A stretch of DNA of 64,000 nucleotides from an archaeon. Its GTDB lineage: Archaea; Nanobdellota; Nanobdellia; Pacearchaeales; GW2011-AR1. The notes below the pieces were generated by a model. It ran no database searches. It was not told the origin of the DNA and saw nothing but the letters and a program-made list of their open reading frames with translations. Both the position numbers and the translations under genes were made by a program. Of the stretch, positions 1-64,000 are shown one piece after another. Position 1 is the first letter of the stretch. Each line of letters opens with the position of its first letter. Where the stretch lies: contig JABHSE010000004.1 in assembly GCA_018697035.1 (NCBI GenBank), forward strand, positions 63,122 through 127,121, read 5' to 3'.

Positions 1-397
1 CATCTCTAATCAAAAACTCCTTCGCCCCAAACAAATTACCAGTCAAAACAAACAAAACAAAAGCAGCCAATAAAGCAAACGGAATCTCATTCCAAATAGT
101 CTCATGTTTAAAACGGACATTTCCAATAACAGCAACGATACCCAATACCAACAAAACATTAGCAATATTACTCCCGATCACATTTCCAAAAGCAATTTCC
201 CCATTACCCGAAAACGCAGCCATCAGATTCACAACCAACTCCGGCAGACTCGTCCCAAAAGCAACAATGGTCAACCCAATAATCAAACTCGAAACACCAA
301 ATCGCTTAGCAATAGAAGAAGAAGAGTCCACTATCCAATTTGCACTCTTAGTCAACAAAATAATTCCTAAAACAAAAAATAAATAGACCATCACCAT
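1..397 (-). CDS. Ca2+/Na+ antiporter (CaCA/YrbG family), N-terminal part; the C-terminus runs off the window
   Basis: Absent from the ORF track because it is open to the window edge. My reverse translation from the ATG at 395-397 gives MVMVYLFFVLGIILLTKSANWIVDSSSSIAKRFGVSSLIIGLTIVAFGTSLPELVVNLMAA..., which contains the GTSLPE alpha-repeat signature of CaCA exchangers. Confidence 0.7.
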   Translation of the reverse strand, partial: MVMVYLFFVLGIILLTKSANWIVDSSSSIAKRFGVSSLIIGLTIVAFGTSLPELVVNLMAAFSGNGEIAFGNVIGSNIANVLLVLGIVAVIGNVRFKHETIWNEIPFALLAAFVLFVLTGNLFGAKEFLIRD

Positions 398-445
398 TAT
401 CATCCAATACAAAACCTATATAAAAGTTTAAGCATTAAAATAATC

Positions 446-670
446 ATGATAATCGGAATCGTCCTCGCCATCTCACTCGCAATAAACCTCACATCCCTCC
501 TAATCATAATCACAGCATCAACAGGTATCCTCCATGAAAACCTAATAACCGGCGCAGTCATCGGAACCACCCAAGCCGCATCTTACGCATTCCTAACACT
601 AATCATATCCCTAGTCGCAACATTCTTCATAATATCAATTCTAAAAAACAGAACTATCAGTCCCCAGTAA
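446..670 (+). CDS. small membrane protein, unknown function
   Basis: 74-aa ORF with two hydrophobic segments, in an otherwise uncovered gap. Confidence 0.4.
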   Translation: MIIGIVLAISLAINLTSLLIIITASTGILHENLITGAVIGTTQAASYAFLTLIISLVATFFIISILKNRTISPQ

Positions 671-1367
671 CACCTTCAACAACCTTCTCTAAAACCTCAC
701 GATTCAAAGACTCCTGGGTATCAGCCTTTCTTTTCCTTCTCTCATCAAGTGTATATTTAATCGCAGTAACAATACGCAAAAAAATAGGAATAGCTGCTCC
801 AACTCCAACTCCAAATATAACAAGAGCAATAATAGCAATAGCAATGCCCCAAGGCAAAACATAGTTCCAAAGAATATCCGCAAGACCAACAATAAGAGTA
901 GCAAAAGAAACAGTAGATTTTAAACCAATAATAATAGAAAACAATACAATTCCAAACAGCCGAGCCCAACTCATTTCAAAAAATACCCAATCCATACTTT
1001 TCCTATTAAGAAAAGGCAACCAACTAAACGTAGCATCAGCATTCAAAATAAAAACAACAACAAAGAATAACCAAACATAAAGATTGGCAACAAACAACCA
1101 AGTCAAAGAAGGCACCATTCCAAACACAACCTTCAGCCAAGAAGCATTATCCTCAAGCCACAGATTAATCTCAGTAATCCTCAGCTCAGCCTTCGTAACA
1201 AACGGATCATACTTCCCAAAATCAACCTTCCCCGACTCATCAAAAGGCAACTGCTCAACTACTCCCTCAATAGCCGCCATATCATCACCATCGATACCAG
1301 CACTAGGCTCAACAGCCGAAACGAACATCAATCCAAACAATAAAACCAAAAGCACAACTCTTTTCAT
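657..1367 (-). CDS. membrane protein with N-terminal signal/anchor, unknown function
   Basis: 236-aa ORF with a hydrophobic N-terminus (LLVLLFGLMFVSA) and several TM-like segments. Confidence 0.6.
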   Translation of the reverse strand: MKRVVLLVLLFGLMFVSAVEPSAGIDGDDMAAIEGVVEQLPFDESGKVDFGKYDPFVTKAELRITEINLWLEDNASWLKVVFGMVPSLTWLFVANLYVWLFFVVVFILNADATFSWLPFLNRKSMDWVFFEMSWARLFGIVLFSIIIGLKSTVSFATLIVGLADILWNYVLPWGIAIAIIALVIFGVGVGAAIPIFLRIVTAIKYTLDERRKRKADTQESLNREVLEKVVEGVTGD

Positions 1368-1437
1368 ATAACTACATATTATCCCGACTTTTAAATATTC
1401 TCAAAACTTATATAAACTAAATTCCATTCCACATAAC

Positions 1438-2049
1438 ATGAGAAAAGAAGTGACCCTGTTAATACTATTAACCCTTTTGATTCTACCAATAATCACAGCA
1501 GAAGAAATAATCCCAGAAGAACCTAAAGAAAAATTAAGTGCACTATTGGGAGGACTCAACGAAGAAACAGAAAATGTTCTAGAAAGACAAATAGATACAC
1601 CGATATTAACAGAAGTTATTAGCGGATTATTCAGATTATCCACTGAAGAAGTCACATGGATGAACCTAATGATACTCCTAGGAATGTCGTTCTTCCTTTT
1701 CCTTTTCCTGTCAGACGCACTCCAATTCACATCATTCAACGAACAAACATCACTAATAATTTCTATAAGCATGGTAATAATAATGAGCGCCATAGGAATA
1801 ACAAGACAAATCCTAATCTTCACGACAGGACTAACAGCCTCACTTAACTTCTTTAAAGAAATGGGAATGTTCGGAAAAGCTCTAACTCTATTAATCATAA
1901 TAGCAATATTCCTTTTCGCGCACTATCTAATTAGTATACAGAAAAGAAATGCCAAATTATTGGAAGCCAAAGAATTCGGAGAGAAAATACATCAATCAAA
2001 AAAGAATATAGAGGATTTCAGTGAAGAAATCCTAGAGTTAGGAAAATAA
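1438..2049 (+). CDS. membrane protein, unknown function
   Basis: 203-aa ORF with a signal-like N-terminus and multiple TM segments. Confidence 0.6.
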   Translation: MRKEVTLLILLTLLILPIITAEEIIPEEPKEKLSALLGGLNEETENVLERQIDTPILTEVISGLFRLSTEEVTWMNLMILLGMSFFLFLFLSDALQFTSFNEQTSLIISISMVIIMSAIGITRQILIFTTGLTASLNFFKEMGMFGKALTLLIIIAIFLFAHYLISIQKRNAKLLEAKEFGEKIHQSKKNIEDFSEEILELGK

Positions 2050-2079
2050 AAAAAATAAAAAAAATAAAAGTATTTATGT

Positions 2080-2682
2080 CTATTTCTTAGCGGCTCCTTC
2101 TACTATATCCGAAGCACCACTTAGTAATCCAAACCCCTTTCTCATATCAGAAGTCGCTTTATTAACCTCTTCCTGATCTTGTTGTGCCCTATGAACAGCC
2201 TTAAGTCCAGACCATCCAACTACAAAATTCATTACTACCGCGATTACTATAGCCCAGATTACTATAAGACCAATTCCAATAGCTCCTATGCTAGCAGTGA
2301 CACCAAACCACGCGACTATATTCTCAACAACCCTAGTAACACTTCCAATAATAGCCAATCCCAAAGCAATGACCCAAGAGACAGGTTCACTAAAAGAAGA
2401 AAACGCATTAATTATATCCGCGAGTGCTACCAATAGAATCAAGAAAACTGCTAATACTAAAATAAAAGATTCAGTACTATTCAAAGAATCGTCACCAAAT
2501 ACAATACTTGTCGGAGTTTCAAGCCATGTAGGAAGGCTAATTGGATGCTTATCCGCAGGTGCGCCAGCAGCAATAACATCAGTAGCAAGAATCCATTTCA
2601 ATGAAACACCACCAATAACCAATACAAATATGAAAATAAGTATACCTAATATAATTTTAGATTGCCTAGTTATATTACCCAT
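2080..2682 (-). CDS. membrane protein, unknown function
   Basis: 200-aa ORF with an N-terminal TM and hydrophobic core segments. Confidence 0.6.
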   Translation of the reverse strand: MGNITRQSKIILGILIFIFVLVIGGVSLKWILATDVIAAGAPADKHPISLPTWLETPTSIVFGDDSLNSTESFILVLAVFLILLVALADIINAFSSFSEPVSWVIALGLAIIGSVTRVVENIVAWFGVTASIGAIGIGLIVIWAIVIAVVMNFVVGWSGLKAVHRAQQDQEEVNKATSDMRKGFGLLSGASDIVEGAAKK

Positions 2683-2791
2683 TTTTATTCAAACCCCCTT
2701 TCACCTTTATCAATCATGCAAACAATAAGAGTAAATTCCTTATAAACATTCCGAAATCATTCCCAAAAAATTCACACTATAAAAGTAGTAA

Positions 2792-3514
2792 TCACATTCC
2801 CTTAATGATATGCTTAATCTGTTTCTCGAGCTGTTTCTTCTTCTTCTTATAATAACTCTCAGTAACATGTCCCTCTCTCTTATACTTCTCAAGATCAGTC
2901 AACTTCTTTTTTATCTCAGCGATAAAATCATTCTGGTTATCAGCATCCGTAGCCTTCAATCCCTGCTTAATAATCGCCCGCCTAATCGTCCCATCAAACA
3001 ACAAGAAAATCAACCCAGCCCCAGCACTAACTAAATAAATCCAAGCCAAGCTTCCAACATCATCATATCGCATTCCCCATATACCAATAAAAGTAACAAC
3101 ATAAAAAATCCAAAGCATCTTCCGAACGGTCGCACTATCATCAAACTTCTCAACAAAGGTAAAATAAATCAACAATGGCAAAGAAGCACTAACAGCAATC
3201 CCAAACACAGAATAAGGCAACAACATAGTCTTCAATAAACCCTCTCCAACCAAAAACCTAGTAGATAACAATGAAACCGAAACCGAAACAATCCAAATAA
3301 TATACGCATTATCTTCAAACACATCCATCTTAGAAATTACAATATAAACAACGGCAAAAATAATAACCAAAAACAAAACCCTCTCAAACAACATATCACT
3401 AGTCCCGCCAAGAAGAGCGGAAAAAAACGGGAACAATAATCTCTCTCCAGCCTCAATCAACTGTTCCATACCCTGACCAAGTCCAGAAGCAAGATCAACC
3501 ATAAACAACACCAA
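2792..3514 (-). CDS. polytopic membrane protein, paralog of 3567..4364
   Basis: Shares colinear motifs with its neighbour (LLPYS.(F/L)GI, FDGTI(R/Q)R.I(I/S)K) and a K-rich C-terminal tail. Confidence 0.65.
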   Translation of the reverse strand: MVLFMVDLASGLGQGMEQLIEAGERLLFPFFSALLGGTSDMLFERVLFLVIIFAVVYIVISKMDVFEDNAYIIWIVSVSVSLLSTRFLVGEGLLKTMLLPYSVFGIAVSASLPLLIYFTFVEKFDDSATVRKMLWIFYVVTFIGIWGMRYDDVGSLAWIYLVSAGAGLIFLLFDGTIRRAIIKQGLKATDADNQNDFIAEIKKKLTDLEKYKREGHVTESYYKKKKKQLEKQIKHIIKGM

Positions 3515-3566
3515 CCAATTTTCTCATATTGAATAAAGAGAATGGAACTTTATAAAGTTTTCAGAA

Positions 3567-4364
3567 TTATTTAGTTTTTTGAAGATGCTGAATTTTCTTT
3601 CTAGCAGCCTTAACTCTTGTTTCGTGCTGAGCTTCATCTATAGTACCATCGGCATAGTCACTATCGGCATTCTTGATTGTTCTACGTTGAGCATCAAGTA
3701 GAGACCTATTTGAACCAACACGGAGTCTCTCCATTTTTGCCTTACTTATAATTCTTTGAATAGTCCCATCAAACATCAAGACCAAAAGACCTAGTCCAGC
3801 AGTAACAAGGTAAATATATGCAAAGCTTCCAACTCCTCCCGCAACACTAGTAGGAGCACCACTTCTCATAAACCATAATCCTATAAATATAACAATGAAA
3901 AAAGTCCAAGATATTTTTCTAAGTGTAGTTGCAAAGTCTTTTACAATAATAAAATACAGAATAAAAGGAATTCCAGCCGTTAGAGTAATTCCAAGAGCAG
4001 AATATGGTAAGAGTACAGTATTAATTATTTCTAGATTTCCAAACCACCTAATTGCCAATATAGAAACACCCGTACTTACCGTCCATAATATCCACGCAGT
4101 CTCTTCAAAGAATTTAATATTTTCAAGGGCTTTCCACACAACAGAGAATATAATTATCAAAAATAAAACTTTCGCCAATATAATATCAGAACCAGTATTT
4201 ACCCCACTATTAAGATCTCCAAAAATTAAACCCAAAACAGGTTCAAGTATCTTATAGCTTTCTTCCATAAAACTCTTTATATTTTCAGCCGGCCCAGCCG
4301 AGACAATCCCCATCATAGAAAACAAAAAAATCCCCATAACCAAAAACCCGAACATCTTTTTCAT
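3567..4364 (-). CDS. polytopic membrane protein, paralog of 2792..3514
   Basis: Signal peptide plus the same motif order as 2792..3514. Confidence 0.65.
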   Translation of the reverse strand: MKKMFGFLVMGIFLFSMMGIVSAGPAENIKSFMEESYKILEPVLGLIFGDLNSGVNTGSDIILAKVLFLIIIFSVVWKALENIKFFEETAWILWTVSTGVSILAIRWFGNLEIINTVLLPYSALGITLTAGIPFILYFIIVKDFATTLRKISWTFFIVIFIGLWFMRSGAPTSVAGGVGSFAYIYLVTAGLGLLVLMFDGTIQRIISKAKMERLRVGSNRSLLDAQRRTIKNADSDYADGTIDEAQHETRVKAARKKIQHLQKTK

Positions 4365-4403
4365 AACTATTACAGAGTATTATTCTTTATAAATTTAATC
4401 ACT

Positions 4404-4688
4404 CTACCCCTTCCGATACCCAACAACCTTCCGCTTCTTCCCAACACCCTCATAAATCGGAATCTCATCCTCACCACCTTTAACACTCTTCTTCCCAACA
4501 TTTCCCCTCTCCAACGACATCACAACACCAACAACAACCAAAACAATACCAGCTCCAGCAATATAATTCCCAGCAACACCATCTAAAAAGGCCACCTCAA
4601 ACGGAATCATACCAAAGCCAACAGCCATGACAACAATTCCCAAGACCGAAACGACATAACCAACCACCTTCTCTACCATATCAATCAT
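4404..4688 (-). CDS. small membrane protein (start trimmed to internal MIDMVEK)
   Basis: The track ORF 4404..4955 has an implausible R/L-rich N-terminal extension that overlaps the divergent ORF 4760..4945. An ATG at 4686-4688 is followed by two TM segments. Confidence 0.5.
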   Translation of the reverse strand: MIDMVEKVVGYVVSVLGIVVMAVGFGMIPFEVAFLDGVAGNYIAGAGIVLVVVGVVMSLERGNVGKKSVKGGEDEIPIYEGVGKKRKVVGYRKG

Positions 4689-4759
4689 AGTCACCACTTC
4701 TTTATAAAAATATCCATTCACCCCAACAAAACTTATAAAAGAAAATACCATAGAATCAC

Positions 4760-4945
4760 ATGAATAAATACCTAGAAATACTAATTGGATTAGTTTTCCT
4801 ATCAGTCCCAATCTACACTTGGATAACAAACTGGAGCAACTTCGGAACAGCTGCAACACTATTCCTAAAAGGCGGACTCGTATGGGCATTACTTGGAATC
4901 GGCGCAATATTCTTAATAATCGGCCTAAGCGATCTAAAAGATTAG
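4760..4945 (+). CDS. small membrane protein
   Basis: 61-aa ORF with two clear TM helices. Confidence 0.5.
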   Translation: MNKYLEILIGLVFLSVPIYTWITNWSNFGTAATLFLKGGLVWALLGIGAIFLIIGLSDLKD

Positions 4946-5042
4946 ACAACCACAATAATTCCTTTAAACCTTAAACCACCTAGCCACGCATGTATATCGA
5001 GCATAGCGGACTGAATCAAGGGAAGTTGAACTTCAAGAAACC

Positions 5043-5049
5043 GGAGGTG
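5043..5049 (+). promoter_or_regulatory. Shine-Dalgarno-like GGAGGTG upstream of the Nre-like gene
   Basis: GGAGGTG lies 7 nt before the ATG at 5057. Confidence 0.4.
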
Positions 5050-5056
5050 TCTTAAG

Positions 5057-6253
5057 ATGGACAATCTATGCATACGTTGTAAGGGAAAAGGTCTATGTGG
5101 TCACTCATGCAGAATCTTAGCCAAATTCAAAGACAACGCCCCGAAACCAAAACTTCACTTCTCAGGAAAATCAGCCCCAGAACTTTTCGTCGGAAGAATA
5201 GGCTATCCCTACATCAACGCCGGAATTCTAACACCCCAAGACAACGACAATATATCAAACTTCCCAAGTGCCGAAGAATGGTCAAAACAAAACTTCTCCA
5301 TATCAAACGTCTTAAGACTCCGAGGTCAACTAATCTACGGCAAAGCCCAAACTCACATAAAAATCAACGACAAAATAAAACAAGTCACCCAAGAACTAGC
5401 TTTATCTTCAAAACCAGTCTCAACCGAAATCTTCCTAAAGAAAAAACCAACCATGCAATTCACAGTAGATAAAGTCTTCCAACCCATGACAAATCCAGCA
5501 CCATTAGTAAAAGCAATCCTAGAAGAAAATCCCTTCGTTCCAAAAAAAGTCGACTATCTAATCAACGACACCGACGCAAAATCAGTAGACGTAATAAACG
5601 AACTCTATAAATCAAACACAAAAATAGATCATCTCCAAAAATTATTATCAATCGGATTATTAGGAAAAAAAGCCGCAAGACGAATGGTTCCAACGAGATG
5701 GAGCATAACAGCAACAGACGACACAATCTCAAAAGAACACCTCAAAAAAATCAGATACTTGCCCCACACAAACCAAATAACATTATACTCAGGCAACTTC
5801 CTCGGCAACTACATCGAAGCCCTAATCCTCCCCGGCCCATTCGCATTCGAAGCAATCGAAGCCTGGCAAGCAGGCGCAACATATTCCGGAACCGAAACAG
5901 AAATTTCCCAAGACCACGAAGGCTTTAACGGAAGAAAAAAATATGCATTCAACGTAACCGGCGGCTACTACGCAATGCGTCTCCCCTTAACAGAACACCT
6001 AATAAAAATAAAACGTCAAGCCTCAGTCTTAATGTTCAGAGAAATCCGCCCAGAATACTACGCCCCCCTTGGAGTCGGAATTGTAAGAGAAACAGCAAAA
6101 CGAACATTTCAGGAAAAACCAAAATATTTCGACACAATCAAAGATGCATTACAAGACATTAGCGAAAGAATAGAGACTCCAATAGAAACCATAAAACAAA
6201 AATCCTGGCTTCTAAATAATTACGGCAAACAAAAATCAATCTTCGACTTCTAA
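5057..6253 (+). CDS. archaeal Nre-family DNA repair protein (DUF650/DUF651-like)
   Basis: N-terminal C.RCKGKGLCGHSC cysteine cluster and a length near 400 aa, typical of archaeal NreA/NreB as I recall the family. Confidence 0.6.
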   Translation: MDNLCIRCKGKGLCGHSCRILAKFKDNAPKPKLHFSGKSAPELFVGRIGYPYINAGILTPQDNDNISNFPSAEEWSKQNFSISNVLRLRGQLIYGKAQTHIKINDKIKQVTQELALSSKPVSTEIFLKKKPTMQFTVDKVFQPMTNPAPLVKAILEENPFVPKKVDYLINDTDAKSVDVINELYKSNTKIDHLQKLLSIGLLGKKAARRMVPTRWSITATDDTISKEHLKKIRYLPHTNQITLYSGNFLGNYIEALILPGPFAFEAIEAWQAGATYSGTETEISQDHEGFNGRKKYAFNVTGGYYAMRLPLTEHLIKIKRQASVLMFREIRPEYYAPLGVGIVRETAKRTFQEKPKYFDTIKDALQDISERIETPIETIKQKSWLLNNYGKQKSIFDF

Positions 6254-6552
6254 ACCCCAACAACCCCTAGCCTCCTCATCCCATAATCAAATCCAATATA
6301 TTCAAAATTCCTATCCTCAATAGCTTCCTCCAACTCACTTCTCTCCTCAAAATTATCCCCAATAACCTTATAGTATTTACACTCAAGATTCTTCATAATC
6401 CCAGAAACAACATTATTCCTATCAACACAAAACTTCTTCCCACAAATCGAAAACTCATAACCAACAATATCTTCCCCTCTCTTAACAGAACAATTAAGTT
6501 CAATTCTCCCCATACAAAAACCAAGCATCATTTCTTTATATATTTTTAGCAA
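6250..6552 (-). CDS. hypothetical protein
   Basis: 100-aa ORF that fills the gap; no recognisable motif. Confidence 0.45.
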   Translation of the reverse strand: MLKIYKEMMLGFCMGRIELNCSVKRGEDIVGYEFSICGKKFCVDRNNVVSGIMKNLECKYYKVIGDNFEERSELEEAIEDRNFEYIGFDYGMRRLGVVGV

Positions 6553-6561
6553 TAATTATAC

Positions 6562-7155
6562 TCAAAAAGAGAATCCAATCAAAACACCCTCAATAATCCC
6601 AGCCACAACCAACAATGGAACCACGACAAAAACAAAAAACCGCAACCCTTCCCGAAACACATAACCCATTCCCTTATTCTTGTCTCCTAACCCCCAACTC
6701 CTAACCCCCAACCAAGAAGTACCCAGTCGCAACCCCATCCCAATCGAAAAAATAATAGCCGGCAACTCAAAAACTCCATGCGGAAAAATCCTCCACATCA
6801 CAAAAATCCCATCCACCGTCACAGCCTCCCTTGCAACAAACCCAAGCAAATACCCATTAATAACACAAGTAATCATCGGCAAAACTCCAAGTCCAATTCC
6901 CAAAACAAATGCCATAAAACTAGCAGTCAAATTATTTAAAAAAATAAACCCAATCAATTCTATAGTGCCTAAACCCTCAATCTCCAAAATCAGCTTCTCA
7001 ATCATCTCAAAGATCTCTGCCCTAAAAAAAACAGGGAAAGCAAACCCAATCAAAAACATCAAAGCAAAAAGCCCAAACGCAAAAACAAAAAACCACCGAC
7101 ACTCAATAGCAAACTTCCAACACTTATTATAATTGTTAACAAAAAAATCCTTCAC
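6562..7155 (-). CDS. SpoIIM-like membrane protein (DUF95)
   Basis: Multi-TM protein with the FPHGVFELPA motif characteristic of the SpoIIM/DUF95 family. Confidence 0.7.
   Translation of the reverse strand: MKDFFVNNYNKCWKFAIECRWFFVFAFGLFALMFLIGFAFPVFFRAEIFEMIEKLILEIEGLGTIELIGFIFLNNLTASFMAFVLGIGLGVLPMITCVINGYLLGFVAREAVTVDGIFVMWRIFPHGVFELPAIIFSIGMGLRLGTSWLGVRSWGLGDKNKGMGYVFREGLRFFVFVVVPLLVVAGIIEGVLIGFSF
6689..6714 (-). repeat. F2 G-rich in-frame repeat copy in the SpoIIM-like gene
   Basis: aacccccaactcctaacccccaacca is read as WLGVRSWG, a different frame from the copy at 18679-18704. Confidence 0.8.
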
Positions 7156-7559
7156 TTAGACATCCCCCTATTCAAAAACTCCCCAACCCATCCACATCCA
7201 ACACCCAAAACCTTCTGCTCATATCGAACCCCCATCCCACAAACCTTCTCAATCTTTTTATTCATCTCACTAAAAGTATAAAGCACAACCTTCACCCCCT
7301 CAAGCAACCCTCTACTATTCAACCTATCAATAATTTCAATACCAAGGTTATCCTCAACAGAACCAGGCTCCATCTCATATCTAGGAAATTGATTATCAAA
7401 AATCATCCCATAAATATTTTCCTTATTCGCTTTAGAATGTTTCTGCAAAAAAGTATTCCAAGCAACGAAACTAACAGGCTCAAACCCACACCTAGCAACA
7501 GCTCTCTCAAGATTCTTCCGATAAGTTTTATCATCTTCAAGTATCCAAACATCCTTCAT
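7152..7559 (-). CDS. hypothetical protein, possibly CheY-like receiver fold
   Basis: Begins VWILEDD; alternating beta/alpha-like pattern; weak call. Confidence 0.35.
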   Translation of the reverse strand: MKDVWILEDDKTYRKNLERAVARCGFEPVSFVAWNTFLQKHSKANKENIYGMIFDNQFPRYEMEPGSVEDNLGIEIIDRLNSRGLLEGVKVVLYTFSEMNKKIEKVCGMGVRYEQKVLGVGCGWVGEFLNRGMSK

Positions 7560-7598
7560 AAAATAACATAGAGTACAACCTTTATCAATCTTACCGCC

Positions 7599-7675
7599 AA
7601 GCTCCGCGCGTAAGCGCTACCTTCGGAGCTTTAGTGATAACCACCGGCACTAGCCAACCACCCACCAGCGAAGCG
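7599..7675. repeat. GC-rich intergenic element (family F3): nested hairpin plus CCACCCACCAGCGAAGCG block
   Basis: 8-bp stem AAGCTCCG/CGGAGCTT (7599-7631) encloses CGC-GTAA-GCG. The 18-mer at 7658-7675 matches 39102-39119 at 17 of 18 positions. Confidence 0.6.
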
Positions 7676-7689
7676 TCCAGATATTTTTC

Positions 7690-8361
7690 TCAACGAGCAA
7701 AATATTTAGATATCATAGCAGTCTTCCTCGGAAACCGCCTCTTCAAATAAAACCCATATCCAAGCCCCACAATCAATCCGCCAAGATGTGCAGTATTACC
7801 AATCGGCAATCCAAGTCCAAGCGACAAAGCCCAAAGCCCAAACATTAAGAAACCCATCGCAGCCCACATCGGCATCGGAATCACAAAGAAAACCAAAACA
7901 GGAAGCCGCGGAGTCAAAACCGCAAGCAAGCCACCTAAAGCAAATATCGCACCACTCGCACCGACGGCATAAACATTCAAATCACTACCAGTCGCCAAAG
8001 CAATCAAAACAAAAAACAACCCAGCAAAAAGACCCCCAATAAAATACAAAGAAATAAACCGCTTCTTCCCAATCAACTTCTCAACAAAACTCCCAATAAA
8101 CATAAGGGAAACCATATTCACAAACAAATGCCCAATCCCAGCGTGCATAAACATACTCGTCAAAAAAGTCCAAACACCCCTCCCCTCCAAAATCATAGCA
8201 GGCATCAAAGCAATCCAAGAAACAATAAGGTCATCGCCAAAAAATCCCATCAAAATAAGAACACCAATAAACACGGCAACGTTTGCCGCAATCAAAGCAC
8301 TAGTATACGACAGATTCGAATCAAATCCTCCTCTTCTACGAGTCCCAATAGAATGATTCAT
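7690..8361 (-). CDS. rhomboid family intramembrane serine protease
   Basis: GASGAIFALGG (GxSG) and downstream HLGGLIVG histidine motif in a 6-TM protein. Confidence 0.85.
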   Translation of the reverse strand: MNHSIGTRRRGGFDSNLSYTSALIAANVAVFIGVLILMGFFGDDLIVSWIALMPAMILEGRGVWTFLTSMFMHAGIGHLFVNMVSLMFIGSFVEKLIGKKRFISLYFIGGLFAGLFFVLIALATGSDLNVYAVGASGAIFALGGLLAVLTPRLPVLVFFVIPMPMWAAMGFLMFGLWALSLGLGLPIGNTAHLGGLIVGLGYGFYLKRRFPRKTAMISKYFAR

Positions 8362-9254
8362 TATTTTCTCCCAGCAATTTTCTTTTTCAATTTACTAGCC
8401 AGACTAACCTTCTTTTTAACCACCTTCTTAACCTTCTTCTTGCCCGATGAAGCTGGAACCTTAGTTCCCTTTTTAGAGGGTATACTTTTACGTGTAACAG
8501 TAACCTTCTTCTTGACCTTCTTCACGACTTTCTTAACCTTCTTAACCTTCTTCTCAACCTTCTTCTTAACCTTCTTCACGACTTTCCCAGCAGCTTTCGC
8601 CTTAGCCTCCGCCACCTTCTTCCTTGCCGCAGCACGAATAATCTTCATCAATTCCTTCCTCTTAGCCTCCTCTTTATCCAACTTATTAGAAGCCCTCTTC
8701 CTAGCTATCTTCTTTTTCTTCTGAACAATTTCAAGCTCCTTTCTAATCATATCTACATTCCTATTTGTCCGAGTAATCCAGGTCTTAGCCTCACGTATCG
8801 GTCGACTATTATCACTCAATTCATAAATATCCGCACACTCTTCACAACTAAACCCATTCTCTAATGCCTTCTCCTCACTAACTTCAATATCACAGCTCTT
8901 ACAAACATAAAACCGCTTCGTTTCCCGACTATTCAAAACCCCCTCAAAATTAGCAATCTTCTTCATCAAAGAATTCTCCAACTTCATCAGACACTTCTCT
9001 GTATTCAATGTCCAATAATAAATATACCAACCCTTCCGCTTATCCTTCTTCCTAATAAACGAAACCAGATTATCAGCCGACAACTTATACAAAATATTCC
9101 GAACCTGATTGATCGTCAACTCCATCTTCTTCGCAATCAAAAACTCATTAACATCTTTCTTCTTAAACAAAATCTCCGCAATTCTCCCAGTATTCTCTCC
9201 GGCCATCTCTTCAATTAAATCGTGCAAAAGTTTAACCTGTAACATTACCATCAA
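8361..9254 (-). CDS. tfe: transcription factor E (TFE alpha) with long Lys-rich C-terminal tail
   Basis: N-terminal winged helix (INQVRNILYKL...), Zn-ribbon CKSC...CEEC, then a KKV-repeat tail. Confidence 0.8.
   Translation of the reverse strand: MMVMLQVKLLHDLIEEMAGENTGRIAEILFKKKDVNEFLIAKKMELTINQVRNILYKLSADNLVSFIRKKDKRKGWYIYYWTLNTEKCLMKLENSLMKKIANFEGVLNSRETKRFYVCKSCDIEVSEEKALENGFSCEECADIYELSDNSRPIREAKTWITRTNRNVDMIRKELEIVQKKKKIARKRASNKLDKEEAKRKELMKIIRAAARKKVAEAKAKAAGKVVKKVKKKVEKKVKKVKKVVKKVKKKVTVTRKSIPSKKGTKVPASSGKKKVKKVVKKKVSLASKLKKKIAGRK
8440..8495 (-). repeat. F1 in-frame repeat copy within the tfe tail
   Basis: ttgcccgatgaagctggaaccttagttccctttttagagggtatacttttacgtgt, translated as TRKSIPSKKGTKVPASSGK. 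Confidence 0.85.
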
Positions 9255-9356
9255 AATAAATTTTCTTTTATATACCTTTCTCTATCTCCCTCGACAAAAT
9301 GTAGTCATTATAAAATTACTATAAACCTATAAAAAGAAATTAAGGCAAGTCATAAT

Positions 9357-9974
9357 ATGGGATTATTCAGTAAAAAAGAAGAGGTGCCGAAAATACCGAC
9401 ATCTCCAGCATTACCTGAACTCCCAAAACTAGAACAACCCGAACCAAAAAAAGATCTACCAGAACTTCCATCTTTTCCTGCGACTTCTAAAAATGATAAT
9501 TTGAATCAAGAAATGGTAAAGTCCGCTGTAGTAGATACGCCATCTCCTGGAGAAAACGAAGTGAGTGGGCAAACAGCAACTCTGCCTGCAATAGAAAGTT
9601 CAAAAGAGAAGTCGTCAATTCCTCCAAAACCTTCCATTCAAAATCCCATATCATCTCCACCAAAAATGCCGCTAATCCCAGAGGCACCCAAGCCAACAGT
9701 AGAAGAGGTACCAAAAATACCAACTGTTCAATCCCCATCAAAACCGACTCAACATGCAAACGAACCAATCTTTATTAGAATAGATAAATTCCAAACCTCA
9801 CAAAAAAACTTCGAAACAATCAAAGACAAAGTTAGCCAAATAGAGTCAGTACTAAAAAAAATAAAAGACGTTAAATCACAAGAAGAAGAAGAATTAAAAG
9901 GTTGGGCTAAAGACGTCGAAAAAATAAAATCCCGATTGGGCGAAATCAACGACGACATATTCAACCAAATTTAA
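9357..9974 (+). CDS. hypothetical Pro-rich / coiled-coil protein
   Basis: 205-aa ORF with a P/E/K-rich N-terminal half and a coiled-coil-like C-terminus. Confidence 0.5.
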   Translation: MGLFSKKEEVPKIPTSPALPELPKLEQPEPKKDLPELPSFPATSKNDNLNQEMVKSAVVDTPSPGENEVSGQTATLPAIESSKEKSSIPPKPSIQNPISSPPKMPLIPEAPKPTVEEVPKIPTVQSPSKPTQHANEPIFIRIDKFQTSQKNFETIKDKVSQIESVLKKIKDVKSQEEEELKGWAKDVEKIKSRLGEINDDIFNQI

Positions 9975-9978
9975 AATC

Positions 9979-10332
9979 ATGGCCACAAAAGAAGAAATCT
10001 ACGTATCAATTCCTCCACTAGACTACAAAAAATCAAAATCAAACGTCCTAATGGCACAAGCTTCACTTCTCGAAACTCTCAAAAGACTCCACAATCTAAA
10101 AATCCTCTCGAGGCAAAAACAAGACCTCAAGCTCAAACTACGAAAACTAATATCATCAACCCTAACTCACATAGATTCAATCCAAAACAAAATCCCAAAA
10201 CCAAGTATCCCCAAAACAGTCCAAAAGAACCAAGAACCAAAATCCCAAACGAAACTAACATCCTCAAATAGAGACGACATAGAAGAAGAACTAAAAGTAA
10301 TCAATGAAAAACTTAGAGAGCTAAATTCTTAA
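9979..10332 (+). CDS. hypothetical coiled-coil protein
   Basis: 117-aa ORF immediately after 9357..9974. Confidence 0.5.
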   Translation: MATKEEIYVSIPPLDYKKSKSNVLMAQASLLETLKRLHNLKILSRQKQDLKLKLRKLISSTLTHIDSIQNKIPKPSIPKTVQKNQEPKSQTKLTSSNRDDIEEELKVINEKLRELNS

Positions 10333-10363
10333 AACTTAAAAACCCAATTCACTAGTTTTTACA

Positions 10364-12103
10364 ATGGAAAGAAAAGAACTAATAAAAAAATACATAGAAT
10401 TCTTCAAGTCGCACGCCCACACTCAAATCAAAAACTCATCTCTAGTCCCAGAGAACGACTCATCAGTTCTCTTCACAACAGCTGGTATGCACCCACTAGT
10501 CCCATATCTCTTAGGCCAATCACACCCGCAAGGGAAGAGGCTGGTAAATATTCAAAGATGCCTAAGAACGGACGATATAGAGGAAGCTGGAGATACAACG
10601 CATCACACATTTTTTGAAATGACAGGCAATTGGTCACTCGGAGATTACTGGAAAAAAGAGGCTATAGAAATGTCTTTCGAATTCGCAATAAAAGAATTAA
10701 AGTTGCCAAAAGAAAGAATAGCTGTAACGGTATTTGAAGGAGACGAAAAAGCTCCACGAGATGAAGAGTCAGTACAAATCTGGAAAGACCTTGGAATTTC
10801 AGAAGATAGAATAGCATATTTGCCAGGGAAAGACAACTGGTGGGGCCCCGCAGGAGAAACTGGGCCATGCGGACCATGCACAGAATTATTTTATTGGAAA
10901 CCAAATGATAGACCAACCCCAAAAGTTTTTGACCCAGAAGATGAAGAAAACTGGGTAGAGATATGGAACGATGTATTAATGGAATACAATAAGGACAAAA
11001 AAGGCGATTACAACAAAGCAACCCAACAAAACATAGATAATGGAAGAGGATTAGAAAGAATGCTTGCAGTGATAAATGGCTTCGAGGATAATTACCTAAC
11101 AGAAATATGGCAACCAATCATAAATAATATAGAATCATTATCAAACAAGTCATACAAAGAAAATAAAAAAGCAATGCGAATAATAGCCGACCACATCAAA
11201 GCTGCAGCCTTCATAATCAACGACGGAATAACACCAGGTAATGCCGACCAATCCTACGTCTTAAGGAGATTAATTAGAAGAGCAATTCGTCACGGACGGA
11301 CATTAGGCATCGAAAACTTTACAACAAAAATAGCAGAACCAATTTACAAAATCTACGACGACTATGATTTAGATAAAGAGAAAATTAATCAAGAACTACA
11401 AAAAGAAGAAGAAAGATTCCTAATAACATTAGAGCAAGGACTAAAAGTTTTCGAAAAAATAACACAAGATAAAAAAGAGATTAATTGTAAAGATGCCTTC
11501 CTATTGTATCAATCCTATGGTTTCCCAATAGAAATGACGAAAGAGTTAGCGTCGGAAAAAGGCATCACCCTAGACGAAGAAGGGTTCGAAAAAGAATGCA
11601 AGATACATCAAGACCTCTCAAGAACAGCATCCGCCGGAAAATTCAAATCAGGCCTAGCAGATAACTCCGAACAAACAACAAGACTCCACACAGCCTGCCA
11701 CATGTTAAACCAAGCACTACGAGAAGTTCTAAACGACAAAAACATAATGCAAAAAGGTTCCAACATAACTCCAGATAGATTAAGATTCGACTTCAACTTC
11801 GACAGAAAATTGACAACGGAAGAAAAGAAAGTAATAGAAGATTTAATGAACAAAAAAATAAAAGAGTCGCTCGAAGTTAACATGCAGGAAATGACACCAG
11901 AGGAAGCAAAAAAAGTAGGAGCAGTAGGAGTCTTCGACGACAAGTACGGTGACAAAGTAAAAGTCTACAAAATAGGAAACTTCTCAACCGAACTCTGCGC
12001 TGGACCTCATGTAGAAAACACCTCAGAACTAGGACATTTCAAAATCAAAAAAGAACAATCTTCGAGTGCAGGTGTTAGAAGAATTAAGGCAATCCTAGAA
12101 TAA
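10364..12103 (+). CDS. alaS: alanine--tRNA ligase, compact form
   Basis: FTTAGMHP...QRCLRTDD...HHTFFEMTGNWSLGDYWK class II AlaRS core, then editing-domain metal motifs HTACHML and ELCAGPHV and C-terminal GVRRIKA. Confidence 0.85.
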   Translation: MERKELIKKYIEFFKSHAHTQIKNSSLVPENDSSVLFTTAGMHPLVPYLLGQSHPQGKRLVNIQRCLRTDDIEEAGDTTHHTFFEMTGNWSLGDYWKKEAIEMSFEFAIKELKLPKERIAVTVFEGDEKAPRDEESVQIWKDLGISEDRIAYLPGKDNWWGPAGETGPCGPCTELFYWKPNDRPTPKVFDPEDEENWVEIWNDVLMEYNKDKKGDYNKATQQNIDNGRGLERMLAVINGFEDNYLTEIWQPIINNIESLSNKSYKENKKAMRIIADHIKAAAFIINDGITPGNADQSYVLRRLIRRAIRHGRTLGIENFTTKIAEPIYKIYDDYDLDKEKINQELQKEEERFLITLEQGLKVFEKITQDKKEINCKDAFLLYQSYGFPIEMTKELASEKGITLDEEGFEKECKIHQDLSRTASAGKFKSGLADNSEQTTRLHTACHMLNQALREVLNDKNIMQKGSNITPDRLRFDFNFDRKLTTEEKKVIEDLMNKKIKESLEVNMQEMTPEEAKKVGAVGVFDDKYGDKVKVYKIGNFSTELCAGPHVENTSELGHFKIKKEQSSSAGVRRIKAILE

Positions 12104-12111
12104 GTATACTT

Positions 12112-12582
12112 TCAAAATTTAGAAAACTTATTACCTAATCTCTTAATTTCATGCGCCATGTTGTCAACAATTCGGGAAACTCCCCTCTCCATCTCTCTGG
12201 AAACATACTCCAATCCCACACTCTCAAAAAGATTAGATGCAGTTTTATCCCCACTATAAAGTCCAATTATTTTAGGATGTTCATCCATTAGAGTAGGAGC
12301 GAGATGATACCATTCAGGTCTCTGAGACTCATGCATTCTACGAAAATTATTTTCCTCATTATCTTTTTCAGCTATAGCCATACCCTCACTCATGACATTA
12401 TAAACAATATCCTTAGTCACATCACCCTCCAACGCAAGAAGCGCTTTCTTATCACTAACAAGTTCTCCAAAAAAGTGCCTATTACTAATACCGATACTTC
12501 TATTTTTAAAAATAGGTTCGAAATAATGTTCAAAAGAAGGCTCTTCTATATATCGCCTAATCAAAATAATTCCACTTCCCAT
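12112..12582 (-). CDS. hypothetical protein
   Basis: 156-aa ORF with no motif recognised. Confidence 0.5.
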   Translation of the reverse strand: MGSGIILIRRYIEEPSFEHYFEPIFKNRSIGISNRHFFGELVSDKKALLALEGDVTKDIVYNVMSEGMAIAEKDNEENNFRRMHESQRPEWYHLAPTLMDEHPKIIGLYSGDKTASNLFESVGLEYVSREMERGVSRIVDNMAHEIKRLGNKFSKF

Positions 12583-12630
12583 GCAAAATAAATTACTCTA
12601 TTCTTTATAAAAATTCATATACCAAACTAT

Positions 12631-13026
12631 CTACTTCTTCCCTTTCCGAACCCGCTCCAAAATCTCCTCAATCATCCGCTCCGCCTTCCGGTTCACCTTA
12701 TAATCATACTCCAACTTAATCCTATCCTTCTGCGCCTGCCTATTCTGACTCATCAATATCACCGGAGCCTGCAACGCCGCAATACAACTTAAAACCAAAT
12801 TCAACAAAATAAAAGGATACGGATCCCATTCACCAACCCAAGCATAAACATTAACGACCATCCAAATCCCAAGAAAAATCAAAAACCCAATAATAAAAAC
12901 CCAACTTCCAGCCCACCTAGCTATCCCATCAGCCGCCATCTCTCCAATCGATCTTTTCTTCCCAGAAACCTTAGCCAAAACACCGTTGCCACTCTTTGTC
13001 ACCATAACATACAAAACCAAACCCAC
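12631..13026 (-). CDS. DUF1003 family membrane protein
   Basis: Two TM segments followed by PYPFILLNL...QAPVILMSQNRQ, typical of DUF1003. Confidence 0.7.
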   Translation of the reverse strand: MGLVLYVMVTKSGNGVLAKVSGKKRSIGEMAADGIARWAGSWVFIIGFLIFLGIWMVVNVYAWVGEWDPYPFILLNLVLSCIAALQAPVILMSQNRQAQKDRIKLEYDYKVNRKAERMIEEILERVRKGKK

Positions 13027-13050
13027 TTTAAATAACTAGTCATTATCAAA

Positions 13051-13425
13051 GTGTCATCACTCAATAGTAAGACTTATAAAACAGAAACAGCATCCCAATT
13101 CATGAAAAGACAAATAGGTTTTTTATCGAAAGATGAACCGGGTGCACAAGCGAAATATAGTGAACATAACGGAAGTTTTATCAAAGTAGCAGATGGGAAA
13201 AAAGGAATGTCGGGAATACTAAGATCGTGCAAATACTCTGAAGGTGTTTACGAGTTTACATTCGATAAGTATATAGAATACGGACCAGACGAATTACCAA
13301 TAATTACAGAAAAAAAATCCTCTATAGAAATAGTAAGGGGATCTTCAACAGTAATTCCATCAAGTTTCTCAATAGAAGAATACGTAGAAAAAGAAATAGC
13401 AGCAATAAAAAATAAAACTAGTTAG
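13051..13425 (+). CDS. hypothetical protein (GTG start in track; alternative ATG at 13102)
   Basis: 124-aa ORF sharing a G.Y(E/D)FTFD(K/R) motif with 16402..16680. Confidence 0.4.
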   Translation: MSSLNSKTYKTETASQFMKRQIGFLSKDEPGAQAKYSEHNGSFIKVADGKKGMSGILRSCKYSEGVYEFTFDKYIEYGPDELPIITEKKSSIEIVRGSSTVIPSSFSIEEYVEKEIAAIKNKTS

Positions 13426-13427
13426 TT

Positions 13428-16361
13428 TCACTCTAAATAAATAGCAGCCATCCCCGGCTTCGCTTTCTTGGCTATATTCTTCGGATCAACCTTCCCAGAA
13501 TCATTCACGGCAAAAACTTCCACCTTCTTACCAACACCCTTAGAAATCTTCTTAGCATCAACATCCCCAATCTCAAACGGCATCACATAAACATAAACTC
13601 TTCTAGTATCCTCTTTAACAATTCCCTTAACTCTATCAATAATCTTAGAATTCAAATCCCCATTATCCTCATCTCCCAAAATCTTCTCCTCATCAACCTC
13701 AGGCCAAGCCGCAACAGAAACCAACCCCTCACCTCCCATCTTCTCCCAAAGCTCCTCCGCAATATGCGGACAAATAGGACTAAATAATTTCAAAAATTTA
13801 GAAGCAATATCCTTAGAACAACCACTACTCATCAAACCAAACAACTCCCGAAGCTCAATCGTCGCCTTCCGATATTTAAAGTTGCCATAATATTCCTCAA
13901 TATTCTTAACAGCCAAATTCAATCTAGAGACCAACTCATCAGAATCTTTCAAATTTTTACGAGAATCATAAAATCCATAAACCTTCCGAATAAATCTAGC
14001 ACTTCCAACAATCCCCTTTTCCGACCAATCAATATCCTTATCAGGAGAAGCCAACCCACTCAAGAAAAACCGCGCAGTATCAATTCCATACTTTCCAGAA
14101 ACAACTTCAGGCAAAACAACATTCCCAAGACTCTTACTCATCTTCCGCCCATCTTCAGCATGCAACATCCCCTGATGAAACAACTTACTAAACGGCTCGT
14201 CAAAATCAAGCACTCCAATATCCCGCAAGAACTTAACATAAAATCTACTGTAAAGCAAATGCATACAAGCATGCTCAGCTCCACCAATATAAACATCAAC
14301 CGGATTCCAAGCATTAACCTTCCTAGAGTCAAAAATCTTCTTAGAATTATCAGGGTCACAATACCTCAAAAAATACCAAGACGAATTAACAAACGTATCC
14401 ATAGTATCACTCTCTCGCCTACCAATCTTACCACACTTAGGACATTCAGCCTTCAACCATTCCTCATTACTCTCCAACGGATTCCCTTCACCAAACTTAA
14501 CATCCTTAGGCAACACAATAGGTAAATCTTTCTCAGGAACCGGAACAGCACCACAATCCTCACAGTAAACAATCGGAATCGGCGTCCCCCAATATCTCTG
14601 ACGACTAACTCCCCAATCCCTAAGTTTAAAATTAACAACCTCTTTTGCTTTATTACTTTCAGCCAACCAAGCAGCAATTTCCTTTTTAGCTTTTCCGCTA
14701 TTTATTCCATCAAAATCCCCAGAGTCAATCAAGACACCATCCCCAGTATGAACTTCCTTTCCATTATTATACCATTCCAACATCTCAGAAAGCTCAGCAA
14801 CAGGAGTCAACTTATCCAAGTCAGAAACAGAATTCCATTCAACCTCATGTTTTTCAGCTTCCTTATCGTCCAAATCTTTTTGAGTCTTACTAGTCAACCG
14901 AAAAACAAAAACACTAGAAAGAACAGACCTATTAACTTTTTTATGGGCAGCATAAAATAGAACATGCATTTTGTATGGCATCTCCTTAACCAACTCAAAA
15001 TTTTGATAACCAGTTTCTTCCTTAACTTCTCTAATGGCAGAATCAACCGCTTCTTCGCCTTCATCAATGCCACCAGTAACAGGAGTAAGCCACGGAAGTT
15101 TCTTATTCCTCAGAGCAATAAATTTATCACCTTTCTCATTTAAAACTATAGCATGTATAATGTCTCTCTCGGTATTTTCAGCATCCTTTCTGGGAGGATT
15201 CTCTTCATCAAGAAATGAAGGAGCAACAACCTGCCTAATCTCAATCCCATACTTAGTCGCAAAATCAAAATCCCTCTTATCATGCGCCGGAACCCCCATA
15301 ACCATTCCACTCCCATAATCAGCAATAACAAAATTCCCAATCCAAATCGGAACGCTCTCCCCATTCGCCGGATTCATGGCATAACTCCCACTAAAAACAC
15401 CCTCCTTATCAAGCTTCCCAATATCCTTCTCACTAGTCGACTTAATCTTCTTCAAAAACTTATCAACATCTTTCCTCTGCTTATCAGTCACCAACTCATC
15501 CAACCTATCGTGCCCAGCTGCAACAACCATAAAAGTAACCCCAAAGATAGTATCAGGCCGAGTCGTAAAAACCTTCCAGATATTCTTGCCCGAACCCCCG
15601 AACCCCCGAACCCCCGAACCACCTGAAATCTCGAAAGAGATTTCTGTCCCCTCACTCCGCCCAATCCAATTCCTCTGCATAGTCTTCGTCCTCTCCGGCC
15701 AATCAATCTTATCCAACCCCGCCAACAACTCATCAGCATACTCCGTCGTCTTGAAAAACCACTGCTTCAACTTCTTCACATGGACCTCCGTATCCTCATG
15801 CCTCCAACACTTCCCCTCGTTAACCTGCTCATTCGCAAGAACAGTATTACACTCAGGACACCAATTAACCGAAGCCTCCTTCTGATAAGCAAGTCCCTTC
15901 TCGAGCATCTTCAAAAAAATCCACTGGTCCCATTTGTAAAAATCAGGTGAAGCAGTATTAACCATTCGAGACCAATCATAACTAAGACCTAGCGCCTTCT
16001 GTTGGTTAACATAATTATCAATAGCGTCACTAGTATACTTCTCAGGATGAATCCCAGCCTTAATCGCAGCATTCTCCGCAGGCAAACCCAAGGCATCGAA
16101 CCCCATAGGATGAAGCACATTAAAACCCTGCATAATCTTAAACCGAGCCAAAATATCACCAATCGTATAATTCCAAGCATGCCCCATATGCAACCCAGTT
16201 CCACTCGGATATGGAAACATTTCTAAAACATAAAATGGTTCTTTCTTACTTTTAGCATCAACCTTGCCCGAAGCCGAGGGTACACCTTGAGTGCAAAAAG
16301 TCTTTTTAGCAGCCCACCTATCCTGCCACTTCCTCTCAATCCCAGCAAAATCTATATCCAT
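13428..16361 (-). CDS. leuS: leucine--tRNA ligase with internal Nudix-domain insertion
   Basis: HMGH (LHMGHAWNY) and KMSKS (RKMSKSLGN) class I signatures, CP1 editing motifs (VFTTRPDTIFG, GVPAHDKRDF), and a Nudix box GGIDEGEEAVDSAIREVKEETGY. Confidence 0.9.
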   Translation of the reverse strand: MDIDFAGIERKWQDRWAAKKTFCTQGVPSASGKVDAKSKKEPFYVLEMFPYPSGTGLHMGHAWNYTIGDILARFKIMQGFNVLHPMGFDALGLPAENAAIKAGIHPEKYTSDAIDNYVNQQKALGLSYDWSRMVNTASPDFYKWDQWIFLKMLEKGLAYQKEASVNWCPECNTVLANEQVNEGKCWRHEDTEVHVKKLKQWFFKTTEYADELLAGLDKIDWPERTKTMQRNWIGRSEGTEISFEISGGSGVRGFGGSGKNIWKVFTTRPDTIFGVTFMVVAAGHDRLDELVTDKQRKDVDKFLKKIKSTSEKDIGKLDKEGVFSGSYAMNPANGESVPIWIGNFVIADYGSGMVMGVPAHDKRDFDFATKYGIEIRQVVAPSFLDEENPPRKDAENTERDIIHAIVLNEKGDKFIALRNKKLPWLTPVTGGIDEGEEAVDSAIREVKEETGYQNFELVKEMPYKMHVLFYAAHKKVNRSVLSSVFVFRLTSKTQKDLDDKEAEKHEVEWNSVSDLDKLTPVAELSEMLEWYNNGKEVHTGDGVLIDSGDFDGINSGKAKKEIAAWLAESNKAKEVVNFKLRDWGVSRQRYWGTPIPIVYCEDCGAVPVPEKDLPIVLPKDVKFGEGNPLESNEEWLKAECPKCGKIGRRESDTMDTFVNSSWYFLRYCDPDNSKKIFDSRKVNAWNPVDVYIGGAEHACMHLLYSRFYVKFLRDIGVLDFDEPFSKLFHQGMLHAEDGRKMSKSLGNVVLPEVVSGKYGIDTARFFLSGLASPDKDIDWSEKGIVGSARFIRKVYGFYDSRKNLKDSDELVSRLNLAVKNIEEYYGNFKYRKATIELRELFGLMSSGCSKDIASKFLKLFSPICPHIAEELWEKMGGEGLVSVAAWPEVDEEKILGDEDNGDLNSKIIDRVKGIVKEDTRRVYVYVMPFEIGDVDAKKISKGVGKKVEVFAVNDSGKVDPKNIAKKAKPGMAAIYLE
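15589..15623 (-). repeat. in-frame 8-nt microsatellite (GGGGGTTC)x3, a G-quadruplex-type motif on the sense strand of leuS
   Basis: The plus strand reads cccgaacccccgaacccccgaacccccgaaccacc. The sense strand has G5-TTC-G5-TTC-G5-TTC-G3 and encodes GGSGVRGFGGSG. Confidence 0.8.
16264..16294 (-). repeat. short (hairpin-less) F1-related copy near the leuS 5' end
   Basis: ttgcccgaagccgagggtacaccttgagtgc keeps both F1 flanks (TTGCCCGA.., GAGGGTACAC..GTGC) and encodes TQGVPSASGK. Confidence 0.6.
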
Positions 16362-16401
16362 AACAAAACAAAACTTGTTATATTTAAAAATTCTCTCATT
16401 A

Positions 16402-16680
16402 CTAAAAAGAGTTTTCTAATCTCTTGTTTCCAGCAAAATCAGCATTTTTTTTAATTATATTAAATTTGGTCACACGAATACCAAGCAAAGCATCACGATC
16501 AAAAGTAAAATCATAACCACTAGAATTAATAAAATCAACAATACCGCGAGAAGTATATCTTTTCCCATCTCTTTCCCATTCAGACATGTCTCCAATCTTC
16601 CATTGCTTTAATGCCATGTAGGGCTTATTTATATTTCCAGACATAACAATTCTACGGCGTGACTCATTATAATTATCCAT
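16402..16680 (-). CDS. hypothetical protein
   Basis: 92-aa ORF. Confidence 0.45.
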   Translation of the reverse strand: MDNYNESRRRIVMSGNINKPYMALKQWKIGDMSEWERDGKRYTSRGIVDFINSSGYDFTFDRDALLGIRVTKFNIIKKNADFAGNKRLENSF

Positions 16681-16989
16681 CTAAACCCACCCCCTTTCAT
16701 TTTTTTTTAAAATAAAAAAAATGACTGAACTTTCTATGAAGGTACTGACATTCAATTTACGATAAATATATAATACAACCATTTTAAAAAAAACGATCGC
16801 ACTCACAAGAGTACGACAGTCAGGACTAGAATCAAAACCAAAAACATCGAGCCTAATCCTTCCATTCCAAAGAAACTAGACTAAACTTTAAAAAACTTTC
16901 GAACTCATCAAATACAACCCAAATCCTTAAAAACCAAAACCTCCCCAAACAACCAGGTGATCAGCCACAGACTGCTTCTGTAAAACAAT

Positions 16990-18063
16990 ATGGTAGATCA
17001 AAGAACAATACAATTAGCAAAACTAGTAGTAGACTATGCATTAAAAGTCAAAAAAGGAGAAAATGTAATACTATCAGGCGGAATCGAAGCCGAACCATTC
17101 CTGCTATCCCTCTACAAAGAAGTTGTCCTAAGAGGCGCCCACCCAGACTTCCGAATCAATATCAGAGAAACCGCACCTTTCTTTTTCAAACATGCACAAC
17201 CTCATCAAATCGAAAAATTTCCAGATTCATTCAACTACCAAGTCAAAAACGCACAAAAATACGTAGGTATACTAACCGACACCAATACTCGTAGCCTAGC
17301 AAATTCCGACCCAAAAAAAATGACAGCACGACAAAAAGTAATCAAACCAATATCAACCTACATCTGCAACGGAAAACCATACATCCAAAGAAGCTCCGTC
17401 GCCTACCCCTGTCAAGCCCTAGCGCAAGATGCAGAAATGAGCCTAACGGATTACGAAAACTTCGTCTACGGAGCATGTCTCCAGGATTGGGACAAAATCG
17501 GGAAAGAGATGAATGAAATCTTAGAAATATTTAAACAAGGAAAATCAGTTCACCTAATCGGCGAAGGCGTAGACTTAAAGTTCCAAATCAAAGGCTCATT
17601 AGCAAAATCAGATCTCGACGGAGAAAACATCCCAATGGGAGAAGTCTTCATGGCACCAGTTAGAGAATCACTAAATGGCTGGATAAAATTCGACTATCCA
17701 GCAATAGAAGCATCAAAAGAAGTAACTGATATTTACCTAAAGTTCAAAGACGGAAAAGTAGTAGAAAGCTCAGCTTCAAAGAATGAAGATTTCCTAAAAG
17801 AAATGTTATCGGCAGACGAAAACGCTTCCTACGTAGGAGAATTCGGAATAGGTATGAATCCAAAAGTCAACAAGTTCACAAAGAATTTATTATTCGACGA
17901 AAAAATGGGTGGAACAATTCACCTAGCCCTAGGAGCAGCCTACAAAGAAAACGGCGGCGGCAACGACTCAATAATCCACTGGGACATAGTCAAAGACATG
18001 AGCAAAGCAAAAATAATTCTAGATGGGAAAATTGTTCAAGAAAACGCAAATTGGAAAATTTAG
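16990..18063 (+). CDS. aminopeptidase, M29 (AmpS/PepS-like) family
   Basis: Length and motifs GEFGIGMNP, GGTIHLALG and IHWDIV match thermophilic metalloaminopeptidases. Confidence 0.8.
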   Translation: MVDQRTIQLAKLVVDYALKVKKGENVILSGGIEAEPFLLSLYKEVVLRGAHPDFRINIRETAPFFFKHAQPHQIEKFPDSFNYQVKNAQKYVGILTDTNTRSLANSDPKKMTARQKVIKPISTYICNGKPYIQRSSVAYPCQALAQDAEMSLTDYENFVYGACLQDWDKIGKEMNEILEIFKQGKSVHLIGEGVDLKFQIKGSLAKSDLDGENIPMGEVFMAPVRESLNGWIKFDYPAIEASKEVTDIYLKFKDGKVVESSASKNEDFLKEMLSADENASYVGEFGIGMNPKVNKFTKNLLFDEKMGGTIHLALGAAYKENGGGNDSIIHWDIVKDMSKAKIILDGKIVQENANWKI

Positions 18064-18131
18064 CTATATTTAATCTTAGCTCACCAGAGATACCTAAAGG
18101 GTTAAAAACCAAATCACTTTCACACCAATAC

Positions 18132-18292
18132 GCTCCGTTAGTCTAGTGGCCAAGGATGCCGCCCTCTCAAAGAGGTGGAAAGCCCTCGTCGGTGAGACAA
18201 CGGCTTTATGTTCGCTTGAACAACCACTTGAATCTCTCCTGAGATTCTTTTGGAGAACGGCGGTGACCCGGGTTCAAATCCCGGACGGAGCG
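18132..18292 (+). tRNA. tRNA-Glu(CUC) with a roughly 88-nt intron at the canonical anticodon-loop position
   Basis: Hand fold: acceptor GCTCCGT/ACGGAGC, D arm GTCT-AGTGGCCAA-GGAT, anticodon stem CCGCC/GGCGG, loop CTCTCA.., T arm CCGGG-TTCAAAT-CCCGG. The intron is about 18170-18257, with BHB-like pairing CTCT/GGAG. Confidence 0.8.
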
Positions 18293-18429
18293 TTTTTATT
18301 TCAGGATTTGTTTAAAGTAAATATTTGGGTTTTCTTTAGGAATTTTTAATTCTGTGTCCGAGCTTCTCTGAAGTGAAGGTAAATTGGAATTCCTCAGAAT
18401 TTCATGCCATCAAGACGAGGACGGAGCGT

Positions 18430-20667
18430 TTATTCCTCATCCCCAAACTCCCCAACAATCTCCAAAATCTTCTCTCCATACTTCATCAACTTCTCAGGCC
18501 CAATCCCCGAAACCTTCATCAACTCCTCAGCGTCCTTAGGCATCCTCTCCGCAATCTCATCAATAGTAGCATTAGACAAAACAACAAACGCTGAAACCCC
18601 ACGCTCACTACTAACAACCGCCCTCCAGCTCTTCAATTCCCCAACCAAGCCTTCATCAACATCAGCAGCCTTACCCCCAACCCCCAACTCCAAACCCCCA
18701 ACCAGTCTTCTCATCTCCGCAGTAATATAATAAGTCGCCTTCTTAGTATGCGTCACAATCAACTCTTCCTTCGCCCGAGAAACCGCAACATAAAACAACC
18801 TCCTCTCCTCTTCCTCCCTGTCATAATCATCCATCTTCACCATCTCGACCGCAGGGTGATCCGTCGCCTTACACGGAAAATTGGACTCATTGGCCCCAAT
18901 CACAAAAACCTTTTTCGCCTCCAGCCCCTTAATCGCATGAACAGTGGCAAGAGTAACACCTTCCACATTATCACCATTGACTTTCTTCCCCGCCGACTCA
19001 TCTGCCCGAACAACATGAACAATCCCCCTCGCTGTCATAGCCCTAGACAACTCTAACAATATCTTATTAGTCCGAGCCAAAACAAAAATATTATTCAACC
19101 CAACATCAGAATCCTCAATCTCCCTCAAAACAAAATCACGTTCCGCATCCTCATTAGAAAAATCCTCAATCCTAATCTTCGCCTCACCTTCAAGATGTCC
19201 CTCTAAATCAGGCAACTTCATATCCCGAATAGCATGGTTCATAAAATCAACCACTCCCCCAAAACTCCGATAATTCTTCTTCAAATGAATAATCTCAATA
19301 CCTTTTTCGTTAGGTCCGCGTCCATCCGCGTCCATCCGCGGTTCATTTTTTCCCTTTCCAAAATCATCCTCAAAATTAAGAATATAATTTACATCACTCC
19401 CCCTCCATCCAAAAATAGACTGCCGTGGATCACCAACTGCAAAAAGATTGCCCAATAAAGACGGCACATCAGTGCCCATTTTAGAGGGTACACTATTACG
19501 TGTGGCTTCTAAAAGCAACCCAATCAACTCAATCTGCATCGCATTAACATCCTGATACTCATCAACCAAAACATGCTCAAGCCTAGGTATACCATCCGGA
19601 TTATCTTTAAAAAATTTAATAGCGTCAATAATCTGGTCACTATAATCCCGCAACCCCTGCGTCTCCATATGCTCCTTCAAATATTTCGTAATTCGGTAAA
19701 TCCTCTCCGCATTAACCCGTTCTTTCCCGTCAACATCCCGAGTCCAATCATAATCAGTCTTACCACTCACTTTAAAATAATCCATCACAGCAAAACAATC
19801 ATTCATAAAAGCATTAGACAACTGACTCGCCGTTCGAAACTTCTTCTGTCCCGCACTAAAATACTCATCAACAATCTGCTCCATATCCAACCCCAGCGTC
19901 GCCAAAGCCATATTCATCGCCAAAATCTTATCACTATAACTCTGCACCCGAACCTGCCTACCATAAATCTTAGCACCGTGCCTCTGCAAAATCCTCTCAC
20001 AAAACGAATTAAAAGTGTGAACCTTAACACCAACAACACCCAACTCCCCCAACCTCCTCTCCATCTCCATCCTTGCCTTCCGCGTAAAAGTAATAGCCAA
20101 AATCTTCGAGGCATCAACCCCTCGATGCTTAACCAAAAACTCAATCCTCTTAGTCAAAACTGTCGTCTTCCCACTTCCAGCTCCAGCAACACAAAGCAAA
20201 TTTTTAGCATCCGAAACAATTGCCTTCTTCTGCTCATCATTATACATCTCCAAAAAATCCCCATACTTCTCAAACCTAACCCTATCATCCCCATTAACTT
20301 TGCTCTCCCCAAAATCAACACGATTCCCCAACCTTTTCGCCTCAAGCGTCGGACGCGTAATCTCATTCCTCCCACGAATAGTCAAACTCATAACCTTAAC
20401 AAACCGATTATAATCACTCTGAATCATCTCAATCATTCCATTCGAAATCAACCTATCAATCTCTCCCGCAACCTTACCTCTATCCCAACTCAAACTGTCA
20501 AAATTATCCAACTCATCCAACCGACTTTTACTAATCGACTTGTTAGAATAATCCCCAGTCAAAAAATCAATCAACAAATTCCGTCCCACCTGAAACGGCA
20601 ACTCCATCAAGGCCCTCAATATATGTGTGTATTTCAAATCCTCTTCCATCACGCAAAAAACAAACAC
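18430..20667 (-). CDS. UvrD/PcrA-family DNA helicase with N-terminal wHTH-like and C-terminal HhH/HRDC-like regions (start may be MEEDLKY at 20649)
   Basis: Walker A AGAGSGKTTVL, VDEYQDVN, GDPRQSIFGWRGS, VTLATVHAIKGLE. Confidence 0.85.
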   Translation of the reverse strand: MFVFCVMEEDLKYTHILRALMELPFQVGRNLLIDFLTGDYSNKSISKSRLDELDNFDSLSWDRGKVAGEIDRLISNGMIEMIQSDYNRFVKVMSLTIRGRNEITRPTLEAKRLGNRVDFGESKVNGDDRVRFEKYGDFLEMYNDEQKKAIVSDAKNLLCVAGAGSGKTTVLTKRIEFLVKHRGVDASKILAITFTRKARMEMERRLGELGVVGVKVHTFNSFCERILQRHGAKIYGRQVRVQSYSDKILAMNMALATLGLDMEQIVDEYFSAGQKKFRTASQLSNAFMNDCFAVMDYFKVSGKTDYDWTRDVDGKERVNAERIYRITKYLKEHMETQGLRDYSDQIIDAIKFFKDNPDGIPRLEHVLVDEYQDVNAMQIELIGLLLEATRNSVPSKMGTDVPSLLGNLFAVGDPRQSIFGWRGSDVNYILNFEDDFGKGKNEPRMDADGRGPNEKGIEIIHLKKNYRSFGGVVDFMNHAIRDMKLPDLEGHLEGEAKIRIEDFSNEDAERDFVLREIEDSDVGLNNIFVLARTNKILLELSRAMTARGIVHVVRADESAGKKVNGDNVEGVTLATVHAIKGLEAKKVFVIGANESNFPCKATDHPAVEMVKMDDYDREEEERRLFYVAVSRAKEELIVTHTKKATYYITAEMRRLVGGLELGVGGKAADVDEGLVGELKSWRAVVSSERGVSAFVVLSNATIDEIAERMPKDAEELMKVSGIGPEKLMKYGEKILEIVGEFGDEE
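18679..18704 (-). repeat. F2 G-rich in-frame repeat copy in the helicase gene
   Basis: aacccccaactccaaacccccaacca is 25 of 26 nt identical to 6689-6714 and is read as LVGGLELGV. Confidence 0.8.
19448..19503 (-). repeat. F1 in-frame repeat copy in the helicase gene
   Basis: ttgcccaataaagacggcacatcagtgcccattttagagggtacactattacgtgt encodes TRNSVPSKMGTDVPSLLG. It sits between the VDEYQD box and NLFAVGDPRQS. Confidence 0.85.
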
Positions 20668-20673
20668 CAGCTT

Positions 20674-21612
20674 TTAAGTTTTATTAGAGTCTACAATCAT
20701 CTCAACAATATTATTATCCTTCCGAATTTCCCTTAGAGTATCCCCATAATCAACAACAAACTCCAAAACATCAACACTACTCTTAGGCATATTCATATTC
20801 TCAACCCGCAAAGTCCGACCATACCCAATCCCAATCTCACCCAACTCAACAACATCGACAACATCACCATCGGCAAAAATTGTCAAATCAATCTCAACAA
20901 CATCCAACAACCCCTCATTTAAAATTGAAATATTAAAATCCAAATCCCTCCCCTTCACAATCCCATCCACACTCTCAATCTTAATATCAGCCAACGCCTC
21001 AATCGAATACAAGTCAACCATCAAGTCAACCATATCCTCACTCATCCGCTGCTCACAGTCAGAGGTATTATACATAATATTTTTAGGGTCATCACTATGA
21101 GAAAATCCAAAAACATGTCCCAATTCATGTAACGCAACAATCGGATAATCACAATCATTCCCATTATACAAAAGAACCTTCCCTTCCTCAATCACTTTAA
21201 ACCCACTTGTATTAATAATTCTCGAAGGTCCACCCTCGCCAGCAGCAAACAAATTATCACCCAATTCAATAAACTCATCCGAACATCCAACCTTGATATC
21301 AGAAGTTTCATCACCTTCAAAAAACGAAACAATACCAACCTCATCACTAAAAATACCAAGAGATTCAATCATCATGCCTCTCCTATCCTCATCACAATCA
21401 CTCTCAATAAAATATGAAATAAAATTATGATTAAACCTCAAGCTCTCAGCAAAAACAGGAACCGCTCCATAATTAATAATCTCAACACTCTCAGGCTCAA
21501 CATAATTAACTTTCAACTCCACCGGATCTCTCGGTAAGTTCTCAATCATAAACGCAAAACTAAAAACAAACATTAAAAAAATCACAATAGACGATATCAC
21601 CTTCCAAATCAT
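20674..21612 (-). CDS. secreted/anchored zinc metalloprotease (metzincin, matrixin-like)
   Basis: HELGHVFGFSH zinc motif followed by a Met-turn-like NIMY; N-terminal TM anchor. Confidence 0.75.
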   Translation of the reverse strand: MIWKVISSIVIFLMFVFSFAFMIENLPRDPVELKVNYVEPESVEIINYGAVPVFAESLRFNHNFISYFIESDCDEDRRGMMIESLGIFSDEVGIVSFFEGDETSDIKVGCSDEFIELGDNLFAAGEGGPSRIINTSGFKVIEEGKVLLYNGNDCDYPIVALHELGHVFGFSHSDDPKNIMYNTSDCEQRMSEDMVDLMVDLYSIEALADIKIESVDGIVKGRDLDFNISILNEGLLDVVEIDLTIFADGDVVDVVELGEIGIGYGRTLRVENMNMPKSSVDVLEFVVDYGDTLREIRKDNNIVEMIVDSNKT

Positions 21613-21647
21613 TACATTCTAAATCAAAATCACTATATATTACTTTC

Positions 21648-22322
21648 TTATAACCTAATATTAGCCTTAGCAATTTCGCATTTCGCAGCGGCACCCCTTC
21701 TCTTAGCCATAAAATAATTATCAGGTGTAACTCCCTCGCTAGGCATTTCCCCATTTTCCATAGCAGTTATCCAAGAGTTAACTATAGGTCCATCCTGTGT
21801 TACAACAGCAGTTTTCTTTCCAGTCCTAGCTGTCCAATATCCAGTCTTCAAAAGACTCCTATCTCTACCAGACAAATCCTTATACCAACTAGATCTTTCC
21901 ATATCATGCATACAACCAACATAATTATCAGCAGAAGCAAATTTATCAAAAATTAAACCCCCGGTCCTAAACTTTCTATATAAGTCCATCCTAGCATTCC
22001 ATAAATTTTTACCAAGAGTACCCTTGGAAGCACAATAATCCTTAACTTCATCACATAAAAATTCTCTACAAATACCAGGAGTTAAATAAATATTTTTCTT
22101 ACTCTGAACAATTGAAGACAATTTCCTAATACAATCAATTTCATGTTCCTGCTCAGATGAAACCCCACCTAGAGTAATATAGCCAAAAACAGCACAATTA
22201 TCAAGAAGAACTATATCACAATCATCAGCGATAGTCGCAAGAGAAACTAATCGCTTGTTTCTATTCTTAGCCATTTCCCTTTTCTTCTTTTTACTCATTC
22301 CCATAAAAAAACTAGACATCAT
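21648..22322 (-). CDS. hypothetical protein
   Basis: 224-aa ORF whose composition differs from neighbouring core genes. Confidence 0.5.
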   Translation of the reverse strand: MMSSFFMGMSKKKKREMAKNRNKRLVSLATIADDCDIVLLDNCAVFGYITLGGVSSEQEHEIDCIRKLSSIVQSKKNIYLTPGICREFLCDEVKDYCASKGTLGKNLWNARMDLYRKFRTGGLIFDKFASADNYVGCMHDMERSSWYKDLSGRDRSLLKTGYWTARTGKKTAVVTQDGPIVNSWITAMENGEMPSEGVTPDNYFMAKRRGAAAKCEIAKANIRL

Positions 22323-22364
22323 CTATTTATAAAGTTATCCCATGTAACTACTGCTAGGTTATAA

Positions 22365-23219
22365 CTAATCCTTTTTCATAATTCTCTCAACATCCTCAAC
22401 ATCCCGAGCTTCAATCAAAGCCATTCGCAACCTCTTCCCCCCAACCAACCCCTTGCTAAAATTCATAGCCTGATACTTAATCTGCCGAAAAAACAAACCA
22501 AACTTCCGAGCCAACTCCAAATATTTCCCAAACGAAACATCTCCCTTATCCCCAAAAACTTCAGGATGTCCAATAGCCAACCTACCCAACATAACAAAAT
22601 CAAAATCCTTCAAAATCTTATCAACACACTCAAACCTAGAAACCCCCGAAAAAATAACTGGTATACCACTCCGCTTCTTAACCTTCAAAGCAAACTCATA
22701 ATCAACATCCCCACTATATCCTTGTGAAACAGTTCGAGCGTGAATACAAATCGCATCAACCCCAACCTCTTCACAAATCCTCAAAATATCAAACGCCAAA
22801 TCACTCTTCCGAATCTTAACAGTCAAAGGCTTATCAGTACAACTCCGCATAACTTCTAATATCTCCCGAATAACAATAACATCACTCAAGCAAGCCCCAT
22901 GCCCCAACCTCTTAGAAAGCTTAGATGGACAACCCAAATTAAAATCCCAACCCCTCACTTCACTATCATACCTCCTCATAAAAGATTCAATCCCCTTAGA
23001 CGAATTCCCAAACAACTGCAACATCGGCCTATCATCCAAATCCAACTTCTTCCTAGACAAAGCTGAAGTCATCCCAGTCCAAGTCAAGCCACAACCAGCC
23101 CTCTTACAAAGCAATCGAAACGCAACATCATTAGGTTCAAGCATCGGAGCAAGAAAAACACGACTCTTTAATTCAAGATTCCCAATTCTACATTCCATAA
23201 AAACAAAAGACAGAATCAA
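22365..23219 (-). CDS. tRNA-dihydrouridine synthase (Dus family)
   Basis: FLAPM...DVAFR, LQLFG and DFNLGCPS motifs of the FMN TIM-barrel Dus enzymes. Confidence 0.75.
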   Translation of the reverse strand: MILSFVFMECRIGNLELKSRVFLAPMLEPNDVAFRLLCKRAGCGLTWTGMTSALSRKKLDLDDRPMLQLFGNSSKGIESFMRRYDSEVRGWDFNLGCPSKLSKRLGHGACLSDVIVIREILEVMRSCTDKPLTVKIRKSDLAFDILRICEEVGVDAICIHARTVSQGYSGDVDYEFALKVKKRSGIPVIFSGVSRFECVDKILKDFDFVMLGRLAIGHPEVFGDKGDVSFGKYLELARKFGLFFRQIKYQAMNFSKGLVGGKRLRMALIEARDVEDVERIMKKD

Positions 23220-23288
23220 TTTATTAACCTGCCCATAATAACAATAATCTAAAAAAATAAACTAGGAATAAATTCCTAATAATATAAC

Positions 23289-24329
23289 CTAAGGATAAGC
23301 CATAGCAGCAACATAGTCATCCACAGGAGCAGGTTCAGCCATAGCAGGAGCAACATAGTCATCCACAGGAGCAGGTTCAGCCATAGCAGGAGCAACAGGC
23401 TCAATCATAGGAATAACAGGTTCAACCACAGGAGCAACATAGTCATCCATAACAGGTTCAACCACAGGAACATCCGTCTGAATATTAGCTCCCATAAGAT
23501 TTATCACTTGACTCTCAAGTTGACTAATTCGACTCTCAAGTTGACTAATTCTAATTTCCCAGTCACTAACAGAATCACTATTACCGTCAATAGCGGGATT
23601 ATACATCGCCACATTTCCGGTAGCAACATCATCCAAAGTCCCAGATTCAAAAACAGAATTTTTCCCCGCCTGAATTTTCTCATTAACTTCATTACTCAAA
23701 CTCAAAAAAGTTTCATAAGATATCTCTAAATTCCCAGTCTTTTCTATATCAGCACCACTTGATTGAAGGTTCTTACGAGCACGTGCATATATCTGCTCAA
23801 CACGATCCTTATGATTATTAAACTCACTTTGAATTTCGGCAATCTTTTTTAAGCCATTACTGGAACCATTATCAATCTTACCAGGTTTAATGCCTTCAAT
23901 GATCGTCATAACCTCAGCAATGAGTTTCTCATATTTCTTTTGCATTTTCATATAAGCTTCACTATCCTCATTAACTAATATCTCAGCTTCAGACAACATT
24001 TTCTCTGCCCTACCTAAGACTTGCTTAACTTTTTTCTCTTTATTAAAAGTAAACAAAGACTGTAAGCGATCTGCATTGTTTTCAAAAAATCCGATTTTCC
24101 TAGCTTCACCTATGTCACCAATCTCCCCAGGGACAACATAATCAGCAACAGGAGCAACATCATCCATAGCAACAGGAGCAACGTCACCCACAGCAGGCTC
24201 AACATAATCAGCAACAGGAGGAACATAGTTATCCATAGCAACAGGAGCAACATCATCCACAGCTACAACAAGACCAGAAACTCCAAGCATTAAAATCATC
24301 CCCAAAAACAAATTAATTATTTTATTCAT
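23289..24329 (-). CDS. secreted repeat protein, paralog of 24475..25569
   Basis: Signal peptide, shared core ARKIGFFE..DRL...FTFNKEKK, and APV/DDYV repeats at both ends. Confidence 0.6.
   Translation of the reverse strand: MNKIINLFLGMILMLGVSGLVVAVDDVAPVAMDNYVPPVADYVEPAVGDVAPVAMDDVAPVADYVVPGEIGDIGEARKIGFFENNADRLQSLFTFNKEKKVKQVLGRAEKMLSEAEILVNEDSEAYMKMQKKYEKLIAEVMTIIEGIKPGKIDNGSSNGLKKIAEIQSEFNNHKDRVEQIYARARKNLQSSGADIEKTGNLEISYETFLSLSNEVNEKIQAGKNSVFESGTLDDVATGNVAMYNPAIDGNSDSVSDWEIRISQLESRISQLESQVINLMGANIQTDVPVVEPVMDDYVAPVVEPVIPMIEPVAPAMAEPAPVDDYVAPAMAEPAPVDDYVAAMAYP
23301..23395. repeat. tandem repeat with a unit of about 42 bp inside 23289..24329
   Basis: catagcaggagcaacatagtcatccacaggagcaggttcagc is repeated and encodes the duplicated APAMAEPAPVDDYVA. 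Confidence 0.8.
23510..23551. repeat. perfect 21-bp tandem duplication inside 23289..24329
   Basis: gactctcaagttgactaattc x2, encoding RISQLES x2. Confidence 0.9.
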
Positions 24330-24474
24330 AATATAATACCTCCTTTCAACATAACAGATACAAACAAGACTAATTTATAACTCTATCTAAAACTAAACTA
24401 GGTTAGTCTCTAACAGACCCAGTACCCTTCCCAAAAAAATAAAAAAATAAAAATTTATTTTAACATCGTAAAAC

Positions 24475-25569
24475 TTAAGCAGCAATCGAGTTAGCACCAG
24501 TCGAGGTTCCAGTAGAACCTACCACACATGTTCCTAAAACATCCGCAGCACATCCATCACAATACTCAAGAACTAATCCGCTACAACAAGGAGTTGCTCC
24601 AGTAGAGGATGTTTCACTAACGTAAACAGTTTCCCCTTCTGCCGCGCATTTCAAAGTTGGATCATTAGTAGCTTTTCCATTAGCACTTCCGTCACTGTTA
24701 CGAAGACGCATTTTAGCGATGTTTTTCTTAAGAGCACCAGAATCATCCATTCGTATCTCTCGAGCCCCAGTCAAACCTTCACTGTTCTCAATCTGACTTA
24801 CAAATTCTTCAAGATCCTCTTCACTCATTTCTCCTAAAGCCTTATGTTTTAGAAGGATATTGGCCTTCTTTTTCATAATTCGCTCTTCAATATTCCCAGT
24901 TCTATTAGAATATCTCTCATAAGCTTTTTCCAGTCTTTCAACCTTTTCTGCATCAGCACCATTAGCTTCTAATCTATCATAAGCACGAGCATATAACTTT
25001 TCAGCATTATCTTGATGTTTTTCAAATCTATTTTGAACACGCACAATCCTTTCTATATCTCCAGCAGAAGATTTGTTATTCTGAGCTCTAGATTCCATTG
25101 CTTCAAGAACCTTTTCAGCTTTAGCTACAAGTTCATTATACCTAGCCTGCGCCTTCTCATAAGCCTCAGGATCTTCCTCGGCCAAAAGTTCAGCCTCAGC
25201 CAATTTCTTCTCAGCCATATTCAAAGCCATCTCAATTTTCTTCTCCTTATTAAAAGTAAAAGCTAATCTCAAACGGTCCATCCTATCTTCGAAAAACCCA
25301 ATTTTTCTTGCAACAACAACACCAGTAGAATCAATAGTGGTAGGATTGATCTCTTCATTTAAAGTATCTTCAGAACATATAAACTCACAATTAGGCCCAG
25401 TCCTTCCAACAGAAATACCATCATCACAAATTTTCGCATCCATAGCACATACAATCGAATTCTCACTTATAGTTGAACTATCGTTTTCATCTTCAGCAAC
25501 AACAAAGCTAAAAGTTCCAATCATTAAAAACATCAATACAAATAATCCAGTTATTTTTTTCATTTTCAT
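24475..25569 (-). CDS. secreted Cys-rich protein, paralog of 23289..24329
   Basis: Signal peptide, the same ARKIGFFEDRMDRL..FTFNKEKK core, and Cys-rich termini. Confidence 0.6.
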   Translation of the reverse strand: MKMKKITGLFVLMFLMIGTFSFVVAEDENDSSTISENSIVCAMDAKICDDGISVGRTGPNCEFICSEDTLNEEINPTTIDSTGVVVARKIGFFEDRMDRLRLAFTFNKEKKIEMALNMAEKKLAEAELLAEEDPEAYEKAQARYNELVAKAEKVLEAMESRAQNNKSSAGDIERIVRVQNRFEKHQDNAEKLYARAYDRLEANGADAEKVERLEKAYERYSNRTGNIEERIMKKKANILLKHKALGEMSEEDLEEFVSQIENSEGLTGAREIRMDDSGALKKNIAKMRLRNSDGSANGKATNDPTLKCAAEGETVYVSETSSTGATPCCSGLVLEYCDGCAADVLGTCVVGSTGTSTGANSIAA

Positions 25570-25699
25570 TATTATATATTACCCCCTTTCAACAAGTTAA
25601 ATCTAATTAACTCCCTGCAGTAACCTAGTAAATTTTCCACCTTCATAACATCTTCAGATAAAAACACTATATAACAACCACCTGAAACTAATTGAAACC

Positions 25700-25757
25700 T
25701 TGCCGACCTTGTCTGCGTAGCAGATGCCCTCTAGGCAGGAGGTACACCCTTGGGTGT
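25700..25757 (-). repeat. diverged intergenic F1-like copy
   Basis: ttgccgaccttgtctgcgtagcagatgccctctaggcaggaggtacacccttgggtgt has TTGCCGA at the start, a central hairpin TCTGC-GTA-GCAGA, then GGAGGTACAC and a terminal hairpin ACACCC-TT-GGGTGT. Confidence 0.5.
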
Positions 25758-25761
25758 TTAC

Positions 25762-26529
25762 CTATCTAGCTCTGCGCAGCTTAACCCTATTCTCTCTTCC
25801 AAAATTCTCCTTCTCAACAATCCCCTTCTCAACCAAACTCCGAACCTTCCGAGTACACATCACCTTAGATATCCCAAGCTCCCGAACCAAATACTTCATC
25901 CAACAACTCTTCCGCTTCGCCAACAACTCAACAATCCTCTTCTCATCCCCAAACAAATTATGACTAACCAACTCTTTTTTTGCACCCCTATCTTTAGTTT
26001 TGTTTTCCCTGTTGAGTTTCTTAATCTTATTAGAGAACTTCCTTTTCTCTAAAACAAAAAAACCAATACCCAAAAAAACCAGACCAGTAATACCAACCCA
26101 AAACCAAAAATAAGAATTCTCAAATCCCTCGTAAAAAACAATAACCTCATTTTTATCAATATCTCTCCACTCCAAAATGATACTAGTGCCATCACTAGAA
26201 ATCTCATAACCCTTAGGGTAGACTAAGTCATCAACCAAAACATAACCCTGCGGCAAATAAACTTCCAAATCATAATCCAAATCAACAACTCTTGGCAAAA
26301 CAAAAATCCATTCACCATCTTTTCGAATAAAGTCTCTAGTAATAAAACTAACTTCACTACCCTTCTCCTCCAACAAAGAATACTCCTCGGGCAAAATCAC
26401 ACTCGCTCCATTACTAAGCTCGACCTCAACCAAAACTTTATCATCAACAATAATACATGTCACGCTAGTAGCCGAAACAAACCCCAATAAGCAGACCAGG
26501 ACAATCAACAGTTCAAACCTCATATTCAT
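25762..26529 (-). CDS. membrane-anchored protein with C-terminal winged-helix DNA-binding domain (start trimmed to MNMRFELL)
   Basis: Signal/TM, extracytoplasmic domain, TM, then a MarR/TrmB-like wHTH (IVELLAKRK...LVRELGISKVMCTRKVRSLVEKGIV). The track N-terminus overlaps the upstream gene and looks spurious. Confidence 0.55.
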   Translation of the reverse strand: MNMRFELLIVLVCLLGFVSATSVTCIIVDDKVLVEVELSNGASVILPEEYSLLEEKGSEVSFITRDFIRKDGEWIFVLPRVVDLDYDLEVYLPQGYVLVDDLVYPKGYEISSDGTSIILEWRDIDKNEVIVFYEGFENSYFWFWVGITGLVFLGIGFFVLEKRKFSNKIKKLNRENKTKDRGAKKELVSHNLFGDEKRIVELLAKRKSCWMKYLVRELGISKVMCTRKVRSLVEKGIVEKENFGRENRVKLRRAR

Positions 26530-27184
26530 ACACCTTATCATATGGAATAAACCACTGCACCACGCTCTTCTTATGTGCCTTCTCCATAATCTTCCGAAAC
26601 AATCGAATCGAATTCCCATGCGCCGAAATCGCAACATTCACCTCATTCTTCCTCATAAACTTTTTCAAATCTTTGATAAATCTCCCCACCCTCTTCTCGA
26701 CATCCGCAAACGACTCACCATTCGGAGCCGCAACCTTATACCCTCGATGAATAGCCTTATACTCTTCTGTCCCAAAAAACTCCTCAATCTTTTTCCTATT
26801 CCTCTTATCCAAACTCACAACGAAATCCCCATGCGTCCTCAAATCATAACTCCGCTTCCCAATCCTATCAACAAACTGCTCATGCGTCGTCCCCTGCAAA
26901 TCCCCATAACTACGCTCAATCATTCTATCATCCTCCAAAACAATTCGACACTCATCATGCCCCCTCAGAACAGGCTTCAAAGTATCCTTAGACCTAGATA
27001 ACCTCGTATGAATCGCAACCTCAAACTTCTTACTCTTCAACTTTTTAGCAACAATATTAGCATGCTTCTTCCCCTCCGCCGTCAACCTAGAATCCATCCA
27101 ACCAGTAAACCGACCATCCCGATTAAACGTCGTCTTCCCGTGCCTAAATAAATAGATATGAAATTTTTTATTTTTCCTAAACAT
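26513..27184 (-). CDS. histidine phosphatase family protein (dPGM-like)
   Basis: LFRHGKTTFN...FTGW RHG motif and the downstream SAHGNSIR. Confidence 0.8.
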   Translation of the reverse strand: MFRKNKKFHIYLFRHGKTTFNRDGRFTGWMDSRLTAEGKKHANIVAKKLKSKKFEVAIHTRLSRSKDTLKPVLRGHDECRIVLEDDRMIERSYGDLQGTTHEQFVDRIGKRSYDLRTHGDFVVSLDKRNRKKIEEFFGTEEYKAIHRGYKVAAPNGESFADVEKRVGRFIKDLKKFMRKNEVNVAISAHGNSIRLFRKIMEKAHKKSVVQWFIPYDKVYEYEV

Positions 27185-27217
27185 AACGACATCCCTCAGT
27201 TAAATTAGTAAATATTG

Positions 27218-27330
27218 CCAAGCCCCCAGCGAAGCTGACCCCCCCACGAAGTGAACCCCCCACGAAGTGAACCCCCCACGGAAATTTATTTTCGTGAGCC
27301 ACCCCGAAAGACAAAGTCTTTCGCTGCCTC
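27218..27330. repeat. GC-rich intergenic element (family F3) with 17-bp tandem units and two hairpins
   Basis: ccagcgaagctgacc, then acgaagtgaacccccc x2, then hairpin CGAAAGAC-AA-GTCTTTCG (27305-27323). The tail resembles 39138-39160. Confidence 0.6.
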
Positions 27331-27407
27331 TTTCTTTTTCTAAACATAATAGATAGTAGCATCTCACATATAAAAACATTTTTATAACTCCTCAACCTTA
27401 ACAAATC

Positions 27408-27728
27408 ATGATAGCTCAATGGATAGCAGTCGCAGTTTTAATTTTCCTAGGTTTCGCTTATTTAAAACTTGAACATCACGGCAACAAAATAAGAATCGCA
27501 ATAATTCTAATAGTAGGAGCAATACTCTATTTTTCAATAATAGGCCACTTCAACACACAAGAAATCGACATAACATCCCCACGAGGAATCGTCAACTCAG
27601 TCTATCTCTACTTCGGCTGGATCGGCAGCACCGCATCATCACTATGGGACATCGGAGTCGACACAACACATATGGTAGGCAATGCAATAAAGATCAACGA
27701 CACAGAAGAAACAAAAAAAACAAGATAA
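27408..27728 (+). CDS. small membrane protein
   Basis: 106-aa ORF with three TM-like segments. Confidence 0.5.
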   Translation: MIAQWIAVAVLIFLGFAYLKLEHHGNKIRIAIILIVGAILYFSIIGHFNTQEIDITSPRGIVNSVYLYFGWIGSTASSLWDIGVDTTHMVGNAIKINDTEETKKTR

Positions 27729-27800
27729 GCCTGGCACGGGGATCAAACCCGCGACCTCCGCATTACCAATGCGACGCTCTATCAACTGAGCTAACCAGGC
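27729..27800 (-). tRNA. tRNA-Thr(GGU)
   Basis: Hand fold of the reverse complement: GCCTGGT-TA-GCTC-AGTTGATA-GAGC-G-TCGCA-TTGGTAA-TGCGG-AGGTC-GCGGG-TTTGATC-CCCGT-GCCAGGC. Confidence 0.85.
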
Positions 27801-27920
27801 ATAATAAAATTCAATGACTCTATCTTATAACTTTATCGATAAGCCGTTACGGGGCGAACGATTTGCGCGAATTTTCTCTACGAAGTGATTAGAAATTTTT
27901 AGTGTGAATCGTGAGTAAAA

Positions 27921-28054
27921 CCCACGACCTCTACATTTTTGGATTTCTTTGAAATTCAAAGCATGAAGGTTCTTTGAACCTACTTTACCAATGTAACGCT
28001 TAATATATGCTGAGGGTCGCGAAGCGAGTCATCCCTTTGGGAAGCTAATCAGGC
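27921..28054 (-). tRNA. tRNA-Thr(GGU)-like gene with long insertions; 3' T-arm and acceptor strand not found
   Basis: Reverse complement: GCCTGAT-TA-GCTT-[40 nt]-AAGC-G-TTACA-TTGGTAA-[49 nt]-TGTAG-AGGTC-GTGGG... Three stem pairs differ from the neighbouring tRNA-Thr by compensatory changes. Confidence 0.45.
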
Positions 28055-28106
28055 ATAGATCTACCCATCCCCAAAATATTATAAACCTTCCTAGCACGAA
28101 TCCGTA

Positions 28107-28601
28107 ATGGAAGAAGAAACCCAGGAATCAGAACAATATAATTTCGAAGAAGACTACGAATCACTAAAAAAACAACACAACCTCCCAGATTTCGAAGCAC
28201 TAGCTCAAGACTTCGACATCGAAAAAATCGCAGACAAAGAACCACTATTCCTAGCACGAGAAATCAGACGAATCATCAATGAAAAAATCACAGCATACAT
28301 CCACCTCTTCGAAACCCTAATCAACCCAACTGCCCCACCTATGTTCGTATTCAAAATCCTAAAAAACATGACGGAAGAAGAAAAAAAAGAAATCCAAGAA
28401 TTTTACAAAGTCCTATCAAAAGCACAAATCGAAATCATGAAACTAGACACAATATACAAAGAAGAAGATGAAATAAAATTCATAAATGATAACTTCAAAA
28501 TCTGGCAAGAAATGAAATCAAAAATCCACACACTCTTTGAGTCCTTCCAAACAAACTTTGAAAACGGCAACATAGAAAAAGAACGAAGCTATTTTGATTA
28601 A
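28107..28601 (+). CDS. hypothetical acidic protein
   Basis: 164-aa ORF. Confidence 0.5.
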   Translation: MEEETQESEQYNFEEDYESLKKQHNLPDFEALAQDFDIEKIADKEPLFLAREIRRIINEKITAYIHLFETLINPTAPPMFVFKILKNMTEEEKKEIQEFYKVLSKAQIEIMKLDTIYKEEDEIKFINDNFKIWQEMKSKIHTLFESFQTNFENGNIEKERSYFD

Positions 28602-29203
28602 ACATTCATCTTTCCAAATTTCTTCAAAGTGTAATCCCACCTACCCTTATCCAAACTCATCCCCCTATCCAAAACATCCCCAGTCACAAAATCATAAGAA
28701 AACCAAATCCTCTCATTCCTAATCCCAGTCAGCCTCAACATATACTGATCAATCCTCGGACAATCAAAATCAACATCCTCATCACTAACCGTAGCATGAA
28801 ACTTCTTCACAGCATCAATCTTCTTAACAAGCTCAACATCTCCTCTAATCAAATCTTCAAGCCCATCATCAAATCTTCTCAAAGCCCCATCCTCAAAAAC
28901 AGGCACATGAGAATATTTCCCATCAAAATCATTTCTTCCCTCCAAATAAAAAGATATAGGATGCTTAATATTCCCACAAAAATCAACGATCTTCTTCCTG
29001 ACAATCTTCTCATCATTAATCAAACTAAACGGCCGAACAAGCGTAACATGAGGATGATAAACCTCCTCATCCTTATCAGAAATCCCACGAAGATAATCCT
29101 TAGCAAATCCCTTCAACCAAACTTCAAAATAATAACTCATAATTTCCCGAACAATATAACCCTTATTAATATAATGACAATCAACACTACAATTACAAAT
29201 CAA
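28598..29203 (-). CDS. 2H phosphoesterase superfamily protein (LigT/ThpR-like); alternative start at 29140
   Basis: Two H-x-T/S-x motifs: HPHVTLV and KFHATVS. Confidence 0.6.
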   Translation of the reverse strand: MICNCSVDCHYINKGYIVREIMSYYFEVWLKGFAKDYLRGISDKDEEVYHPHVTLVRPFSLINDEKIVRKKIVDFCGNIKHPISFYLEGRNDFDGKYSHVPVFEDGALRRFDDGLEDLIRGDVELVKKIDAVKKFHATVSDEDVDFDCPRIDQYMLRLTGIRNERIWFSYDFVTGDVLDRGMSLDKGRWDYTLKKFGKMNV

Positions 29204-29208
29204 CCCAA

Positions 29209-29409
29209 CTAAGAACCACTACTCTCATCAACCCCTTCCCTACTATCTTCTATCCCTTCTCTATTGTCCAAAATAGTCACAGCAACCTTCGCTTCATCTT
29301 CTACAGTTTCTTCTCCGCCAAAAACATCATCCCCGAAAATAGAAAACGCCATACTAATCAAAAGAATCAAAGTTATAATCATAACCAACCAAAAATACAA
29401 CCTCTTCAT
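29209..29409 (-). CDS. small secreted/membrane protein
   Basis: 66-aa ORF with an N-terminal TM and acidic tail. Confidence 0.4.
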   Translation of the reverse strand: MKRLYFWLVMIITLILLISMAFSIFGDDVFGGEETVEDEAKVAVTILDNREGIEDSREGVDESSGS

Positions 29410-29446
29410 AAAAAATAAACCAATCGAAACTTTATATATTTACCCA

Positions 29447-31090
29447 TCACAAAAATCCCAACCCAATCTCACACCCAACAACCGGAAACCTAATCTTCCA
29501 ATTCCTCAAAACCCTAGGCGCAACCTCACCAACCCGCCCAACCTCAACATCATCAACAACAATCTTCCCACATCGCCCAACAATATAATTCGAATCCTCC
29601 ACGTCCTCAACAATATACTCCAATCCCAACATCTTAAACAAATAATCCAAAACCTGCTTCATCTCAGTATATCCCATCTTCTCATCAACCATAGCAATCG
29701 CCAATCTCTCTTTCTCTCTAACTCCATTATCACTCTTCTCATCTAAAGCAAACACACGTCCCACCTCAAACACCTTCTGCGGATAAGCAGCATCAGAATT
29801 TTCCGACAAAATCTGCAACATATTCGTCATCATATCCATCCTCAAAACATCCCGCTCCGTTTTGCTCTCCTCGACCTCGATAAAATCATTAAACTCATAA
29901 TGCATCTTCTTAATATTCTTCTTCGTAGTCAAATGAAAACTATTGCATTCCAGCATTCCAAGTCCAGCCAAAATATTTCCAATCGCTCTCTTCTCCCTAT
30001 CAAAAGAATCCTCCTCTGCAATAGTAGAAATCTCCGGAATCTCCGGAACAAAATTATCATACCCATAAGCAATCGCAACCTCTTCAGTCAAATCAATCCA
30101 ATGTAGAATATCCGCACGATAACAAGGAACCTCAGCAAAAAACTTACCATTATCATTTCTCATTCCAATCCCCATCCTGTTCAAATATCCCCTAACTTCC
30201 TTCTCTTTCAATGAAATCCCCAAAGTCTTCTCAATATCCTCAATCTTAAATTCCAAATCTTCATGCCCCATATCAGGAGAAACAAAACTCCCATCCTTAG
30301 AATCCTTAATATTCATGGCATAAATTTTCCCACCCATTTCCGAAATTGAAGCAAGCAAGATATTCAAAACCTTTTTCAAATAAACTAAATTATGTCCAGA
30401 ACACTCAATAAAAACATCTCGCGTCTTCTCATCAATCCTTCCAGTCTTCTCACTATTAATAATCGGCGGCATACTTAAAACATCGTCATTAGCATCAATA
30501 AAAACAGGATAAACATCCGTATCTTCAAGTAAATGAGCATATTCTCTTCCAGTTGGGTGCCCTTTCAAAATCTGCCGAGCATTCATTTCCCGAGAAGCCT
30601 CAAGTGGCAAGAACTTAATATCCTCACTCGCTCGCCCCACAAACCGAATCGGCAAACTAATCTTATCAAGGGGATATATCCCAATCGCAGCCTTCTTTCT
30701 TTTTCGTCCAATAGAATTATGTAACTTCTCCTGCAAATCAACTACATTCTTAATATCAGAGTCACTAAATTTCAATCCCTTGATAATAGCACAAACAGTA
30801 AATGGCCGAACCACCTTTACAGATTTCTCAACAATAACTTCGTAATTTTTCTCTGGCTCATAAATTCTGAACTTAGCAACCTTACCTTTCCCATTAAACT
30901 GATTCACAGCCCGTGCAAAATTCTCCAAACTCAAAAGGTCAGGCCTATTCGGAAAAAGCTCAACCTCAACTTCCGAGTCAGTCAACTCTTCAACCGGCGT
31001 CCCCATATCCGTAATCTTCTTTTCAAGCTCCTTACTAATCTTACCAACCCGCTTCTCAAGCTCCTTCCGATCCATAGTCAATATTGTCAT
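29447..31090 (-). CDS. pheT: phenylalanine--tRNA ligase beta subunit (archaeal type)
   Basis: Length near 547 aa, colinear with archaeal PheT (B3/4 and B5 regions, C-terminal catalytic-like fold), in an operon with pheS. Confidence 0.85.
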   Translation of the reverse strand: MTILTMDRKELEKRVGKISKELEKKITDMGTPVEELTDSEVEVELFPNRPDLLSLENFARAVNQFNGKGKVAKFRIYEPEKNYEVIVEKSVKVVRPFTVCAIIKGLKFSDSDIKNVVDLQEKLHNSIGRKRKKAAIGIYPLDKISLPIRFVGRASEDIKFLPLEASREMNARQILKGHPTGREYAHLLEDTDVYPVFIDANDDVLSMPPIINSEKTGRIDEKTRDVFIECSGHNLVYLKKVLNILLASISEMGGKIYAMNIKDSKDGSFVSPDMGHEDLEFKIEDIEKTLGISLKEKEVRGYLNRMGIGMRNDNGKFFAEVPCYRADILHWIDLTEEVAIAYGYDNFVPEIPEISTIAEEDSFDREKRAIGNILAGLGMLECNSFHLTTKKNIKKMHYEFNDFIEVEESKTERDVLRMDMMTNMLQILSENSDAAYPQKVFEVGRVFALDEKSDNGVREKERLAIAMVDEKMGYTEMKQVLDYLFKMLGLEYIVEDVEDSNYIVGRCGKIVVDDVEVGRVGEVAPRVLRNWKIRFPVVGCEIGLGFL

Positions 31091-32145
31091 ACCAAACTAT
31101 CTCCTTTATCTCTTATTAATCTTTCCAATTCCAAAAATTCCTCATCCTTCATTCCCTCTTTGTATAATTCATTAACTAGCCACAGCCCAGAATCTCTAAT
31201 CTTCTCCTTAGGAGAATTCAACCCAAACCAACCTCCAGAAGCCCCACATTCTTCACATCCAGAAACACTCGAAATAATTCGCGACTCAATCCTTAATCGA
31301 TCTTCAATATCCTCAATCTCGAATACAGCAAAACTAAAATTATTCCTAATACGGTCACTAACCTTTTTCTCAACTTCCGCCTGCTTCTTCATATCGATAA
31401 GGTGCAAAAATTTATCTTTAGCTTCTCGCGTAGTCAAATCTAGTTCCCAGTGTTCTAAAAAACCATCTCCGTCCTTATTCAACAAAGCCCTTCCAATATT
31501 CTTTCTAAAAATACTACGATCTTTATTCTCATTCAAAAAATGTTGCTTCAATCTAGATCTCAATTGCCCTTCTCCAGTATGTGTACCAACTCGAACAATC
31601 CTATCCACGCCATGTCCAGGCTCACCTTTCTCAAACAAAATATATATCCCATTTCGCGGGATCCTCTTCTCATCGAAAGGAAACCGATGTTTCTCCATTC
31701 TATCAAATAAACCATGCAATTTTCCACATGTTCCGCAAGTTTTCTCTTTCAAAAATTTAAGCTGCCGGCCAATCCCAAGTCCCCTCATTGGAACATCATA
31801 ATTATTAATTTCGGGAGTCAAAAACTCCCGATACCTTTTCCCAGCCAAAAAAACAAATTCATCACTATCCAAATTAGCCTTCTCCTTCAATTGTCCCAAA
31901 ACTCCTTCGGCCCAAACCTTTCTTTCTCTAATTCTCATTTCATTCAAAGTCTTGTTATAGGAATCAATCTTTTTATCTAACTCCAGCAATCCATATTCCG
32001 CAGAAAGAACAAATATCTTGTCAGCCTTCAGCAACTTAGCATAAGCTAAATTAAATTTAAACAAAGGACTAATATACAAATTTTTAGCCCGGTGCTGTCC
32101 ATCCAGCTTTTTACTAACACAAGATATCAGAACAAATTTTTTCAT
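31087..32145 (-). CDS. two-domain protein: N-terminal DUF6884-like, C-terminal GIY-YIG-like
   Basis: N-terminus ISCVSKK...LYISPLF...VLSAEYGLL resembles DUF6884. The C-terminal half begins NGIYILFE...RIVRVGTH (GIY-type motif). Confidence 0.5.
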   Translation of the reverse strand: MKKFVLISCVSKKLDGQHRAKNLYISPLFKFNLAYAKLLKADKIFVLSAEYGLLELDKKIDSYNKTLNEMRIRERKVWAEGVLGQLKEKANLDSDEFVFLAGKRYREFLTPEINNYDVPMRGLGIGRQLKFLKEKTCGTCGKLHGLFDRMEKHRFPFDEKRIPRNGIYILFEKGEPGHGVDRIVRVGTHTGEGQLRSRLKQHFLNENKDRSIFRKNIGRALLNKDGDGFLEHWELDLTTREAKDKFLHLIDMKKQAEVEKKVSDRIRNNFSFAVFEIEDIEDRLRIESRIISSVSGCEECGASGGWFGLNSPKEKIRDSGLWLVNELYKEGMKDEEFLELERLIRDKGDSLV

Positions 32146-32749
32146 GAGTTCTAACTTCCATCATTTCACCATGTCCAGGCACGATAAAATCAGCCAACTC
32201 CAAAATCTTCCGCCGACTCTCCTCATAAGCATCCATATCAGCAGTAATCATCTCAATTTCCCTTTCTTCCAAATCAGTCAACCGAGGAACCCTGATAGCA
32301 TCACCAGCAACAACCACAACACCTTTTTCAGTATCAACGACAACGGACATCATATCAAGGGTATGACCAGGCGTAAAAATAACTCGAACATCCCTTGCTA
32401 TCTCAGGATTATCAATAAGATTTCCTCTCTCCAAAAAACCTTTATTCAAGGTCTGAACCTGCCCAGGATATTCGCCTCCAGCAAACTTCAACATAATCTT
32501 TGCCCCGTTAAACAAATGAACATTCGTAGTATGATCAATATGGGTATGGGTAAGAATAATAATATCTATATCTTCAGGAGAAAGACCTTCTCCCTTTAGG
32601 GCATCTAAGAGCTTCTTTTCATTAGCAAAAGATCCAGGATCAACCAGAATATTTTTATCACTTTTGATTAAAGTCGAAGTAGAGCCTATCAAAAACCCTC
32701 CTTCAGTCGCCTCATGCTTCCCATTAACCAAAACCTTCACTTCCGCCAA
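32114..32749 (-). CDS. MBL-fold metallo-hydrolase
   Basis: THTHIDH (HxHxDH) motif and downstream TPGHT. Confidence 0.8.
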   Translation of the reverse strand: MAEVKVLVNGKHEATEGGFLIGSTSTLIKSDKNILVDPGSFANEKKLLDALKGEGLSPEDIDIIILTHTHIDHTTNVHLFNGAKIMLKFAGGEYPGQVQTLNKGFLERGNLIDNPEIARDVRVIFTPGHTLDMMSVVVDTEKGVVVVAGDAIRVPRLTDLEEREIEMITADMDAYEESRRKILELADFIVPGHGEMMEVRTHEKICSDILC

Positions 32750-34347
32750 ACCCTCATCTCTCGCAATTTATTCAAATCATTCTTATACATCTCTCTCAAA
32801 TCATCAATCCCAAAAAAATTCATAATAACCCTATCAAACCCAGGACCCCAAGCCAAAACAGGAACATGCTTCCCAAACATCGGAATCGTCACCTCAGGCC
32901 GAAACATCCCAGCTCCACCAAGTTCCAACCATTTTTGTTTCCCCTCGTGCCAAACATCAATCTCCAATGACGGCTCGGTATACGCAAAATAAGCCGGTCT
33001 CCACCTAAGTTTCTCATAACCCATCTTCCCAAAAAACTGCTTCAAATAACCAAGCAGCTGAACAAAATTCGCATTCTCATCTACAACAATCCCCTCAGTC
33101 TGATTAAATTCGAAACCATGCGACCAATCCACAGTCTCATTCCTAAAACATTTCCCAAGTGCAAAATACTTCGCCGGAAACTCTCCACTCTTCCCAATCT
33201 CCATAATCTTCCGAGCAGACAAACAAGTCGTATGCGTTCTAAGCAAAACTTTCTTAGCATCTTCCTCATCCCACTTCTGCTGCCATCCCTTACTTCCATC
33301 AACCCCACCCTCATGCGCCTTAGCAACATTCTCCAAAACCTTCTTTACTCCCAACTCCGAACTCCCAACTCCTGACTTCGACCTCAAATTTTTGAGGTAG
33401 AACGTATCCTGCATCTCACGAACCGGATGATCCTGCGCCGTAAATAAAGAATCAAAAACCCAAAACCCACTCTCAACCATATTCCCCTTCATCTCCTTAA
33501 ATCCCATCTCCAACCAAATCGACTTAGCATAATCCGTAGCCTGATTCACAAAATGCCTCTTCCCACCATACAACCTTGGCACAGGCGCATTCAAATCATA
33601 ACGCCGAAACTTCTTTCCCTTCCAACTCGTCCCCTTCAACATCTTTGGCGTCAAAGCCTCCAACATCTCCCCACCCAAGTCCATCCCATAAATCTTCAAA
33701 CCCAAATCACTCAACTTCACATTAACAATCTTCTCCTCAATAACCTCAACAATATCTTTCCTTTTCTTCAAATTTGCCAAAGCCAACAGATCTAAGTCCT
33801 TAACCTCATCTAAAGCAACAGGCAACTTCTCTATGAAAACCTCCTCAATACTCTTCTTTGAAACCTCACTACCGCCCGACAATTTCAATTTCCCCTTATC
33901 AATCTCAACCAAACCCTTCCCTTTCAAAACACCAAGCGCAACCTTCGCCTCATTCTCATTCAAACCACAAACATTCCTAATCTCACCAATCGGAATAACT
34001 TTGCCCGATGAAGCCGGAACTTCTTCAGAAGTTCCCAATTTAGAGGGTACACTATTACGTGCATCAGATAACTTATTGAGCAATGCCCGCTCAGGCAATT
34101 CCTTCTTTAAATAATTAATCCCCAAAATTCCCAAATCAACCCTCTTCACCTCATTAGTCTCAGAAACAACCAAACCCTTCTTTTCCAACAACCCAACAGC
34201 CCGCAACACAGTGGTTTTATCTAAATTACTTTTTTCAGCAACAACCCCAACTTCTAAATCTTCCTTGCTTAACTTAGGCAAAACATCGCGCTCCATAGGC
34301 GACAAAGACTCAATAATCAACTTCTCATCCATATCAACCCCAATCAT
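32737..34347 (-). CDS. pheS: phenylalanine--tRNA ligase alpha subunit (archaeal type)
   Basis: N-terminal tandem wHTH repeats and a class II core (FRRY.., LLRTHTT, GKCFRNE, GAGMFRPEV). Confidence 0.9.
   Translation of the reverse strand: MIGVDMDEKLIIESLSPMERDVLPKLSKEDLEVGVVAEKSNLDKTTVLRAVGLLEKKGLVVSETNEVKRVDLGILGINYLKKELPERALLNKLSDARNSVPSKLGTSEEVPASSGKVIPIGEIRNVCGLNENEAKVALGVLKGKGLVEIDKGKLKLSGGSEVSKKSIEEVFIEKLPVALDEVKDLDLLALANLKKRKDIVEVIEEKIVNVKLSDLGLKIYGMDLGGEMLEALTPKMLKGTSWKGKKFRRYDLNAPVPRLYGGKRHFVNQATDYAKSIWLEMGFKEMKGNMVESGFWVFDSLFTAQDHPVREMQDTFYLKNLRSKSGVGSSELGVKKVLENVAKAHEGGVDGSKGWQQKWDEEDAKKVLLRTHTTCLSARKIMEIGKSGEFPAKYFALGKCFRNETVDWSHGFEFNQTEGIVVDENANFVQLLGYLKQFFGKMGYEKLRWRPAYFAYTEPSLEIDVWHEGKQKWLELGGAGMFRPEVTIPMFGKHVPVLAWGPGFDRVIMNFFGIDDLREMYKNDLNKLREMRVWRK
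33348..33372 (-). repeat. F2-related GGAGTTGGG tandem motif in pheS
   Basis: ctcccaactccgaactcccaactcc encodes GVGSSELGV. Confidence 0.55.
34001..34062 (-). repeat. F1 in-frame repeat copy in pheS
   Basis: ttgcccgatgaagccggaacttcttcagaagttcccaatttagagggtacactattacgtgc encodes ARNSVPSKLGTSEEVPASSGK. Confidence 0.9.
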
Positions 34348-34388
34348 ACAATCTTTTTAAGGTTTAGCAAAAGAGTGCCCAAACCAAA

Positions 34389-34757
34389 TCACCGAATCCC
34401 CTTCTCCGAAACATGCCCAATCAATCCTCGCAACATCATACCCACCCTACCTAATTCTTTAACCAACTCATCAACTTCCCCATCATCCAAATATCCCAAT
34501 TCCCCAGCTGCCAACAATTGACTCTCAACCTCCTTAGTACTTCCCAAAGCATTATACAAAAACGAAACAAAGTCTTTACTGGTTCTTCTTCCACAACCCT
34601 CAGCAATATTAGAAGAAATACTAACAGTCGCTCTTCTGAGCTGTGAAGTCAATCCGTAAATCTCATCACGAGGAAACTTAGAAGTCAATCCATAAACTTT
34701 CTTAATTAAACCAAAAGAAACCTTCCAAACCTCCAAATTACGAAAATTCCAAACCAT
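34389..34757 (-). CDS. four-helix-bundle protein (23S rRNA-intervening-sequence / Avd-like family)
   Basis: FRNLEVWK...SQLRRATVSISSNIAEG motif set typical of TIGR02436-like proteins. Confidence 0.85.
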   Translation of the reverse strand: MVWNFRNLEVWKVSFGLIKKVYGLTSKFPRDEIYGLTSQLRRATVSISSNIAEGCGRRTSKDFVSFLYNALGSTKEVESQLLAAGELGYLDDGEVDELVKELGRVGMMLRGLIGHVSEKGIR

Positions 34758-34840
34758 AATAAACTCAACATCAAAGAATACTTAAAAGTTGCCCAAATCA
34801 ATCCTTACCCCCGGTACCACCCCACCTCCCCACAAATTAC

Positions 34841-36595
34841 TCAATAGAGTAATTTGTGTATATCCCTCAAATGCTTCAAATGCTTATTCTTAGCCTTTTT
34901 CAAATCCCCAGATTTCTTCTCATGTAGAATACCAACTAACTCCTGCCCAGCCAAAATCTTCGGCGTCACAACATAATCAGCCCCAGCACGATACAATTTC
35001 AACGTCTCACTAATCCGACTACCAACAACAACAACCTTAGCCTTAGGCGCAACCTTCTTCAACTTCTTTATTAAATACCGAGTCTGCTCATAATCAGGAA
35101 TCGTCGAAATAACCAACTTCAACTTTTTCAAATTAATCTTCTCCAACATATCAGGACTACAAACATCTCCATAAACACAACTCACTTTCTTCTTCATCAA
35201 CACCCCAATCACCTCAGGATTATAATCAATAACCAACAGCTTATCTCTATCTTCCAGCAACTCCTCCATCAAAGCCCCACCCATCCGATGCGACCCAATC
35301 AACAAAATCTCCTTATCCCTTTTGTCCTCATAACACATAACTTCACGAATAGGCAAAAACCCTAGGCTTCTAATCGGGTAACGAAAAAACCGATACATTC
35401 CACTCTTATATTTGATAAAATAAGGAGTAACTGACATCGTAATAATCGTAGCCAAAATCACAGTCGAAAAAATCGAAGCATCCAGAACACCAGTCATCAT
35501 ACCGATACCACCTATAATCAACGAAAACTCAGACAACTGCGCCAAAGAAATCGCCGTCAAAAAACTAGTTCGAGGCTGATAACCAGTAATCCTAAGCAAA
35601 ACCAAAGTTACAATAGGCTTAATTAAAAACGCGCCAAAAATCAAGACCCCAAGCAAAACCAATCTCTCTCCAACACCACTAAAAACAAGCTGCATTCCAA
35701 GTGCAACAAAAAACAAAATAGCAAAGAAATCACGAAGCGGAGAAATCCTTGACTCAAGCTCCAACTTAAACGGAGAATTCGCCAAACTCACTCCCGCAAT
35801 AAAAGCACCAATAACAATAGACAACTCACTAATGTAAGCCAAAATAATAAACAAAAACAAAACAGCCAAAGAACACAAAAACAAAAACTCATTCGACTGC
35901 GCCGCGAACCGAAACAACTTATTCAAAACAAATCTCTGCAGCAAAAACGCAGCTAATAAAATCAGGCCCAATTTCATAAAAGCAAGCGACAATGGAACAA
36001 ACGCAAACCCACCACTAGTAAAAACAACAATCGCAACAATCGCAACCAAATCCTGCAACAGCAAAATACCCAAAACCAAACGACCATGCAACGTCACCAA
36101 CTCATTCCTATCTGCCAACAACTTAATATCAACCATCGTAGAACCGAACGCCAAAATAATTCCGATATAAGCAGCCTGCAAACTACTCAACCCCAAAATA
36201 CCAGCCAACGCCATAGCAATCCCAAAAATAATTCCAACCTGCAAAACCCCAATCAACGCAATCTTTTTCAGATTCGCCTCACGAATCTTCCTAAACGAAA
36301 TCTCTAAGCCAGCGGTAAACAACAAAAACGCAATCCCAATTTCTGAAAACGCATTAATCAAATCTAAATTCTTCACAACTCCAAAAATCAAAGGACCCAA
36401 AACAAGCCCAGTCAAAACATACGCCGGAATCAAAGGCTGCTTCAACATCCGCGCAACAAACGCAAATATAGCAGACAAAATAAGTATCACAGCAATATCA
36501 AAAATAATAACTTCACTCGCCGGCAACGTATCGAGATGATGCGCAATAGTACTAACACCTTCAATCACCTTCCCAGTCATCAACTCAATCATCAA
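34841..36595 (-). CDS. CPA2 cation:proton antiporter with C-terminal RCK/TrkA-N domain
   Basis: About 12 TM segments followed by a Rossmann-like region (ILLIGSHRMGG). Confidence 0.85.
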   Translation of the reverse strand: MMIELMTGKVIEGVSTIAHHLDTLPASEVIIFDIAVILILSAIFAFVARMLKQPLIPAYVLTGLVLGPLIFGVVKNLDLINAFSEIGIAFLLFTAGLEISFRKIREANLKKIALIGVLQVGIIFGIAMALAGILGLSSLQAAYIGIILAFGSTMVDIKLLADRNELVTLHGRLVLGILLLQDLVAIVAIVVFTSGGFAFVPLSLAFMKLGLILLAAFLLQRFVLNKLFRFAAQSNEFLFLCSLAVLFLFIILAYISELSIVIGAFIAGVSLANSPFKLELESRISPLRDFFAILFFVALGMQLVFSGVGERLVLLGVLIFGAFLIKPIVTLVLLRITGYQPRTSFLTAISLAQLSEFSLIIGGIGMMTGVLDASIFSTVILATIITMSVTPYFIKYKSGMYRFFRYPIRSLGFLPIREVMCYEDKRDKEILLIGSHRMGGALMEELLEDRDKLLVIDYNPEVIGVLMKKKVSCVYGDVCSPDMLEKINLKKLKLVISTIPDYEQTRYLIKKLKKVAPKAKVVVVGSRISETLKLYRAGADYVVTPKILAGQELVGILHEKKSGDLKKAKNKHLKHLRDIHKLLY

Positions 36596-36624
36596 ATAAA
36601 CTAGCCATTATCTTTTATAAATAT

Positions 36625-37290
36625 TTAGAACACAACACAATCTCGAATCTCACTCGAACTCATCCCAACCGTCTCCCCAAACGCCTTCCGCCCCTTCTCA
36701 TCAACAACACCATCCTTATCCAAAACCAAACTAGCAATCTTAATAGAACATCCAACTTTCCGACAAACCTTCACATTCTGAATAATCTTAGCAATCCTCA
36801 TAGCTTTTTCTTTCCCACATAAAGAAGCAATATCTCCAAAATCAACAACAATACTCACACCTTTGCCCGATGAAGATGGAACTTTCCCAGAAGTTCCCAA
36901 TTTAGAGGGTACACTATTACGTGTCGCCGCCATCTTCGCAACAACATGATTCAACCCCGAATCCCTCTGCTTCAAATTATCAAACTTAGTCAAAGCCTCA
37001 ACCGAAACCAGATAATCAATCTTCAAACTCTCAATCACTCTCCGATTAAAAGCATCATCCCCACCAAAAATCCCAACCTTACCCTTAAATCCTTTATCTC
37101 TAAGCGACGCAATAATACTCCTAGCCATCTTTTCATTGGAACGAATCAAAAATCCATCACAACCGGGGTCAGCAGAGTCATGCCCAATTGGGGCCATATC
37201 ATTCAAATCATCCTTACTAGAAACCTCTCTAAGATAAACAGAATCCTTACAACGAAACAAATTCAAATCTTTCATAACAACCCAAACCAA
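36625..37290 (-). CDS. rnp3: RNase P protein component 3 (Rpp30 homolog)
   Basis: TIM-barrel-like pattern with DSGLNHVVAKMAA...GVSIVVDF...IQNVKVCRKVGCSIKIAS, colinear with archaeal Rpp30. Confidence 0.7.
   Translation of the reverse strand: MVWVVMKDLNLFRCKDSVYLREVSSKDDLNDMAPIGHDSADPGCDGFLIRSNEKMARSIIASLRDKGFKGKVGIFGGDDAFNRRVIESLKIDYLVSVEALTKFDNLKQRDSGLNHVVAKMAATRNSVPSKLGTSGKVPSSSGKGVSIVVDFGDIASLCGKEKAMRIAKIIQNVKVCRKVGCSIKIASLVLDKDGVVDEKGRKAFGETVGMSSSEIRDCVVF
36863..36924 (-). repeat. F1 in-frame repeat copy in rnp3
   Basis: ttgcccgatgaagatggaactttcccagaagttcccaatttagagggtacactattacgtgt encodes TRNSVPSKLGTSGKVPSSSGK. About 56 of 62 nt are identical to the pheS copy by manual alignment. Confidence 0.9.
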
Positions 37291-37323
37291 AACAATTATA
37301 TAAATCTATTCTGAAACAAAAAC

Positions 37324-37746
37324 ATGAACCTCTACTACATCGCCCCAAAAGAATCAAGAGACTCAATCCTAAAAAACGGAATCCTCCCACCGCAAGAAGT
37401 CTTAGAGTTAATCAAACAAGGCAAACTCGACAAAGAAGTCCTAGGCGTCTCATACTCAATCGACTCATCGAACTTCCCACAACACGTATCCCTCATAGAA
37501 AATCCCAACATAGCCACAACAGTCGCCCAACAAATATGCTTCGCAAAAACAGGCCTATACACAGACCCAGAATTCATGGCAATAGGATACGTAATAAAAC
37601 CCGAAATAAGAGAACATAAAGAATTCATCAATCAAGAAACAGTAAGACAAATGCACTCCGACCCATACCCTTCTGAAGTTTTATATCACGGAAAAATCCC
37701 ACTAGAATTTATAGAAAAAAGACAGTTCGCAGCAAGAACACATTAG
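37324..37746 (+). CDS. hypothetical protein
   Basis: 140-aa ORF. Confidence 0.5.
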   Translation: MNLYYIAPKESRDSILKNGILPPQEVLELIKQGKLDKEVLGVSYSIDSSNFPQHVSLIENPNIATTVAQQICFAKTGLYTDPEFMAIGYVIKPEIREHKEFINQETVRQMHSDPYPSEVLYHGKIPLEFIEKRQFAARTH

Positions 37747-37985
37747 TATCCCAAAACCTCATCCACACAATCCCCATCAACAGAGTAAGCCCTCTCACCC
37801 TTATCATAATAACGCACAATCCGAATCATCTTCTTTCCCTTAGGAATACCCTCCCCACAAAAATAACACGCATCCCCATAAGAAAAACCCTCAACACAAA
37901 CAACCTCAATATCAAAAGGATCATTCAATCTCTCAACTAACATTTCCCGAGTCTTCTCGTAAGCGCCACCAATATCCCATACCAT
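37743..37985 (-). CDS. hypothetical small Cys-containing protein
   Basis: 80-aa ORF. Confidence 0.4.
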   Translation of the reverse strand: MVWDIGGAYEKTREMLVERLNDPFDIEVVCVEGFSYGDACYFCGEGIPKGKKMIRIVRYYDKGERAYSVDGDCVDEVLGY

Positions 37986-38018
37986 ATAATATCAAGCACA
38001 AAAATACCAATTAAATAT

Positions 38019-38696
38019 TTATCCCCTAATCAAAGTCCCAACAAACCTCTTACCCCTAATCACAGAATCCATAGCCTTCAATGACCCAACAATATAACAA
38101 TCAATCCGCCTCTTCAAAATCTCCTCAGCCGCAACCAAATCCAAAACAAAATGCTGCCCCGCCTTATACTTAACCTTCCGAGCAACCTTCAAAAAATCCT
38201 TCCAACTAATCTTAGAAATAAATCGAGCACCCTTCCGAGCAGGATCCCTATCATAAAGCCCCCGAACATTAGTCAAATTAATAAACGAACACTCAAGATA
38301 CCCAGCCAACTGAGCCGCATTCCCATCACTAGTATTCTTATCCTTCCATCTCAAGGCCCCACAAAACACAACCCGATTCTTCCCAAGCAAACCCTTAACG
38401 CTCTTCATACTCCTAGGCACAACCTCATTCGCCTCCCTCCCAAAAAACCTCGCCATAAATCCAGCATGAAACCTAGTAATCGCAATCCCCTCCTCACTCT
38501 GATCCCTCAAACTCTTACCCAACTTCCGAAACGCAGAAATATACCGCCGAGCACTCGAACCCCCACCACAAACAACAACGAACCTCTTATCCTTATGAGA
38601 ATCAATCAACTTATGAAACTTCCTCAAAAAAACATAATCAACATCATCCGGAACAATCCGACTCCCGCCAAGCGAAATCACCCACACATCTTTCAT
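38019..38696 (-). CDS. pyrH: UMP kinase (archaeal type)
   Basis: Amino-acid-kinase fold: VISLGGS..., VVVCGGGSSAR; 225 aa. Confidence 0.75.
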   Translation of the reverse strand: MKDVWVISLGGSRIVPDDVDYVFLRKFHKLIDSHKDKRFVVVCGGGSSARRYISAFRKLGKSLRDQSEEGIAITRFHAGFMARFFGREANEVVPRSMKSVKGLLGKNRVVFCGALRWKDKNTSDGNAAQLAGYLECSFINLTNVRGLYDRDPARKGARFISKISWKDFLKVARKVKYKAGQHFVLDLVAAEEILKRRIDCYIVGSLKAMDSVIRGKRFVGTLIRG

Positions 38697-38745
38697 AAAA
38701 ATACAAAACCAAAAGACTTTATAACCTTAGTCACAAGAAAAATTA

Positions 38746-39060
38746 ATGGATACAAAGACTATTTTATACCTAGAAGATGCGGAAAAAGGCTCCTGTCTGC
38801 ATTGTACATACGGGGTAATAGTCCCACAAGGAGACAATAACACAATAGATTTTGCTAAATGTCAAGCCCTAATGAAACAACATGAAAAACCAATATTCAA
38901 TTTTAACCTATATGATGAATATGCAGGATACCTTCCCAAAGAGGGCAGTATCCTCTCAGCAACAGATAGGCCATGCTCAGAAAACAGGAAAAACTTATTC
39001 AAAATAGCTGAAAGATTCAATGAAAACTTTGAACTAAAACATCTATCTAAGAACAAATAA
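38746..39060 (+). CDS. hypothetical protein
   Basis: 104-aa ORF. Confidence 0.45.
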   Translation: MDTKTILYLEDAEKGSCLHCTYGVIVPQGDNNTIDFAKCQALMKQHEKPIFNFNLYDEYAGYLPKEGSILSATDRPCSENRKNLFKIAERFNENFELKHLSKNK

Positions 39061-39067
39061 AACTATC

Positions 39068-39160
39068 ACAAGCGCGAACTAAGAGCGCAAAAACAAACCT
39101 ACCACCCACAAGCGAAGCGACCTACCACCTACTACCTCGAGAACAAAGTTCTCGCGCATC
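39068..39160. repeat. GC-rich intergenic element (family F3)
   Basis: GCGC...GCGC hairpin, CCACCCACAAGCGAAGCG (39102-39119), and perfect 7-bp hairpin CGAGAAC-AAA-GTTCTCG (39138-39154). Confidence 0.6.
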
Positions 39161-39213
39161 TTTCATATCCCAAAAAGTAGAACATAATTTATATACATTC
39201 TGGTCAAACCAAA

Positions 39214-39516
39214 CTACTTCTCCAACTCACTTTGCTCACTCAACCTATTCCGCCTAGAAGCCGAAGCAGCCATATCTCCAACAACACCTCCCATACCCGC
39301 AACATAAACAGGAGCAACAATCGTACTAATATTCAAAAACAAAGATCCACCCCAAGCAAACAATTCCTCCGCAGGATTACCATTAAGTCCCAGAAAAATA
39401 GTATACCTTATAGCCACAATCGGAGCCAACGCACCACCAACCATCCCACCATAAACCATAGCCTTCTCCCCAACACTATAATCCGGAAACTCCATTATCT
39501 CATTCATAATTCCCAT
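39214..39516 (-). CDS. small membrane protein
   Basis: 100-aa ORF, Gly-rich TM segments. Confidence 0.45.
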   Translation of the reverse strand: MGIMNEIMEFPDYSVGEKAMVYGGMVGGALAPIVAIRYTIFLGLNGNPAEELFAWGGSLFLNISTIVAPVYVAGMGGVVGDMAASASRRNRLSEQSELEK

Positions 39517-39578
39517 AAAATACCATCAAGAATACATCTTATAAATATTAGCATTTTAATTATCACAAATCCCACAGC

Positions 39579-39872
39579 CTAATCAACAACACAAGAACCC
39601 AAATCCATCCCATCCAAAACTCGCCCCGCACTATACTCATTCCCACCACGAACAAGCTCCCTCGCAACATCACACCTTTTCCCATCATCCTCCAAGCCCC
39701 TAGCATATATAGCCGCGCCAGAAGGATTATAGTCAACAAGAGCCAAGCAAACACCATAAAGCAAATTCTGATCTTTAACTTCCGGAGTAGACAAAGTTTT
39801 GAAATCATCAGCACAAGCAATCCCGCCAAGCGCCAACAATCCTCCAACGAGCCCAACAATCTTTCTTCTCAT
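39579..39872 (-). CDS. small secreted protein
   Basis: 97-aa ORF with a signal-like N-terminus. Confidence 0.45.
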   Translation of the reverse strand: MRRKIVGLVGGLLALGGIACADDFKTLSTPEVKDQNLLYGVCLALVDYNPSGAAIYARGLEDDGKRCDVARELVRGGNEYSAGRVLDGMDLGSCVVD

Positions 39873-39932
39873 AAAACTACAACTCGAAATTACATTAAAA
39901 ACATTATTGCACTAGACTATCTAATCCAAAAA

Positions 39933-40223
39933 TTATCGAACAGTAAAAAGTTGATCATCCGTCACATCAAAAACCCCAGTCCGAACCCCACAATCCAACC
40001 ACCCATGAGCATAATTCAAAGCCGCAAACGCCAAAACCCATTTCCCCTCACCCTCGAAATGCCGCGCATCACTAAGATAATTCGCAACCATATCAATAAT
40101 CTCCTTAGCCTCACTCTCTTTCCCACTAATCACATGCTCCTTAACCTCAACGAGCCCCCGACTAGTCAAATCAAAATACCGATCCAACCTCTTCCGAGTA
40201 ATCTCATTATCCATAAAAAACAC
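39933..40223 (-). CDS. DUF357-like protein
   Basis: Helical protein of about 96 aa with the ...ALNYAHGWLDCGVRTG motif. Confidence 0.5.
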   Translation of the reverse strand: MFFMDNEITRKRLDRYFDLTSRGLVEVKEHVISGKESEAKEIIDMVANYLSDARHFEGEGKWVLAFAALNYAHGWLDCGVRTGVFDVTDDQLFTVR

Positions 40224-40264
40224 AAAACAGCAACTTATTTAAATTTACTGAAACAAGAAAAAAT

Positions 40265-40582
40265 ATGTCAAAACAAACAATCCACACAAGGCAACATAAG
40301 GCAACACTGTACGAAATAACAGAAGCAAATTATAAGTCCGAGGAACATTACGAAGATGGAACCCACCAAAGAATGGAGACAGAAAAGGTAGTAGCTGTGT
40401 CTGAGTTTGATCTTTTCAAGGCAATAGAGGAAGGTGCAGAAAGTGAAGGTTTCAAAAAAATAGACTCAGACGAAGATTCCATAACTTGCACAAATCCCCA
40501 AGGAAGATACAGAACGTATACCGCAGAGATAGAAGAAGACGGAATAGTAAAAATAATTCTCGGACTTAATTTTAAACAATAA
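40265..40582 (+). CDS. hypothetical protein
   Basis: 105-aa ORF. Confidence 0.45.
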   Translation: MSKQTIHTRQHKATLYEITEANYKSEEHYEDGTHQRMETEKVVAVSEFDLFKAIEEGAESEGFKKIDSDEDSITCTNPQGRYRTYTAEIEEDGIVKIILGLNFKQ

Positions 40583-40636
40583 TAAATTTTAAACTCGAGC
40601 GCAGCCCTTCCTATACTCCCAACTCTAAACCACAAC

Positions 40637-41329
40637 TTACTCAAGCAAATTATAAGCCGTAACCTTCCGAATCAAAAATCTAGAACCAATCGTCTTAGAA
40701 ATAACAGCATTAACAGAAAACTCACTAATCGACGCCCGAAAAACTCCCTCAAGCAACGGAATATGCGCTTCATCAGCAACCTTCCCCAAAATATCACCAA
40801 TCTCCTTCTCAGACAAAGCAACCCGAGTCGTCTGTCTCTGCCCAGCACGAATAACCGTAATCGACTTCTCAGCACCCTTGCAGTCAATACTAGAAACCGA
40901 AGGATCACCAAGCAAAGGCGCAATCTTTCCATAACCATCAGTATCTATAGTCACAGCCCCCGACTCAACAACAGGAGAAAGACGAATAGGCGGATTAACT
41001 GTTTCAATATGAGCCCTCGGAACAATCGGCATACGTCGAGCAATCGGTTTCTCAATCGGAGCAATTAACTCACTCATTCTCATACTCTCAAACCCATCTC
41101 TCTTAGGCGCAACATCCACAACCTCCTCCCTCTTATCAATCAACAACGGACGTTCAGCCATAGAAGCCATCATTACTCTCTCTGAAACCTTAGGAACTAA
41201 ATCAGCATGAATAACATCCCTTTTTTCGTAGTTTAAATTCGCAGACCTTATATTCTGAATGATAGAAAAAACAAAGCGCCTAAAAAAAGGATGCACAGAA
41301 ATCAATGAAACATCACTAGAGCCCATCAA
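40637..41329 (-). CDS. protein resembling only the N-terminal domain of FlaI/VirB11-type secretion ATPases
   Basis: LLGDPSVSSIDCKG...ITVIRAGQRQTT...LSEKEIGDILGKVA...RFLIRK resembles the pre-Walker-A region. No P-loop is present. Confidence 0.45.
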   Translation of the reverse strand: MMGSSDVSLISVHPFFRRFVFSIIQNIRSANLNYEKRDVIHADLVPKVSERVMMASMAERPLLIDKREEVVDVAPKRDGFESMRMSELIAPIEKPIARRMPIVPRAHIETVNPPIRLSPVVESGAVTIDTDGYGKIAPLLGDPSVSSIDCKGAEKSITVIRAGQRQTTRVALSEKEIGDILGKVADEAHIPLLEGVFRASISEFSVNAVISKTIGSRFLIRKVTAYNLLE

Positions 41330-41793
41330 ATACTCGGAAGCGGTTTCGGTCTAATAGGAGGAGTTTGCGGCCTAGGCATCATCACCTGTGGTTCCTCACT
41401 TCGTCCCCTCAACTTCCCCTCCATCAAAACTAAACCTTTCGCAATCGTCTTATTTTGATTCAACAACGAATCAATCTTATCCAACATCTCCTTATCATCA
41501 GGCTTCCCTCCCGACATAAAATTCTTAGCACTCTCCTCAAAAATTTGCAACAACTTAGATATATTATCACTCAAAGCTCCAAACTTAACTGACATATTAG
41601 TCATCGCATGCTGCAGTCCAACAAAATTCTCAATCAATAATTCCTCTCTTTCTTTCGCCGTCATCTTCTTAGCTCGAACAACTTTCTTCTTAACAACGGT
41701 TTCCTTAGGCGCATGTTCCTTGACAATAGTTTTCCGATTACCCTCATCATCAACAGTCTCAGTCGTCACCTTCTTCACCACACTCTTTGTCAT
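41326..41793 (-). CDS. hypothetical coiled-coil protein
   Basis: 155-aa ORF with a 4-nt overlap with the downstream gene. Confidence 0.5.
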   Translation of the reverse strand: MTKSVVKKVTTETVDDEGNRKTIVKEHAPKETVVKKKVVRAKKMTAKEREELLIENFVGLQHAMTNMSVKFGALSDNISKLLQIFEESAKNFMSGGKPDDKEMLDKIDSLLNQNKTIAKGLVLMEGKLRGRSEEPQVMMPRPQTPPIRPKPLPSI

Positions 41794-41954
41794 AATACAA
41801 ACACGAACACATTATTTATAAAAGTATTGACTACTCAGTTCTAACAAATTATAATTCTAAAACAAAAAATGGGCCCAGGAGGAATCACACCAAGCAAAGC
41901 GAAGGAAGTCCCTGTGGGAAACCCCAGGTTTGGACCTCCTGCTCCGGACCAGAA

Positions 41955-42025
41955 TGGGCCCAGGAGGAATCAAACCCCCGCCCCCCGGGCTGGAGCCAGG
42001 TAGACTATCATTATCCGATGGACCC
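41955..42025 (-). tRNA. tRNA-Trp(CCA)
   Basis: Hand fold of the reverse complement: GGGTCCA-TC-GGAT-AATGATA-GTCT-A-CCTGG-CTCCAGC-CCGGG-GGGC-GGGGG-TTTGATT-CCTCC-TGGGCCC-A. The D loop is atypical. Confidence 0.7.
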
Positions 42026-42090
42026 AATGATAAAACAAAATAGAACACCCAACTTTTAAAGATTACTACAATTCGCCAACTCGGGCGAAG

Positions 42091-42125
42091 CCCAACTCCC
42101 AACCCCAAACACCCAACTCCTAACC
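42091..42125. repeat. F2-related C-rich (CCCAACTCC) intergenic tract
   Basis: cccaactcccaaccccaaacacccaactcctaacc. Confidence 0.5.
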
Positions 42126-42130
42126 AGAAA

Positions 42131-42847
42131 TTAGCTAGCTAATTTCTTCATCTCTTCAATCTCCACGCTAGAAATCGCACAGCCCTTAAACTTAACCCCA
42201 TATAACAAAGCATCCAGCAACTCCTTATTACGTTTCCCAGAATCACCCAAAATCAGATCCTTCTTCCAAGCAACATACAACAACTCAGCACTCCGAATAA
42301 ACTTAAACCTCTTCCACCCATCAATCAAACTCAAAGTAGAATCAAGCGGTGTATGAAACTTCCTCTCCATCATCTCCTCCAACTTATCAGGCGCCTCCGT
42401 CAACATCCGCGTCGTCCTCTCATCAATCACAATCACACAGTCACCGGGCCCAGCAGAGGTCATGCCGTTTGAGGCCTTAACCAAATTAATAAAAGCCAAG
42501 CAAGCAGCCTCACCTTCCTGAATAATCGCAATCTTCGCCCCCGTCGCTGTCGACCTCAAAACCCCATTCGCACTCTTCAAAACCTTCTTAGTCTCCTTAT
42601 CTAACTTCTGATTCGAAACAATATCCCCACTCATCTTAAACACACCCCGCTCAATCATATCCGTAACCTGCAAAGCCTCCAGTTTAAACTTCTTAATCTT
42701 CATCGGTCTATCAACTACCTCACGCTTCACTGCCGGAGTCAAAATAAACTCGCCATCAAAAACCGACTTCAACTTCTCAATCACAGGAAGCATCCCATTC
42801 ATAGTAAGAGAAATTATCGGCCCAGCATCAAAAACTAAATATTTCAT
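42131..42847 (-). CDS. hypothetical protein (possibly PIN-like N-terminus)
   Basis: 238-aa ORF beginning YLVFDAGPIISL. Confidence 0.45.
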   Translation of the reverse strand: MKYLVFDAGPIISLTMNGMLPVIEKLKSVFDGEFILTPAVKREVVDRPMKIKKFKLEALQVTDMIERGVFKMSGDIVSNQKLDKETKKVLKSANGVLRSTATGAKIAIIQEGEAACLAFINLVKASNGMTSAGPGDCVIVIDERTTRMLTEAPDKLEEMMERKFHTPLDSTLSLIDGWKRFKFIRSAELLYVAWKKDLILGDSGKRNKELLDALLYGVKFKGCAISSVEIEEMKKLAS

Positions 42848-43254
42848 TTTCCAAACCTCTTAGTATTCCAATACTCATTTAGATATGTAATCTTATCGCC
42901 ACGCATTTTCAAAATCATTATCCCAACCATTCGCCCACTTTCCCACTTTCCCTTTCCCCTATATTCATTCTTACATTCCCACTCCGCAAACCCAGTTTTT
43001 TCATCTTTAGACAAATAACGTTTCCCGGTCTTGAATTTTATCTTACGAGTATTCTTCACAACAATCGAATCCCAAAACTTCGCAATCGCTTTATGCCCGA
43101 CATAAGGTTTCGCCAACGGACTCTCTTGATATTTCCCAGTCTTAGTAAAACATTCCAAAATCAAATCAGTATCCTTCTTTTCCCAAGCGTCCCCATACTT
43201 TTTCATCACAGCTTTTATTTGTTTAATATTCATTTCTCTATCGTGCCCTCCCAT
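42844..43254 (-). CDS. SnoaL/NTF2-like fold protein
   Basis: About 136 aa with a YGDAWEKKD...ECFT...FWDS pattern. Confidence 0.5.
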   Translation of the reverse strand: MGGHDREMNIKQIKAVMKKYGDAWEKKDTDLILECFTKTGKYQESPLAKPYVGHKAIAKFWDSIVVKNTRKIKFKTGKRYLSKDEKTGFAEWECKNEYRGKGKWESGRMVGIMILKMRGDKITYLNEYWNTKRFGK

Positions 43255-43649
43255 GCATAAGGTAGCAATTCCTTCAATTTAACTTTCTTCGACTTAGAAA
43301 CTATAACTTCAGTATCCCAATTCTTTTTACTTAACTGGTGAAGCATTTCTCTACATTTCCCACACGGAGGGATAACTTCATATTTCCTGTTTTTTTTATT
43401 GTAATAAACCGCAACTATTGTTTTGATATATTTTTCACCATCACTAATCATAGAACCTATTGCCTGATATTCCCCACAAGAACCAATCCCACAATAAAAT
43501 CCAAGAGAAACTCCTCGAAAAATGTTCCCATTAGAAGTTATCAAAGCTGCACCAACATCACCAGTATCAATAAGATTAACAGAACTAGATTTTACGATAA
43601 CATTCTCGGCTTTTTTGATAAGCATTTTATCCTCTTTTGTTAATTTCAT
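43230..43649 (-). CDS. cytidine deaminase-like zinc enzyme
   Basis: SCGEYQA (C-x-E) and PPCGKCREML (PCxxC) zinc-ligand motifs. Confidence 0.6.
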   Translation of the reverse strand: MKLTKEDKMLIKKAENVIVKSSSVNLIDTGDVGAALITSNGNIFRGVSLGFYCGIGSCGEYQAIGSMISDGEKYIKTIVAVYYNKKNRKYEVIPPCGKCREMLHQLSKKNWDTEVIVSKSKKVKLKELLPYAWEGTIEK

Positions 43650-44206
43650 CCAAAAAACTCCTCCGCAATCTTAACTCTCTCCTCAACCGGCATCGAAATC
43701 GCAATCTTAGAATTCCCAATATGCGACTGCCCAATATAACTAGCCATATCCCAAAGTGAAACCCCCAACAACTCCGCTGTAGCAGACGAAGACAAACCAT
43801 GCTCATACAACTTAAACGCCTTATTAATTTCAGCCTTCCGAAAAACATCACTAATATAATGTCCCAAATCTCCCTCAATCTCATTCAAAGAATGCCGAAT
43901 CGCACCCAAATTTTTCCGCGCTCCTTCTGTATCCTTCTTATCCAAAGCCACAACAGCCTCCCCCAAATTCTTAACAACAGCCTCGTAAAACACACTCCAT
44001 CCCTCCATATCTCGATAATGAGCACGCTCCATAACCTTCCCCAAAGAATAAACCAAGACCGCAACAACGATATTATCCGCATCCTTAGAAATCGCCGCAA
44101 CATGAATCGTCTGATTAGATAAACTCTTCAACTCATTCGCCTTATCTTCCTCAATAAACTGCTTCGCCGACCTCAATATCCGCAAAACATTCTCAACCTC
44201 TTCCAT
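43646..44206 (-). CDS. hypothetical protein with C-terminal HTH-like segment (start trimmed to MEEVENV)
   Basis: The track ORF extends to 44278 and overlaps the divergent PIN gene. An ATG lies at 44204-44206. Confidence 0.5.
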   Translation of the reverse strand: MEEVENVLRILRSAKQFIEEDKANELKSLSNQTIHVAAISKDADNIVVAVLVYSLGKVMERAHYRDMEGWSVFYEAVVKNLGEAVVALDKKDTEGARKNLGAIRHSLNEIEGDLGHYISDVFRKAEINKAFKLYEHGLSSSATAELLGVSLWDMASYIGQSHIGNSKIAISMPVEERVKIAEEFFG

Positions 44207-44256
44207 AAATAATCCAATAACCCAACTTATATAAATCTTCTTAACATTATCCAACC

Positions 44257-44640
44257 ATGCAAATCCTACTAGACACAAACTTCGTCATAACAACAACAAA
44301 GCAAAAAATAAACATCCAAGAAAAAATCAACAAAGCAACTTCAGAACCAATAGAATGGATAATCCCCCAAGACGTCCTAAACGAACTCGGCAACATTAAA
44401 GATAGAAAAGAAACCTCTCCTAAAGACAGAGCGGCAGCAGAGCTAACATTCCAAATTATACAAGACCTAAAACCAACAGTTGTAGAACTCAAAGGCAAAA
44501 ACCCGAACGTAGATATAAAGATAGTAAACTACATTCTAGACAAACCAATCATCTTAGCAACCCTAGACAAAAACCTAAAATCAAGAGTTAAAAACAAAAT
44601 CCTAACAATAAGAGGAAAGAAAAACCTAGAAATAACTTAA
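44257..44640 (+). CDS. PIN-domain nuclease (Fcf1/Utp24-like)
   Basis: ILLDTNFV..., IPQDVLNEL, and a conserved D in ATLDKNLK. Confidence 0.65.
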   Translation: MQILLDTNFVITTTKQKINIQEKINKATSEPIEWIIPQDVLNELGNIKDRKETSPKDRAAAELTFQIIQDLKPTVVELKGKNPNVDIKIVNYILDKPIILATLDKNLKSRVKNKILTIRGKKNLEIT

Positions 44641-44987
44641 TCTGTTTTGTTGATTCGTTGTTCAAGAATCTCAGTCCACATAATAGCTCTCTGTAACGTC
44701 ATTGCTCTACGAGTTTGCTCTCTTGCCGCAGCAGGAAATAGACTGGAACTTTTAGATTGTTCATCACGATATTTTTCTTTAAATCTTTTTAACGCTGCCA
44801 TCTCAATCTTTTCAAAATCTTGCGCAGCAGTCTCACCAAACTTCTTTTTCAAATCCTCTATAGATTCTTTAACAAGTCCCAAATAGTAATCCTCCGAATA
44901 AGCAGACACTCCAGAGTCCCCATAATGTCTAAACGCCATACATCCCCAAGACATAGAAACTTTATAATAATTTGTATACCACACCAT
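44637..44987 (-). CDS. hypothetical protein
   Basis: 116-aa ORF. Confidence 0.45.
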   Translation of the reverse strand: MVWYTNYYKVSMSWGCMAFRHYGDSGVSAYSEDYYLGLVKESIEDLKKKFGETAAQDFEKIEMAALKRFKEKYRDEQSKSSSLFPAAAREQTRRAMTLQRAIMWTEILEQRINKTD

Positions 44988-44994
44988 CTAATAT

Positions 44995-45240
44995 AAAAAA
45001 ACCCAATCATCGCAAACCTTTTACTTCACCAGAAGTACCTACTGGGTAAACCAAACCAAAATACGTTTAAAAAAACCCAATCATCGCAAACCTTTTACTT
45101 CACCAGAAGTACCTACTGGGTAAACCAAACCAAAATACGTTTAAAAGAATCCCATCGCAAACCTTTTACTTCACCAGAAGTACCTACTGGGTAAACCAAA
45201 CCAAAATACGTTTAAAAGAATCCCATCGCAAACCTTTTAA
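44995..45240. repeat. 3.3 tandem copies of a 74/71-bp unit immediately upstream of rpo7
   Basis: The phase marker cgcaaaccttttac recurs at 45011, 45085, 45156 and 45227. The last, partial unit ends in aaccttttaaacc, about 20 nt before the ATG. Confidence 0.9.
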
Positions 45241-45262
45241 ACCAAAAATTTCTCAACCTATT

Positions 45263-45856
45263 ATGTTCTCTATAGTAAAAGTAACAGATCACGTAAGAGT
45301 CGAACCAAACAAATTCGGCATGGATACAGACGCGGCAGTCAGAGCTCAGTTAGAAGAATCCTACTCTGGTTTCCAAGACAAAGACATTGGAACGGTAGTC
45401 GCAGTTCTCGACGTCAAAGAAGTCAAAGAAGGCATCATAATCCCAGGCGACGGCGCAGCATATTACGAATCAACATTCAAATTAATCGTATTCAGACCAG
45501 AACTACAAGAACTAGTCTACGGAACAATAGAAGAAATCACAAACTTCGGAGCCTTCATATCAATGGGCCCAATCCGAGGCATGATCCACATCTCACAAAC
45601 AATGGACGACTTCGTATCATTCTCAGATTCAGGAGTCCTAACAGGAAAAGACGGGAAAAAGAATCTAGTCCAAGGAGACAAATGTATCGCACGAATCGTG
45701 GCAATATCATACAAAGGTGAGGAACCAAAAATCGGGCTAACAATGAGGCAACCAGGTCTAGGAAAATTAGATTGGATTAAAGCAGAAAAAGAAAAAACAG
45801 ATGCGATTGCAAAACAAGCACTAGCTCTTGAAAACAAAAAGGAGAAGAAGAAATAA
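45263..45856 (+). CDS. rpo7: DNA-directed RNA polymerase subunit Rpo7 (E')
   Basis: Typical N-terminus (V.VEPNKFG) and a C-terminal S1 domain (GAFISMGPIRGMIHISQ). Confidence 0.9.
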   Translation: MFSIVKVTDHVRVEPNKFGMDTDAAVRAQLEESYSGFQDKDIGTVVAVLDVKEVKEGIIIPGDGAAYYESTFKLIVFRPELQELVYGTIEEITNFGAFISMGPIRGMIHISQTMDDFVSFSDSGVLTGKDGKKNLVQGDKCIARIVAISYKGEEPKIGLTMRQPGLGKLDWIKAEKEKTDAIAKQALALENKKEKKK

Positions 45857-46056
45857 TGGTATCGAAAGCAAACAAAGAAAAATCATGTCTAAACTGTAGA
45901 GCAATCTACTTCGGAGACAAATGTCCAAAATGCGGCGAGACTCCAGCCAGCGATTCCTTTAAGGGCAGAATTCATATCTTCAATGCAGAAAAATCCGAAC
46001 TAGCAGAAAATATGGGAATTCCAAAAGAAGGCGAATTTGCAATCAAATCAAAATAA
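45856..46056 (+). CDS. spt4: transcription elongation factor Spt4 (RpoE'')
   Basis: Zn ribbon CLNC...CPKC, followed by the ...SELAENMGI..GEFAIK tail. Confidence 0.8.
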   Translation: MVSKANKEKSCLNCRAIYFGDKCPKCGETPASDSFKGRIHIFNAEKSELAENMGIPKEGEFAIKSK

Positions 46057-46057
46057 T

Positions 46058-46519
46058 ATGGAAATCAAAACAATCAAACAAACAAAAAACCCCTTCATGA
46101 AAAGGGAAGAATTAACTCTAGAAATAACTTCCGAATCAGTTCCAAGCACCTCAGAGGTAATCTCAAAATTAGGAAAAGACGAAGCATTAACAGTAATAAA
46201 AAAAATCAACACAAACTTCGGAAGACAAACATTTCTAACAGAAGTAGTTGTATACGACAACATAGAGGCAAGAAAAAAGATAGAAACTATCCCACAAAAA
46301 ATAAGAAAAAAAATGGCAGCTGAAGAAAAAGCAGCAGCTGAAGAGGCAAAAAAGAAAGCAGATGCAGAAATAAAAGAAGCAGATGCAGCAGCCGAAGCAG
46401 CTAAACAGGAAGCCGAAGCTCCAGTAGCAGAAGAGAATCCAGTTGAAGAAGTTAAAGATGAGGAGAAAGGGTCTGCCCCAACCGATAATAAAGATAAATC
46501 TGTGAGGGTAACTGAATAA
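46058..46519 (+). CDS. rps24e: ribosomal protein eS24 with Ala/Glu-rich C-terminal extension
   Basis: MEIKTIKQTKNPFMKREELTLEI...NTNFGRQTF...VYDN matches the S24e pattern. The start is taken at the second Met. Confidence 0.8.
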   Translation: MEIKTIKQTKNPFMKREELTLEITSESVPSTSEVISKLGKDEALTVIKKINTNFGRQTFLTEVVVYDNIEARKKIETIPQKIRKKMAAEEKAAAEEAKKKADAEIKEADAAAEAAKQEAEAPVAEENPVEEVKDEEKGSAPTDNKDKSVRVTE

Positions 46520-46755
46520 TGGCAATTAAGAGTAAAATCAAAGGAAAGAAGAAACACACAAACAAACCAACTTCTGTAAAATACAAAAAGTATACAATAG
46601 AAGGCGACAAAATCGTAAAGAAAGCACGAAGCTGCCCAAGATGCGGACCAGGAATTTTTTTGTCAGTCGGAAAAGGTCGAGCATATTGTGGAAAATGCCA
46701 CTTTACAGAATTCGACAAAAAAGAAGTAGAGCTGAAATTAGAAGCTAAAGAATAA
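46519..46755 (+). CDS. rps27ae: ribosomal protein S27ae-type zinc-ribbon protein
   Basis: CPRCGPG.F......YCGKC zinc ribbon in a K-rich 78-aa protein. Confidence 0.85.
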   Translation: MAIKSKIKGKKKHTNKPTSVKYKKYTIEGDKIVKKARSCPRCGPGIFLSVGKGRAYCGKCHFTEFDKKEVELKLEAKE

Positions 46756-47111
46756 TTTTATAAGAATTTATCATATCTAACCATGTGTCACTCGCCAATT
46801 ACAACATACCGAAAACTTTAAATAGTATTGTATGTTAGTTATATTATCACCTCTTTTTCCCCAGGAGATGACAATGAGGCTACTAATTTTTTGCTTTATT
46901 GTCGCTCCTAGGGTTTATACTTTATTAAAGTGAAGATCCATATAAGACCTGAGATGAACAGTTTGTTCGAGGCAGTGGATTTATTTTTTCTTAGAAGTAA
47001 TATCTCTACAACAAAGCAAACCAACCCTACAAAACCAAATCCACGTCATCCGCGTGCCATTATTTTCTAAACTCCAACAAAACTTATTAACCCAAGACTC
47101 TAAATAAATTC

Positions 47112-47912
47112 ATGATAGGTGATGACAAAATAAACCAAAATCAGTTCTTCAACCTAATCTCATCCAACGAACTCTCCTGGCAATCCATCATCTACGACCT
47201 CATCAAAACAGAACAACTCGACCCCTGGGACATCAACCTCGCAACCCTAGCCGAAAAATACGTCGCAACAATCCAACAGCTAGAAGAAGCCGATTTCTTC
47301 ATCTCATCAAAAATATTACTTGCATGTTCCTTATTACTAAGACTAAAATCCGAAATCCTAATCAACTCCTACATCCAAGACCTCAACGACGCCCTCTACG
47401 GCAAGAAAGATGAAAAACGCTACGAACTAGAACGAATCGAAATAGACGAAAACGACCTTCCAATCCTAAGCCCCAAAACCCCAATGGCACGTCACAAAAA
47501 AGTCACACTCCAAGAACTAATCAAAGCACTCGACCACGCAATCAACACCGAGTCAAGAAGAATCCGAAAAGAAATCCATGGACGCCAAGCACGAAAAAGC
47601 ATGCTCACAGTAATGCCAAAAGACAATTTCATTCCACTCAAAGTCAGAATCAAATCAATCTTCGGAATCGTAAAAACTCATCTAAATGATAACGACCACA
47701 TGAAGTTCCACCACATGGCACAATCAAAAGAAGAACAACTAGCCTCCTTTGTCCCAATACTTCACCTCTCAAACAACGGCAAAATATTCCTCCGACAACC
47801 AAAACACTTCGACCATATCCACATGACACTAGATTTACACAAAGAGGAAAAAATTGAGTTAGAAGAAGAGTTAGGTATTTTAAAAGACGAAATAATAGAA
47901 ACCCAACAATAG
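47112..47912 (+). CDS. scpA: segregation and condensation protein A
   Basis: WDINLATLAEKY...EADFFISSKILLACSLLLRLKS is typical of ScpA/kleisin. Confidence 0.75.
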   Translation: MIGDDKINQNQFFNLISSNELSWQSIIYDLIKTEQLDPWDINLATLAEKYVATIQQLEEADFFISSKILLACSLLLRLKSEILINSYIQDLNDALYGKKDEKRYELERIEIDENDLPILSPKTPMARHKKVTLQELIKALDHAINTESRRIRKEIHGRQARKSMLTVMPKDNFIPLKVRIKSIFGIVKTHLNDNDHMKFHHMAQSKEEQLASFVPILHLSNNGKIFLRQPKHFDHIHMTLDLHKEEKIELEEELGILKDEIIETQQ

Positions 47913-47953
47913 GCTTATATATTTCTTAAACTTAATAACAACAGAGGTGAAAA

Positions 47954-48190
47954 ATGAAAAAACAAGTAACCGAAAAATTAGCAGCTCTAATAACAGCCGC
48001 TTTTGGATTGGTAGCAGCTTTAGCATGGAATGACGCAATCAAAGCATTATTCGTCGGCCCGTGCGGATCAGACAATGCAGGAGCACTCTGTTCGCTATCT
48101 TCTGGAGGACCATGGGTTTACGCAGTCTTTGTAACAGCTCTCGCGGTATTCGCAACAATCTGGATTGCTAAAGTAGCCGAAAAGAAATAA
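47954..48190 (+). CDS. small membrane protein (DUF5654-like)
   Basis: 78 aa, two TM segments, AAFGLVAALAWNDAIKALF. Confidence 0.45.
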   Translation: MKKQVTEKLAALITAAFGLVAALAWNDAIKALFVGPCGSDNAGALCSLSSGGPWVYAVFVTALAVFATIWIAKVAEKK

Positions 48191-48205
48191 GGCTCCAATA
48201 CTTTT

Positions 48206-49366
48206 TTATTTTTTATTTTTTTCCAAAATCTCTTTTTGAGAAAACATCTCCTCAACCCCACTCCCCATATCCCGAACCTTAAACTCACCCTTAGCAACCT
48301 CATCCGCCCCAACAAAAACAACCTTCCCAATCCCTTTAGAATCAGCATACTCCAATCCCTTCCCAATCGCCTTATCCATCAACAACACCGTCCGAATTCC
48401 CTCTCCCCTCAACCTCTCCGCCAAATCAACCGCCTCCACATCACAACCAAGCGACAAAACCAAAACATCAACAGCACTCCCTTCAATTTTCGACAACAAA
48501 CTAATCGGCTCAAACCCAAGCGCAATACCAAAAGCCTGAACATCATCAACCATATAAGCCCCACCTCCAGCAAGAGAAACCCCCAACTCATCACTCCAAA
48601 TCTCAACCACAGTCCCATTATAATACGAAAGTCCCCTAGCCAAAAAAGGCCGAAACTCCGGCGTCACACCATACATCTTACAAAGCTTCTTCAACTCTTT
48701 AATTTCACCATAAAACTTATACTTCTCAAAATCCTTCCCAGTGAAAATCTTCAACACCCTCTCGCAACCAATGCTCTTCAAATTATCAGCAACATCCTTC
48801 ACCGACAACTTATCCAACTTATCAATCTCACGAATCGCCTGATCTCTAACTTTCTCATCAACTCCCTCGCTAACCAGAATCTCATTAATCAACCTACGAT
48901 TATTAAAGTAAATCTTAACCGGCATCTCAAGCTTCTCAAAAATACCAGACATCATCTTCAAACACTCAGCCTCATCCTTCATGCTCGAACCAACAACATC
49001 CGCATCCGCCTGAGTAAACTCCCGACTCCTCCCTTTCCGAATCGCCTCATCTCGAAAAACACTTCCAATCTGAAACCTCTTATACGGCAACTTCTGATTC
49101 TTCGCCAACCTCTTCAACTGAAACGTAAACTCAAACCTCAACGCCAACTTCCGCTTTCCCCTATCACTCAAACGGAAAACATCCCGAACAGCCTCGTCGT
49201 TAGCATTATCCCCAACAACAAAATCCTCTCTCTCAATAATCGGGCTCTCCGCAATCTCAAAACCATAAGTCTCAAACTCTCTCTGAATAATCCCCCGAAT
49301 CACCGCACGCTTCGCCGCCTCAGCCCCGACAAATTCATTAAACCCCTTAACTATTCTCGAACTCAT
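48206..49366 (-). CDS. HisRS paralog 1 (class II HisRS fold plus anticodon-binding domain; motif 3 Arg not conserved)
   Basis: FRDEAIRKGRSREFTQADADVVG (motif 2), ARGLSYYNG, GGGAY, but GIALGFEPI where HisRS normally has G.GleR. Confidence 0.8.
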   Translation of the reverse strand: MSSRIVKGFNEFVGAEAAKRAVIRGIIQREFETYGFEIAESPIIEREDFVVGDNANDEAVRDVFRLSDRGKRKLALRFEFTFQLKRLAKNQKLPYKRFQIGSVFRDEAIRKGRSREFTQADADVVGSSMKDEAECLKMMSGIFEKLEMPVKIYFNNRRLINEILVSEGVDEKVRDQAIREIDKLDKLSVKDVADNLKSIGCERVLKIFTGKDFEKYKFYGEIKELKKLCKMYGVTPEFRPFLARGLSYYNGTVVEIWSDELGVSLAGGGAYMVDDVQAFGIALGFEPISLLSKIEGSAVDVLVLSLGCDVEAVDLAERLRGEGIRTVLLMDKAIGKGLEYADSKGIGKVVFVGADEVAKGEFKVRDMGSGVEEMFSQKEILEKNKK

Positions 49367-49636
49367 CTACTTCCTCCCTTTCTCAAGTTTAATAATTCTC
49401 CGCTTCAACTTCTCAATCTCAACCTTATTATTAATATCAAAAACCCACTCAATAAACAAAACTCCAGGAAAAACAATCACGAGAGTAAATATTAGTCCAC
49501 TCAAAGTCAGCCTCCGAACTTCCTCAAAAGCCAAGTCGAAAAATATCCCATGAATAATAGCCCCAACCGAAACCAATACAGAAAAAACCAACAATATCAA
49601 AATCTGCTTCCTCATTAAACCAATCGATTTAACCAT
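49367..49636 (-). CDS. small membrane protein
   Basis: 89-aa ORF with two TM segments. Confidence 0.45.
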   Translation of the reverse strand: MVKSIGLMRKQILILLVFSVLVSVGAIIHGIFFDLAFEEVRRLTLSGLIFTLVIVFPGVLFIEWVFDINNKVEIEKLKRRIIKLEKGRK

Positions 49637-50177
49637 TTCGCTCTCCCAAATACTCCTTCAACTTCCCAAATGCAATCTTCCTCATACTAAACTCATTCTT
49701 CTTCTCCAAACTCATCTCCCCAAAAGTCTTATCACTTCCCTCAGGCAAAAACATCTTATCCCAACCAAAACCGTTCTCTCCCCGAGGCGCAACAATATCT
49801 CCTTTAACATTCCCTTCAAAAAACACAACACTATCCCCATCACTATACCCAATCAAAGTCTTAGCAACAGCCGACCCATCATCATATCTACCAACCAAAT
49901 CCGCAATTCCCTCAACCTTCAAACTATCTAAAAACCATTTAATCAAAGGCCCAGGCAAACCATTCAAACAATTAATATAAACCGAAGTATCCTCAACAAT
50001 AAACTCGCCCTTATTATGCTTCAAAGCCTCATCCAACTTAGCCTCAATAATCTTCCTAGCATCAATCTCCTGAATCTCTGGCAAATCCAAATCAATCTGC
50101 TCCACATTATCAATAATACTCCGCGCCTCTAAAAACTTCCCCTCATTCCCAGTTATAAAATAAAGTTTCTTCCCCAT
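49629..50177 (-). CDS. non-canonical purine NTP pyrophosphatase (HAM1/RdgB/ITPase)
   Basis: YFITGNEGKF..E, ...EDTS..., FGWD motifs. Confidence 0.85.
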   Translation of the reverse strand: MGKKLYFITGNEGKFLEARSIIDNVEQIDLDLPEIQEIDARKIIEAKLDEALKHNKGEFIVEDTSVYINCLNGLPGPLIKWFLDSLKVEGIADLVGRYDDGSAVAKTLIGYSDGDSVVFFEGNVKGDIVAPRGENGFGWDKMFLPEGSDKTFGEMSLEKKNEFSMRKIAFGKLKEYLGERNG

Positions 50178-50257
50178 GCAACATCAAAAAAACCACACTT
50201 TAAATCATTTACCCAAACACCCTTAAACCAAAACCAACAACCAATCTAGCCGCCCGC

Positions 50258-50316
50258 GGATTATATTGCTAATGCGCGATATAATCCAACAGCTTTGCAG
50301 GGATTAATTTCCCTGC
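50258..50316. other. two adjacent strong hairpins upstream of tRNA-His
   Basis: GGATTATAT-12nt-ATATAATCC (50258-50287) and TGCAGGGA-loop-TCCCTGCA (50296-50316). Confidence 0.6.
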
Positions 50317-50382
50317 ATTATACTCTTTCAATAAATTTAAAAGACAAAACCTCATTCCTATATTACCACATTTGGTAACAAT

Positions 50383-50454
50383 GACGGTTGTAGTTCAATG
50401 GTAGAATGTATGGTTGTGGTCCATGAGACGCGGGTTCGATTCCCGCCTTCCGTC
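50383..50454 (+). tRNA. tRNA-His(GUG) copy 1, with encoded G-1
   Basis: G-ACGGTTG-TA-GTTC-AATGGTA-GAAT-G-TATGG-TTGTGGT-CCATG-AGAC-GCGGG-TTCGATT-CCCGC-CTTCCGT-C. T-T oppositions at 5:68 and 6:67. Confidence 0.8.
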
Positions 50455-50534
50455 CTTTTTCTAGAATTGAATGAAGTTCGATTGAAGACATTTCAATGTC
50501 GAATGCCCGCAGGCCAAGCCTTCCGTCTAAAACC

Positions 50535-51221
50535 CTAAGCAGGTTCGTATCCCAACATCTCTTTTGCCTTAGAAATATCTATACTATCTAATTCGTCAGC
50601 AATATTGAATGTCTCATACCAAAAAATATCCCTACTCCTAATGGACTTTTCGATTCCCTGAATTGCATTATTCATACTAACCCTGGTACCATAAGGACCG
50701 TCTTCGTCCGCAATTCTTGGAAACCTCAATATTGTAATAGGTATCTTTTTAGCTAATCCATAAAATGCTAAGATATTTTCCGCTATAATTTTACTTTCAG
50801 GATAAGCCAAGCTTCCATCGCCACATTCAATATCATCAACCTTTAGATACATTGGAAATATTTTATTATTCTCTCTAAGGGGAAGCCTTACTGGAATACC
50901 CACCTCTGCACCATAGTAAGCAGTAGAACTAATATATATTAATTTTTTAACCCTATTCTCAACACAAGCATTAACCACATTCAAAGTTCCAATACAATTA
51001 TTCGAAAAATAATCATCAAATGTTTTCGTATTATCAGGTTTGGGAATCGCAGCAGCATGAACAACAATATCGCAAGTTTTCATCGAGTTTGACAATCTTT
51101 CATAATCTAATATATCGTCCCCATTCGTGACATCATACTCAATTATTCGATTATCACCACCTATTTTATCAACCAACGATTTACCAAGATATCCCCTGCT
51201 TCCAGTTACAAATATTTTCAT
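50535..51221 (-). CDS. NAD-dependent epimerase/dehydratase (short SDR)
   Basis: IFVTGSRGYLG Rossmann motif and YPESK (YxxxK). Confidence 0.75.
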   Translation of the reverse strand: MKIFVTGSRGYLGKSLVDKIGGDNRIIEYDVTNGDDILDYERLSNSMKTCDIVVHAAAIPKPDNTKTFDDYFSNNCIGTLNVVNACVENRVKKLIYISSTAYYGAEVGIPVRLPLRENNKIFPMYLKVDDIECGDGSLAYPESKIIAENILAFYGLAKKIPITILRFPRIADEDGPYGTRVSMNNAIQGIEKSIRSRDIFWYETFNIADELDSIDISKAKEMLGYEPA

Positions 51222-51361
51222 TTTCTATTAATCATATTACAGATATTATAAATTTTTCTCATTCAGATGTATCGTAACTTTATTTATTATAGAATGAAAA
51301 TTAAAAAAATAAAGCCGGAGATTTCTCCCCAACGGCCAATAAAAAAAATTTATGCAAAAGA

Positions 51362-51685
51362 TTAAGCCGTCTCTTCAGGAGTCTCAGCTTCAACCGCAGG
51401 TGCAGCCTCAACCGGAGCCTCTTCAGATTCAACCTCAGCTGGTGCTTCTTCAGCAACAGGAGCTTCCGCTTCAACAGCAGGGGCTTCCGCAACCTCAGGA
51501 ACAGCTTCTTCAGCTACAGGAGCTTCAACTTCAGCAGGGGCTTCTTCTACAGGAGCCTCAACCTCAGGAGCAGCTTCTTCTTCAGCAGCAGGTTCCTCAG
51601 CAGCTTCTTCTACAGGAGATTCCACAGATTCCACAACAGGTGCGTCCTCAATAGTCTCCTCAGGAGTTACGTTTTCTTCTTCCAT
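51362..51685 (-). CDS. low-complexity acidic E/A/P/V-rich protein (uncertain)
   Basis: 107-aa ORF. The region is open in several frames on both strands, so coding status is unclear. Confidence 0.3.
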   Translation of the reverse strand: MEEENVTPEETIEDAPVVESVESPVEEAAEEPAAEEEAAPEVEAPVEEAPAEVEAPVAEEAVPEVAEAPAVEAEAPVAEEAPAEVESEEAPVEAAPAVEAETPEETA

Positions 51686-51731
51686 AATTCCTCAATCCAA
51701 AAATTCTTTATAAAGATTTAGGTATCACAAC

Positions 51732-52142
51732 TCAGGGACATCGCACATAAAATAACTTACCCGCAGGAGCCGTCAAATAACACTCATGCTTCTCATAACT
51801 TCTCATATGCGGCACATACTCATAATAGCTCCCCTTTAAACCAGATCTCAACCCTTTCTGATATTTCAAATCATGACCTCTTGCAAAATTCCTCGACCTC
51901 TCAAACCTATCACCACGAGAAAACACATCCTCATGCTTCTCCTCAAAATAATCCCGTGTCGTCCGATAACTATACCCATGCCGATAATCATAAGTCGAAT
52001 GTCGGTCATCATTATCATAATCAATCTCAATAATCCGCGTCTCCACAAACCTTTCTTTGTAACCAACATCATGCGCCGAAACGAAACCAACACACAAAAC
52101 CAACAACAAAACAATATACCTATTCATAATATAACAAGTCAT
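51732..52142 (-). CDS. small secreted protein
   Basis: Signal-like LLLVLCVGFVSA; 136 aa. Confidence 0.45.
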   Translation of the reverse strand: MTCYIMNRYIVLLLVLCVGFVSAHDVGYKERFVETRIIEIDYDNDDRHSTYDYRHGYSYRTTRDYFEEKHEDVFSRGDRFERSRNFARGHDLKYQKGLRSGLKGSYYEYVPHMRSYEKHECYLTAPAGKLFYVRCP

Positions 52143-52175
52143 CTAATCCTTTTAAAAATTATTATACTCTACCCA

Positions 52176-53162
52176 CTAAATCAACTTCCGAACCCGCTCA
52201 ACCAAATCCGGCCTAACATAATAATGCAACGTCACATCAGACGAATTCTCCCATTCACCCTTAACGATTTTCTTATGCCCCAACTTCTCCGCCAACCCCA
52301 AACAAAACACTCCAACATTGCCCTTATTCTTCTTAGCCAAAAACTTCTCGACCTCTCTAGTCGCAAAATGCGACCGAACAATATGCGGATAAAACCTCTC
52401 CCCACAAAACCTCTCAAATCCAGCCTCAAACTCAACATCCCCAAAAGGTCTCCCCTTACTATTCAAAAAAACAAAATCATCCATCTTCCTCTTGCCCAAA
52501 ACTCGTTTCAACTCAGAAACAACCCTCTCTCCAAAAATCTCTTCAATAACCTGCGGAACCCCATCCTTCCCAATAAAACTAAACCGAACCTTCTTTCCAC
52601 TAATCTGAATATCTTTTTTCTTAAGAGTAGTCAATCCCTTATGTCTACTCCTCTTATAGTAAACCTCACTCCCAACCCTCATCTTCGTCTTAAGCAAAAC
52701 CAACATTGCAAGAACTAACTCACTCGTTCCAAGCGCCTTCATTAAATTTCGGCGAAGCCTAGGTAAACATTTCTCAAAATCATCAACCAACTTAAACTTC
52801 TTATCTTTAGAGATCTTCATCTTATCCAAACTATAAATATAACAAAGACTACCACTGGGATTCTCAAAAATAACGTCCCAATGTCCATGCGACTTCTCAT
52901 CATGAATTGCCAACTTAGAAGCAAACAAAGGAAACGCCTTGTTTAACTTCGTGCCATCGGGCAAAATCCCAATTCTTTTTCCAATACTCCTCCCCTTGCA
53001 AAATCCCCCCATCAAAAAATCTCCATCTCGAATCATCTTCAAATTCCCATGCTTCTTAAAAAGTTGAGCAACAGTCATAGCCTCCGGAAATTTAACCTTA
53101 GATTTCCGACCTCTTTCATCAACAACAGCCAAATCAGAAAACCGAATCCTATAACACCTCAT
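52176..53162 (-). CDS. type IB DNA topoisomerase (small poxvirus/bacterial-like form)
   Basis: MRVGSEVY...GLTTLKKKDI...V.FSFIGKDGV, IVRSHFAT, LGH, and a C-terminal ..TLHYYV candidate catalytic Tyr. Confidence 0.65.
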   Translation of the reverse strand: MRCYRIRFSDLAVVDERGRKSKVKFPEAMTVAQLFKKHGNLKMIRDGDFLMGGFCKGRSIGKRIGILPDGTKLNKAFPLFASKLAIHDEKSHGHWDVIFENPSGSLCYIYSLDKMKISKDKKFKLVDDFEKCLPRLRRNLMKALGTSELVLAMLVLLKTKMRVGSEVYYKRSRHKGLTTLKKKDIQISGKKVRFSFIGKDGVPQVIEEIFGERVVSELKRVLGKRKMDDFVFLNSKGRPFGDVEFEAGFERFCGERFYPHIVRSHFATREVEKFLAKKNKGNVGVFCLGLAEKLGHKKIVKGEWENSSDVTLHYYVRPDLVERVRKLI

Positions 53163-53206
53163 AAAAAACTAGTCGTCGATAAGCTATATAAAATTTTCCA
53201 AAGAGA

Positions 53207-53593
53207 CTAACTAGGAATATTAATTCCTCTTTCGACCATGATTTTTGCTTCCGGATTCTTAGCACTTATACGATCCATATATCCTGCTAATGTAGATTTT
53301 ACCCCTGCATCTACTTTAGAAAAAAGCATATCAGAATCAATCTTGAACTCATTAAAATACATATCATGATACCCAGCAGTGTTCTGCTTAACATGCAATT
53401 CAAAAACTCCACATTCTTCAGACTTCTCTCCAAATATCTTCACTGCGTAAGAAACACCATCAGAACCATGCGTTCCCCCAGTAATTTTCACTTCTTTAAT
53501 TTTCTTCTCCAATACTCCTTCCAAAATTTTTTCAGGCAAAGATACATCATAACTCCTTTCCACCAATAAACGATAAGCATTATTTCTTTCCAT
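53207..53593 (-). CDS. hypothetical protein
   Basis: 128-aa ORF. Confidence 0.45.
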   Translation of the reverse strand: MERNNAYRLLVERSYDVSLPEKILEGVLEKKIKEVKITGGTHGSDGVSYAVKIFGEKSEECGVFELHVKQNTAGYHDMYFNEFKIDSDMLFSKVDAGVKSTLAGYMDRISAKNPEAKIMVERGINIPS

Positions 53594-53651
53594 TAAAACT
53601 ACATCTCCCTCCCACCTTTTAACATTTTATATCATCTAGTCTCTATATTAA

Positions 53652-54038
53652 CTACAAATAATCTAACCCATCCCGTGCAATCTTCCTATAAAAACAAGAC
53701 TCCCTATGCTTACCCAACTCATCCACCGTATGACAGGCCCCATCTCCCTCAGAAGTAACCTGATAAACCAAGGCATCCTGATCGCAATCAACTAAGATAT
53801 TCTCAATCCTCAATTTATTCCCAGAATTCTCCCCCTTCGTCCAAAGTTTATTCTTCGAAGTACTCCAGAAAGTAGCATAATTTGTCTGAATAGTTTTATC
53901 CAAAGCCTCTCTATTCGCATACGCCAACATTAGAATATCCTTTGATCCACTATCCTGAGTAATCACTGGCACAAGCCCACCCCTTTTCTCAAATTGAATT
54001 ATTCTCTCGCAAGTTTGTTCTAATTTTTTAATATCCAT
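53652..54038 (-). CDS. hisI: phosphoribosyl-AMP cyclohydrolase
   Basis: GLVPVITQD...MLAYANREAL...FWSTSKNKLWTKGENSGN...DCDQDALVYQV...GACHT. Confidence 0.8.
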   Translation of the reverse strand: MDIKKLEQTCERIIQFEKRGGLVPVITQDSGSKDILMLAYANREALDKTIQTNYATFWSTSKNKLWTKGENSGNKLRIENILVDCDQDALVYQVTSEGDGACHTVDELGKHRESCFYRKIARDGLDYL

Positions 54039-54059
54039 TTTAAATAAGAAATCTCAACT

Positions 54060-55241
54060 CTAATGATAATGAGGATGCTCAGAAGTCTCTGCACATTTAT
54101 CATTCACAACATCCATCTCCAAAACACTCTCGTCCCCACTAACCATATCCTTCACCTTAAACACCCCACTCTCAACTTCCTGTTTCCCAACAAAAACCAC
54201 CTTCCCAAACTCATACGCATTAGCATACCCAAGCGCCTTACTAGGTTTACCATAATTCACAGAAACAATCTTACCCTGCTCCCTAAGTTTTTGAGCCAAT
54301 TTAATAGCAACATCATCTTCTCCCAAAGACACAATCAAAAATTTATCTTGAACACTCTTGAGCTTAGCAATCAAAAACAACCTATCCAATCCCATAGAAA
54401 TTCCCGTACACTGAACGTCGTTGAAAATATAACTTCCACCTCCAGTAATCGTTTCCTTAATACCCTCACCCTTAATCTCAAACACAGAACCGTTATAATA
54501 ACTAAGTCCCCTAATCGTCGTCGGTGAAAAAACAATCCGAAGCCCATACTTCTTACAATAATTAATCAACTCAAGCACTTCTTTATACGACTCAAATTTT
54601 TCAAAGTAATCTTCACCCTCATTAAACCTATCAATAATTCCCTCAACCCCAAAAGGCCTAAGGTTATCCCGCAACTCATCCTCAGGCAATTTATCAAACT
54701 TATCAATCTCACGCATAACCTGGTCCCTGTCTTTATCATCCACACCAAAGTCTTCCAAGATTTCATTCATAAGTTTACGGTTATTAATCAGCACAGTCGG
54801 AGTAATTCCAATACCCCTCAAAATCTCAGACACAACCACAAGAGTCTCAGCCTCGTCCTTAACAGTAGAACCCACAGTATCAATATCACACTGCACAAAC
54901 TGCCTAACCCGATTCCCCGAAACTGGCTCATCTCTAAAGACCGGTCCAACAGCAAACCTCTTGTAAGGAAGTTTCTTTCCCTGCATCAATCGCTTTAAAG
55001 GAAAAGTCATTTCATATCTAAGCGCCAAGTCCCTATCTCCCTTATCCTTCAATCTAAAAATATCCGAAACCGCTTCATCATCAGTATTATCTCCCTGAAC
55101 AAACTGCCTACTTTCAATTATAGGAGTGTCCACAGGAGAATACCCATACCTAGTAAAAGTATCAACAATAATTTTCCTTATAGCCTCTCGCTTAATCGCA
55201 TCTTCGCCTTCATAATCCTTAAATCCCTTAACAGTATCCAT
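54060..55241 (-). CDS. hisS: histidine--tRNA ligase (paralog 2; start trimmed to MDTVKGF)
   Basis: Motif 2 FRDEPVSGNRVRQFVQCDIDTVG, IRGLSYYNG, GGGSY, motif 3 GISMGLDRL, and an anticodon-binding domain. The track N-terminal extension overlaps a tRNA. Confidence 0.85.
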   Translation of the reverse strand: MDTVKGFKDYEGEDAIKREAIRKIIVDTFTRYGYSPVDTPIIESRQFVQGDNTDDEAVSDIFRLKDKGDRDLALRYEMTFPLKRLMQGKKLPYKRFAVGPVFRDEPVSGNRVRQFVQCDIDTVGSTVKDEAETLVVVSEILRGIGITPTVLINNRKLMNEILEDFGVDDKDRDQVMREIDKFDKLPEDELRDNLRPFGVEGIIDRFNEGEDYFEKFESYKEVLELINYCKKYGLRIVFSPTTIRGLSYYNGSVFEIKGEGIKETITGGGSYIFNDVQCTGISMGLDRLFLIAKLKSVQDKFLIVSLGEDDVAIKLAQKLREQGKIVSVNYGKPSKALGYANAYEFGKVVFVGKQEVESGVFKVKDMVSGDESVLEMDVVNDKCAETSEHPHYH

Positions 55242-55253
55242 CTTGTCCTCCAA

Positions 55254-55326
55254 GGCGGAAGGCGGGAATCGAACCCACATTATACGGACCACAACCATAT
55301 GTACTAACCATTATACTACAACCGCC
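55254..55326 (-). tRNA. tRNA-His(GUG) copy 2, with encoded G-1, 12 nt upstream of hisS
   Basis: Reverse complement: G-GCGGTTG-TA-GTAT-AATGGTTA-GTAC-A-TATGG-TTGTGGT-CCGTA-TAAT-GTGGG-TTCGATT-CCCGC-CTTCCGC-C. Confidence 0.8.
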
Positions 55327-55478
55327 ATAATTTAATTCATTAGAAATACAAGATAAGATAGGGAGGTTTCTACTTCGAACAATGCCGGCAATCAGCACTA
55401 AACGTACCTTTCGCCTCGATATTTGTTAAAAATGTTAATTTCATATTTGACACAACTAACCCGTCTTTATAAATATTA

Positions 55479-56009
55479 TTATTCCCTAAAAAGAGATAGG
55501 ATTCTTTCAGGATCTACTCTATAAGGACTTCCCTTCCCTTCAAAAAAATAATGGTCCCTAATCAAATGTGGAATCAACCCAGAAACCTGTATAGGATTTT
55601 TACAATCACGCATTTCTCCAGGATAGAAAGGCTTACCATCATCAGGCATCAACCACATCACACTTGCCTTATCGGTATAGTCATCACCCCAAGGACAATT
55701 TTGTTCCCCACAGGTAAATTCTGTTACAATCTTAAAACTTCCTTGACGAAAAAATTCTTGCCCATGACCCATAATCATAGATTCCAACTTATCCGCAACT
55801 TGCTCATATGTCAAGTTGAGTTTTTTAAGCGTCGCAAAATCACCGAGCACAACCTCCTCAAAAGATTCATCTCCTCTAAGAAATCCATCTGATGAACCAT
55901 AAACACTTCCCGTAGGCTTCAGAAGCTTTTCCAATTGAACAAGTTTTTCACCAAGAGGAATAGACGCCAAAACTTTTTCATAAAGAGTGTCATAATCCAC
56001 ATTATTCAT
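55479..56009 (-). CDS. hypothetical protein
   Basis: 176-aa ORF. Confidence 0.5.
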   Translation of the reverse strand: MNNVDYDTLYEKVLASIPLGEKLVQLEKLLKPTGSVYGSSDGFLRGDESFEEVVLGDFATLKKLNLTYEQVADKLESMIMGHGQEFFRQGSFKIVTEFTCGEQNCPWGDDYTDKASVMWLMPDDGKPFYPGEMRDCKNPIQVSGLIPHLIRDHYFFEGKGSPYRVDPERILSLFRE

Positions 56010-56010
56010 T

Positions 56011-57111
56011 TTAACTAGTCATCAATTTATAGTAAATATCGTTAAATATTTCTAAGTCTTTTTTATTTACACTTTCATCAGATGTATGACATTGGTCTGA
56101 CTGCCCAGGCCCAAAGATTACCGCTTCTCCCCACTTCGAAAAAAGAGCAGCCTCTGTCCATCCATATTTAACTCCCATATCTACAGAAGGCACAATCCCC
56201 TTCAGCTGCGAAATAAATAAACCATCTCTATCTGTTCCAAAAGAATCTCCCCAAAAAATCGGATTACATTTGGAGTCAGCACAAATATCCAACGCCATTT
56301 TTTTTATCATTCCATACTCATCTTGAATATCCTGAGACGGCACCAACCTCTGACTCGTTCTAATCAAACATTTATCCGCAACAACATTAGCCCCCTCCCC
56401 TCCACGAATCATTCCAATATTCATAGTAGAACATCCAAGCAAAGGATCCCTCTCACTCTCGACCTCCTTCCCATACTCAATCACTCTTCGACAAAATTCC
56501 GCGGCCTTATAGATAGCATTATATTTATCATTATAATCAAAATCCGCCTTAGAAGAATGTGCTGCAAAGCCACCAAACTCAGTCTCCAAATCCAAACATC
56601 CCTTCTGCGCATATATAATCTTCCCATTCGTCGGCTCAGCAACAACAACCCTCGCATTCTTCAAATCAAAATCCTTTATCAATTGCTCACCACCCTTAAG
56701 CGAACCCTCTTCATCCGCAGTAAAAATTAAATAAACATCCTGCTTCGGCTTTTCATCCAAAGAAAGAGCAGCGCTAATCATACATGCCAAACCAGCCTTC
56801 ATATCGCTACTTCCCAATCCATATATCTTCCCATCTTGCTCCAAGGGCTCAAACGGATTCTTAGTCCACCCAGAAGAAACAGGAACACTATCAGTATGCC
56901 CAGTAAGAACTAAGGGCGAATCAAATTTTTCCCCAGGAATCCTAACGACCAAATTATACAAGTCAAACTCGTCCCCAATATCCCTAAATCTAAACCTCTG
57001 TGTCTCAAACCTAGCCAACTTATCCTCGATATAATCAACTATTTCCTTATTTGACTTCGTACACTGAGAGTCAATCCTAATTAAATCTTTCAAGATGGTT
57101 ATTTGATTCAT
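56011..57111 (-). CDS. M20 family metallopeptidase/deacylase (ArgE/DapE/carnosinase-like)
   Basis: LTGHTDSVP, GSSDMKAG and FTADEEG metal-ligand motifs. Confidence 0.8.
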   Translation of the reverse strand: MNQITILKDLIRIDSQCTKSNKEIVDYIEDKLARFETQRFRFRDIGDEFDLYNLVVRIPGEKFDSPLVLTGHTDSVPVSSGWTKNPFEPLEQDGKIYGLGSSDMKAGLACMISAALSLDEKPKQDVYLIFTADEEGSLKGGEQLIKDFDLKNARVVVAEPTNGKIIYAQKGCLDLETEFGGFAAHSSKADFDYNDKYNAIYKAAEFCRRVIEYGKEVESERDPLLGCSTMNIGMIRGGEGANVVADKCLIRTSQRLVPSQDIQDEYGMIKKMALDICADSKCNPIFWGDSFGTDRDGLFISQLKGIVPSVDMGVKYGWTEAALFSKWGEAVIFGPGQSDQCHTSDESVNKKDLEIFNDIYYKLMTS

Positions 57112-57113
57112 CC

Positions 57114-57890
57114 TTACTTCCCCAATCTATCCATGACTTTAGTTAAGTATTCCTGATCAAGATTTTTTATATCCCATCCAAACCATTTGCTATTTCGTTC
57201 AGGATCTTTAAATAAATCTCTTGGTGGTTTACCCGATAGTGTCTTAGACGTAATGATACCCATTGCAGGATTGATTGTTCTATTCACAAAATGTTCAAAA
57301 TTCCTTTTTGCAGCTTTTTCTAATCTTTTTGCAACCAAAACCGAGCCTAATCCCCTATTTTGATAAGAATCTATAATTCCCGACTCCGCACCATAAAAAG
57401 TTTTATTTGGAACAAACCCTTCATTGTTTAATAGATCTTTAACTTTTGGAAAATTAACACTAGTTGTTTTTTTATCAGGTACCATATATCCCCAACTAAA
57501 ACCAATAGGACGATTTTCATCATACAACATAAAACCCTCAAATCCTTCCTTATCTAAAGCTTCATCAATTAATTCCTGATGATTAACAAAGTTTGGGTAG
57601 AAATCAACTAGCTCTAAAGGTTTTTCACATTCAACGCAAGAATCCAGTCCCCCTTTGGGTAGCAAAAAAACATCATTCCTCAAAGTATATCCATTCCTAC
57701 AATCATTAACGACCTTCTGTTCTTTATTTAAGTCGTATCTTTCACACAATTCAGAAGCATAAGGTGTTCCACAATTATCACATGCTAAATCTTCATGCCA
57801 AGGATGTCCGCTAAAAACTTCTTTATATACACTTGCCAACGATCCAATATTTTTACCCTCTATATTCCTTAAATGTAACTTATTTTTCAT
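57114..57890 (-). CDS. GNAT-like acetyltransferase with Cys-rich N-terminal insert (putative)
   Basis: YQNRGLGSVLVAKRL resembles the GNAT acetyl-CoA motif A. CDNC...CVEC are possible Zn ligands. Confidence 0.5.
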   Translation of the reverse strand: MKNKLHLRNIEGKNIGSLASVYKEVFSGHPWHEDLACDNCGTPYASELCERYDLNKEQKVVNDCRNGYTLRNDVFLLPKGGLDSCVECEKPLELVDFYPNFVNHQELIDEALDKEGFEGFMLYDENRPIGFSWGYMVPDKKTTSVNFPKVKDLLNNEGFVPNKTFYGAESGIIDSYQNRGLGSVLVAKRLEKAAKRNFEHFVNRTINPAMGIITSKTLSGKPPRDLFKDPERNSKWFGWDIKNLDQEYLTKVMDRLGK

Positions 57891-57892
57891 TT

Positions 57893-59407
57893 TTATATAT
57901 CTAATTTAACCCCCCTTTCAATAATATCTAATATTTCATTATTCCTTATTAAACTATTGATTTTCGCTAAATCAATTCTAAACTCCCTGTCGTTATCGAT
58001 ATAAGGACTTACCTCTCGAATTTTATTATGCACCAATTGAGCAATCATACTTCCCTCTTCAATATTTCTTAATTCCAACGCCTGAACCGAACACATATAC
58101 AAAATAGAAATTATTTCTTCCACATTATGGATTATATCTCTCGCCTTCCTTGCACCTATAGTTCCCATACTCACGTGATCCTCCTGATTTGCACAAGTAG
58201 GAATAGAATCCACGCTCGACGGATGCGCCAACACCTTATTCTCAGAAACCAATGCAGCCGCGACATATTGAGGAATCATCAATCCACTATTCAATCCACT
58301 TTCTTTTACTAGAAACGCCGGAAGGCCTTCATTCAAATTAGGATCAAGCATTCTAAAAATAATCCTCTCAGAAAGATTACCTAATTCACTTATTGCAATA
58401 CCCAAGAAGTCGGCGACTAGCGCTATTGGCTGCCCATGAAAGTTTGCGCCAGAAATTGCCTTTCCCTCAAAAATCAAAGGATTATCTGTTGCAGAATTTA
58501 TTTCCGTTTCCACAACTCCCTTAATATATTTAACAGAATCCAACGATGCGCCAATAATTTGTGGCAATGCCCTAAGGCTATAAGCGTCCTGCACCTTCGT
58601 CGTCGAATCAATCAATTTACTCCCTTCAATCAATTTGGAAATAATAGACGCACATCTTCCCTGCCCAAAATGAGGTCTCGCCAAATGAATATTCTCATTC
58701 AAAGCAACACTACAACCCTTCAATGATTCCAAACTCAACGAACTCGCGATAAGAGTATTCTTAATCAAATTCTCAGAATCATGTATATTAAGAGCCATTA
58801 TAGCAGTCATCACCGTCGTCCCATTATTCAAAGCCAAGCCTTCCTTAAAGCTCAATTTTATAGGAGAGAGCCCTGCATACAAAAGTGCCTCCTTTCCCGA
58901 CATACGCTGACCATTAAACATCGCCTCTCCTCTACCAATCATTACCAGAACCATATGTGAGAGAGGAGCAAGATCCCCACTAGCACCAACAGACCCCTTC
59001 TCAGGAATAATTGGATGAACACCCCTATTCAACATATCAACCAACAACTGCACCGTACTCAGACGTATACCAGAAAATCCCTTAACAAAAGTATTAATCC
59101 TAATCAACATAACAGCCCGAACAATGTCCTCAGACAGAGGCTCACCAACCCCAACCGCATGACTCTTAATCAAATTCTCCTGAAGCTTCTCCACATCTTC
59201 CAACGGAATCGAAACATTAGACAAAGAGCCAAAACCCGTAGTCAAACCATAAACAGATTCTCCTTCAGAAATCATAGTTTCAACATAATTTCGAGAACGA
59301 TTAATTTTACCAACAGATTCCTCTGGAAGCTCAACGACATAATTATTTCTAGAAACATCAACAACGTCTTTTACTGAAAGATTTAATCCGTTTAACTGGA
59401 CTTTCAT
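57893..59407 (-). CDS. hutH: histidine ammonia-lyase (MIO enzyme)
   Basis: GSVGASGDLAPLSH contains the Ala-Ser-Gly MIO-forming triad. About 504 aa. Confidence 0.85.
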   Translation of the reverse strand: MKVQLNGLNLSVKDVVDVSRNNYVVELPEESVGKINRSRNYVETMISEGESVYGLTTGFGSLSNVSIPLEDVEKLQENLIKSHAVGVGEPLSEDIVRAVMLIRINTFVKGFSGIRLSTVQLLVDMLNRGVHPIIPEKGSVGASGDLAPLSHMVLVMIGRGEAMFNGQRMSGKEALLYAGLSPIKLSFKEGLALNNGTTVMTAIMALNIHDSENLIKNTLIASSLSLESLKGCSVALNENIHLARPHFGQGRCASIISKLIEGSKLIDSTTKVQDAYSLRALPQIIGASLDSVKYIKGVVETEINSATDNPLIFEGKAISGANFHGQPIALVADFLGIAISELGNLSERIIFRMLDPNLNEGLPAFLVKESGLNSGLMIPQYVAAALVSENKVLAHPSSVDSIPTCANQEDHVSMGTIGARKARDIIHNVEEIISILYMCSVQALELRNIEEGSMIAQLVHNKIREVSPYIDNDREFRIDLAKINSLIRNNEILDIIERGVKLDI

Positions 59408-59537
59408 ATTGAACCAGTATGTTTTAGGTTTATAAGAATTGTTGTGATATAAAGCAGTTCAAAAGTAAAATATGATTTTCTGTTACGAGTGTTCTCAACA
59501 CAAACTTTAAAAGTAAAAATCAATCTACTAAACACAT

Positions 59538-59576
59538 GCGCCTATAGTCTAGTGGCCAAGGATGCTGCCCTTTCAC
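59538..59576 (+). tRNA. tRNA-Glu(UUC) 5' half only (acceptor 5' strand, D arm, anticodon 5' stem and loop)
   Basis: GCGCCTA-TA-GTCT-AGTGGCCAA-GGAT-G-CTGCC-CTTTCAC, near-identical in architecture to tRNA-Glu(CUC) at 18132. I found no GGCAG, T arm or TAGGCGC downstream in the window. Confidence 0.6.
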
Positions 59577-59656
59577 AGTGGAGTACCTAAAGGGTATACT
59601 ACCCTGACAACCTTTATAAAGGAAGAACTCCTGTTATATTTGGAAAAATAAATCAA

Positions 59657-60889
59657 ATGGGAATTAATGATATTACTAAAAATGAAAATGAATGGAGAAA
59701 GTTAAAAGAAAATAATTATAATTTAAAAAATCTAAATCAAAAAAATAGATCGATAACTTCAGATTTTCTAAAAGATTTTGAACTTGGAATCAACACTCCA
59801 CCAAAAAAACGGGGAGCAAGAAAACCCGGAACGCTTTTGAAATTGAGATATTTTCTTGTTTCTCTAAACAGGCACTTTCCTAAAAAAACATTTATTAATT
59901 TAACAAAAGACGATTTACATTCGTTATGTGAAAACATGTTTCAAGGCACAATAAAGACGTGTAACGGAAGAATCTACAAAGATGTTGGAGAAGTTGTGAA
60001 AAATCTTAAAACTTTTTTCAGATGGGCGGAAAGAACCTCTAACATAAATGAAAGCATAGTAGAAGACTTGTCAGCCGCTTCTTATAAAAGGTCTAAGCCT
60101 GCCTGGACTTATCTTGAGCATGCCGATATAAAGAAATTAATTGATAGTGCAAATGCCACATATAAGCCTCTTATGGTTTTCCTCTATGATTCAGGTTTGC
60201 GTCCAGAAGAGGCCATCAGAATAAAAGTGAGTGATTTCGAATTTTCTTCCGATGGCCCAGCAATCTTAAACATTCCAGAAATTCGAGGAAGTGGCATGAG
60301 AGTTTCTAAAACATTTGAGAGGACGATCAAATTGATGAACAGTTCAAATCAAATCAAAAATTATATAGAACTTAATGGATTAAAGTCCAATGATTTACTA
60401 ATTCAAAAAAGAAGATTGATGTTTAATAGATATCTTAAAAGATTGGCCTTAAAATTATTTGGCAATATGAAGACAAAAGCCAGGGGCGAAATTAAAGATA
60501 TCAATATGTACGCATTTAGACATTGGTCTTCGATTTATTGGTTAGATCGATATAAGACAAATAAAGATTTGATGTATAGAATGGGTTGGAAGAACGAGAA
60601 TAAAATCCTTTATTATTCAGAATTTTTAGGAAGAAGAGATAAAATTGACGATGAGGATATGCTTACAATCGAGGATAAGAACAAGTATGAAAAAGATATA
60701 GAAAAGTTGGAAAAACAAGAAATTCAAAATTTTGAATTGCTTAAAAAACTCTCTGCCATCACCCAAGTGCTACTGAAAGCGGCTATGGAAGATGAAACCA
60801 CAAAAGAAAGTTTGAAGAAACAGCTTATCAGGATTACCCTTGAGGGAGCTGAAACAAATCACTTGCAAGTGATTTCCCCTCCTCATTAA
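59657..60889 (+). CDS. tyrosine recombinase / phage-type integrase
   Basis: GLRPEEAIRIKVSDF (Arg I region), YAFRHWSSIYWL (R-H box), MGWKN..ILYY (candidate catalytic Tyr). Confidence 0.8.
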   Translation: MGINDITKNENEWRKLKENNYNLKNLNQKNRSITSDFLKDFELGINTPPKKRGARKPGTLLKLRYFLVSLNRHFPKKTFINLTKDDLHSLCENMFQGTIKTCNGRIYKDVGEVVKNLKTFFRWAERTSNINESIVEDLSAASYKRSKPAWTYLEHADIKKLIDSANATYKPLMVFLYDSGLRPEEAIRIKVSDFEFSSDGPAILNIPEIRGSGMRVSKTFERTIKLMNSSNQIKNYIELNGLKSNDLLIQKRRLMFNRYLKRLALKLFGNMKTKARGEIKDINMYAFRHWSSIYWLDRYKTNKDLMYRMGWKNENKILYYSEFLGRRDKIDDEDMLTIEDKNKYEKDIEKLEKQEIQNFELLKKLSAITQVLLKAAMEDETTKESLKKQLIRITLEGAETNHLQVISPPH

Positions 60890-61376
60890 CCCAATAATAC
60901 CGTTTTCTATCCTTGCCCATCTCAGTTTCAACCAATCCCTTTTTCATCAACTCTTTAAGAATACTCTTGGTGCTTATCCGCGAGAGACAGGGGTTCAGAT
61001 GCGAGGATTTTATACGAATCTCCTCAGAAGTACGCCTCACAGGATTTAACAATAATGTTTTCAAAACAACATATCTTTGCCGGGGACTTGCGGATATCCA
61101 TCCAATCAAATCATAATCTTTTTTGATTTTTTGAACAGGGATTGAAATTTCGAGCAGTTTCCTGGCTTTATTCGTCAAAACATAAAGTTTGCCCTTGTGT
61201 CCTTCAGGATTAAGGCATTTTATAGTTCCCCGTTTCAAGTACGGTTTAAGATTAAATTTATCAACACAAAGCTCATTCATAACTTGTGTCGGTGTTTTAG
61301 GAACAGAAAATGAAGAAAGAAGTTGAATGTTTTTTGGTCGATTTATCCAATTGATCAATTTCTTTTCCCCCATCAA
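60834..61376 (-). CDS. winged-helix DNA-binding protein
   Basis: Two wHTH-like segments (..TPTQVMNEL..; RRTSEEIRIKS..NPCLSRISTKSILKELMKKGLVE). Its 3' end overlaps the integrase 3' end by 56 nt. Confidence 0.5.
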   Translation of the reverse strand: MMGEKKLINWINRPKNIQLLSSFSVPKTPTQVMNELCVDKFNLKPYLKRGTIKCLNPEGHKGKLYVLTNKARKLLEISIPVQKIKKDYDLIGWISASPRQRYVVLKTLLLNPVRRTSEEIRIKSSHLNPCLSRISTKSILKELMKKGLVETEMGKDRKRYYWVNEEGKSLASDLFQLPQG

Positions 61377-61424
61377 TATAAAAAGATGCGATATAGATAA
61401 AGGGCTTGTACAATAATGAGAACC

Positions 61425-61454
61425 GTTTCTGTTTCTGTTTCTGTTTCTGTTTCC
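61425..61454. repeat. hexanucleotide microsatellite (GTTTCT)x4 plus GTTTCC
   Basis: Read directly: gtttctgtttctgtttctgtttctgtttcc. Confidence 0.95.
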
Positions 61455-61746
61455 CTATTTTCATTATATATGTTTTTTACCTGGAAATAAAAGAATCGTA
61501 TATAGTCTGGAACAATTTACTAAGGGAAAAGTTTTGTCGTGGATTAAAAATTAAATATCGGTGATGTGGTGTGAAAGTAAAAAGACTTTTTCAGTTAATG
61601 CCTCTAAATTTCAGTATATACATAAATGAAGCGAATATGATATGCAAAATATGATGGCACAATAATTAATTGTACAAAATACTTATTAATTAAAAAAGCA
61701 ATAAAATATCAGACGCAATATATGCTGATTAACATGATGGGGAAAT

Positions 61747-63042
61747 ATGTATATAGCAAATCAGATAATAGAGGATGCGAGAAGAGAGTTCCTTGACGAA
61801 TGTGATTTTGTGTTGAGGCTTCCCTCAGCAATTGTTTTGAAGGGTCATGATAAAAAAATACTTTTTAGAGAGGTTATTTGTATTCCAAAATATTTCTATA
61901 TTGGGATAAAGGAAAATCATGGATATTTTGATATAGAAGAAAAATGCATTAGGTCAAATTTAAATACGGGTTCAGATTATGAATTAAAGGAATCGGACTG
62001 GGAGACATTAGAAGGTCGCTATCTTCTCTCACTAAAATCATTTTATATTACCATATTCGAAGATCATCCAGTTATTGCATTACTTAAGTTTAAAAAAACC
62101 ACTTTTCAAAGACTTTTTCAATGCAAATTAAAGATTTGGTCTGATATTCCCAAAAAATCATATCTTTTCTATCCCGATATCACATCCCTATCTATCATTT
62201 TATATTTATTTGAGAATACAATCTCTTTTGAGGATTTTAATGTTCATAAAGAACAATATAAAAATATTTTAAAAAATGAAAAAATGAATATTATGAATAT
62301 TACGCCTTCAGTTAGACAGAAATTAAATGAAACAGAAAATTACTCATACAATTTTTTTACTGACATTTTAATGCTTCCATTCTATTTTAATCTGGGTTTC
62401 AATGAAAGGGCGGCTGCATTTTATTCATTGCTCGGAGAACCTTTATCAGATGTTGAACAGTCATACAAGGCTTCTCCTGAAATGATGAGGTTTGAGCTTC
62501 CAAGCACTGGAGAAACAAGATTAGATGAAGACTTCACTTCACCTCTTTCGCTTATAATACCTTCAACAGACTATGCGACCCCTGAGGAATTTATAGGATA
62601 TATAAATAAAGCGATTAATAATAAAAAAATGATAATTAGATTCTATAAAAATATATTAAGTGATGATAGTATTGCAGTTGTCAATTTAGATATAAAGCTG
62701 GAAGATTTTTTTGAGCCAGTTCTTTCAAAATTTTTCCCTAAGAATTTACTGAGCTTTGAGCTTAGCACAAAGAAATATGTCAAGAAGCCTGTGTGTTTTT
62801 CTGACCTAAACTATACTGAGTCTAACTCAATAAAAATTTCATATAGTTCCCCCCATCTCTTGCTAAGAGGGCCATTATCTGATTTGAGAAATATTACGAA
62901 CTCAATAATTAAATTTAATAAGGGAACGGTCCAATATATTGATTCTCCTATTGATGGGAAAGGATCAGGAGGAGCGAAATTTTTAACCGAGGAAGAATAC
63001 AAGTTGTGTTACTCGCCAATAAGGAGGACTAAGGCACCATGA
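61747..63042 (+). CDS. unknown protein, element cargo paralog A
   Basis: 431-aa ORF sharing FL(D/N)ECD.V...P, YIGIKEN.G.F..EEK and CK.KIWS(D/E)IP..SY with the next ORF. Confidence 0.6.
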   Translation: MYIANQIIEDARREFLDECDFVLRLPSAIVLKGHDKKILFREVICIPKYFYIGIKENHGYFDIEEKCIRSNLNTGSDYELKESDWETLEGRYLLSLKSFYITIFEDHPVIALLKFKKTTFQRLFQCKLKIWSDIPKKSYLFYPDITSLSIILYLFENTISFEDFNVHKEQYKNILKNEKMNIMNITPSVRQKLNETENYSYNFFTDILMLPFYFNLGFNERAAAFYSLLGEPLSDVEQSYKASPEMMRFELPSTGETRLDEDFTSPLSLIIPSTDYATPEEFIGYINKAINNKKMIIRFYKNILSDDSIAVVNLDIKLEDFFEPVLSKFFPKNLLSFELSTKKYVKKPVCFSDLNYTESNSIKISYSSPHLLLRGPLSDLRNITNSIIKFNKGTVQYIDSPIDGKGSGGAKFLTEEEYKLCYSPIRRTKAP

Positions 63043-63095
63043 CTAATGGGATTAGCCTCACTATAAGTTAATGTTGTATGCAAATATAATTTGGA

Positions 63096-64000
63096 GATAA
63101 CTTATGTCGATATCTCATGAAATTGATCTTGATCGAAGAAGTTTTTTAAATGAATGTGATGTTGTTTTTCAAATTCCGGGAACTTTCAATTTAGAAGAAG
63201 AATCTATTCTGAAATGGGAACAAGAAGTTATCTGTGCATCAGTATTTTCTTATATTGGAATTAAAGAAAACAACGGGGAATTTGAGTTTGAAGAAAAATA
63301 CTTAAATATATTGAGTTTTACAGTAGAACAAGACGATTTTAAGGGATTAACAAAACAAATAGATAATGACGCAAAAAATGGTATAAAGAATCGTTTTTTG
63401 GCCTTGGAAAAAAATTCTTATATTCAAAACTTAAATATAAACAAGAGCACTTTTGAACGATTTAAAAAATGTAAAATTAAAATTTGGTCCGAAATTCCCC
63501 CGGGATCTTACATCCGAAAATGGGATTGTTCTTTTGTGGCATTATATTTCTTTTGTATTGAAAACAAAATTCCTTTTGAAAAGCTCAATCGCGAGATAGA
63601 GACATATAAAAAATTATTGCGTCGCTTAGAATTAAAAATTGATATCCTGAATATTCACCATGCAAAATCTATTTCGTTGACTGAAGCGGAAGAAAAAGCA
63701 TGCAAAATTATAATGAGATTATTTGAGTATCTCGTATTATTTGAATCTGCTCTTGATCTTAAAGTGGACTTCAGCTCTTTCTGTCCTTTATTAGGACCAA
63801 TTTTTTTGAATAATCAATCTTCCAAGTATAATATTTCAGAAGCAATGATTTTTCATTTACCCATTTCGGAGAAAAAGGAATATTTCTCTCCATTCGTTTG
63901 GCAGTGGAAAAACGATGATTACCTCAACTATGTCAACAAATTAGTTAACGATAAAAAGCTAAGAATTGGTCTAAAAGAGAACCCATTGGAATACTCGGAG
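63096..64000 (+). CDS. unknown protein, element cargo paralog B (partial; runs off the window)
   Basis: Absent from the ORF track. ATG at 63096 is preceded by GGAG. My translation is MSISHEIDLDRRSFLNECDVVFQIPGTF...YIGIKENNGEFEFEEKY...CKIKIWSEIPPGSYI..., open to the window end. Confidence 0.6.

Follow-up and report, generated by a model that had tools for sequence, protein, structure and literature searches.

Mobile elements integrate classically into the anticodon loop of tRNA genes, at what are said to be the class I sites set out by Williams in 2002. The overlap region of SSV1 is the anticodon loop, and in pNOB8-type integration the integrase stays intact beside the att site. A classical attP carries the tRNA sequence from the crossover to the 3' end and regenerates the gene. 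tRNA-dependent lysogeny has been established experimentally in actinobacteriophages, for Fionnbharth and other members of Cluster K4/L (Guerrero-Bustamante & Hatfull 2024, PMC10865867), and these phages, with prophage Lj965 of Lactobacillus johnsonii named alongside them, are the closest system to the locus described here. No description of tRNA-dependent lysogeny in archaea was found in the literature searched, and a review of archaeal tyrosine recombinases states that integrations in archaea restore the tRNA (PMC8371274). In pTN3 of Thermococcus, attP holds a tRNA 5' half within the integrase gene, the tRNA is restored, and a 5' half remains at one junction. In Caldiarchaeum, a tRNA-Thr fragment modeled beside a mobile-element recombinase is a direct repeat next to the reconstituted gene (Sugahara 2012, PMC3293823).

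We analyzed a 64,000-nucleotide stretch of archaeal DNA (the window) in which the 5' part of a tRNA-Glu(UUC) gene abuts an integrase gene, int1. With a probability of roughly 0.65, the host tRNA gene was split at its anticodon loop by an element that does not rebuild its target and whose family carries a replacement tRNA. Like the actinobacteriophages, this family uses a tyrosine integrase and has closely related integrases whose long core reconstitutes the tRNA (Boilgate among the phages, L007 and L107 in the present family). It differs from them in its archaeal host, in the divergence of its integrases (a marginal PF00589 match, 30 vs 27 bits), in a long, palindromic attP whose core is the anticodon stem-loop, and in a tRNA gene that, in the relatives, adjoins attP on the opposite strand. 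The element, known here from sequence alone, looks plasmid-like or integrative and not tailed-phage-like, with a HerA/FtsK-like ATPase and defense cargo.

As in classical anticodon-loop integration, the core is a symmetric anticodon stem with a 7-nt loop, an intact integrase adjoins the junction, and the tRNA fragment marks the end of the island; the attP of the relatives, in contrast, holds the stem-loop only. The locus shares with pTN3 a tRNA 5' half at one junction of an integrated archaeal element, but no 5' half is present in the attP of the relatives, and, unlike with the "suicidal" integrases of the pTN3 and SSV types, attP lies upstream of the integrase gene in all relatives and int1 is whole. 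Like the split tRNA-Glu of Nanoarchaeum equitans, the 5' half has a putative promoter of its own and ends at the anticodon loop. Unlike in split tRNA genes, the break lies at 38/39, no 3' half gene or complementary leader was found in 83 kb, and a modeled trans complex showed no obvious bulge-helix-bulge. The recombinase beside a tRNA fragment is as in the Caldiarchaeum model.

The tRNA-Glu(UUC) fragment

Two features lie on the host side of the junction:
59505–59513, + strand: archaeal TATA box CTTTAAAAG of the host tRNA-Glu(UUC) gene, with motif and spacing as in intact genes
59538–59576, + strand: 5' part of the host tRNA-Glu(UUC), nt 1–38, the predicted host side of attL (39/39 match to L006–L009)

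The fragment, GCGCCTATAGTCTAGTGGCCAAGGATGCTGCCCTTTCAC, matches an intact 73-nt tRNA-Glu(UUC) at all 39 nt (100% identity; BLAST E = 2e-17). This intact gene is intron-less (Rfam, 64 bits) and was found on four JGI metagenome contigs, L006–L009, which are not syntenic with the window. The fragment, whose extent of nt 1–38 is given in standard tRNA numbering, comprises the acceptor strand, the D arm, the anticodon 5' stem CTGCC, and the complete 7-nt loop CTTTCAC. Since the entire loop is included, the break falls after nt 38, 1 nt 3' of the canonical 37/38 intron site. The TATA box, which probably acts as the tRNA promoter, is located ~25–33 nt upstream of the tRNA start, and the spacing is equal in L006, L007, and L009; L008 has the variant CTTTATAAA upstream of its intact gene. 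GAA accounts for 43% of Glu codons in host ORFs, and a UUC tRNA is therefore needed.

A first-pass annotation, made from the sequence alone, had called a perfect tRNA-Glu(UUC) 5' half here, which the 39/39 identity bears out. The intron-containing tRNA-Glu(CUC) that it set beside the fragment is also genuine (18132–18292; Rfam, 46.4 bits). It had placed the break at the canonical intron site; the break instead sits at the boundary of attP/attB identity, after nt 38 rather than at 37/38. It had also proposed a covariance-model check for an intact 3' half downstream. At the 59538 site no tRNA is called by ARAGORN, nor by Rfam at E ≤ 10, so no long intron was overlooked. Its report that the 3' half is missing from the window stands, but the acceptor strand it had looked for, TAGGCGC, was wrong: the true 3' acceptor strand of the host-type tRNA is TGGGCGC, with a U6–G67 pair.

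Searches that allowed for TGGGCGC found no 3' half, either within the window or over the 19 kb that follow it on the source contig (ena:ERZ27237598:k141_70902, in which a record coordinate equals 483204 minus the window coordinate), up to window-equivalent position 83050. The reverse complement of the sequence trailing the 5' half does not occur within the same 83 kb. GTDB genomes and IMG/VR gave no match to the 5' half, and IMG/VR gave none to the 3' half or to the attP pattern. No close relative genome was present in the GTDB scan. A route through synteny of the neighboring HAL gene was dropped: HAL is bacterial in origin, with best GTDB matches in Clostridia (≤54%).

The attachment site and the integrase

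Four features extend from the anticodon loop through the integrase gene:
59566–59576, + strand: common core TGCCCTTTCAC, 3 bp of anticodon stem and the 7-nt loop, from alignment with attP of L103, L109, and L110
59577–59612, + strand: element right arm (P') AGTGGAGTACCTAAAGGGTATACTACCCTGACAACC, including a hairpin at 59591–59605, homologous to and colinear with L103, L109, and L110
59613–59622, + strand: TATA-like box TTTATAAAGG of the integrase gene, in near-invariant alignment columns
59657–60889, + strand: int1, a 410-aa tyrosine recombinase of a divergent archaeal-element family (PF00589, 30.1 bits; PHROG_1, E = 3.5e-21)

The int1 ORF is intact and starts 80 nt after the junction, outside the att site. 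Its PF00589 score is a marginal match (cut-off, 27.1 bits). The catalytic set R182, Y285-x-x-R288-H289, W311, and Y319/Y320 is invariant in 11 family members, across which K218 is near-invariant. Homologs of int1 form ~100 clusters. None was found in the PDB or, by tblastn, in annotated phages and annotated plasmids, and a scan of IMG/VR for the family returned one irrelevant 25% match. In distant members of the family an intact tRNA gene precedes the integrase gene, tRNA-Glu in L007 and tRNA-Asp in L107; the tRNA-Glu of L007 lies 190 nt upstream of an integrase 36% identical to int1.

Seven related elements with integrases 58–84% identical to int1 (L103–105, L109, L110, L113, L111/112, L114/115, and L106) were compared with the window. 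All seven have a palindrome upstream of the integrase gene, which we infer to be attP. Intact sites fold as long palindromes around the loop 7-mer (–35.9 kcal/mol in L103 and –34.1 kcal/mol in L111). Starting at the core and ending at the integrase start codon, the window is colinear, column by column, with the relatives of like orientation that were aligned, L103, L109, and L110 (integrases 77–84% identical), and the TATA-like box, conserved in the relatives, is a likely promoter element of int1. Left of the core, the window holds the host tRNA and the relatives hold the arm ATTAAGGGCAGTGTACCCAAAAGGTTATG. In L103, L109, and L110 the left and right arms together form an inverted repeat. In the window the right arm is not tRNA-like, and the left arms of the relatives contain no acceptor or D-arm sequence.

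The core TGCCCTTTCAC is common to the host tRNA and the attP of the related elements. It is 11 nt long in the window. The relatives copy only the anticodon stem-loop (TGCCCTTTCACGG...), with cores of 13 nt (L103 and L106), 14 nt (L113), 16 nt (L110), 17 nt (L111), and 18 nt (L109), and every listed core matches the host-type anticodon stem-loop. Judging from this alignment, strand exchange must have taken place within 59566–59576, probably at the loop borders. With cores this short, neither junction could regain a complete tRNA. The sites of all seven relatives are unrecombined, and the window is therefore the sole integrated example among them. Earlier calls of a hairpin at 59591–59605 and of an integrase ORF 80 nt past the junction were both correct: the hairpin belongs to the right arm of the att site, and the ORF encodes a tyrosine recombinase by PF00589 and PHROG_1. 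No second copy of the core was found in the 23.5 kb right of the junction. Among the matches listed (5 of 24 HAL-bearing contigs), there was no empty site; each also has int1.

Element genes and the tRNA-Glu(UUC) of related elements

Three further element genes start in the window:
60834–61376, – strand: 179-aa winged-helix regulator overlapping the 3' end of int1 (weak HTH_45/PadR matches)
61747–63042, + strand: 431-aa element gene of no known family (ORF and profile searches)
63104–64000, + strand: start portion of a 783-aa element gene that runs off the window

The regulator is 68% identical to a 179-aa gene of L103 and has counterparts at the same position and on the same strand in L111, L113, and L114. 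A 94-aa ORF, a 155-aa ORF, a HerA-like ATPase, and a 446-aa ORF right of int1 also have homologs in the relatives. The element reaches at least window-equivalent position 83050 (at least 23 kb), and genes beyond the window code for a HerA/FtsK-like ATPase, ParE, a second integrase, BrxR, a DUF4007 protein, and a BrxC-like protein. The island is composite: the second integrase is of bacterial type and has its own tRNA-Phe attP, and defense genes are present as well. The history of the island is complex. We rejected a model of tandem elements, in which another att copy would lie between the modules of int1 and int2, as no tRNA-Glu-like sequence occurs there. A far end at ~97.3–97.45 kb, placed from contig ends in two assemblies, was also set aside as weak, other ends being common to both as well.

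A complete tRNA-Glu(UUC) gene (Rfam, 57–65 bits) is present in all seven relatives. It is encoded on the strand opposite the integrase gene, with attP on one side and a small conserved ORF on the other, and element genes lie to either side. Its distance from the core ranges from 80 to 725 nt. In six of the seven it falls within ~90–130 nt of attP; in L113 the gap is ~725 nt and holds a ParE module. Acceptor stems are GCTCCGA/TCGGAGC in the L103/L110/L111 type, compared to GCGCCTA/TGGGCGC in the host, and L109 and L106 have acceptor-stem variants of their own. The element tRNAs also differ from the host type in the anticodon stem; with both stems different, they are not themselves a target. In the island of the window, no element tRNA-Glu was found in the 23.5 kb right of the junction, and no counterpart of the conserved small ORF was found in 83 kb.

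Proposed integration mechanism, alternatives, and implications

We propose that recombination joined the attP of a mobile element, at least 23 kb long and encoding int1, to the anticodon loop of a single-exon host tRNA-Glu(UUC) gene. The attP of the int1 family would be an imperfect palindrome of ~60 nt whose center duplicates nothing of the target beyond its anticodon stem-loop (11–18 nt). The overlap region is probably the 7-nt loop, flanked by two arms that would serve as half-sites for integrase binding. Since such an attP lacks the tRNA 3' half, integration would cut the gene in two without rebuilding it. The promoter and nt 1–38 would be left at attL beside int1, with window positions 59538–59576 as the host half of that junction. 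The 3' half would be moved to a far junction, at which a left-arm-like sequence would run into TGCCCTTTCAC-GGCAGTGACCCGGGTTCAAATCCCGGTGGGCGCG, and no intact gene would be restored. The complete tRNA-Glu(UUC) that the family carries beside attP would compensate for the lost host gene, as in tRNA-dependent lysogeny, and probably keeps the host viable. In the island of the window, both the 3' half and the replacement tRNA would be expected at the far end. Against the proposal count the absence of a 3' half, a second core, and an element tRNA-Glu from the 23.5 kb right of the junction, the lack of an empty site among the contexts listed, the unrecombined state of the site in all seven relatives, and the composite makeup of the island.

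The first-pass annotation had listed element integration, a genuine split tRNA, and a dead tRNA without choosing among them, and that list is partly supported. Integration at the anticodon loop is now strongly supported, with the flank right of the loop identified as a conserved attP right arm; the element-borne replacement tRNA-Glu(UUC) had not been foreseen. The dead tRNA holds only insofar as this copy is disrupted.

An integration that reconstitutes the tRNA, as in pTN3, is unlikely. The attP would have held the 39-nt 5' half, the fragment would be the displaced repeat, and an intact tRNA would stand at the far end, which is compatible with the stretch read to window-equivalent position 83050. 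A 5'-half attB is documented for pTN3-like archaeal integrases, and restoration of the tRNA is what the review describes for archaeal integrations (PMC8371274). However, the attP sites of the seven relatives, including the one with an 84%-identical integrase, share only 11–18 nt of identity with the tRNA. Integrases of the pTN3 type are also split on integration, whereas int1 is whole and outside the att site, and the separate complete tRNA-Glu gene of the relatives would be needless for a reconstituting element.

Secondary decay, for which we see little likelihood, would mean that the tRNA was first rebuilt and its 3' half later deleted, with another tRNA-Glu(UUC) serving the cell. Such a history would accord with the classical layout of intact tRNA and then integrase in the distant members L007 and L107, but every one of the closest relatives has a short core. 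A deletion is also unneeded: the match of the window to intact attP right arms begins exactly at the core, and the distance to the integrase start codon is equal.

We consider it very improbable that the halves form a functional split tRNA, transcribed separately, annealed through the inverted-repeat att arms, and joined in trans as in Nanoarchaeum equitans. The putative promoter is retained at the 5' half, and the host possesses tRNA splicing machinery, as its tRNA-Glu(CUC) has an intron. As inverted repeats, the att arms would give the 5' half a trailer complementary to the leader of its 3' partner, and a dimer modeled with a borrowed or guessed left arm is predicted to form acceptor, anticodon, and arm helices. 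Against this, the modeled trans junction has a large loop with two CUUUCAC copies and no obvious bulge-helix-bulge (dot-bracket by eye), neither the 3' half nor a complementary leader was found in 83 kb, and the complete replacement tRNA in all relatives speaks against a functional split gene. The first-pass suggestion of a genuine split tRNA thus found no positive support. That the junction is a chimera of the assembly, or the fragment a tRNA-like sequence arising by chance, is extremely unlikely: contigs of some assemblies do break within the fragment (L004 begins at GTCTAGTGG), but the identical junction in long source-type contigs (up to 546 kb) of several independent assemblies (5 listed of 24 contigs) speaks against a chimera, and the 39/39 match (E = 2e-17) against chance.

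In most cases, a tRNA fragment beside an integrase is simply an att repeat. For the non-rebuilding integration preferred here, the related attP sites indicate that the element does not rebuild its target. If this is true, an uncharacterized family of archaeal elements (~100 integrase clusters) would share the strategy described for actinobacteriophages in 2024, and its elements would make themselves indispensable by replacing the host tRNA-Glu(UUC). It would also provide a concrete route from integration to separated tRNA halves with complementary flanks, the starting material proposed for split tRNAs. If a split tRNA joined in trans were true, the locus would be a present-day snapshot of how a Nanoarchaeum-type split tRNA originates through mobile-element integration. 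The locus is relevant to the proposal that disrupted tRNA genes arise through integration.

A tRNA-Glu(UUC) gene cut short beside an integrase

A scan of JGI metagenome contigs was performed using the first 37 nt of a tRNA fragment in the window, which reads GCGCCTATAGTCTAGTGGCCAAGGATGCTGCCCTTTCAC. Features of the window relevant to this fragment are as follows.

18132-18292, tRNA-Glu(CUC) with an intron of about 88 nt
59505-59513, TATA box CTTTAAAAG
59538-59576, 5' fragment of tRNA-Glu(UUC)
59657-60889 (+), int1, a divergent tyrosine recombinase

Four contigs matched (L006-L009); in each, the fragment opens an intact 73-nt tRNA-Glu(UUC) gene that lacks an intron (GCGCCTATAGTCTAGTGGCCAAGGATGCTGCCCTTTCAC followed by GGCAGTGACCCGGGTTCAAATCCCGGTGGGCGCG), was called by ARAGORN and scored 64 bits in Rfam. 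Nucleotides 1-38, comprising the acceptor strand, D arm, 5' anticodon stem, and whole 7-nt loop, are present in the window and identical to the intact genes, and the TATA box has the same upstream spacing. The half gene described in the first-pass annotation, and the integrase downstream of it, are real. The break had been placed at the canonical intron site; the fragment extends past that 37/38 position by one nucleotide in the 3' direction. In the intact genes the 3' acceptor strand reads TGGGCGC, where TAGGCGC had been sought; a renewed search of the window again found no 3' half. At the fragment itself neither ARAGORN nor Rfam (E<=10) calls a tRNA, so there is no unrecognised long intron. 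The intron-containing tRNA-Glu(CUC) is also real, with its intron at the canonical position; it was missed by ARAGORN and found only by the Rfam model.

The putative att module of related elements

In the protein collection the int1 family forms about 100 clusters; PDB and the annotated phage and plasmid records contain none of its homologues. Genomic context was inspected for eight members, seven of which have close integrases.

Relatives with integrases 58-84% identical to int1 (integrase, contig)
P0216, L103-105
P0222, L109
P0219, L110
P0220, L113
P0223, L111/112
P0225, L114/115
P0227, L106

All seven are organized alike: a small conserved ORF is followed by an intact tRNA-Glu(UUC), encoded on the other strand from int, then by 80-725 nt, an imperfect palindrome, and int itself. 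The palindrome is centered on a copy of the host-type anticodon stem-loop (TGCCCTTTCACGG in L103; longer in L109, TGCCCTTTCACGGCAGTG, and L111, CTGCCCTTTCACGGCAG) and has inverted-repeat arms such as GGGCAGTATACCCTA ... TAGGGTCCACTGCCC. Structure prediction folds the site into one long hairpin. We infer that this palindrome is attP, in which tRNA identity is limited to 11-18 nt.

When the window is aligned with L103, L109, and L110, all four sequences are colinear from TGCCCTTTCAC through the right arm and a conserved TATA-like box to the ATGGGAAT start of int. Left of this core the sequences diverge: a left arm in the relatives, the host tRNA with its promoter in the window. Homology to the relatives also extends to the element genes right of int1. 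The window junction is thus very probably an attL formed at the anticodon-loop core, and the relatives' sites are unrecombined attP. What had been described as unrelated sequence after the fragment is the attP right arm, to which the hairpin noted there also belongs. Of the three explanations first proposed, element integration is supported in its core; a split tRNA and a dead gene are not.

A right-arm 12-mer, TACCTAAAGGGT, is repeated exactly within 18091-18122, 30 nt upstream of tRNA-Glu(CUC), with a CTTTCAC after it. The vicinity shows no remnants of an element (an aminopeptidase gene ends at 18063), and the recurrence is probably chance.

A mobile island and its surroundings

Look-ups with window proteins and the second integrase extended the sequence to window-equivalent position 83050 (window coordinates continued along the source contig). 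The region right of the junction is a mobile island carrying defence cargo.

Island gene order, rightwards from the junction
int1, winged-helix regulator, several ORFans
HerA/FtsK-like ATPase, ParE, HTH_17 protein, second bacterial-type integrase
BrxR, DUF4007, BrxC-like protein

The 23.5 kb right of the junction contain no tRNA, copy of the 5' half, 3' half, or trailer complement. No empty site was found among the places listed for 24 contigs with the neighboring gene, and no second integrated example was found, the relatives' sites all being unrecombined.

The second integrase (367 aa, about 60% identical to Desulfobacterales integrases) is followed directly after its stop codon by a bacterial-type tRNA-Phe(GAA) 3' half with encoded CCA on the minus strand (L013 11116-11380, window-equivalent about 73062-73326, a little beyond the window). 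Two exact copies of an 18-nt direct repeat, GGGCACAATTTAGGCACA, bracket this tRNA fragment. The arrangement resembles an attP that has not recombined, belonging to a bacterial element within the archaeal island, whose history is therefore composite. Defence genes ride on int1-type elements: BrxR(WYL), DUF4007, and a BrxC/PglY-like 1159-aa protein in the source island (L013 18302-21104, window-equivalent about 80.2-83.0 kb), HamA, a helicase, and ParE in L113 (139-3689), and a ThsB-TIR protein in L109 (46-609). The HerA/FtsK-like ATPase occupies two overlapping ORFs (299 and 358 aa) at window-equivalent 66932-68904 (L010 15186-17158) and likewise in L111, and one ORF of 648-653 aa in L103 and L110; a frameshift, or else a true split of the gene, may account for the two-ORF form.

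On its left side the fragment is preceded by housekeeping genes (HisRS, tRNA-His, and topoisomerase) and an ammonia-lyase gene.

48206-49366 (-), approximate, and 54060-55298 (-), approximate, HisRS paralogues of 386 and 412 aa
50384-50455 (+) and 55253-55326 (-), tRNA-His(GUG)
52176-53162 (-), approximate, 328-aa gene with a eukaryotic-type topoisomerase IB domain (PF01028), in the host part
57893-59407 (-), histidine/phenylalanine ammonia-lyase, adjoining the fragment

Both tRNA-His genes and both HisRS genes lie within 7 kb, and one tRNA overlaps the called start of the 412-aa HisRS. Such redundancy is unusual if the host is, as inferred, a small-genome archaeon. The best GTDB relatives of the ammonia-lyase are from Clostridia and other bacteria (<=54% identity), with no archaea in the best 80 of at least 600 hits, and the gene was probably acquired by inter-domain transfer.

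Proposed loss and replacement of the tRNA

With tRNA identity in attP confined to 11-18 nt, a crossover within the anticodon loop would not regenerate the gene. The promoter and nucleotides 1-38 would be left at attL, and the opposite junction would fuse the 3' half to the left arm of the element. The tRNA-Glu(UUC) genes beside attP are bona fide (57-65 bits), have element genes on both sides and so belong to the elements, and are nearly identical among elements with integrases just 62-84% identical. Their acceptor and anticodon stems both differ from the host type, so they are not expected to be targets of their own integrase. GAA accounts for 43% of Glu codons in host ORFs; since a CUC anticodon should not decode GAA under standard wobble rules, the host requires a UUC tRNA. 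On the simplest interpretation, the element supplies a replacement for the tRNA it destroys. We put the probability of the full model, in which the gene is not reconstituted and the element compensates for the loss, at roughly 0.65, with the replacement tRNA seen in relatives and 23.5 kb of the element's own island lacking one. More distant family members have the classical layout, in which int follows an intact tRNA (L007, 36% identity, tRNA-Glu; L107, 50%, tRNA-Asp); the short-core type thus probably arose inside the family.

A pTN3-like integration, with the 5' half as core and the gene restored at the island's far end, is improbable given the short core of the relatives' attP, the intact int1, and the tRNA carried by the elements. 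Secondary deletion of a 3' half once rebuilt is more doubtful still, being superfluous when exact colinearity with attP starts at the core. Less plausible again is a functional split tRNA-Glu(UUC) with halves joined in trans: the promoter is kept and the att arms would supply a complementary trailer and leader, but the modelled junction, read visually, is a large loop with two CUUUCAC copies and no obvious bulge-helix-bulge, and the replacement tRNA in relatives speaks against function. An assembly artefact is excluded, since the 546-kb source contig was recovered in many assemblies and the junction is the same in all places listed for the 24 contigs, so it is not chimeric and does not represent a minority variant.

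The tRNA loss and replacement proposed for the int1 family matches tRNA-dependent lysogeny. In that system the identity between attP and attB spans about 10 bp, integration does not rebuild the tRNA, and its loss is complemented by a phage-borne tRNA of the same isotype; related integrases with long cores also exist (PMC10865867). Among the matches listed for the term "tRNA-dependent lysogeny", every title concerned bacterial phages or non-archaeal topics. Archaeal tyrosine recombinase integrations are reviewed as restoring an uninterrupted tRNA gene (PMC8371274). A tRNA fragment serving as an att site is already known; what is unusual is archaeal elements that carry a tRNA and, on this model, do not reconstitute their target.
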